Shown: positions 1-64,000 of the stretch, one piece after another | How the letters are laid out: each line of letters opens with the position of its first letter | Numbering within the stretch: the stretch's first letter is position 1 | Assembly: GCF_051903065.1 (NCBI RefSeq) | Contig: NZ_CP178438.1 | Reading direction: 5' to 3' (one strand) | Source: Escherichia coli | GTDB taxonomy: Bacteria; Pseudomonadota; Gammaproteobacteria; Enterobacterales; Enterobacteriaceae | Length of the DNA: 64,000 nucleotides | Position numbers and translations under genes: made by a program | The notes under the pieces: generated by a model | What the model saw: only the letters and a program-made list of their open reading frames with translations | The model's database searches: none | What the model was told of the DNA's origin: nothing

Positions 1-21973: not shown

Positions 21974-22465
21974 ATGAACATACTTCTCTCTATTGCAATC
22001 ACAACAGGCATTCTCTCCGGTATTTGGGGATGGGTGGCTGTTTCCCTGGGCTTACTAAGCTGGGCGGGCTTCCTGGGCTGTACGGCCTACTTTGCCTGCC
22101 CGCAAGGTGGGCTGAAAGGGCTGGCGATCTCCGCTGCAACCCTGCTTAGTGGCGTGGTGTGGGCGATGGTCATTATTTACGGTAGTGCACTGGCACCACA
22201 TCTGGAAATTCTCGGTTATGTCATAACCGGTATTGTCGCGTTTCTGATGTGTATTCAGGCCAAACAGCTGCTGCTTTCATTTGTTCCGGGGACGTTTATA
22301 GGCGCATGCGCGACGTTTGCCGGGCAGGGTGACTGGAAACTGGTGTTACCTTCGCTGGCGCTTGGGCTGATATTTGGTTACGCAATGAAAAACAGCGGCC
22401 TGTGGCTGGCGGCGCGTAGTGCAAAGACGGCGCACCGTGAGCAGGAAATCAAAAATAAAGCGTGA
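21974..22465 (+). CDS. ycdZ: Inner membrane protein YcdZ (DUF1097)
   Basis: 163 aa from internal ATG (MNILLSIAITTGILSGIWG...). Confidence 0.9.
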   Translation: MNILLSIAITTGILSGIWGWVAVSLGLLSWAGFLGCTAYFACPQGGLKGLAISAATLLSGVVWAMVIIYGSALAPHLEILGYVITGIVAFLMCIQAKQLLLSFVPGTFIGACATFAGQGDWKLVLPSLALGLIFGYAMKNSGLWLAARSAKTAHREQEIKNKA

Positions 22466-22498
22466 GGGGCACTCACGCTTTCGCTTAAACAGTAAAAT

Positions 22499-22524
22499 GC
22501 CGGATGATAATTCCGGCTTTTTTA
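22499..22524 (+). terminator. Hairpin terminator between convergent ycdZ and csgG
   Basis: GCCGGATGATAATTCCGGC followed by TTTTTT. Confidence 0.5.
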
Positions 22525-22528
22525 TCTG

Positions 22529-23362
22529 TCAGGATTCCGGTGGAACCGACATATGGCGGTATTTCACCAGAATGTCATTCTGCCGTTCTGCTTTATTTTG
22601 CAAATCCCACAGACCACGGTCGATACCATCATTAATCAGGAAAATGACCCCTGTTTCGATAGCCGACATCAGACACAGCATAACGGGTTCGTTTGAGGTG
22701 TAACCCACTTCCCCTTCCAGCAAGCGCTGGTAGTCAATAAAGCGGAAAACCCCGGCCTGAACTTCATAGGAAAGTATCGTCTTACTGGTGTTCACCGAGG
22801 AGAGGATCTCACCGGTACTCACATTGACGACGCGCAGGTTCACGGCAATCTGATCGAGCTGGTATTGCGTGTCGGCACCGATCCCAAAATATCTTGCCCC
22901 AACCCCGCCCGATTTGACGTTGCTTTCATAACCGATAATCGAACCTTCAACCATGATATTTGCCGCCGTTAAAGATTGCAGCGGGATTCGGTTATTAATG
23001 GCAACCGTGCCGTTTTCTTGTGCCGCACGAATAATCTTGCGCTCGTTAAGCAGGTTTTGTAAGCCCTGGCGCTCCAGCGGTATAAACCAGCGAGAATCTT
23101 TCAATGCCGTGACCAGCATCGCCGTGGCGCTTTGCGGAACAGCAGTGGAGAAGTTACTTGCCGGGTAGGGTTTAAATTGCCCGGTTTCGTCCTGAATGTT
23201 GTATACCGAAACAAAGATCTTACCCGTCGGCGCTGGCAGATGGGTCAAATCTTTGTAGCTCTGAGCACGAGGCATTAATGTCGGTCTGGCGGCTTCTTTA
23301 GGCGGGGCGGTTAAGCATCCGCTCAGTAACATGACGGCAACCAAAAGAAATAAGCGCTGCAT
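22529..23362 (-). CDS. csgG: Curli secretion channel lipoprotein CsgG
   Basis: 277 aa MQRLFLLVAVMLLSGC... Confidence 0.95.
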   Translation of the reverse strand: MQRLFLLVAVMLLSGCLTAPPKEAARPTLMPRAQSYKDLTHLPAPTGKIFVSVYNIQDETGQFKPYPASNFSTAVPQSATAMLVTALKDSRWFIPLERQGLQNLLNERKIIRAAQENGTVAINNRIPLQSLTAANIMVEGSIIGYESNVKSGGVGARYFGIGADTQYQLDQIAVNLRVVNVSTGEILSSVNTSKTILSYEVQAGVFRFIDYQRLLEGEVGYTSNEPVMLCLMSAIETGVIFLINDGIDRGLWDLQNKAERQNDILVKYRHMSVPPES

Positions 23363-23388
23363 GATTATTTTCCTTATGAAGCTGGGGC

Positions 23389-23805
23389 TTAAAAATCGGT
23401 TGAGTTATTTTGTAAACCCGAAACCTGGATAGTCGAGGTTTGTCCGGTTTTACGATCTGTCACGTTCAACTGCAATTGACCATCGCGGTTGGCAATATCG
23501 ACAATATAATCGTTGGTCACCATGCGGCCCGGTTTCCCGGTATTAATATTCGACAGTAGCCCACCCAAAATTTGTGACTGGATGGCCTGAGTAAAGTTAT
23601 CTAACGCTGAGGGTGTTTCAATACCATAGTCATCGTTATAGCTCGGATCTTTATACGAGTTCTGTGCCTGGGCGCTATTTAATAAAAAAGCGCCATTATT
23701 TGGGTTGCCACCAAAGTTTGGATTACGGAACTGGAAAGTCATGGTTCCAGCCCAACTTAAAGGCGAAATAAACATGAGTAGAACTAGTGCATGTTTGACA
23801 CGCAT
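23389..23805 (-). CDS. csgF: Curli assembly protein CsgF
   Basis: 138 aa. Confidence 0.95.
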
Positions 23806-23829
23806 TGCAGCCTCCGAACAATTTTTTAT

Positions 23830-24219
23830 TTAGAATTCATCATGCGCCAAATCGCCCGTACTTAATAACGCCTGATTTATCTGGCGACGATTTAGTGCTT
23901 CTTCAGTTTGAATCAGTGCAAAGACGACAGTTTTCTCGAAGTCTCTTTTCAACGGGAATAAAAAAGTCTGGAAAATAACGTCCTGATTGACCGTTATTGT
24001 GATCCAGCTTCCCCATCGTGCACTGGGCCTTTCATTAATCGTTAAGTTACCCGTATAGTCACTTTCCCATTTATCACTAAAGGCTCGGTAAAAATCATGG
24101 CCAATAGATGAAACAGTATGGTCAGTTAACAATCCCGGGACTTCTACCTCAACGGCGTGAAGATTCCCTGCGGCGAACAGAAATTCTGCCGCCACAATCC
24201 AGCGTAAATAACGTTTCAT
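23830..24219 (-). CDS. csgE: Curli secretion specificity factor CsgE
   Basis: 129 aa. Confidence 0.95.
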
Positions 24220-24223
24220 GGCT

Positions 24224-24874
<651 letters not shown>

Positions 24875-25627
24875 GATGAAACCCCGCTTTTTTTATTGAT
24901 CGCACACCTGACAGCTGCCTCTAAAATAGAAGCACCAGAAGTACTGACAGATGTTGCACTGCTGTGTGTAGTAATAAATCAGCCCTAAATGGGTAAAATA
25001 TAAAACTAATGGATTACATCTGATTTCAATCTAGCCATTACAAATCTTAAATCAAGTGTTAAACATGTAACTAAATGTAACTCGTTATATTAAAATGTTA
25101 ACCTTAAGGTTTTATTAAGTTTAGGAATGATAGAAAAGTTGTACATTTGGTTTTTATTGCACAATTTTAAAAAATCATACAAATGGTGCTAACTTACTAA
25201 TAATGCATATAAAAAATATTTCGGTGTAGTCCTTTCGTCATGTAAAACGTTCTTGTTTTTTCTCCACACCACCGTGGACAATTTTTTACTGCAAAAAGAC
25301 GAGGTTTGTCACGGCTTGTGCGCAAGACATATCGCAGCAATCAGCGACGGGCAAGAAGAATGACTGTCTGGTGTTTTTTGCTAGCGGAACACGGAGATTT
25401 AAAAGAAAACAAAATATTTTTTGCGTAGATAACAGCGTATTTACGTGGCTTTTAATACTTTGGTATGAACAAAAAAAGAAAAATACAACGCGCGGGTGAG
25501 TTATTAAAAATATTTCCGCAGACATACTTTCCATCGTAACGCAGCGTTAACAAAATACAGGTTGCGTTAACAACCAAGTTGAAATGATTTAATTTCTTAA
25601 ATGTACGACCAGGTCCAGGGTGACAAC
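24875..25627. promoter_or_regulatory. csgD-csgB divergent intergenic regulatory region (promoters, csgD 5' UTR)
   Basis: 753-bp AT-rich non-coding region between divergent csgDEFG and csgBAC; individual binding sites not mapped here. Confidence 0.7.
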
Positions 25628-26083
25628 ATGAAAAACAAATTGTTATTTATGATGTTAACAATACTGGGTGCGCCTGGGATTGCAGCCGCAGCAGGTTATG
25701 ATTTAGCTAATTCAGAATATAACTTCGCGGTAAATGAATTGAGTAAGTCTTCATTTAATCAGGCAGCCATAATTGGTCAAGCTGGGACTAATAATAGTGC
25801 TCAGTTACGGCAGGGAGGCTCAAAACTTTTGGCGGTTGTTGCGCAAGAAGGTAGTAGCAACCGGGCAAAGATTGACCAGACAGGAGATTATAACCTTGCA
25901 TATATTGATCAGGCGGGCAGTGCCAACGATGCCAGTATTTCGCAAGGTGCTTATGGTAATACTGCGATGATTATCCAGAAAGGTTCTGGTAATAAAGCAA
26001 ATATTACACAGTATGGTACTCAAAAAACGGCAATTGTAGTGCAGAGACAGTCGCAAATGGCTATTCGCGTGACACAACGTTAA
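25628..26083 (+). CDS. csgB: Curli nucleator CsgB
   Basis: 151 aa from internal ATG (MKNKLLFMMLTILGAPGIAAA...). Confidence 0.93.
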   Translation: MKNKLLFMMLTILGAPGIAAAAGYDLANSEYNFAVNELSKSSFNQAAIIGQAGTNNSAQLRQGGSKLLAVVAQEGSSNRAKIDQTGDYNLAYIDQAGSANDASISQGAYGNTAMIIQKGSGNKANITQYGTQKTAIVVQRQSQMAIRVTQR

Positions 26084-26123
26084 TTTCCATTCGACTTTTA
26101 AATCAATCCGATGGGGGTTTTAC

Positions 26124-26582
26124 ATGAAACTTTTAAAAGTAGCAGCAATTGCAGCAATCGTATTCTCCGGTAGCGCTCTGGCAGGTGTTGTTCCTCAGTA
26201 CGGCGGCGGTGGCGGTAACCACGGTGGTGGCGGTAATAACAGCGGCCCGAATTCAGAGCTGAATATTTATCAGTACGGTGGTGGTAACTCTGCACTTGCT
26301 CTGCAAGCTGATGCTCGTAACTCTGATCTTACTATTACCCAGCATGGTGGTGGTAACGGTGCAGATGTTGGTCAGGGCTCAGATGACAGCTCAATCGATC
26401 TGACCCAACGTGGCTTTGGTAACAGCGCCACTCTTGATCAGTGGAACGGTAAAGACTCTCATATGACAGTTAAACAATTCGGTGGCGGCAACGGTGCAGC
26501 GGTTGACCAGACTGCATCTAATTCCACCGTCAACGTAACTCAGGTTGGCTTTGGTAACAACGCGACCGCTCATCAGTACTAA
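26124..26582 (+). CDS. csgA: Major curlin subunit CsgA
   Basis: 152 aa, five imperfect repeats of S-x5-Q-x-G-x-G-N-x-A-x3-Q. Confidence 0.95.
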   Translation: MKLLKVAAIAAIVFSGSALAGVVPQYGGGGGNHGGGGNNSGPNSELNIYQYGGGNSALALQADARNSDLTITQHGGGNGADVGQGSDDSSIDLTQRGFGNSATLDQWNGKDSHMTVKQFGGGNGAAVDQTASNSTVNVTQVGFGNNATAHQY

Positions 26583-26603
26583 TACATCATCTGTATTAAA
26601 GAA

Positions 26604-26628
26604 ACAGGGCGCAAGCCCTGTTTTTTTT
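26604..26628 (+). terminator. Rho-independent terminator after csgA
   Basis: ACAGGGC-GCAA-GCCCTGT followed by T8. Confidence 0.6.
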
Positions 26629-26640
26629 CGGGAGAAGAAT

Positions 26641-27405
<765 letters not shown>

Positions 27406-27499
27406 GTTTCTGAACAACTCACGTTGCTGAGCAGAAAAATGCGATTTAACCAAAAAGCCTGCTGTACACTTAAGAAACAAGAAGGTGTAAGGAGGCGTT

Positions 27500-28033
27500 A
27501 TGAAAACGCGTATTCATGTTGTGCAGGGTGATATTACCAAACTGGCCGTTGATGTGATTGTGAATGCGGCTAATCCTTCATTAATGGGAGGTGGCGGCGT
27601 CGATGGGGCCATTCATCGCGCAGCGGGGCCGGCCCTGCTGGATGCCTGTTTAAAAGTCAGGCAACAGCAGGGCGATTGCCCTACGGGGCATGCCGTTATT
27701 ACGCTTGCAGGCGATCTTCCCGCTAAAGCCGTAGTGCACACCGTCGGGCCAGTCTGGCGTGGTGGTGAACAAAACGAAGACCAGCTTTTGCAGGATGCCT
27801 ATCTCAATAGCCTACGACTGGTGGCGGCAAACAGCTATACGTCAGTGGCTTTTCCTGCAATCAGTACTGGGGTTTATGGTTACCCTCGTGCGGCAGCGGC
27901 TGAAATCGCAGTAAAAACCGTTTCAGAATTTATTACCCGTCACGCTTTACCCGAACAGGTATACTTTGTCTGTTATGATGAAGAAAACGCCCACCTCTAC
28001 GAAAGACTCCTTACCCAACAAGGAGATGAATGA
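27500..28033 (+). CDS. ymdB: Macro-domain protein YmdB (O-acetyl-ADP-ribose deacetylase, RNase III modulator)
   Basis: 177 aa [25 protein letters not shown]... Confidence 0.93.
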
Positions 28034-28034
28034 T

Positions 28035-29456
28035 TTGCCCCGGCTGGCGAGCGCGGTGCTGCCACTGTGTTCGCAACATCCTGGTCAGTGTGGTCTTTTC
28101 CCTCTGGAGAAAAGTCTGGATGCGTTTGCCGCCCGGTATCGTCTGGCCGAAATGGCAGAGCATACGCTGGATGTTCAGTATTACATCTGGCAGGACGATA
28201 TGTCGGGTCGGTTACTGTTTTCCGCCCTGTTAGCCGCAGCAAAGCGTGGCGTTCGCGTCCGTTTGTTGCTGGACGACAACAATACGCCCGGACTTGACGA
28301 CATTTTACGCTTGCTTGACAGTCATCCCCGCATTGAAGTCCGGCTTTTTAATCCTTTCTCGTTTCGCTTGCTGCGTCCGCTTGGTTATATCACCGACTTT
28401 TCCCGTCTCAATCGCCGTATGCACAATAAAAGTTTCACTGTCGATGGCGTGGTTACCCTGGTGGGAGGACGAAATATTGGTGATGCCTATTTTGGGGCAG
28501 GGGAAGAGCCACTTTTTTCGGATTTAGATGTTATGGCAATAGGACCCGTGGTAGAGGACGTTGCCGATGATTTCGCCCGCTACTGGTATTGCAAATCGGT
28601 TTCACCCTTACAGCAGGTGCTGGATGTCCCGGAAGGTGAAATGGCGGATCGCATCGAGTTACCCACCTCCTGGCATAACGATGCTATGACGCATCGTTAC
28701 TTACGCAAAATGGAATCCAGTCCGTTTATAAATCATCTGGTTGATGGAACGTTGCCGCTTATCTGGGCGAAGACACGTTTATTAAGTGATGATCCGGCGA
28801 AAGGGGAGGGCAAGGCAAAACGGCATTCACTGTTACCGCAGCGCCTGTTCGATATCATGGGCTCACCCAGTGAACGCATCGATATTATCTCTTCCTATTT
28901 TGTACCGACACGCGCAGGTGTGGCGCAACTCTTACGGATGGTGAGAAAAGGGGTAAAGATTGCGATCCTAACCAATTCTCTTGCCGCTAACGATGTTGCT
29001 GTCGTCCATGCCGGATACGCGCGCTGGCGCAAAAAATTGCTCCGTTATGGCGTGGAATTATATGAACTCAAGCCGACGCGTGAACAAAGTAGTACGTTAC
29101 ACGATCGCGGCATAACAGGTAATTCCGGTGCCAGCCTGCATGCTAAAACCTTTAGCATCGATGGTAAAACGGTGTTTATCGGCTCTTTCAATTTCGATCC
29201 GCGTTCAACATTGCTCAATACTGAAATGGGCTTCGTGATAGAGAGCGAAACGCTGGCACAGTTAATTGATAAACGCTTTATTCAGAGCCAGTATGATGCG
29301 GCCTGGCAGCTCCGTCTGGACAGGTGGGGACGGATCAACTGGGTTGATCGTCATGCAAAGGAAGAGATTATTCTCAAAAAAGAACCCGCCACCAGTTTCT
29401 GGAAGCGGGTTATGGTCAGACTGGCGTCGATATTGCCCGTGGAATGGTTATTGTAA
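28035..29456 (+). CDS. clsC: Cardiolipin synthase C (PLD superfamily)
   Basis: 473 aa from TTG 28035 (AAGGAG 9 nt upstream), two HxK(x4)D motifs; in-frame ATG at 28026 overlaps the ymdB stop. Confidence 0.88.
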   Translation: MPRLASAVLPLCSQHPGQCGLFPLEKSLDAFAARYRLAEMAEHTLDVQYYIWQDDMSGRLLFSALLAAAKRGVRVRLLLDDNNTPGLDDILRLLDSHPRIEVRLFNPFSFRLLRPLGYITDFSRLNRRMHNKSFTVDGVVTLVGGRNIGDAYFGAGEEPLFSDLDVMAIGPVVEDVADDFARYWYCKSVSPLQQVLDVPEGEMADRIELPTSWHNDAMTHRYLRKMESSPFINHLVDGTLPLIWAKTRLLSDDPAKGEGKAKRHSLLPQRLFDIMGSPSERIDIISSYFVPTRAGVAQLLRMVRKGVKIAILTNSLAANDVAVVHAGYARWRKKLLRYGVELYELKPTREQSSTLHDRGITGNSGASLHAKTFSIDGKTVFIGSFNFDPRSTLLNTEMGFVIESETLAQLIDKRFIQSQYDAAWQLRLDRWGRINWVDRHAKEEIILKKEPATSFWKRVMVRLASILPVEWLL

Positions 29457-29463
29457 ATGTGGC

Positions 29464-30621
29464 TTAACGGGCTGGTGCTTTATCGTTCTCACGCTTAACA
29501 ACCGGTTTACCAGAAAACAAAAACTTCAGTAACGGGATGCGTAAATGAATTTCATACAGAATTATCGCAATCCCTACTACGAATATCAGGCCACAGAGAA
29601 AACCAAGCCAGTTGGAGGTGATGTGCGGTGTAATGTATGCGCCGAAAAACAGCGTTAACGGGTGGTGAACCAGATAGATAAACAGCGATGCGTTAACAAA
29701 GTAAGTCACCCGCGCTGACTGGAAGTTAAGCAAACGGTGGCCAAAGGAGAAGACCACATTCACCATCCACAGACCGAGGACCATGGTGATCACCGACTCG
29801 GTTTCGTACATCCAGGCATCGCCACTGCCATAGCGCTGGTTGAGTAAATAAGCGACAAACGCCAATGCTGCAGCGAGGGTACAGCCACGAGACGGCGTGG
29901 TAAACAAGGCTTTAAGATGAGGGAAAATGAAAGCCAGTGCGCCGAGGATAAAGAACGGTAAATAAAATAGCGTTTGCATGACAATAAAATTGAACATGCC
30001 ATTACTCAGAATGGGCGGATACACAATAAAAATCGTTCTTCTTATTACCGCATAACCGATGCCGAGGCACAAAAAAATCACCGATAGTTTTACCATCGAG
30101 AATTTTTTATTCGTTTTATCAGAATTTTCTAAATTATTTCTGATGCGTTTAAATATCCATACGCACAGCGTCGTCATGACCACTAACACCAGTAAAAACC
30201 ACAGGTGTGATATTAATTCCCAGGCTAACGTATTATATTTGTCATACAATGACAGCCCAGGCCAACTTTCCGCTTTCCCTTTGACGTATTGCAGCATAAT
30301 AAATTGCGGCAATGTCAGTAGGGGGATGGCTGTTAACATCGGGATCCCTACACGTTCGACACGTACTTTCCACCATTTTTTCAAGGGATAGCGTAAAAAA
30401 AGCATGTAGGAAAAGTAGCCGGATATAACGAAAAATACCTGCATGCGGAACGAGTGGATGAAGTCATTAAAAAGGGTCAGCCACAATGACGGTTCGGCGC
30501 TATTCACATGCCATGTATGGCTCGAATAGATTAAAGAAATATGAAAAGGGATCCCTAACAACATCAGCCAGGCGCGGATGGAGTCGAGGAAATATTCACG
30601 TTGCGCGGGTACTGGATTCAT
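29464..30621 (-). CDS. opgC: OPG succinyltransferase OpgC (MdoC)
   Basis: 385 aa polytopic acyltransferase. Confidence 0.93.
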
Positions 30622-30903
30622 ATATGGTTAACTAATCTCGGATTTTTCGTCTTATCCCTGTCGGGTTATGCCTTTAGGCTTGTTGCCATAGCGACACCGA
30701 CCTGACCGCGCCAGGCGCAGGCTTCAAGGTTTTTATGCATAGCATCATCGCTACCACTAACCAGAATGGAAGCGTCTGTAAGACGGTTGATAAATAAATT
30801 TGCTGGCAAACCCTACACGAAGTCGATGCTTCTGTCTTTAGGAGAAGCACGGAAAGTGAAAACGGTTGCAATCAGGTGCTTAATCCATGAGCCAGCGTGC
30901 TGA

Positions 30904-35086
<4,183 letters not shown>

Positions 35087-35095
35087 AAACGTAGT

Positions 35096-35195
35096 TGCCT
35101 GATGCGCTACGCTTATCAGGCCTACATCGTTCCTGCAATTTATTGATTTTGCAAGATTTTGTAGGTTGGGTAAGGCGTTCACGTCGCATCTGGCA
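35096..35195. repeat. REP/BIME elements downstream of opgH
   Basis: TGCCTGATGCGCTACGCTTATCAGGCCTACA and an inverted, degenerate second copy. Confidence 0.55.
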
Positions 35196-35214
35196 AAAAC
35201 AACGAGCCAATAAA

Positions 35215-35242
35215 AATACCGGCGTTATGCCGGTATTTTTTT
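35215..35242 (+). terminator. Rho-independent terminator
   Basis: AATACCGGCGTTATGCCGGTATT followed by T7. Confidence 0.55.
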
Positions 35243-35258
35243 ACGGAAGAGGTATCAA

Positions 35259-35486
35259 ATGCGTTTAATTGTGGTGAGCATCATGGTGACCTTGCTGAGT
35301 GGCTGTGGCAGCATCATTAGCCGCACTATACCGGGGCAGGGGCATGGCAACCAATATTATCCCGGTGTGCAATGGGATGTGCGTGACTCCGCCTGGCGTT
35401 ATGTCACAATCCTTGATCTGCCATTCTCCCTGGTTTTTGATACTTTACTGCTGCCGATCGACATTCATCATGGCCCGTATGAGTGA
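35259..35486 (+). CDS. yceK: Lipoprotein YceK
   Basis: 75 aa, lipobox LLSGC. Confidence 0.9.
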   Translation: MRLIVVSIMVTLLSGCGSIISRTIPGQGHGNQYYPGVQWDVRDSAWRYVTILDLPFSLVFDTLLLPIDIHHGPYE

Positions 35487-35861
35487 TTAACGTTCATCCC
35501 ACTCATCAGCTGCTGCGCGTCCTTCCTCGGTATCCAGCGGTGGCTCAAGCTGAAATTCCCCCTCGTCCCATTCATGTAATGTATTCTCTTCCTGCCACTC
35601 CTGGCGGATCTCTATCTCATCATAGTCGCCATCAAAAACACTTTGCGCGGCTTCACCGCTAAGCATAGGTAAACATTCACCTTCTTCACCTTCGTCGGCA
35701 AAAAACTCAACTTGCCACATGATGTCGCCGTCCTGCAAAACGTATTTTTGGGCATTGAACTGTTGCACATTCGCGTCTTCGGCGTCGATGCCGGGGTTGT
35801 CTGCAAGAAATTCTTCGCGTGCAGCGTCAATGGCTTCTTCAAGCGTTGCGTACATGGTCAT
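35487..35861 (-). CDS. msyB: Acidic protein MsyB
   Basis: 124 aa MTMYATLEEAIDAAREEF..., highly acidic. Confidence 0.9.
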   Translation of the reverse strand: MTMYATLEEAIDAAREEFLADNPGIDAEDANVQQFNAQKYVLQDGDIMWQVEFFADEGEEGECLPMLSGEAAQSVFDGDYDEIEIRQEWQEENTLHEWDEGEFQLEPPLDTEEGRAAADEWDER

Positions 35862-35943
35862 CACGATTCTCCCTTTGAGTTGATGAGGTTTCAGGGAAAA
35901 GGATAGCTGATTCTCCGCTTTTGCAAGTATGAAAGGCGAAAAA

Positions 35944-37170
35944 TCAGTTCGATACCTGGGGTATACGACGACGACGTAGACTGTTCCATGAATAGACTGC
36001 GTTGAAAAACACTACGCCAGCGGTGACGAGAAATACCGCTCTGAAACCGTAGTTCGCTGAAATCGCTGCTCCCATCAATGGTCCGGTAACGTTGCCAATA
36101 TCACGAAACGATTGGTTATAGCTGAAGATACGTCCGGCGATTTGGTTGCTCGAGTTGTAAACCAACAGTGTCTGTACGGCGGGGAGTAGTGCACCATCGG
36201 CGGCACCGAGCAAAAAACGTAAAATCCCAAGTTGCAATGGCGTCTGAACGTAAGACATTGGGATCAACAGCAGTACAGAAAAGATCAGCGCCGTAATCAG
36301 GATCTTTTCGGGGCCGATTCGATCGCCAAGTTTGCCGAGTCGTGGTGCACTCAGCAGAGCCGCCACGCCTGGCACCGAGGCGATCATGCCACTGATAAAG
36401 GCGACGTTACTGACGTTACCCGCCAGTTCGCGGACATACAGCGTCAGAATGGGGGCAATTGAGCCCGTCGCCACCTGGATGATTAACGTAGTGACAAACA
36501 GGCTGAGTACCAGTTTCGGGTTTTTAAGTGATGTCACCACTTCCCGCATGTGCAGCATCTCTTTTTTGCTGACCGGCTGGAATTTTTCTCTGATGCAGAA
36601 CAGGGTGACGAAAAAGCAGAGTATGAGCACACTGGCGGTAATAAAGAATACCGGACGTAAGCCGTAGCTATCGGCGAGCAAACCGCCAGCCATTGGGCCG
36701 AGCAACGCGCCGCTAACGCCGCCTGTGGAGAGCGTACCCAGCGCCCAGCCGCTTTTATTACGCGGTACTTGTGTGGCGATAAGAGCATTAGCGTTGGGGA
36801 CAAATCCGCCAAGTAAACCAAGAAGCGCCCGCAGGATCAAAAACTGCCAGATATTTTGTGCCAGTCCCATCAACACCATTACGATGCCCATGCCGAGAGC
36901 AGAGCGTAATAGCATGAGTTTTCGGCCTTTACGGTCGGCGAGCCCACCCCAAAACGGTGAAGCGATGGCCGAAAATAAAAATGTAATGCTGAAGACAATA
37001 CCGGACCACATATTCAGGGCGGAGTGACCGGTAACGCCAAGCTGCTCAACGTAGAGGGGTAAGAAGGGCATTACCAGACTGAAGGCGGCACCAGTAAGAA
37101 AACAGCCTAGCCAGGCGACGATCAGGTTTCGTTTCCAGTTTATAGGGGTGTCATTTTCACAGGGTGACAT
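35944..37170 (-). CDS. mdtG: MFS multidrug efflux transporter MdtG
   Basis: 408 aa, 12-TM MFS. Confidence 0.93.
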
Positions 37171-37341
37171 AGCAATCCGCTGTTGGTGCGCCAGGCGCGG
37201 TGAACATAAGAAGAAAAGATAAGCACACTAATTATGCGCCCGACTTCCAGGGGGCGCAATCCAGAGAGCTTTTATCGCTAAATCAGGGGGATTTGTTGTG
37301 GTAATGCCGGATGCCATTCTGAAGCATCCGGCATGGAAGAT

Positions 37342-38262
37342 TTAATAGCGTGAAGGAACGCCTTCCGGGCGTGTTTTAAAGCGACGGTGTAACCACATAT
37401 ACTGCTCTGGTGCCATCATGATGCATTTTTCGACCACTTTGTTCATCCACGCGGCGGTAGTTTCGGCATCATCCAGTGGCGGAGAACACTCTGGCGGCAG
37501 CATAATCAATTGATATCCTTTGCCATCTGGCTTACGGCGTGGAACGAAGGGCACCAGACATGCGCCGGACATCCGTGCCAGCATCCAGGTTCCGGTCGTG
37601 GTCGCAGCCTGCTCAACGGCAAACAACGGGACGAAAACGCTTGAGCGCGGGCCGTAATCATGATCCGGTGCGTACCAGACCACTTCGCCTTTTTTCAGGG
37701 CTTTAATCATGCCTTTTAAATCTTTGCGGTCGAGCATCGATTTATTTGAGCGCAAACGGCCCCAGGTTTGTAGCCAGTCAATCAGTGGATTATCGTTCGG
37801 GCGGTAAACGCCAATCCCTGGTTCCTGCATACCAAACTGCCGCGCACCCAGCTCCAGTGTCAGAAAATGGATACCAACTAACAGGATGCCGCGTTTTTGC
37901 GCCTGCACGTCACGAATGTGTTCCATGCCGATCACTTCCGTCCAGCGGGCGATTCGGCGGTCCGGCCAGAACCACGCCATGCCAGTTTCCATCAGTCCCA
38001 TGCCAACGGATTCGAAATTCTTCACCACCATTTTACGGCGTTCTTGTTCGCTCATTTCCGGGAAGCACAGTTCCAGGTTGCGATGCACAATTTTTGCGCG
38101 TCGTTTCATAAAACGTAACGCCAGTTTTCCTAATCCACAACCGAGGCGGTAGATAACCGGGTAGGGCAATTGCACGACTAACCAAAGTACGCCAATACCC
38201 AACCAGGTTAACCAATAACGCGGATGAAGCAGTGCGGTGGAGAACTTGGGTAGATTCGTCAT
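37342..38262 (-). CDS. lpxL: Lipid A lauroyl acyltransferase LpxL (HtrB)
   Basis: 306 aa from internal ATG ([22 protein letters not shown]...). Confidence 0.93.
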
Positions 38263-38486
38263 ATCAATCCTGTTTTTCAACCTATTCGGGCAATTGTATG
38301 TATTGTCGCATTTTTTCGCCCGCAACCAAAATTTGTGGCTGAAGACTGGGCGAAATTGCCGCGCTTGTAAATAACAAATAATTTTTAATGCGCAAATGTA
38401 GCGTAAAATGTGTGGATGTTAATTATCGATAATTGCTATATCATGCCGCGGATTTTTACTTTCCCATCTCGCAGGAACCGTACACC

Positions 38487-39539
38487 ATGCCAGTGTTACA
38501 CAACCGCATTTCCAACGACGCGTTAAAAGCCAAAATGTTGGCTGAGAGCGAACCGCGAACCACCATTTCGTTTTACAAGTATTTCCACATCGCCGATCCT
38601 AAGGCGACCCGTGACGCTTTATATCAGCTGTTTACCGCGCTGAATGTTTTTGGGCGAGTGTATCTGGCGCATGAGGGCATTAACGCGCAAATCAGCGTAC
38701 CTGCGAGCAATGTTGAAACATTTCGCGCGCAGCTCTATGCCTTCGACCCGGCTTTAGATGGCTTACGCCTGAATATCGCGTTGGATGATGACGGGAAATC
38801 CTTCTGGGTACTGCGCATGAAGGTCCGCGATCGTATCGTTGCCGACGGTATTGACGATCCTCACTTTGATGCCGGCAATGTTGGTGAGTATCTGCAAGCG
38901 GCGGAAGTGAACGCCATGCTTGACGATCCCGATGCACTGTTTATCGACATGCGTAACCACTATGAGTATGAAGTGGGGCACTTTGAAAACGCGCTGGAAA
39001 TTCCGGCAGATACTTTCCGTGAGCAGCTGCCAAAAGCAGTTGAGATGATGCAGGCACATAAAGATAAAAAAATCGTCATGTACTGCACCGGCGGCATTCG
39101 TTGTGAAAAGGCCAGTGCCTGGATGAAACATAACGGATTCAATAAAGTCTGGCATATCGAGGGCGGAATTATTGAATACGCCCGTAGGGCGCGCGAGCAG
39201 GGCTTGCCGGTGCGTTTTATTGGCAAAAATTTTGTTTTTGACGAGCGGATGGGCGAACGTATATCTGATGAGATTATTGCGCATTGCCACCAGTGCGGTG
39301 CGCCGTGCGACAGCCATACCAACTGTAAAAATGATGGCTGCCACCTGCTGTTTATCCAGTGTCCAGTATGCGCGGAAAAATACAAAGGTTGTTGTAGTGA
39401 GATTTGCTGCGAAGAAAGCGCGTTACCGCCAGAAGAACAGAGACGCCGTCGGGCAGGACGTGAAAATGGCAATAAGATCTTTAATAAGTCTCGTGGACGT
39501 CTGAATACAACACTGGGCATTCCTGATCCAACAGAATAA
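38487..39539 (+). CDS. trhO: Rhodanese-domain tRNA uridine(34) hydroxylase YceA (TrhO)
   Basis: 350 aa from internal ATG ([17 protein letters not shown]...), rhodanese active-site Cys in [10 protein letters not shown], Cys-rich C terminus. Confidence 0.9.
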
Positions 39540-39580
39540 ATATCATTGCCGGATGCGTGCCATCCGGCAACATTTCACTC

Positions 39581-40156
39581 TTACTTCTGCTGTACGCCTT
39601 CCACTGAAATAATCAGATCCACTTCCTGAGAAGCTGGACCTAAATCTGTCTTGATATTGAAGTCCTTGAGCTTAATTTTGCCTTCGGCCTCGAAGCCTGC
39701 ACGTTTACCACCCCACGGGTCGTCGCCCTGACCAATTAATTTCGCTTCCAACGTGACGGGTTTGGTTACACCATTCAGCGTCAGATCGCCGGTAATATCC
39801 AGTTCGTCACCGTCTTTCTTCACGCTGGTGGAGGTGAATGTTGCCTGTGGATATTTTGCGGTATTGAGAAAATCCGCACTGCGAAGATGTTTATCGCGTT
39901 CGGCGTGGTTAGTATCGACGCTGGTGGTGTTAATTGTCACATTCACTTTATCGGCAGCTGGATTTTTTTCATCAAAGGTAAAAGTACCGTCGAAATCTTT
40001 AAAGGTGCCATATAACCAGCTATAGCCAAGATGCTGGATGCGGAAGTTAACAAAGGCGTGCTGACCTTCTTTGTCAATTTTGTAATCGGCGGCAACCGCT
40101 GAACCGGCAGAGAACATCAGGGACGCGAAGGTTAAACCAAGCAGGCTTTTTTTCAT
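39581..40156 (-). CDS. yceI: Periplasmic polyisoprenoid-binding protein YceI
   Basis: 191 aa with signal peptide. Confidence 0.93.
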
Positions 40157-40159
40157 TTT

Positions 40160-40726
40160 TTATACTCCATAGTCAGATGACGACTTTCCCAGCATGCGCT
40201 TCAGAGTGTCGTCTTTATCGATGAAATGATGCTTCAGGGCCATAAATCCGTGCATAACGGACAGCACTACGACGCTCCACGCGAGCCAAAAATGCAGGGC
40301 ACCGGCAAAGTCTGCCTGTGCGCCAGCGTCGGCAAGGGTCGCGGGGACGTCAAACCAGCCAAAAACGCTGATCGGTTTACCATCGGCAGTTGAGATCAGA
40401 TAGCCGCTGATGCCGATGGCGAACAGCAATAGGTACAATGCGAGATGTCCAGCTTTTGCGGCAAGACGAGTCATGGGCGAATAACTCGGCAGCGGACCCG
40501 GCGGTGGAGATATGACGCGCCACAGAACGCGAATAACCAGCCCCATCATTAACAAAATACCGATGCTTTTATGCAGTTCGGGTGCTTTGTGATACCAGCC
40601 ATCGTAATAACTGAGCGTGACCATCCACAGACCTAAAGCAAACATGCCGTAGACAATAATTGCGCTTAGCCAATGGAAGGCCGCAGATATAACACCATAG
40701 CGTTCAGGGGTATTTGTGAATGACAT
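40160..40726 (-). CDS. yceJ: Cytochrome b561 homolog YceJ
   Basis: 188 aa from internal ATG (MSFTNTPERYGVISAAFHW...). Confidence 0.88.
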   Translation of the reverse strand: MSFTNTPERYGVISAAFHWLSAIIVYGMFALGLWMVTLSYYDGWYHKAPELHKSIGILLMMGLVIRVLWRVISPPPGPLPSYSPMTRLAAKAGHLALYLLLFAIGISGYLISTADGKPISVFGWFDVPATLADAGAQADFAGALHFWLAWSVVVLSVMHGFMALKHHFIDKDDTLKRMLGKSSSDYGV

Positions 40727-40986
40727 AAGTGCATCCAAAACGAATTTGCGAGAGAAAGAAAATGGCGTGTCGGAGAATGAATTGCAACACAAAAATAACA
40801 AATTGAATGATATTTATTTTTATTTCAATAATTTTGAATTAATAATGAAAGAATCTTCATAAGTTTAGTGGGTTCAGCATCAGAGATGTCTGGTGAGTGC
40901 TGTAGAAGCAGGAATAATCTCATTCAATTTTTCACGCTAAATGAAAGGGAGATTAAATATTTGTCAGTTTATGTCAGTGCGGAAAA

Positions 40987-41100
40987 CTAAAAATAAAACA
41001 CATAGATCAGATCCATAATTGCCAACAATCCCCAGAGAAAAAGATAAAGCATCAGATGCTCGCGAATATTATTGATGAGATAGTGCAACAGCCGACGCAT
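40987..41100 (-). CDS. yceO: Small membrane protein YceO
   Basis: 37-codon [40 protein letters not shown] read from the minus strand; below the ORF-track size cutoff. Confidence 0.6.
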
Positions 41101-41147
41101 TAAATACTCCTGTAAAAACGGCCTCATTCTGGAGGCCGTAATGATGA

Positions 41148-42266
41148 TTATTGGAAGCGGGAAAGCCTGAATGGCGTCAAATCAAAATCGCTTTTTTTGT
41201 CTTGCGCAAAATCGGCAGCTATTTCCCCTAAAACTGACGCAAATTTAAAACCGTGCCCACTCAGGCCGGTAATGAGCAGTGTATTATCGTGGCCGGGTAG
41301 GGTATCGATAATAAAATCTTCGTCAGGCGAATTATCATAGGTGCAGGCAGCGCCGTACAGGCAGCAACCGATACCCGGCAATACATTGCGCAAGAACGGG
41401 AAGGCTTCTGACCCATCACTGGCCACTTCCGCAAACGGAACACGTTCATCCGCTGAATGGATAACCTGGCCTCCGTTATGTTTGCCAATCTTCAACGCGT
41501 CGTTTTCTGCCGGAAAACCATAATATTGATCGCCATTGGGCAGTTCACCGGTAAACGCCGGGAATTTATTCTTCACGCTATAGCGGCCATCGGCCTGATA
41601 CCAGGCAAATACTTTACGTACGGGCTGGACAGGCAGCTCCGGGAGCAGGTCTTTTACCCATGTTCCCGCGCAGACAATCGCTTTTTTCGCCTGATACTCA
41701 CCGTCAGCCGTTTCAATAGTTACGCCATCATCGTCATGACGAATTGCGGTGACCGGGCAGTTGAACAGTTGCGCACAGCCCGCTTCCTTCGCCAGTTGGA
41801 TCCAGGTTTTAATCGCCAGTTCGCTGCGCAAAAAACCGGAATCAGTCTCAAATAAGCCGATGTAATTGTCCGGGACGCGTATTTCTGGCCAGCGGGCCAT
41901 AATCCCTTGCGCATCGAGCTTTTCAACGTTGAGTTGCCACTGTTCGGCGCTGTGGGCGACGTTAGCGAGAAAAGCGGAGTCAGCCGGGCCAAGGTTAATG
42001 ACACCAGAGCGTACAAAAATGGGATCATCTTCGTTGTGGCGGGAGAGGTCATCCCACAGCGTTTGTGCGCGGAGGACCAGCGGGACATACTTTTCGCCTT
42101 CACCATAAGCATGGCGAATTAATCGCGTATCGCCGTGGTGGCTGCCGTGTTGATGTGGTGGCATATGGGCGTCGGTCATAAGCACGTTTAAACCGGCGCG
42201 GGTTGCATAATACCCGGCGGCAGCGCCTACGGAACCGCTGCCAATAATGATGAGATCGTATTTCAT
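41148..42266 (-). CDS. solA: N-methyl-L-tryptophan oxidase SolA (FAD)
   Basis: 372 aa, [24 protein letters not shown]-binding fold. Confidence 0.93.
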
Positions 42267-42380
42267 TTTTTTCTCTCTGCTCTCATGGTTTAAGCAGAGT
42301 AATTAACTGAATGCAGATATACAACCCAGAAATGGTAAAGGCACCGGTGAGGTGCCTTTTGGGTGGATGGTCATGTCATG

Positions 42381-42635
42381 TTAATGACGCCGATACTCGT
42401 TTACCGGGAAATCACCGGATTCAATTTTGGCGATTCCTGCTTCTAATATCGAAATAAATTGTCTGGCAACATCAGTGGTTAACCAGAGCGTCTGACCAAC
42501 TTCAGTCCCTTCCTGCTCGGACTTATTTGGGGTCTGGTAGTGCAAACGCAACATCAGCGCATCATAGCTATCAACGGTGCTGATGTCCCACCCTACGAGC
42601 GGATGAGTCTGAATGACTTCATTATTTTTTTCCAT
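42381..42635 (-). CDS. bssS: Biofilm regulator BssS (YceP)
   Basis: 84 aa from second ATG (MEKNNEVIQTHPLVGWDI...). Confidence 0.9.
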   Translation of the reverse strand: MEKNNEVIQTHPLVGWDISTVDSYDALMLRLHYQTPNKSEQEGTEVGQTLWLTTDVARQFISILEAGIAKIESGDFPVNEYRRH

Positions 42636-42881
42636 CATGGCCCCCTAATTCGTGTTACTAGACAACGTTATTCGAGGTTCAATGCGTTTTTATCTGAAGC
42701 AACTTCAGTATACCAATAAGTAAGGGTATTCACCGAATTTTTAAAGGGGGAAACAGATAAATTTCTGCTTTTAAGATTTATATGAACAATAAAACAGCAT
42801 GTCATTCATATTTTTTTAGCATATTGTGCAATTATTTTGAGGAAGTGTAGAAATTTTGTACTCAAAATTCGTAAGTAAAAT

Positions 42882-42905
42882 AAAAAAGCCGGGGCGACCC
42901 GGCAA
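42882..42905 (-). terminator. Hairpin terminator downstream of dinI
   Basis: GCCGGGGCGACCCGGC flanked by A/T runs on both sides. Confidence 0.5.
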
Positions 42906-42924
42906 AAACAAAAATCACTGCATA

Positions 42925-43170
42925 TTATTCGCTGACAAACCAGTCATCGGCGCTTTCCCACGTTTCCTGGAGAATTTCGCTAATGCGCTGTTTATCTTCT
43001 TTTGTCGCGCCAATAACCGATAAATTATTCGCTGCGGCATAACGTACCGATACGTGGCCTTCATTATCAGGAAACGCATACTGAATACGGCGGGAAAGTT
43101 CGCCAGCCAGGGCGTCAATAGCCCCAGCTGGCAATGGAGAAGTTTTCGCTATGGTGACTTCAATTCGCAT
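42925..43170 (-). CDS. dinI: DNA damage-inducible protein DinI
   Basis: 81 aa from internal ATG (MRIEVTIAKTSPLPAGAIDALAGELSRRIQ...). Confidence 0.93.
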   Translation of the reverse strand: MRIEVTIAKTSPLPAGAIDALAGELSRRIQYAFPDNEGHVSVRYAAANNLSVIGATKEDKQRISEILQETWESADDWFVSE

Positions 43171-43189
43171 AATAGCCCCCTGTTGAATA

Positions 43190-43209
43190 TACTGGTTATT
43201 TATACAGGT
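43190..43209. promoter_or_regulatory. LexA (SOS) box of dinI
   Basis: Minus strand reads ACCTGTATAAATAACCAGTA (CTGT-N8-CCAG), 20 bp upstream of the dinI start. Confidence 0.65.
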
Positions 43210-43243
43210 AAAATAACCTAATGACAACAGGAAGCTACGATTT

Positions 43244-44290
43244 TTATTGTTTAACGGACCAGCGTACCGTTTCCCCGGCGAGGAATGGCACCAAGGTGTC
43301 ATCAGTCAGTGCGATGCTTTCAGCAACCTGTTGCTCTTCACGTACCAGTTCGATGAATGTGTCGTTGACCGGCAACCCATAGAACTGCGGGCCGTTTACA
43401 GAACAGAATGCTTCAAAGTGCTGCAGAGCATTCATCTCTTCAAAGACGGTAGCGTAACTGCCCAGCGCGGTTGGGGCGTTGAAGCAGCCCGCGCAGCCGC
43501 AACTGCTCTCTTTGCGATGACGTGCATGTGGCGCAGAATCCGTACCGAGGAATACTCGATTAAAACCGCTGGCGACCAGTTCACGCAATGCCTGTTGGTG
43601 AATATTGCGTTTGAGGATGGGTAGACAATACAGGTGCGGACGCACGCCTCCAACCAGCATATGGTTGCGGTTAAACATCAGATGCTGCGGAGTGATGGTG
43701 GCAGCCAGCCGTTCATTTCCGTCACAGACATAGTCGGCAGCATCTTTGGTGGTGATGTGCTCAAAAACGACTTTCAGCGCAGTCAGGCGCTGGCGCAGAG
43801 GTTCCATCACGCTTTCTATAAAGCGCGCTTCACGATCAAAAATGTCGATATCTGCATGTGTCACTTCACCATGCACCAGTAGCGGCATACCGATTTTTTC
43901 CATACGCTCAAGTACCGGCATGATTGCGTCAATTGACGTCACGCCGTGGCTGGAGTTAGTGGTTGCGTTTGCCGGGTAAAGTTTTGCAGCGGTGAACACG
44001 CCTTCGTTAAATCCGCGCTCCAGCTCATTAGGATCCAGCGAATCTGTTAAATAACAGGTCATCAATGGGGTGAAATCGTGCCCGGCAGGTACGGCGTCAA
44101 GAATACGTTGGCGATACGCCACGGCAGCCTCAACGGTGGTCACGGGCGGAGCCAGATTGGGCATTACGATAGCCCGTCCATAAATTTCGCTGGTATACGG
44201 CACGACAGTTTTTAACATGTCGCCATCGCGGAGGTGAAGGTGCCAGTCGTCTGGGCGGCGGATCTTTAATACCTGGGATGGTGCAGTCAT
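43244..44290 (-). CDS. pyrC: Dihydroorotase PyrC
   Basis: 348 aa [23 protein letters not shown]... Confidence 0.95.
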
Positions 44291-44341
44291 TAATCTCTAT
44301 GCTCCGGCTGAAGGGATGTTTTTGCCGGACACAAAGGATAA

Positions 44342-44357
44342 GCGGAAACGTTTTCCT
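44342..44357. promoter_or_regulatory. Candidate PurR operator in pyrC promoter
   Basis: GCGGAAACGTTTTCCT, a palindrome around AACGTT resembling the PUR box ACGCAAACGTTTGCGT. Confidence 0.45.
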
Positions 44358-44364
44358 TTGCACG

Positions 44365-44390
44365 AAAAATAAAGGGCGCGAATGCGCCCT
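44365..44390 (-). terminator. Rho-independent terminator of yceB
   Basis: Minus strand GAGGGCGCATTCGCGCCCTT followed by TATTTTT. Confidence 0.5.
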
Positions 44391-44395
44391 CGTGA

Positions 44396-44956
44396 TTAAT
44401 CAGTAAATGGAATGACAATTTCGCCAGGCTTCACTTCAATGCCTTTCGCCAGTTTTTTCGCCATTGCTTCGCCCTGGCTGCCATCTTCGCGCAGGACGTA
44501 AGCAGGTTGCTGGTTAAAGTAATTGCGTAATGCCTGGTTCAAATAGGGAAGCAACGTTTGCATCACCGTTTGCATTTTTTCCGGTTGTACCGTCGCATCG
44601 ACCACTTCCATCTCTTTCAGGAAGATCGCACCTTTTTCTTTATCAAACACGGGCAGCGCTTTCAGCTTCAGTTTCATGGTCGCTTTCTGACTACCGAACA
44701 GGGAGTTCATGTCCAGATTGGCGTCTCCGGTTAGGGTAACCTTATTCGGCTCTTCGCGACCAATTTGGCTGGTCAGGTTTGTCAGAACAATATGGGCGTC
44801 AGCCACGCCGGGTAAACCGATATCTTTTGAGAAATTATTATGTTTCGCAAGCGACTGGTTAATTTCTTGTTCGGTGATGGTGTATTGGGTGAGTTGATTA
44901 CAGCCAACGAGCAGGCCACTGACGATCAATACAGCGGCAAATAAAAACTTGTTCAT
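44396..44956 (-). CDS. yceB: Lipoprotein YceB (DUF1439)
   Basis: 186 aa from internal ATG (MNKFLFAAVLIVSGLLVGC...); track ORF is an upstream extension. Confidence 0.9.
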   Translation of the reverse strand: MNKFLFAAVLIVSGLLVGCNQLTQYTITEQEINQSLAKHNNFSKDIGLPGVADAHIVLTNLTSQIGREEPNKVTLTGDANLDMNSLFGSQKATMKLKLKALPVFDKEKGAIFLKEMEVVDATVQPEKMQTVMQTLLPYLNQALRNYFNQQPAYVLREDGSQGEAMAKKLAKGIEVKPGEIVIPFTD

Positions 44957-45089
44957 GGTAGTCCTCGACATGAAATCTGCGTCAATATCCTGACACAACG
45001 CAGCATGTGTCACCAGCGATAAACTCGCCAGCAGAAAAAACTGAAAACGGCGGCAACCCGCGAATACAGGCTGCCGCGGCGGGTCAGGA

Positions 45090-45737
45090 TTAAATCGCCA
45101 TTGATGATAACAAATTGATTTGTGTCTGTTTCGCCATATTATCGCGGTAATCAGCAACGCGGCTTGGCCAGTTAATTCCGGCTACCAGCGTCAGATTACG
45201 CAGTAGCGGGAATAGCTGAATATCATCTTCCGAAAGTTCGCCATTCACGGCGTTCGGTTTGACGATCAGTTTGTCCAGCGCACGTAAATCATCGCTGATA
45301 TTCTTAATCAGACCGTCAGAGTGGGCCAGCAGGTCGGCAAAATTACCCGCGCTGGCCTCTTTCTTGTCGACGAAATATTTGCGCGCGGCGGGAGTAGAAA
45401 ACTCATCAAATGCCGATTTGGCAAAACGCGGCAACAGCAGTTTGTTGGCGTAGCCATTGACCTTGCGCAGCCACTCTTCAATTGCAGGGGAACGTTTGCC
45501 GGTCAGTAACGGTTTGCCGTCGAGTTTATCGACATAGTGAACGATATCCATGCTTTCTGGCATATAGCGGCTGTCATCTTTTTGCAGAATGGGAACCTGT
45601 TTTTGACCGACCATCCGGGTGGGTGTTTCTGCGTCGTCGTTGAGCAGAACATGTAATTCGACGGGGATATTTTTCAGGCCGAAAATCATGCGGGCTTTGA
45701 GGCAGTAAGGGCAGTGATCGTAAATGTATAGCTTCAC
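45090..45737 (-). CDS. grxB: Glutaredoxin 2
   Basis: 215 aa, MKLYIYDHCPYCLKARM CPYC active site. Confidence 0.95.
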   Translation of the reverse strand: MKLYIYDHCPYCLKARMIFGLKNIPVELHVLLNDDAETPTRMVGQKQVPILQKDDSRYMPESMDIVHYVDKLDGKPLLTGKRSPAIEEWLRKVNGYANKLLLPRFAKSAFDEFSTPAARKYFVDKKEASAGNFADLLAHSDGLIKNISDDLRALDKLIVKPNAVNGELSEDDIQLFPLLRNLTLVAGINWPSRVADYRDNMAKQTQINLLSSMAI

Positions 45738-45800
45738 GTGACTCCTCCATTTGGCTGTCAGTTCACTTTCAGTATGGAGGAGTCAGGGGGGAGTATCAAA

Positions 45801-47009
45801 TCAGGCGTCGCGTTCCAGCAAACGACGCGCGGCGCGTTTCTGGCTAAACTGCCAGCCCAGCGCAAGGAAAGTGAAGATGCCAATAATGCCCAGCATCATC
45901 CACGGAAGCTCTGGTTGGTGCGCCGATTTGCCCAGGTCAAACAGCCAGCCGCCACCGATATAACCAATAGCGCCACCAATCGCCAGACCCAGACGGCTAA
46001 ACCCCATATAGCTGCCGCGAGCTCTTGCGTCCGCCAGCGAAGCACTTAAGGTTTCACGCGCAGGCTCGGCAATGATCGACCCGATATAAAACAGACAAAT
46101 CAGGGTGAAAAGTTGTTGCAGGCCGCTGACCATGCCCACCGGCATCATGCTTAATGACATTATCAACAGCCCAGCCATCAACCGGTGTTCCAGACGAAAA
46201 TGCTTTTCACTCCAGCGGGCGATAGGATAGAGCAACGTTAACGAGAGACACGCTTCAATGGCATACATCCATTTAACGGCAGAGGGCGCGCCAGCCACGT
46301 CGTTGACCATAATTGGCAGCATCAGCATCACTTGTACAGCCAGCATGTAGTAACCCGCCAGCGTCAGAACATAGGTGACAAAACGCTTGTCGCGCATCAC
46401 TCGGGTCATGCCTTCGCGAACGGGCGTGCGTACGGTGGAGAGTTTCCATGCCGGTAACAACCACGCATTGAACGCTGCACACAGCACAAACAAAACTGCC
46501 CCTGTGGCGCAGACCAGGCGAAAGTCGTATTGCAACAGCCAGCTCCCCAACAATGCGCCAATGACTGCACCGGCACTGTCCTGCATCATCAATAGCGAGA
46601 AAAAACGACCACGCTGTTGTGGACGGATTAGTTTCACCACCAGCGCCGAACGCGGCGGATCAAACAACGTGCCGCCGAGTCCCGAGAGCAGGCATGAAAA
46701 CCACAATAGCCACGGTTCGTGGGCGATACCCATTGTGGCGAATCCGGCGGCGCGCATCAGCATACCGGTAACAATCATCGGTTTGGCACCAAAGCGGTCG
46801 GCAATTGCGCCGCCGAAAATACCCAGACCTTGCTGAATAAATTGGCGTAGACCGAGAGCAATACCGACCATGACGGCGGCCCAGCCCATTTGATCAACGA
46901 AGCGGATAGAGATCAGCGGGAAGACAACAAAGAACCCCAGCACGACCAGCATATTATCGATGAGCAGGAAATATTTACCCAGGTTCCTCGCCTGCGACAC
47001 GCGGGACAT
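45801..47009 (-). CDS. mdtH: MFS multidrug resistance protein MdtH
   Basis: 402 aa from internal ATG ([23 protein letters not shown]...). Confidence 0.9.
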
Positions 47010-47244
47010 TTCCCCTCCCGGGAAATAAAAGATGAGCACTTTCTATTCTGCATTGCCGCTAAGACTTTTCCCATCACTTCGGGGACAATATTTTTTTATC
47101 AAAACGTCGCTTTGATAGAGAGTTTTTATCAAATATGTGAATAATGCAGAAAATGGCATTTTGGACTTTTCACAGGGTCTGGTTGCGCAGGTATAGTAAT
47201 ACTTACAGCGTATTAAAGACGTTACGGGAAGGAGTAGGTATAGA

Positions 47245-48487
<1,243 letters not shown>

Positions 48488-48488
48488 A

Positions 48489-49412
48489 GTGAAAAAATTA
48501 CGTATCGGCGTAGTGGGATTAGGCGGCATTGCGCAAAAAGCGTGGTTACCGGTGCTGGCGGCAGCGTCTGACTGGATGTTACAAGGAGCCTGGTCGCCTA
48601 CACGCGCGAAAGCCCTGCCAATTTGTGAAAGCTGGCGCATTCCTTATGCCGATTCGTTATCCAGCCTTGCTGCCAGTTGCGATGCGGTTTTTGTACATTC
48701 CAGCACCGCCAGTCACTTTGACGTGGTCAGTACGTTACTCAATGCGGGGGTACATGTCTGTGTCGATAAACCGCTGGCAGAAAATCTGCGCGATGCTGAA
48801 CGGCTGGTGGAACTGGCGGCGCGGAAAAAACTGACGTTGATGGTCGGTTTTAACCGTCGTTTCGCACCACTCTACGGTGAGTTAAAAACGCAACTCGCCA
48901 CCGCAGCCTCGCTAAGAATGGATAAACATCGTAGCAATAGCGTCGGGCCACACGATCTTTATTTCACGTTGCTGGATGATTATCTGCATGTGGTGGATAC
49001 CGCGCTGTGGTTGTCGGGCGGCAAAGCCTCTCTGGATGGCGGTACGCTATTGACTAACGACGCTGGCGAAATGCTGTTTGCCGAGCACCATTTTTCGGCC
49101 GGTCCTTTGCAGATCACCACTTGTATGCATCGCCGTGCCGGAAGTCAGCGTGAAACCGTGCAGGCCGTGACTGACGGGGCGCTCATCGACATTACGGAAA
49201 TGCGCGAATGGCGTGAGGAGCGTGGGCAGGGTGTAGTGAATAAACCGATTCCTGGTTGGCAGAGCACTCTTGAGCAACGTGGATTTGTCGGCTGTGCGCG
49301 GCACTTCATTGAATGTGTGCAAAATCAGACAGTTCCGCAAACCGCCGGCGAACAGGCCGTGCTGGCGCAACGTATCGTTGACAAGATCTGGCGCGATGCG
49401 ATGAGTGAATAA
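48489..49412 (+). CDS. yceM: Gfo/Idh/MocA-family oxidoreductase YceM (MviM)
   Basis: 307 aa from GTG 48489 (MKKLRIGVVGLGGIAQKAW...), Rossmann motif. Confidence 0.88.
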   Translation: MKKLRIGVVGLGGIAQKAWLPVLAAASDWMLQGAWSPTRAKALPICESWRIPYADSLSSLAASCDAVFVHSSTASHFDVVSTLLNAGVHVCVDKPLAENLRDAERLVELAARKKLTLMVGFNRRFAPLYGELKTQLATAASLRMDKHRSNSVGPHDLYFTLLDDYLHVVDTALWLSGGKASLDGGTLLTNDAGEMLFAEHHFSAGPLQITTCMHRRAGSQRETVQAVTDGALIDITEMREWREERGQGVVNKPIPGWQSTLEQRGFVGCARHFIECVQNQTVPQTAGEQAVLAQRIVDKIWRDAMSE

Positions 49413-49434
49413 ACCCTGTAACATCTGGCGGTAG

Positions 49435-51057
<1,623 letters not shown>

Positions 51058-51096
51058 CAATGCATTCCGGCCTGCAGTGCAGGCCGGAGATAATCT

Positions 51097-51513
51097 TCAG
51101 ATCGAAATCTTTTTACTGCCGCGATGGGTTGTTGAGGTCTGACCGTTCGCCCCATATAGCGTCGGTTCCTGATGCGGTTTCAACATTTCCAGCGCCTGTT
51201 GATTGCGCTCAATCTGTCCTTCCAGTAACCAGCCGTTATGTTGATTCATTTGGCGTAGTTGCTGCGTTTTCACAGCAATTTCCTGCCAGCGTTGACTAAT
51301 ATCAACGCTATTTGCTGTATTGGGTTCTTTCCTGTGTAACTGTTCGAGGTAATCCAACGTTGCCAGCAGTGAGCTTTTTTGTTCTGTAATCCATTGCAAC
51401 TGGCTGCCGTTGATCTGCCCCATAGAGAGATGTTGCTGCTCTTGATCCATTACCGTTTTGAGATCGTTAAGCACAGCGGACATCTGGTCGAGGATCTCTG
51501 CAAGACGCGTCAT
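51097..51513 (-). CDS. flgN: Flagellar export chaperone FlgN
   Basis: 138 aa. Confidence 0.95.
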   Translation of the reverse strand: MTRLAEILDQMSAVLNDLKTVMDQEQQHLSMGQINGSQLQWITEQKSSLLATLDYLEQLHRKEPNTANSVDISQRWQEIAVKTQQLRQMNQHNGWLLEGQIERNQQALEMLKPHQEPTLYGANGQTSTTHRGSKKISI

Positions 51514-51517
51514 ACGA

Positions 51518-51811
51518 TTAATTACTCTGCAAGTCTTGCTGCGCTTCGTTGATCAGCGCATCGGCAATTTTGCCGGTGTCCATTTTTAGTTCACCGTTAC
51601 GAATCGCCAGTTTTAACGCTTCGACACGTTCAAGATTGATATCACTGCTGCCGGGTTGCATCAGTTTTGCTTGCGCGTCGCTTAACGTCACACTGGTGCT
51701 GGTGGATGCTGTTGTTTTTGCCGCCCGGGTGTTCGTTACCGGCGCGTCAGTGGTTTCGCGCGGTTGAACGGTGCTTACGGGCTTCAGAGGCGAAGTGCGA
51801 TCAATACTCAT
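51518..51811 (-). CDS. flgM: Anti-sigma-28 factor FlgM
   Basis: 97 aa [22 protein letters not shown]... Confidence 0.95.
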
Positions 51812-51854
51812 GGTTTATTCCTCATTGAGGGCGCTTTTATCATGTGTTGCTTAT

Positions 51855-51881
51855 TTATCGGCAAGGGACGGGTAATCTTTA
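51855..51881 (-). promoter_or_regulatory. Sigma-28 (FliA) class 3 promoter for flgMN
   Basis: Minus strand reads TAAAGATT-N11-GCCGATAA, matching the sigma-28 consensus TAAAGTTT-N11-GCCGATAA, between flgA stop and flgM start. Confidence 0.6.
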
Positions 51882-51886
51882 ACAGC

Positions 51887-52546
51887 TTACAGGTTTATAA
51901 GAATATTCCCATCTGCATCAACAACGCCGCTGACTACCTGTCCAGATACCATGCGCACCCGCGCATTCTGTGCGACGGCTGCATTGTTCAGCGCCTGACC
52001 TTCAGCGTTGGCGCTAAACCCATCACCGCTGGCGATCACATTGACGCGTTGTCCCGCTTTTACCCGCCATGCCTGGCGAAACTGGGTTAACTGGATAGGT
52101 TGATCGGGTGATAGATCGCGCAGGCTAACGGCATCAACAAGTTGATTGATATCCAGCACCGTACGCGGTGGCAGGGTATCCAGCCGTCCGCGTTTTAGTT
52201 TGACATTGCCAGCTTCCAGCTTTCCTCCCCGCACAATGGGCATCGCGGCAACCACATAATTTCCTGTGGCCTGCACATTAACCTGTAAATATCGTTTGTC
52301 GTTACCGCAGCGTGCCAACACATTCACATTGCCCCACAGGCGGGAATTATTGCTCATCGAAAGCAATGGCTGCTCGCACGGCGGTAGTAGATTGGGCGCT
52401 GTACGAATAGAAACACGAACCTCATCACTTATCCCTGCGAGCTGGGAGCTAAAAAAGGTTTGCAATTGCGATGTGAGATTGCTCGCCGCACTTAACGGAC
52501 TGAACAGTATCGCGATGATCGCCACGCTACGTTTTATTGCCAGCAT
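51887..52546 (-). CDS. flgA: Flagellar P-ring assembly chaperone FlgA
   Basis: 219 aa. Confidence 0.95.
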   Translation of the reverse strand: MLAIKRSVAIIAILFSPLSAASNLTSQLQTFFSSQLAGISDEVRVSIRTAPNLLPPCEQPLLSMSNNSRLWGNVNVLARCGNDKRYLQVNVQATGNYVVAAMPIVRGGKLEAGNVKLKRGRLDTLPPRTVLDINQLVDAVSLRDLSPDQPIQLTQFRQAWRVKAGQRVNVIASGDGFSANAEGQALNNAAVAQNARVRMVSGQVVSGVVDADGNILINL

Positions 52547-52700
52547 TTTCGCCCCCAGCCATTTCTACAACGTGAATTGTACCTGTCCGCAATGACCATC
52601 AACGGCATAAATAGCGACCCATTTTGCGTTTATTCCGCCGATAACGCGCGCGTAAAGGCATTTAAGCTGATGGCAGAATTTTGATACCTGCGGAGGAGAT
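52547..52700. promoter_or_regulatory. Divergent flgA / flgB class 2 promoter region
   Basis: 154-bp intergenic region between divergent flgAMN and flgBCDEFGHIJ; FlhDC sites not individually resolved. Confidence 0.55.

Positions 52701-64000: not shown

Follow-up and report, generated by a model that had tools for sequence, protein, structure and literature searches.

The additional glycine codon of an Escherichia coli csgA allele and the divergent tract at whose edge it lies

Introduction

The major curli subunit CsgA carries a glycine-rich stretch close to its mature N-terminus. In a 64,000-nt stretch of Escherichia coli DNA (the window), an earlier note made from the sequence alone reported that this stretch was one glycine longer than in K-12, and considered the length a possible strain marker. 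The question raised by this locus is whether the additional glycine identifies a lineage or alters the protein. It was found that the window very probably contains a normal, functional csgA for the major curli subunit, which belongs to one of three common E. coli classes and in which the extra glycine is most likely neutral.

Identity and integrity of csgA and its operon

The csgA coding sequence was located at 26124..26582 on the plus strand as an ATG-to-TAA open reading frame of 152 codons plus stop, and its translation contained GGGGGNHGGGGNN at residues 27–39, in agreement with the protein length and sequence given in the earlier note. The protein matched the curlin repeat family (Pfam PF07012, Curlin_rpt) in three stretches with 96.2 bits and E=1e-27, the gathering score being 20.7, and it matched the NCBIfam CsgA equivalog NF007470 over its full length (residues 1–152) with 238.6 bits against a cut-off of 160. 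These two results placed its identity as CsgA beyond chance; the CsgB equivalog scored just 35.1 bits on the same protein against a cut-off of 165. At the DNA level, the gene was 100% identical to genes annotated csgA.

The first 20 codons (26124..26183, plus strand) encode the Sec signal peptide MKLLKVAAIAAIVFSGSALA, which is identical in K-12 and is presumably cleaved after codon 20, the site established for CsgA. It is followed by GVVPQY (26184..26201, plus strand), the hexapeptide of mature CsgA recognised by CsgG, which was the same as in K-12 and included the conserved Val3, Gln5 and Tyr6. Alignment with K-12 then delimited a run of five glycine codons (26202..26216, plus strand) and the whole N-terminal targeting segment N22 (26184..26252, plus strand), which has 23 residues in the window allele. 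The curlin repeats R1–R5, the amyloid core, occupy 26253..26579 (plus strand). Their borders were transferred from K-12, whose published numbering we take to apply here: R1 at 26253–26321, R2 at 26322–26387, R3 at 26388–26456, R4 at 26457–26522 and R5 at 26523–26579, all on the plus strand. Residues of the R3–R4 linker are named in PMC7217966. In the core pattern Ser-X5-Gln-X4-Asn-X5-Gln, every core Ser, Gln and Asn of the window CsgA matched K-12, and the invariant columns of the alignment included core Ser, Gln and Asn residues.

The genomic context was also that of a complete curli locus, with csgB-csgA-csgC divergent from csgDEFG and all ORFs intact. The minor curlin and nucleator gene csgB (25628..26083, plus strand, 151 aa) showed 0 differences from K-12 in 456 nt. 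According to the RefSeq annotation of 13 genomes, its product is WP_000791650.1 in 11 and WP_001360656.1 in two. It was observed that csgB is unusually invariant while lying directly beside csgA, the most variable gene of the window. Downstream, csgC for the curli chaperone (26641..26973, plus strand, 110 aa) was recognised by Pfam PF10610 with 181.8 bits. The csgDEFG operon (22529..24874, minus strand) consists of four intact ORFs encoding CsgG (277 aa), CsgF (138 aa), CsgE (129 aa) and CsgD (216 aa); it is collinear with K-12 and was assigned from the annotation of the near-identical genome 23CRST031. A terminator-like hairpin with a U-tract was found in the csgA–csgC gap (~26598..26627, plus strand), with a folding energy of –19.1 kcal/mol and z = –5.2, and 0 of 200 shuffled sequences folded as well. 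A scan with consensus promoter and terminator patterns gave nothing significant and missed this hairpin, which was seen by direct folding.

Differences from K-12 CsgA

The csgA of K-12 MG1655 (NC_000913.3, b1042, NP_415560.1; 456 bp, 151 aa) was used as the reference. Direct alignment of the two proteins, which were not identical, gave one additional Gly codon in the window allele, so that the K-12 length given in the earlier note was right. The remaining differences were the substitutions T61A, N110D, E112H and S134T (K-12 numbering), 147 of the 151 aligned residues being identical. Substitutions had been claimed for R1 and R4, which was right for positions 61 and 112, but two others were located at the last residue of R3, within the R3–R4 linker (110), and in R5 (134). 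The nucleotide sequences differed at 30 of 456 positions (6.6%), with a dS of 0.26, a divergence that was absent from the earlier note. Among the changed codons, 23 were synonymous and 4 non-synonymous.

Ala62 of the window protein (K-12 Thr61; codon at 26307..26309, plus strand) lies just past the end of strand 2 of R1; among the 13 E. coli alleles sampled, 11 have Ala at this position, as do several other Escherichia species. Asp111-Ser-His113 (K-12 Asn110-Ser-Glu112; 26454..26462, plus strand) is situated at the R3–R4 junction and contains the site that defines three allele classes, with N110 and E112 in class I, D110 and T112 in class II, and D110 and H112 in class III. Thr135 (K-12 Ser134; 26526..26528, plus strand) is residue 2 of R5, the same repeat position as 112 in R4, and Thr at this position was restricted to class III alleles among all those sampled.

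Frequency and origin of the additional glycine

The glycine run reads GGC GGC GGT GGC GGT in the window and GGC GGC GGC GGT in K-12, and no unique placement of the extra codon within the run is possible. The repetitive GGY context is the only reason to consider a sequencing or assembly artefact. Dozens of genomes that were finished independently of one another contain the same 459-bp sequence with 100% identity, and the 459-bp length recurred across other allele classes and in other species, by which an artefact is refuted with hardly any doubt.

Two systematic samples were drawn, spaced evenly along the ranking of all genomes and comprising 59 full-length matches each. A 459-bp (152-codon) csgA was present in 17 and 15 of them, respectively, that is, in 32 of 118 genomes (27%); the frequencies refer to RefSeq complete genomes, among which O157:H7 and ST131 are over-sampled. 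The run of five glycines (G5) was present in all 8 of the sequenced 152-codon alleles, which were distributed over the three csgA classes: CT265 in class I, ST131, NC101, SCU-115 and 300033 in class II, and all O157-like alleles in class III. The four-glycine run (G4) was seen in classes I and II among the twelve representative loci fetched. Both lengths were also found in other Escherichia, G4 in E. albertii, MOD1-EC7003 and SCPM, and G5 in E. whittamii, E69 and E1V33, the spacer of E1V33 containing one additional Asn. Over Citrobacter, Salmonella, Enterobacter and the sampled Enterobacteriaceae, the length of CsgA ranged from 144 to 153 aa, and the variation was in the same N-terminal segment. 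The suggested use of the length as a strain marker was not borne out, since it is shared by about a quarter of the sampled complete E. coli genomes, by all three classes and by other species. What identifies the lineage is the complete DNA haplotype combined with H112 and T134, and not the length of the Gly run.

The sampled E. coli G4 alleles had a single codon pattern and a single 5' haplotype, whereas the G5 alleles had at least three codon patterns. This contrast suggests a single indel event that was spread by recombination, and not rapid slippage. The additional glycine would probably have arisen when the (GGY)n run gained or lost a single GGY codon, after which the length variant may have been carried between alleles by intragenic recombination. 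Since codon pattern and 5' haplotype are uniform among the E. coli G4 alleles sampled, the Gly run is unlikely to slip rapidly or to be phase-variable.

Distribution of the window allele

The window CsgA corresponds to RefSeq WP_000771428.1, 'curli major subunit CsgA', which was found in O157:H7 PV15-279 and in the non-O157 genomes D8, TUM13936 and 23CRST031. Its 459-bp csgA showed 100% DNA identity to many finished O157:H7 genomes. Among 5,382 E. coli genomes with a csgA match, the identity was at least 99% in 353, 95–99% in 22 and 90–95% in 5,006. The allele is already known, catalogued and widespread. An exact-sequence look-up in a collection of 15 billion proteins returned neither the window CsgA nor the K-12 CsgA.

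It was also considered whether the window itself is O157:H7 DNA. This was rejected, because the window, unlike PV15-279, has no ISEc8 in csgG and no serX island. Over 22 kb (7500..29500), the window was 99.995% identical to 23CRST031, an isolate of 4.95 Mb obtained in Ecuador from human faeces, and only 7 genomes covered at least 80% of window positions 13500–23500. In PV15-279, csgG (locus L037, 20079..23362) was seen to be split by ISEc8, an element of the IS66 family, which should abolish curli secretion; csgG of the window is intact.

The N-terminal segment and the likely effect of the variant

Export of CsgA by the Sec system, its secretion through CsgG with CsgE, and its nucleation with CsgB and CsgF are described in the curli literature. 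The window CsgA would follow the same route: it would be exported by Sec, dock on CsgG via the unchanged GVVPQY and be secreted with the help of CsgE, after which CsgB and CsgF would nucleate it on the cell surface, where the repeats R1–R5 would form a β-solenoid. The additional glycine would make the Gly/Asn-rich spacer, a disordered stretch that links the docking motif to R1, one residue longer.

The role assigned to the N-terminal segment in the earlier note, that of a secretion-targeting region, agrees with the published work (PMC7217966, PMC6957492). In the CsgFG–N22 structure, six residues at the N-terminus of mature CsgA occupy a crevice on CsgG, and the corresponding peptide CsgAN6 (G1V2V3P4Q5Y6) is roughly equal to N22 in CsgG binding, Val3, Gln5 and Tyr6 being the key residues (PMC6957492). 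The glycine-rich stretch of N22 could not be assigned by NMR (PMC7217966), AlphaFold2 (AF2) and proteolysis data placed this stretch outside the fibre core (PMC10192328), and both studies describe N22 as disordered and outside the core. Cryo-EM suggests partial contact of N22 with the sides of the fibre (PMC11005368), and N22 influences the conformational ensemble of the repeats, its removal shifting N110, S111 and M113 (PMC7217966).

The AF2 model of the window CsgA had a mean pLDDT of 83.5 and a pTM of 0.77. Residues 1–16 of the mature protein were below a pLDDT of 50, and the ten strands of R1–R5 were at 84–96. The repeat region is accordingly predicted by the model to be a β-solenoid of stacked strand-arc-strand units, and the N-terminal segment to be disordered; the sequence matched the solved CsgA of PDB 8ENQ with E=1.2e-75. 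The extra Gly is located directly downstream of the unchanged GVVPQY, within the predicted disordered spacer. In window numbering, the model placed A62 as the last residue of a strand, D111 in an arc, and H113 and T135 each as the first residue of a strand. Whether a substituted residue faces inward or outward was deduced from the published repeat motif N-$-Psi-$-Psi-$-Q (PMC10192328) together with the DSSP string of the model. By this reasoning, positions 112 and 134 are the first outward-facing '$' residues of R4 and R5 and should be stacked neighbours on the fibre surface. As the substitutions fall at arcs and strand starts and spare the core Ser, Gln, Asn and Ala, they would be expected to change the fibre surface and to leave amyloid formation unaffected.

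It was previously reported that NADC 6565, the CR+ derivative of O157:H7 strain 86-24, binds Congo red, forms red colonies and produces abundant curli (PMC5343319). The csgA of the 86-24 genomes NADC 5570/86-24/6564 and NADC 5570/86-24/6565 was found to be 100% identical to that of the window. The Congo red phenotype, which had been suggested as a check, may in effect be regarded as settled at the level of the complete allele, but not for the glycine by itself. Because GVVPQY is unchanged, the spacer is disordered and a curli-rich 86-24 derivative has an identical csgA, the extra glycine is most likely neutral.

A different view would be that the extra glycine tunes function, the longer spacer altering the release of N22 from CsgG or the shielding of the repeats, and hence the kinetics of secretion or nucleation. 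The binding of N22 to CsgG, the shift of the conformational ensemble near gatekeeper regions when N22 is removed (PMC7217966) and the cryo-EM hint that N22 partly touches the fibre sides (PMC11005368) are consistent with such a role. But six residues suffice for CsgG binding (PMC6957492), the length and sequence of the spacer vary freely among species with working curli, G4 and G5 are both found on otherwise near-identical class II bodies, and the segment is disordered. This makes functional tuning very unlikely, and neutrality of the glycine is preferred; a subtle effect of the variant on secretion or nucleation kinetics may exist in view of the influence of N22 on the repeat ensemble (PMC7217966).

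A divergent tract within csgA

The window was collinear with K-12 at ~98.2–98.4% identity. The csgA differences were concentrated in a tract at 26210..26537 (plus strand), which showed 33 differences from K-12 in 328 bp. The 5' edge of this tract is the extra Gly codon, and past 26537 the divergence fell back to background. Upstream of it, there were zero differences from K-12 over the 738 bp from 25472 to 26209, which include all of csgB and reach 86 nt into csgA. The region around 25472..26209 was observed to differ from K-12 by ~1.6%. Among 57 genes compared with K-12, the dS of csgA (0.258) was the highest, the median being 0.046.

Detailed analysis was carried out on 13 E. coli alleles and 8 outgroup alleles. 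In the 13 E. coli strains, nucleotide diversity (pi) was 0.073 in the tract, compared with 0.004 in csgB, 0.010 in csgC, 0.007 in csgD and 0.003 in the first 86 nt of csgA, an approximately ten-fold excess. The tract contained 56 segregating sites and just four amino-acid polymorphisms. The alleles fell into classes that were 25–41 nt apart from each other and differed by at most 11 nt within a class. When classes were counted by identity bands from three class queries, which nearly partitioned the data set, the 5,367 full-length matches comprised 3,271 of class I (K-12-like), 1,714 of class II (ST131-like) and 375 of class III (O157-like), or ~61%, 32% and 7%. The class of the window, with D110, H112 and T134, was the rarest. 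The dS between classes was 0.26–0.38 and dN/dS was 0.02–0.07, which indicated that the protein is strongly conserved under purifying selection and that the alleles are old.

Recombination within the gene was evident, as 218 of 990 informative site pairs failed the four-gamete test, with Rmin of 9. Mosaic alleles with a K-12-type 5' end and a class II body were found in 144, DG342-2 and CFSAN061771.

Several simpler causes of the tract were considered. A raised local mutation rate is unlikely, because the variation occurs in discrete classes, and because the divergence from Salmonella was 26% for csgA and 16.7% for csgB, a ratio of ~1.5, yet csgA was more than ten times as polymorphic within E. 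coli. Conversion among the five repeats could be a minor contributor at most, since the GGx-GGx-GGx-AAy motifs that the repeats share contain only ~6 of the 30 differences. Chi sites were examined as a cause of the sharp tract borders and rejected, since none was present within 5 kb of csgA and the nearest were at 19495 and 32061.

The literature was searched for csgA allele classes, polymorphism or balancing selection, and no description was found; in a bioRxiv paper on STEC, csgA was treated solely as present or absent. As judged from the sequence comparison, csgA appears to be an island with sharp borders in which diversity is in excess, mostly silent and in part trans-specific; the searchable literature offered no description of it.

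Relationship to other Escherichia species

A DNA-pattern scan of species-representative genomes yielded csgA from E. albertii, E. whittamii, four more Escherichia, Salmonella and Citrobacter; as it returned no E. coli sensu stricto representative, E. fergusonii or E. marmotae, the outgroup sampling is incomplete. The csgA distances between E. coli classes (6–9%) were comparable with those between Escherichia species (5.5–12%). In the csgB tree, the E. coli sequences formed one tight cluster and E. albertii was basal with 100% bootstrap. The csgA tree placed class II with E. albertii (91% bootstrap), away from classes I and III. The dS to E. albertii was 0.21 for class II and 0.48–0.49 for classes I and III. 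The class I state N110/E112 was also found in E. whittamii, E69, SCPM and E1V33, and the class II state D110/T112 in E. albertii and MOD1-EC7003; H112 and T134 of class III were found in no other species sampled. Many 'class-specific' silent variants also occurred in E. albertii, E. whittamii, E69, E1V33 and SCPM. Taken together, the csgA data are compatible with ancient polymorphism, with introgression between species or with the two combined, short recombination tracts having reshuffled the variants.

Two genomes titled E. coli, SCPM-O-B-8794 and E69 (loci L023 and L024), were observed to have a CsgA with GSIPQY or GSIPQF, like non-coli Escherichia, and their csgA differed by 8–12% from the E. 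coli classes. Both probably belong to cryptic clades and bear the label E. coli. Between E. coli and its sister species, the docking motif for CsgG is not the same at residues 2–3.

One explanation of the tract is introgression, in which short segments were imported from other Escherichia or cryptic clades and reshuffled in E. coli without selection on CsgA. The conflict between the csgA and csgB trees over class II and E. albertii, the low dS between these two, the silent variants shared with E. albertii, E. whittamii, E69, E1V33 and SCPM, the failed four-gamete tests with the mosaic alleles, and the sharp borders of the tract all point to imports. However, a class III-like sequence was present in no sampled species, the nearest non-coli relative being 7.7% different, and H112/T134 was unique to class III, so that no donor was found among the species sampled. 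Introgression also leaves unexplained why imports should be concentrated in these 328 bp while csgB is almost invariant. It is put forward here as a tentative possibility.

The other explanation supposes that the classes (D110, H112, T134 and possibly the length of the Gly run) are ancient surface variants under balancing or frequency-dependent selection. Candidate agents include host antibodies, innate recognition, phage and matrix partners, and the extra Gly would hitch-hike at the edge of the selected tract. The dS of csgA, which tops the 57 genes, the high pi of 26210–26537 relative to csgB and the first 86 nt of csgA, and the near-partition of 5,367 genomes into three classes are in line with this, as is a polymorphism that, relative to csgB, is in excess of the divergence from Salmonella. 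The amino-acid differences moreover cluster at the stacked positions 110, 112 and 134, and the change from N110/E112 to D110/T112 keeps the net charge. On the other side, only four residues vary and dN/dS is 0.02–0.07, giving no sign of diversification at the protein level; the detailed set comprised just 13 E. coli sequences, and introgression alone could yield the same pattern. Selection on such surface variants is considered rather unlikely. The same degree of doubt applies to the fuller statement that the mature-coding part of csgA is an island of ancient, partly trans-specific polymorphism whose classes are kept by balancing or frequency-dependent selection on the patch 110/112/134.

Other features of the window

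Several further segments of the window differed from K-12. The region 15343..19031 is absent from K-12, where IS3, ymdE and ycdU occupy the position. In a matching genome, it was annotated as pdeT (c-di-GMP phosphodiesterase), a frameshifted YqeJ-family gene, a truncated winged-helix gene and IS1A. It adjoins a tRNA-Ser gene (serX), and PV15-279 has a large island at the same tRNA. Near serX, an 80-bp element at 19182..19261 corresponded to three tandemly spaced copies in K-12 (1097142, 1097323 and 1097504; 181-bp spacing) with 98.8–100% identity. The segment 1..2322 did not align to the putP–efeU region of K-12 and was present in full in just 643 of 5,341 matching genomes; it was annotated only as 'hypothetical protein', and its sole internal ORF of at least 90 aa was one of 104 aa.

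The strongest divergence peak relative to K-12 was found in flgE (54700..55250) and flgF (55482..56237), with up to 16% per 300-nt window. The flgE gene had a dS of 0.13, a dN of 0.033 and a one-codon length difference, and flgF a dS of 0.18. This peak is probably another recombinant or surface-exposed variable segment. The yceH gene (47840..48487) had a dS of 0.22, second to csgA, its neighbours rimJ and yceM being at 0.02–0.07, and it appears to be a further short segment of imported or ancient origin. At 13600..14000, an intergenic or 5' region between pgaA and dgcT, the divergence reached 9.7% in a 300-nt window. Chi sites (GCTGGTGG) were observed 12 times in the window against 2.0 expected, 10 of the 12 on the plus strand. 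Strand-biased enrichment of Chi is known in E. coli.

Implications

The extra glycine itself is of little weight, being part of a catalogued allele and a common length variant in a disordered spacer. It is probably harmless as well as common, and csgA overall is unusually diverse among E. coli strains. The K-12 CsgA, on which nearly all biochemical and structural work on curli has been done, is one of three classes and the shorter of the two common lengths. PCR or typing schemes that assume an invariant csgA will face 6–9% sequence divergence. Should selection on the fibre surface underlie the diversity of the tract, csgA would rank with fimA, fliC and the O-antigen genes as a surface locus moulded by pressure from host or phage, and it would then be relevant to anti-curli antibodies, curli-based materials and the interactions of curli amyloid with the host.

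Comparison with known CsgA systems

The K-12 CsgA (b1042; PDB 8ENQ/8ENR, with the N22 peptide in 6L7C) shares with the window protein the signal peptide, GVVPQY, the five repeats and the core residues, and its operon context is the same as that of the window csg loci. The window protein differs from it in one more spacer Gly and in T61A, N110D, E112H and S134T, the nucleotide changes being concentrated in 26210–26537. For WP_000771428.1 of O157:H7 and 23CRST031, csgA is identical to that of the window in both protein and DNA. In O157:H7 PV15-279, the 4 kb around csgA showed 29 differences from the window, none of which lay within 25928–26709. The class II CsgA of B2/ST131 type (WP_000771429.1) also has 152 aa, GGGGGNHGGGGNN, A61 and D110, but it has T112 and S134 instead of H112 and T134, and its gene differed from the window csgA at 36 nt (7.9%), with a dS of 0.38. 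The CsgA of Salmonella (AgfA) and that of Citrobacter have the same architecture, with P4 and Q5 of the docking motif conserved and a Gly/Asn/His-rich spacer that is variable in length like that of the window CsgA. In contrast to the E. coli alleles, their csgA genes show ~25% nucleotide divergence and encode a GVVPQW motif, different spacers and proteins of 144–151 aa overall.

Follow-up and report, generated by a model that had tools for sequence, protein, structure and literature searches.

A candidate translation start region for Escherichia coli clsC inside the 3′ end of ymdB

In the window, a 64,000-nucleotide stretch of the E. coli contig NZ_CP178438.1, ymdB is followed on the same strand by clsC, and the two genes are described in the literature as an operon. 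YmdB matches the NCBIfam profile NF001660 at 376 bits (cut-off 271) over residues 1-177 of 177, so that its macro domain is full-length, and Pfam Macro is matched as well. A profile search finds in ClsC two PLDc_2 domains (138 bits) and the PLDc active-site motif; NCBIfam holds no ClsC-specific model against which N-termini could be compared. The clsC frame, read directly, is open from 27966 to its stop at 29456, and the ymdB stop codon lies within it, as an earlier note on this DNA had said. The same note had the clsC start overlapping that stop, which is wrong for the codon it preferred: TTG 28035 begins 1 nt after the stop, separated from it by the single nucleotide T 28034, and only candidates further upstream overlap ymdB. 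Still, a start codon within a few nucleotides of TGA 28031-33 has the stop/start spacing typical of translational coupling. The features of the junction are collected in Table 1.

Table 1. Features of ymdB and of the ymdB/clsC junction, in window coordinates
Feature	Position	Strand	Remarks
ymdB Shine-Dalgarno (SD) sequence TAAGGAGG	27488-27495	+	
ymdB CDS	27500..28033	+	177 aa, macro-domain O-acetyl-ADP-ribose deacetylase; ORF list and RefSeq annotation
Block of excess synonymous conservation	27953..27985	+	ymdB codons 152-162; candidate clsC expression signal
TATACT, −10-like hexamer	27960..27965	+	exactly 9 nt before ATG 27975; speculative intragenic promoter
In-frame TTG	27966..27968	+	first start-type codon of the mechanical ORF, 496 aa; minor candidate
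clsC, long form	27975..29456	+	ATG 27975, 493 aa; proposed ancestral start, from PGAP annotation and conservation
Inverted repeat CTCCTT-N7-AAGGAG	28007..28025	+	predicted mRNA hairpin sequestering AAGGAG; MFE fold
ymdB Leu-Thr pair CTT ACC	28010..28015	+	Leu as CTG, CTA, TTG or TTA would make a stop in the clsC frame
AAGGAG, SD-like hexamer	28020..28025	+	within ymdB codons Q-G-D
In-frame ATG adjoining AAGGAG	28026..28028	+	476-aa form; unlikely start
ymdB stop codon TGA	28031..28033	+	direct reading
TTG, curated K-12 clsC start	28035..28037	+	CDS 28035..29456, 1422 nt, 473 aa

The earlier note had clsC likely start at TTG 28035, which is already the E. coli K-12 reference annotation: window position 28035 equals NC_000913.3 1106355, and MG1655 clsC is placed at 1106355..1107776 (b1046, NP_415564.2), with the same TTG, the same 473 aa and ymdB ending at 1106353. 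The protein record stands at version.2, which suggests that this start was set deliberately. Direct reading bears out both the position of the TTG, 9 nt past AAGGAG, with its 473-aa product, and the zero spacing between AAGGAG and ATG 28026. AAGGAG(A) is the best SD among the candidates (duplex −8.5 kcal/mol, spacing 8-9 nt), a purine-rich, 16S-complementary sequence within 5-10 nt upstream of the TTG; the hexamer itself is not above chance, as the window has 15 copies where 20 ± 5 would be expected. It is also half of an inverted repeat whose predicted hairpin (dG −5.1 to −6.2 kcal/mol, single-sequence z-score −0.47) leaves AAGGAG unpaired with a probability of at most 0.11, and which a terminator scan picked up on the minus strand. 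As a conserved regulator this SD-sequestering hairpin was rejected: RNAalifold on six Escherichia/Citrobacter/Salmonella junctions returned about 0 kcal/mol and no covariation, and the predicted structure is retained solely as a possibility specific to E. coli and E. fergusonii.

The list of candidates in the earlier note was incomplete, leaving out the in-frame ATG 27975, ATG 27978, TTG 27966 (with AGG 6 nt upstream) and GTG 28056. ATG 27975 and its neighbor ATG 27978 would yield ClsC of 493 and 492 aa and overlap ymdB, in the +1 frame, by 59 and 56 nt. Unlike MG1655, the other RefSeq E. coli records examined (9/9) start clsC 60 nt upstream of the TTG, at ATG 27975; this is the choice of PGAP and does not count as independent evidence. 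Neither ATG has a usable SD (best −3.8 kcal/mol at 13 nt), and the signature of an unstructured start does not discriminate: by the folding energy of 41-nt stretches, 27975/27978 rank at the 48th-50th percentile and 28035 at the 63rd. The AF2 prediction for ClsC has residues 1-19 disordered and the fold beginning at residue ~21-23, which suggests that the protein does not need the extension; its residues vary freely among E. coli polymorphisms. Variation within the species is otherwise scant: the 100-nt junction is at least 99% identical in 5061 of 5423 E. coli genomes, and the six junction variants sampled, which leave start codons and SDs untouched and introduce no stop, are uninformative.

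If the best SD precedes TTG 28035, why look for the clsC start further upstream? The answer lies in the relatives. The codon homologous to TTG 28035, at −6, is TTG or ATG in 8/12 Escherichia/Citrobacter taxa: TTG in E. coli, E. fergusonii, C. amalonaticus, C. tructae and one metagenomic relative, ATG in the three taxa of the C. freundii group. In C. werkmanii, where no other start is possible, this ATG forms an ATGA overlap with the ymdB stop. By contrast, E. albertii has TTA and AAGGCG in place of TTG and AAGGAG but keeps ATGATG and the surrounding block; two further relatives have TTA or CTG, Salmonella has AAA, and at least 12 other genera have non-start codons at this place. The TTG and its SD are therefore not conserved among orthologs (TTG in 5 taxa, ATG in 3, TTA in 2, CTG in 1), and the exact AAGGAG/TTG pairing occurs, among the genomes examined, only in E. 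coli and E. fergusonii.

Near the ymdB stop, Salmonella and at least 12 other genera lack a start codon altogether. In-frame ATGs are found solely at −60..−72 from the anchor codon in Salmonella, Leclercia, Pseudescherichia, two Enterobacter, Superficieibacter, Kosakonia, Siccibacter, Cedecea, Cronobacter, Buttiauxella, Atlantibacter and Intestinirhabdus, with an occasional extra GTG or TTG at −21..−36. The upstream ATG is retained in every ymdB-linked genome but C. werkmanii, a conservation in part forced by the ymdB residues Y-D-E. It also outlasts the overlap: in Phytobacter and Yokenella, where ymdB has a different 3′ end of its own and stops ~120-130 nt short of the ATG, that ATG remains, as does the block in decayed form, and Intestinirhabdus has both the block and the long clsC ORF intact although its ymdB is truncated and interrupted by a premature stop. 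Of the ClsC homologs that have no ymdB upstream, just 1/56 has a tail no longer than 2 residues; those of Erwinia/Pantoea have tails of 15-17 residues behind good SDs.

The overlap itself bears the marks of dual coding. The clsC frame is open across it in 19/20 genomes, whereas simulated synonymous recoding of ymdB leaves the frame open with a probability of 0.17-0.30 in 15 of the 20; that is, it stays open more than synonymous drift of ymdB allows. Leu171 of YmdB is encoded as CTT or CTC in 17/18 genomes, and the one CTG is followed by a codon that starts with G. A conserved start codon is accompanied by excess synonymous constraint in ymdB. The ten most identical 8-codon windows of ymdB all lie at codons 149-165; codon identity peaks at 0.74 (codons 152-160) against 0.44 ± 0.05 elsewhere (column-shuffle p = 0.016). 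Between E. coli and Salmonella, the block (GAA CAG GTA TAC TTT GTC TGT TAT GAT GAA GAA) is identical at 11/11 codons, compared with 50/107 (47%) elsewhere (p = 4e-4). Tyr159 of YmdB is encoded by TAT in 14/14; TAC would abolish the ATG. Within Escherichia, constraint on the tail of the overlap is raised too (p = 0.017 in each species), with p = 3e-4 for block and tail together against E. fergusonii, and only in the C. freundii group, which has ATG at −6, is the constraint relaxed. These sequence features, their conservation, the avoidance of stops and the synonymous constraint are plain observations; so far as comparison of sequences can tell, the signals of selection all center on the upstream ATG, and they make the block a candidate translation initiation region and/or promoter for clsC.

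Published start mapping gives a mixed picture. TetRP flagged “ECK1032 ymdC ATG −57”, which is window position 27978, as a candidate new start, with a signal of 0/30.1/16.1 against 0/0/5.7 at the TTG (Nakahigashi et al., 2016; PMC4909307). Its authors called ymdC “not conclusive (5′ ORF)”, since ymdB, in which the site falls, is well expressed and its elongating ribosomes are inseparable there from initiating ones, and the search range excluded −69 (PMC4909307). That re-mapping resembles the present result in that the upstream ATG was flagged independently, with a signal above the annotated TTG; the evidence from conservation, stop avoidance and synonymous constraint goes beyond it. INRI-seq, which is cell-free, recorded 0 CPM at TTG 28035 in 5/5 replicates, with the synthetic transcript at 316 CPM, and no peak at ATG 28026, although that codon was carried on the synthetic transcript; since the method detects ~70% of annotated starts, ~30% of genes share such a negative. 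The zeros fit the inefficient clsC initiation predicted by the earlier note. Ribo-RET also gave 0 at TTG 28035, in a method that detects only ~18% of genes. Neither TRAINSPOTTER nor Giess 2017 lists clsC, a text search of the leaderless/TSS literature for clsC returned nothing, and no ClsC N-terminal peptide was found in the literature sources searched.

Our best explanation, which we hold with modest confidence, is that the ATG pair 27975/27978 was the ancestral start of clsC and is probably still the principal one in E. coli, the TTG being at most a secondary, lineage-specific start. The translation start region would fall within the 3′ end of ymdB and be read in the +1 frame with respect to that gene, and the long ClsC (493/492 aa) would begin with ~20 residues of disordered tail encoded by the overlap. 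The expression signal would be a ~30-nt block upstream of and across the ATG (TATACT-N9-ATG followed by an A-rich stretch), frozen at synonymous sites of ymdB. TTG 28035 and AAGGAG would be a younger feature of the Escherichia/Citrobacter clade; from the TTG a minor 473-aa product may also be made, though probably just where the CUCCUU/AAGGAG hairpin is opened by ribosomes that reach the end of ymdB. In the C. freundii group, the codon at the TTG site would have become ATG and taken over. As to the codon used by ribosomes in E. coli, and the way in which they recognize an ATG that has no SD, our reading is inference.

The strongest competitor keeps the TTG as the only start: AAGGAG recruits or retains ribosomes, those that terminate on ymdB unfold the hairpin and re-initiate, and the upstream ATGs are a relic held in place by ymdB. 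The earlier note's interpretation is in this respect partly supported, as the TTG is the curated MG1655 start, has the best SD and lies 1 nt from the ymdB stop; its weakness is that the upstream ATGs were overlooked and that conservation fails. A start codon at that place in 8/12 Escherichia/Citrobacter taxa, obligatory in C. werkmanii, an AF2 fold that begins at that very residue and the raised ClsC level with ymdB in cis all speak for the TTG, as does the predicted hairpin (−5 to −6 kcal/mol), which pairs the SD almost fully and would thereby both tie initiation to upstream translation and explain the INRI-seq zero on a naked transcript. Yet the hairpin shows neither covariation nor conservation and AAGGAG occurs at chance frequency; the TTG gives way to TTA with AAGGCG in E. 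albertii, to TTA or CTG in two other relatives and to AAA in Salmonella; TetRP is ~0 there; and the model appears inoperable in Intestinirhabdus, Phytobacter and Yokenella. A dead relic would not remain as strongly constrained as the upstream block is, both on the path from E. coli to Salmonella and within Escherichia. Exclusive use of the TTG seems to us rather unlikely, if still a serious contender.

Two other codons merit far less credence. Ribosomes terminating at the TGA 5 nt downstream of ATG 28026 could scan back a few nucleotides and re-initiate there independently of an SD to make a 476-aa ClsC; ATG is a stronger initiator than TTG, this one is within reach of a terminating ribosome, and E. 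coli, E. fergusonii, E. albertii and C. tructae all have it. C. amalonaticus, Salmonella and most genera, however, lack this ATG. It arises as a by-product of the C-terminal G-D-E codons of ymdB, has zero spacing to AAGGAG, shows no INRI-seq peak and is used by no annotation, so that we regard it as a very improbable start. Equally improbable is a 496-aa ClsC from TTG 27966, with AGG 27957-59 as a short SD, which would turn the block into SD, spacer and start codon. This TTG is in frame and conserved at −75/−81 in most overlapping genomes, and Cedecea and Buttiauxella have a strong GAGGUG / AAGGUGAU there. But at this place Phytobacter has an in-frame TGA and Yokenella no start codon, while both keep the ATG; AGA stands in place of the AGG in E. 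fergusonii, Kosakonia and Superficieibacter; and the TetRP signal was assigned to −57, though −69 was outside its range. Two further ideas were discarded. A YmdB-ClsC fusion made by programmed +1 frameshifting (fusion ORFs of 651-653 aa) conflicts with the ATG kept in Phytobacter and Yokenella, where ymdB ends >100 nt upstream, and with clsC-frame stops just upstream of the ATG in several genomes; a lipoprotein signal (LPLC) in ClsC fails for want of a conserved Cys (Leclercia, for instance, has APVS).

How would an ATG that has no SD be recognized? One speculative answer is that the block is an intragenic promoter with TATACT as its −10 element, a transcription start at about G 27972 and a near-leaderless, SD-free clsC mRNA (3-nt leader, AUG 27975). 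TATACT, which matches TATAAT at 5/6 positions, is followed by N9-ATG in 17/21 overlapping genomes, and the arrangement persists in non-coding context as TATACT-N9-ATG in Phytobacter and TATAAT-N9-ATG in Yokenella; the seventh base after the hexamer is a conserved G, with a T before it, and the spacing is that of a near-leaderless mRNA. The remaining promoter elements are poor: the −35 would be CCGTCA (3/6) at a 17-nt spacer, and there is no TGn, only G at −14. A promoter scan did not call the TATACT site, and Cappable-seq tables from growing cells have, among the entries listed, none at 110629x / 110551x. In outline the arrangement, an SD-less ATG that follows at a fixed short distance a −10-like hexamer inside another CDS, resembles leaderless or near-leaderless mRNAs from intragenic promoters that give a second translation start (e.g., Shigella VirF21, PMC5101355); unlike in such leaderless cases, the AUG of clsC would not be 5′-terminal but follow a predicted 3-nt leader, and its −35 is poor, which leaves the parallel at the level of a hypothesis. 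We consider this promoter unlikely. If it existed, clsC expression would require ymdB DNA in cis but not the translation of ymdB, which would explain (i) a conserved ATG that lacks an SD, with N9 spacing fixed even in non-coding context; (ii) the ~55 nt retained ahead of the ATG in genomes whose ymdB has moved away; and (iii) the stationary-phase induction of ClsC and the “ymdB requirement” of the cloned gene.

Translational coupling at stop/start junctions is classical, e.g., at the UGAUG / AUGA overlaps of the trp operon. The ymdB/clsC pair resembles such junctions in being same-strand genes of one operon, with a TTG 1 nt past the ymdB stop in E. coli and a true ATGA overlap in C. werkmanii. 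Unlike them, it has no start codon at the junction in most ymdB-clsC genera, which implies that the conserved start is ~55-65 nt inside ymdB. Also unlike them, it seems to leave no room for dependence on ymdB translation in Intestinirhabdus, Phytobacter and Yokenella; in Intestinirhabdus, the premature stop in the ymdB remnant argues that clsC there needs no ymdB translation. Judged by these junctions, stop-site coupling may operate in E. coli but would not be the general mechanism across the clsC gene family.

Public annotations are split on the N-terminus of ClsC, with 473 aa in K-12/UniProt-style records and 493 aa in thousands of PGAP genomes, a disagreement that touches constructs, tags, antibodies and proteomics searches. 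If the start and its signal lie 60-80 nt inside ymdB, “clsC-only” clones cut at the annotated TTG would miss both. Reviews note that clones carrying ymdB yield more ClsC and leave the mechanism unexplained; expression signals inside ymdB, where they lie whichever of the two starts is used, offer a simple explanation in cis, and the ymdB effect would then be one of expression rather than of protein partnership. This cis reading fits a 2024 paper which, according to its title, finds that the ymdB product is not required. For the family, the locus would exemplify the migration of a start site, from an ancestral internal ATG to a junction start in Escherichia/Citrobacter and its takeover in the C. 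freundii group, and it also shows how an overlap can be resolved with the 5′ signals of clsC retained.

Where does clsC begin? The region is the csgBAC-ymdA-ymdB-clsC-opgC segment of E. coli, and a 1001-nt query around the ymdB-clsC junction finds a match in 5423 of 5426 complete E. coli genomes. The earlier note proposed TTG 28035, which is exactly the curated start in K-12 MG1655 (b1046, NP_415564.2; NC_000913.3 position 1106355); the proposal thus restates the reference annotation and, as first written, is already known. In all nine other RefSeq records opened (PGAP), clsC is instead annotated from ATG 27975, as a 493-aa form that overlaps ymdB by 59 nt, so the upstream start is known as well, and was flagged inconclusively by TetRP. 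With public annotation split in this way, what has to be decided is which of the starts ribosomes use. Direct reading bears out the anatomy described in the note: the ymdB stop TGA (28031-33) lies within the clsC frame, AAGGAG (28020-25) adjoins the in-frame ATG 28026, and TTG 28035, nine bases past AAGGAG, is in frame and yields 473 aa. The supposed overlap falls away, since the preferred TTG begins one base past the stop. The choice of TTG keeps its agreement with the curated start and its Shine-Dalgarno (SD) sequence, but it overlooked ATG 27975 and ATG 27978, to which conservation points, and TTG 27966, also in frame. AAGGAG itself occurs 15 times in the window (20 +/- 5 expected), not above chance.

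Features of the ymdB-clsC junction and the codon found at the E. coli TTG position in relatives
Feature	Position	Strand	Remark
ymdB	27500..28033	+	read from the window
clsC end	29456	+	frame open back to 27966
TTG	28035		E. coli, E. fergusonii, C. amalonaticus, C. tructae, one metagenomic relative
ATG	28035		C. youngae, Citrobacter FP75, C. werkmanii
TTA	28035		E. albertii (AAGGCG replaces AAGGAG there), another Citrobacter-like genome
CTG	28035		a third relative
AAA	28035		Salmonella

Several features of the locus deserve mention in their own right. The clsC stop (29454-56, +) and opgC/mdoC (29464..30621, -) are convergent, with 7 nt between the stop codons (29454-29466), and a simple scan found no terminator-like site there. 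The product of ymdA (27094-27405) is variously named "protein YmdA", "YmdA family protein" and "type 1 fimbrial protein" in RefSeq records. Five of the ~5420 junction matches lie on plasmid-labelled records rather than chromosomes. In E. coli FDAARGOS_1304 (NZ_CP069990.1), only 57% of the query is covered in one piece, the record has two matching places, and the annotation calls ymdB no more than a "macro domain-containing protein"; the gene appears to be disrupted or rearranged. Public assemblies also contain 651-653-aa ORFs in which the YmdB macro domain is fused to ClsC (P0001, P0002, P0010, P0011; E. coli-like sequences with 1 and 6 members, Salmonella-like with 28 and 4); because these read the clsC frame from well before 27966, they imply a 1-nt indel further upstream in ymdB, and may be either true frameshift alleles or artefacts of assembly.

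Relatives offer a view of which starts are dispensable. Junctions came from two sources, species-representative genomes and contigs that encode selected orthologs, and were aligned on the codon matching the E. coli Arg of "PRLA" (window 28041). In this alignment, most genera (Salmonella, Leclercia, Pseudescherichia, Enterobacter, Superficieibacter, Kosakonia, Siccibacter, Cedecea, Cronobacter, Buttiauxella, Atlantibacter and Intestinirhabdus) lack any start codon in the vicinity of the ymdB stop; their sole ATGs are found 60-72 nt before the anchor, where E. coli has 27975/27978, and on this reading they can make nothing but the long overlapping form. Only the Escherichia/Citrobacter clade has a start codon where E. 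coli has its TTG. In C. werkmanii (locus L007, ~2480-2500) an indel near the ymdB 3' end altered the frame relation: ymdB ends ...CTG ATA TGA, the clsC ATG (within ATATGA) overlaps the stop as ATGA, and three stops close the former extension; to judge by its layout, the short form is genuine here and has the geometry of classical coupling. Among ClsC homologs without an upstream ymdB, only 1 of 56 has a tail reduced to the two residues that a TTG start implies; Erwinia and Pantoea ClsC start 15-17 codons ahead of the anchor, with good SDs upstream.

Is the upstream ATG kept merely because ymdB needs Y-D-E there? Four tests agree, at the level of sequence, that it is not. The clsC frame is stop-free over the ymdB overlap in 19 of 20 genomes; when ymdB is recoded synonymously at each genome's own usage, the frame stays open 17-30% of the time in 15 of the 20. 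The key stop-avoidance site is a Leu-Thr pair, CTT ACC (28010-15); with CTG, the Leu codon used most, a TGA would arise there. Codon identity, measured in 8-codon windows as the fraction of genus pairs sharing an amino acid that also share its codon, stands at 0.44 +/- 0.05 across ymdB; the top ten windows all fall at codons 149-165, peaking at 0.74 over codons 152-159 (CAG GTA TAC TTT GTC TGY TAT GAY; shuffle p = 0.016). All 14 of the Tyr159 codons are TAT; a TAC there would abolish the ATG. E. coli and Salmonella codons are identical at 11/11 positions of the conserved block (codons 152-162, 27953..27985) as against 50/107 elsewhere (p = 4e-4), and identity in the overlap tail is raised within Escherichia too (p = 0.017 each for E. 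albertii and E. fergusonii). In the C. freundii group, whose clsC has an ATG at -6, the block is decayed; the apparent constraint is missing exactly where a strong alternative start exists.

Natural experiments point the same way. In Phytobacter (L015, 2316-2432) and Yokenella (L089, 1371-1500), a complete ymdB with a different, own "F-type" 3' end (VIFVCFD...) stops ~120-130 nt ahead of the ATG, and a decayed copy of the "Y-type" end is kept over ~55 nt upstream of clsC; this non-coding spacer still has TATACT-N9-ATG and TATAAT-N9-ATG, respectively, which suggests that ymdB was duplicated or replaced, so that the overlap disappeared and the 5' signals of clsC stayed in place. Intestinirhabdus alba (L091, 1266-1560) has a ymdB remnant, in which unrelated sequence stands in place of residues 1-112 and a premature TGA falls at the Gln173 position; both block and long clsC ORF survive intact, and no alternative start is available.

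Published start mapping leans toward the upstream ATG without settling the choice. The TetRP entry "ECK1032 ymdC ATG -57" corresponds to 27978, with a signal of 0/30.1/16.1 vs 0/0/5.7 at the annotated TTG; its authors could not say if this signal is real, the site being inside a strongly expressed upstream CDS (PMC4909307). The synthetic INRI-seq transcript of clsC begins at -30, thus including AAGGAG, ATG 28026 and TTG 28035 and excluding 27975; it gave no initiation peak in 5/5 replicates although it was abundant (316 CPM; ymdB, 123 CPM), in a method that confirms ~70% of annotated starts (PMC9825163). The in vivo Ribo-RET column reads 0 for clsC, in a method detecting only ~18% of genes. 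No ClsC N-terminal peptide was found in the published data sets searched. TTG 28035 looks like a poor stand-alone site at best.

How, then, might clsC be started? We think it on balance probable that its expression signals are embedded within the final ~80 nt of ymdB: the ancestral ATG 27975/27978 would remain the principal or co-principal start in E. coli, and the AAGGAG-TTG module at the ymdB stop would be a secondary start of more recent origin, specific to its clade, which E. albertii has since lost and which took over in the C. freundii group. Anatomy, conservation statistics and natural experiments underlie this model, joined by weak TetRP support and the cell-free negative at TTG; we infer actual start use in E. 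coli and recognition of an SD-less ATG, ATG 27975/27978 having no usable SD and average predicted structure. That TTG 28035 is instead the sole start, coupled to ymdB, is possible yet unlikely. Its SD is the best among the candidates (-8.5 kcal/mol, 8-9 nt), and AAGGAG is predicted to be nearly fully paired with CUCCUU 28007-12 (P unpaired <= 0.11; hairpin -5 to -6 kcal/mol), which would suit a site that initiates only once ribosomes translating ymdB have opened the hairpin, as the note's coupling idea has it; against this stand TTA in E. albertii and the hairpin itself, for which neither conservation nor covariation was found among related junctions. Re-initiation at ATG 28026 by back-scanning is most improbable, given the same empty INRI-seq transcript (PMC9825163), and we give hardly any credence to TTG 27966.

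What the block does, if it serves the ancestral ATG, may go beyond translation. Its frozen sequence is RGG-TATACT-TTGTCTG-YT-ATG: TATACT matches the -10 consensus at 5/6 positions and lies an invariant 9 nt from the ATG, the seventh base past it is a conserved G preceded by T, and the Yokenella hexamer, no longer under coding, is a perfect TATAAT. An intragenic promoter yielding a near-leaderless clsC mRNA would account for the missing SD, yet we consider it quite unlikely: the -35 is poor (CCGTCA), a promoter scan of the window did not call the site, and no mapped 5' end coincides with it among the transcription-start entries listed (growing cells). In an AF2 model of the long form (pTM 0.78), pLDDT is < 50 at residues 1-19 and confident structure begins at ~21-23, so the extension is predicted to be a disordered tail, with the whole enzyme in both products; its residues vary freely among E. 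coli strains, in agreement.

New here are the arguments from comparison in favour of the upstream ATG, the recognition of TATACT-N9-ATG as a conserved block, and a link between these and the ymdB effect; they should moderately interest those who work on phospholipid synthesis in E. coli or on start-site annotation, and are cheap to test. Reviews from the Dowhan/Bogdanov group state that clsC clones containing ymdB give more ClsC "by an unknown mechanism", and count this among the unanswered questions. Under either start model, signals for ClsC synthesis lie within ymdB; if the long form is the true product, a "clsC-only" clone cut at the annotated start would have no native start codon.

Follow-up and report, generated by a model that had tools for sequence, protein, structure and literature searches.

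The small open reading frame between solA and yceJ in Escherichia coli is yceO, a known small-protein gene under purifying selection

We find that the small minus-strand open reading frame (ORF) between yceJ and solA in a 64,000-nucleotide stretch of Escherichia coli DNA (the window, to which positions refer unless stated otherwise) is the E. coli gene yceO (b1058), which is already known and annotated. The best overall explanation, to which we assign a probability of about 0.9, is that this ORF is a genuinely translated small-protein gene restricted to the Enterobacteriaceae. Because the K-12 reference annotation, Pfam and the small-protein literature all include yceO already, the finding, though correct, is an ordinary one and matters little as a discovery. 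What is added here is a quantitative proof of purifying selection on yceO, a description of a conserved hairpin between solA and yceO and of the yceJ control region, and an argument for viewing the 46-aa reference start as a probable artefact of the solA terminator.

Identity and neighborhood of the ORF

The gap in which the ORF lies (40727..41147, 421 bp) is the whole interval from the start of yceJ (40726) to the stop codon of solA, and the features in and around it are:

40160..40726, minus strand: yceJ, cytochrome b561 family (Pfam Ni_hydr_CYTB)
40987..41100, minus strand: yceO coding sequence, conserved form, 37 codons plus TAG stop (PGAP CDS, Pfam DUF2770, 52 orthologues, AlphaFold2)
41148..42266, minus strand: solA, FAD-dependent oxidase, N-methyl-L-tryptophan oxidase (Pfam DAO)
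41148..41150, minus strand: solA stop codon, the right-hand border of the gap
40716..40862, plus strand: other gap ORF
40729..40806, plus strand: other gap ORF
40825..40923, minus strand: other gap ORF
40868..40990, plus strand: other gap ORF
40941..41018, plus strand: other gap ORF

In the ORF listing, the minus-strand frame read from its first ATG spans 40987..41127 and encodes 46 aa, while an internal ATG at 41100 gives 37 aa. The same listing holds five further ORFs of 25-48 codons inside these 421 bp, so the presence of a 37-codon ORF is by itself not above chance.

We searched complete E. coli genomes with a 701-bp query around the gap and obtained matches in 5424 of 5426, the features under the match being solA, a 'YceO family protein' and yceJ. 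Comparison with MG1655 (NC_000913.3) revealed 23 differences across the surrounding 2.5 kb and none within 40517..41616; the gap is thus base-for-base identical to K-12, and the source strain is one other than MG1655. Further, the nucleotide sequence of the ORF is that of the published yceO sORF, and the product scores 79.1 bits against a cutoff of 25 (E = 2.4e-22) with Pfam PF10968 (DUF2770), positions 1-36 of the 36-position profile aligning to residues 10-45 of the 46-aa form. NCBIfam release 20 has no model that matches either the 37-aa or the 46-aa form, so the PGAP name 'YceO family protein' must rest on other evidence; this does not speak against membership in the family. An Rfam scan of 39000..43000 (E ≤ 1) found no family. 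PGAP annotation of a K-12 derivative gives a YceO CDS of 37 codons, corresponding to 40987..41100, whereas the curated MG1655 record places yceO/b1058 at 1119307-1119447 with 46 codons. The YceO (PF10968) of E. coli K-12 is therefore the same gene with the same DNA and the same neighbors (solA upstream, yceJ-yceI downstream) and differs in the start call only, 46 aa there against 37 aa by PGAP and by comparison.

A sequence-only reading of this DNA had described a 37-aa hydrophobic peptide encoded on the minus strand of the gap and had named it YceO. Both statements are borne out: the peptide lies at 40987..41100 and its residues 16-37 are hydrophobic, and the name agrees with the MG1655 identity, the RefSeq product 'YceO family protein' and the PF10968 score. 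Its count of 37 codons agrees with PGAP and the comparative evidence but not with the 46-codon K-12 record, and its remark that about 260 bp upstream of yceJ are AT-rich is correct (GC 0.32). The claim that the gap is otherwise free of ORFs holds for long ORFs and fails for short ones, given the five others listed above.

Conservation and selection

Loci were fetched from species-representative Enterobacteriaceae genomes via the neighboring SolA protein, which yielded 56 loci; SolA was chosen as the anchor over YceO, and the sample is therefore not selected for presence of the ORF. A yceO-like ORF directly downstream of solA, on the same strand and 40-120 nt off, was found in 52 of the 56. These loci come from Escherichia, Citrobacter, Salmonella, Kluyvera, Kosakonia, Leclercia and Yokenella as well as Pseudocitrobacter, Pluralibacter, Siccibacter, Pseudescherichia, Intestinirhabdus and Enterobacter-like species, and the ORF is mostly 37 codons long, with 38-39 codons in a few of the 52.

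Pairwise dN/dS of yceO against the window ranges from 0.07 to 0.28, with a mean of 0.156 for pairs of moderate divergence, and the entropy at codon positions 1, 2 and 3 is 0.73, 0.29 and 1.27, respectively. The yceO frame is open in 52/52 orthologous loci with a pN/pS of 0.28, while the other five frames at the same place are open in 0-16 of the 52 (closed in 36-52) with a pN/pS of 0.47-2.25. Four residues (N11, R13, H15 and D30) are invariant among the 52 orthologues, a further seven (R3, N10, E14, Y19, W23, L26 and A27) reach a conservation of 90% or more, and the orthologues carry an NN(I/V)REH motif together with a membrane-embedded Asp. yceO is under purifying selection at the codon level. 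Conservation of this kind was the check that the sequence-only reading had proposed, and the dN/dS of ~0.1-0.16 with a strong third-position bias supports its view of the ORF as a gene.

It could be argued that the ORF is merely a chance frame in an AT-rich spacer, in which only the solA terminator and the yceJ promoter signals are functional. Such a reading would be in keeping with the five other short ORFs in the gap, with the loss or breakage of yceO in a few lineages and with an extremely low protein level: chromosomal YceO has been reported at a level at least 10,000-fold below that from pBAD at 0.002% arabinose (2025 Molecular & Cellular Proteomics paper). However, the protein is detected in vivo, as the same paper describes chromosomally SPA-tagged YceO on immunoblots and YceO found by top-down MS. 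Against chance, too, stand a frame open in every one of the 52 orthologous loci, its fixed length, the low dN/dS and the four invariant residues, whereas the other frames are closed and lack such a bias. What sets yceO apart from the other ORFs of the gap is thus conservation and not ORF size, and the chance-frame reading, to which we give next to no credence, is already refuted by the comparative data. The other gap ORFs, considered as genes in turn, were rejected as chance ORFs not conserved across loci; the 32-codon minus-strand ORF loses its start (ATG to ATA) already in close Escherichia relatives.

The YceO family is a narrow one. Our HMMER search of 1.84 billion representative proteins returned 38 clusters only, all of them either close relatives of 37-38 aa or read-through and frameshift artefacts, and this whole-library search revealed neither a distant family nor a connection to any protein of known function.

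Among the 56 solA-anchored loci, yceO is also broken or missing in places. In Salmonella enterica subsp. arizonae (locus L027, 5160..5270) codon 23 has changed from Trp to a premature stop and the gene is a lineage-specific pseudogene; yceO is intact in Salmonella subsp. diarizonae (L028). It is absent from Enterobacter sp. BIGb0383 (L034, 5113..5445), where the solA hairpin and the TGACA repeats described below are kept and the 37 codons between them are gone, and from Shimwellia pseudoproteus (L050), where the convergent trhO directly follows solA. yceO is therefore dispensable in some lineages.

Two side observations concern the sequence collections. Many of the rare E. coli YceO protein clusters (P0091, P0097, P0098, P0024 and P0036) are frameshifted, extended or indel variants, for instance with ...SFPH extensions or an LY duplication, and these may stem from sequencing errors in the T-rich 3' end or reflect real relaxed constraint in some strains. 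We also observed a 492-bp low-coverage contig (NZ_JAHZMO010000143.1, L056) in an assembly of the Firmicute Terrisporobacter petrolearius that is 99% identical to E. coli solA, which is almost certainly contamination of that assembly.

Start codon of yceO

The two annotated forms of YceO differ by nine codons at the N-terminus, and the features that bear on the choice between them are:

41101..41127, minus strand: nine-codon N-terminal extension MRPFLQEYL of the K-12 46-aa form (MG1655 annotation)
41107..41111, minus strand: AGGAG as Shine-Dalgarno sequence, with 6 nt between it and the ATG at 41100 (read from the sequence)

The comparative evidence favors the shorter form. Homologues outside Escherichia and part of Citrobacter start at the position of Met10 (with ATG, or GTG in a few), many genera have an in-frame stop 1-5 codons upstream of this conserved start, and purine-rich GGAG, AGGA or GAGA motifs stand in other genera at the place of the AGGAG. 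The nine-codon extension shows no conservation outside Escherichia and some Citrobacter. From these patterns, translation of yceO very probably starts at the ATG at 41100, behind the AGGAG, giving 37 aa, and the extension is probably not translated.

The competing possibility is that the real product is the 46-aa K-12 form, started at the ATG at 41127 (MRPFLQEYL...). This form is that of the K-12 reference annotation and of UniProt-style usage, and E. coli, E. albertii and a third Escherichia species retain the upstream ATG. TTG or GTG takes its place in the remaining Escherichia and part of Citrobacter, with the frame open to the downstream Met, and several species have NTG codons at the hairpin position. 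An 11-residue peptide was moreover detectable from the plasmid-expressed 46-aa ORF in a Storz-lab MS study, which worked with the 46-aa form. However, that peptide came only from the plasmid construct, which carries a vector ribosome-binding site, and was not seen in wild-type cells. The upstream ATG, at the junction of the loop and the 3' arm of an 8-bp GC hairpin, follows CCUCC, which is not a Shine-Dalgarno sequence; in most genera the in-frame stop intervenes before the conserved Met; and both the PF10968 profile and PGAP begin at residue 10 (Met10) of the 46-aa form. We consider the longer product unlikely.

Read in frame, the 3' arm of the solA terminator, its T-run and the ribosome-binding site of yceO yield the extension. 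Since 'RPFL' is GAGGCC GTTTTT in translation, it looks conserved wherever the same hairpin sequence occurs. If the 37-aa form is the product, MS peptides, deletions or tags designed on the 46-aa N-terminus could target something that is absent from wild-type cells.

A conserved hairpin between solA and yceO

The short interval between the solA stop and the yceO start contains a potential transcription terminator:

41118..41139, minus strand: stem-loop ACGGCCUC-CAGAAU-GAGGCCGU, putative solA intrinsic terminator (MFE fold, 8-bp stem)
41112..41117, minus strand: UUUUAC following the stem-loop

In 53/53 loci, a GC-rich hairpin with a folding energy of -9.9 to -22 kcal/mol stands between the end of solA and the start codon of yceO. 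In a coarser scan the observed mean energy was -13.1 kcal/mol, against -4.2 kcal/mol for mononucleotide shuffles of the same 60-nt stretches. The stems vary by genus yet stay complementary, as in GGCCUC/GAGGCC, GGCCCC/GGGGCC, GGCUCCGG/CCGGAGCC, GGCCCGC/GCGGGCC and GGCACAU/AUGUGCC. The hairpin ends 17 nt upstream of the yceO start in E. coli and 9-30 nt upstream across genera.

The element shares with intrinsic terminators a GC-rich stem of 6-8 bp and a 6-nt loop, and further an upstream A-run in Citrobacter and stems that covary between genera; the stem is followed by a U-run of variable length, and in Escherichia and Citrobacter the hairpin has A-run and U-run flanks like those of an intrinsic terminator. 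It differs from them in its short U-run (4-5), which is nearly absent in Kluyvera, and in having a ribosome-binding site and a gene within 17 nt. The E. coli U-run, GUUUUUAC, counts five U if the last stem pair is opened and four otherwise; most Citrobacter have 4-7 U after the hairpin and most Kluyvera 1-2. The hairpin is kept in every genus, even where the U-run has decayed. A consensus promoter and terminator scan of 40500..41400 called no terminator at the solA hairpin, we think because one U pairs into the maximal stem and leaves four. The supplementary text of a 3'-end mapping study contains no entry at the solA-yceO hairpin. A table of that study lists the minus-strand position MG1655 1120419 (window ~42099) as 'internal' to solA.

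The scan of 40500..41400 was uninformative: it found a single plus-strand promoter-like match, fewer than in shuffles, and no minus-strand promoter-like site between solA and yceO. Given that it found no such site there and that the distance from the hairpin to the ATG is only 17 nt, yceO may be transcribed mainly by read-through of a leaky solA terminator, a proposal that we hold with even odds and that would fit the very low reported level of YceO. A stronger version, which we regard as speculative and rather doubtful, is that yceO is made only by read-through of the solA terminator, with the hairpin as a conserved gate, and, separately, that the 260-bp yceJ control region, of constant length and with its TGACA-N5-TGACA repeat, holds a regulator site not yet described. 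If this were true, the hairpin would set the amount of YceO per solA transcript, and YceO would be tied to solA rather than to the downstream yceJ-yceI.

The yceO-yceJ spacer

The interval downstream of yceO contains a series of conserved elements:

40727..40986, minus strand: AT-rich intergenic region from the yceO stop to the yceJ start, 260 bp, GC 0.32
40962..40977, minus strand: direct repeat CTGACAtaaaCTGACA (TGACA-N5-TGACA, 10-bp period) just after the yceO stop
40922..40927, minus strand: TTGAAT block
40824..40838, minus strand: TTCAA-N5-TTGAA block
40806..40815, minus strand: AAATATCATT block
40785..40800, minus strand: TGTTA-N6-TGTTG direct repeat, overlapping the -35-like hexamer
40759..40788, minus strand: GTTGCAA-N14-CGCCATTTT, candidate yceJ promoter

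The spacer measures 258-263 nt in most of 40 species, with a GC content of 0.27-0.38, and in its alignment conserved blocks alternate with unconserved sequence. These blocks are kept across genera whose synonymous sites are saturated. The pattern suggests that the spacer is a tightly organized control region of yceJ-yceI, an organization of which we found no description in the literature.

The TGACA repeat is kept in nearly all species with yceJ downstream and occurs in three copies in Enterobacter sp. BIGb0383. Since this strain lacks yceO, the repeat belongs to the control region of yceJ. It looks like a candidate response-regulator site or a distal TTGACA -35 element; of the known consensus sequences compared with it by eye, none fits. 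Sites for PhoB, CpxR, Fur, FNR, IHF and sigma-54 were likewise considered for the spacer blocks, by eye and against their consensus sequences, and rejected for wrong spacing or a poor match.

Closer to yceJ, the GTTGCAA-N14-CGCCATTTT element recurs in most of ~30 loci, with the same two motifs 14 nt apart and at a distance of 33 nt from the yceJ ATG. The sigma-32 consensus consists of a -35 CTTGAAA and a -10 CCCCATNT at a spacing of 13-15 nt. By eye, the element resembles this consensus, and it is a candidate sigma-32-like promoter for yceJ, offered as a lead. The TGTTA-N6-TGTTG repeat that overlaps it resembles an ArcA box. This pattern has one match in the 64-kb window against 0.28 expected, a count reached in 27/100 shuffles, and with 0.28 expected by chance it is not significant alone; it is conserved across genera. 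yceJ has been described as induced by heat shock and Cpx, and yceJ-yceI as repressed 6- to 8.6-fold anaerobically. As a lead, an ArcA-like and a sigma-32-like element would fit both the anaerobic repression and the heat-shock and Cpx induction of yceJ-yceI.

Structure and likely role of YceO

AlphaFold2, run with a 30-sequence alignment, predicts YceO to be one continuous helix (residues 2-36, mean pLDDT 94.5). Residues 1-15 are polar (charge +3/-1, hydropathy -0.63), while residues 16-37, which contain the invariant Asp30 and end the protein, carry a charge of 0/-1 and have a mean Kyte-Doolittle value of 2.05. Under the positive-inside rule a positively charged flank is cytoplasmic. The polar, net-positive N-terminal third would accordingly lie at the cytoplasmic face of the inner membrane, and residues 16-37 would form a single transmembrane segment with the C-terminus at the periplasmic face. 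On this model YceO is most likely a single-pass inner-membrane protein with its N-terminus inside and its C-terminus in the periplasm.

At such a size, YceO cannot be an enzyme. Several small membrane proteins, such as AcrZ, CydX, MgtS and MgrB, act by binding larger membrane proteins, the targets being AcrB for AcrZ, cytochrome bd for CydX and MgtA for MgtS. YceO is like AcrZ, CydX and MgtS in its 30-50 aa, one transmembrane helix and low abundance, although the likeness is architectural only and involves no homology. MgrB is a single-pass membrane protein, as is YceO, but MgrB has PhoQ as its partner and no partner is known for YceO. By analogy with these proteins, we hypothesize that YceO acts on a larger protein of the inner membrane by binding and modulating it, contact probably being made through the NNIREH face and D30. 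Its size, topology and invariant N11, R13, H15 and D30 make an inner-membrane modulator an about evenly balanced prospect, and these four residues, together with the lineages that have lost the gene, offer handles for mutagenesis and comparative work.

One specific partner can be weighed with the present data. YceO could be a dedicated accessory subunit of YceJ, a cytochrome b561 homologue, much as CydX is of cytochrome bd. Both YceO and YceJ are membrane proteins, and in ~40 species yceJ-yceI directly follow yceO on the same strand. However, yceO follows solA in Kluyvera, Yokenella, Pseudocitrobacter and Pluralibacter without yceJ-yceI downstream, Enterobacter sp. BIGb0383 has yceJ without yceO, and the two genes are kept apart by the 260-bp control region, which has promoter-like elements of its own. 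In Kluyvera (L053, 5155..5277) and Yokenella (L039, 5152..5283) yceO runs with its stop codon up to, or into, the 3' end of the convergent trhO (yceA). Given that yceO in these two genera does without a downstream yceJ-yceI, the gene travels with solA and not with yceJ. The persistence of yceO where yceJ-yceI is not adjacent led us to down-weight the subunit reading, which we now judge very unlikely.

YceO is termed uncharacterized in the literature. Two papers, as secondary sources, name yceO an acid-stress small protein, with an acid-shock phenotype given through citations, and it is grouped as such with MgrB, YobF and YqgB, which are likewise < 50 aa and have no sequence similarity to YceO. 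Modulation of a larger membrane protein by YceO would feed into the acid-stress role that these sources give. An acid-stress Ribo-seq study counted yceO among 'previously known sORFs' and reported no significant change for it under mild or severe acid stress, so that YceO is unresponsive to acid in Ribo-seq even though it is grouped with MgrB, YobF and YqgB.
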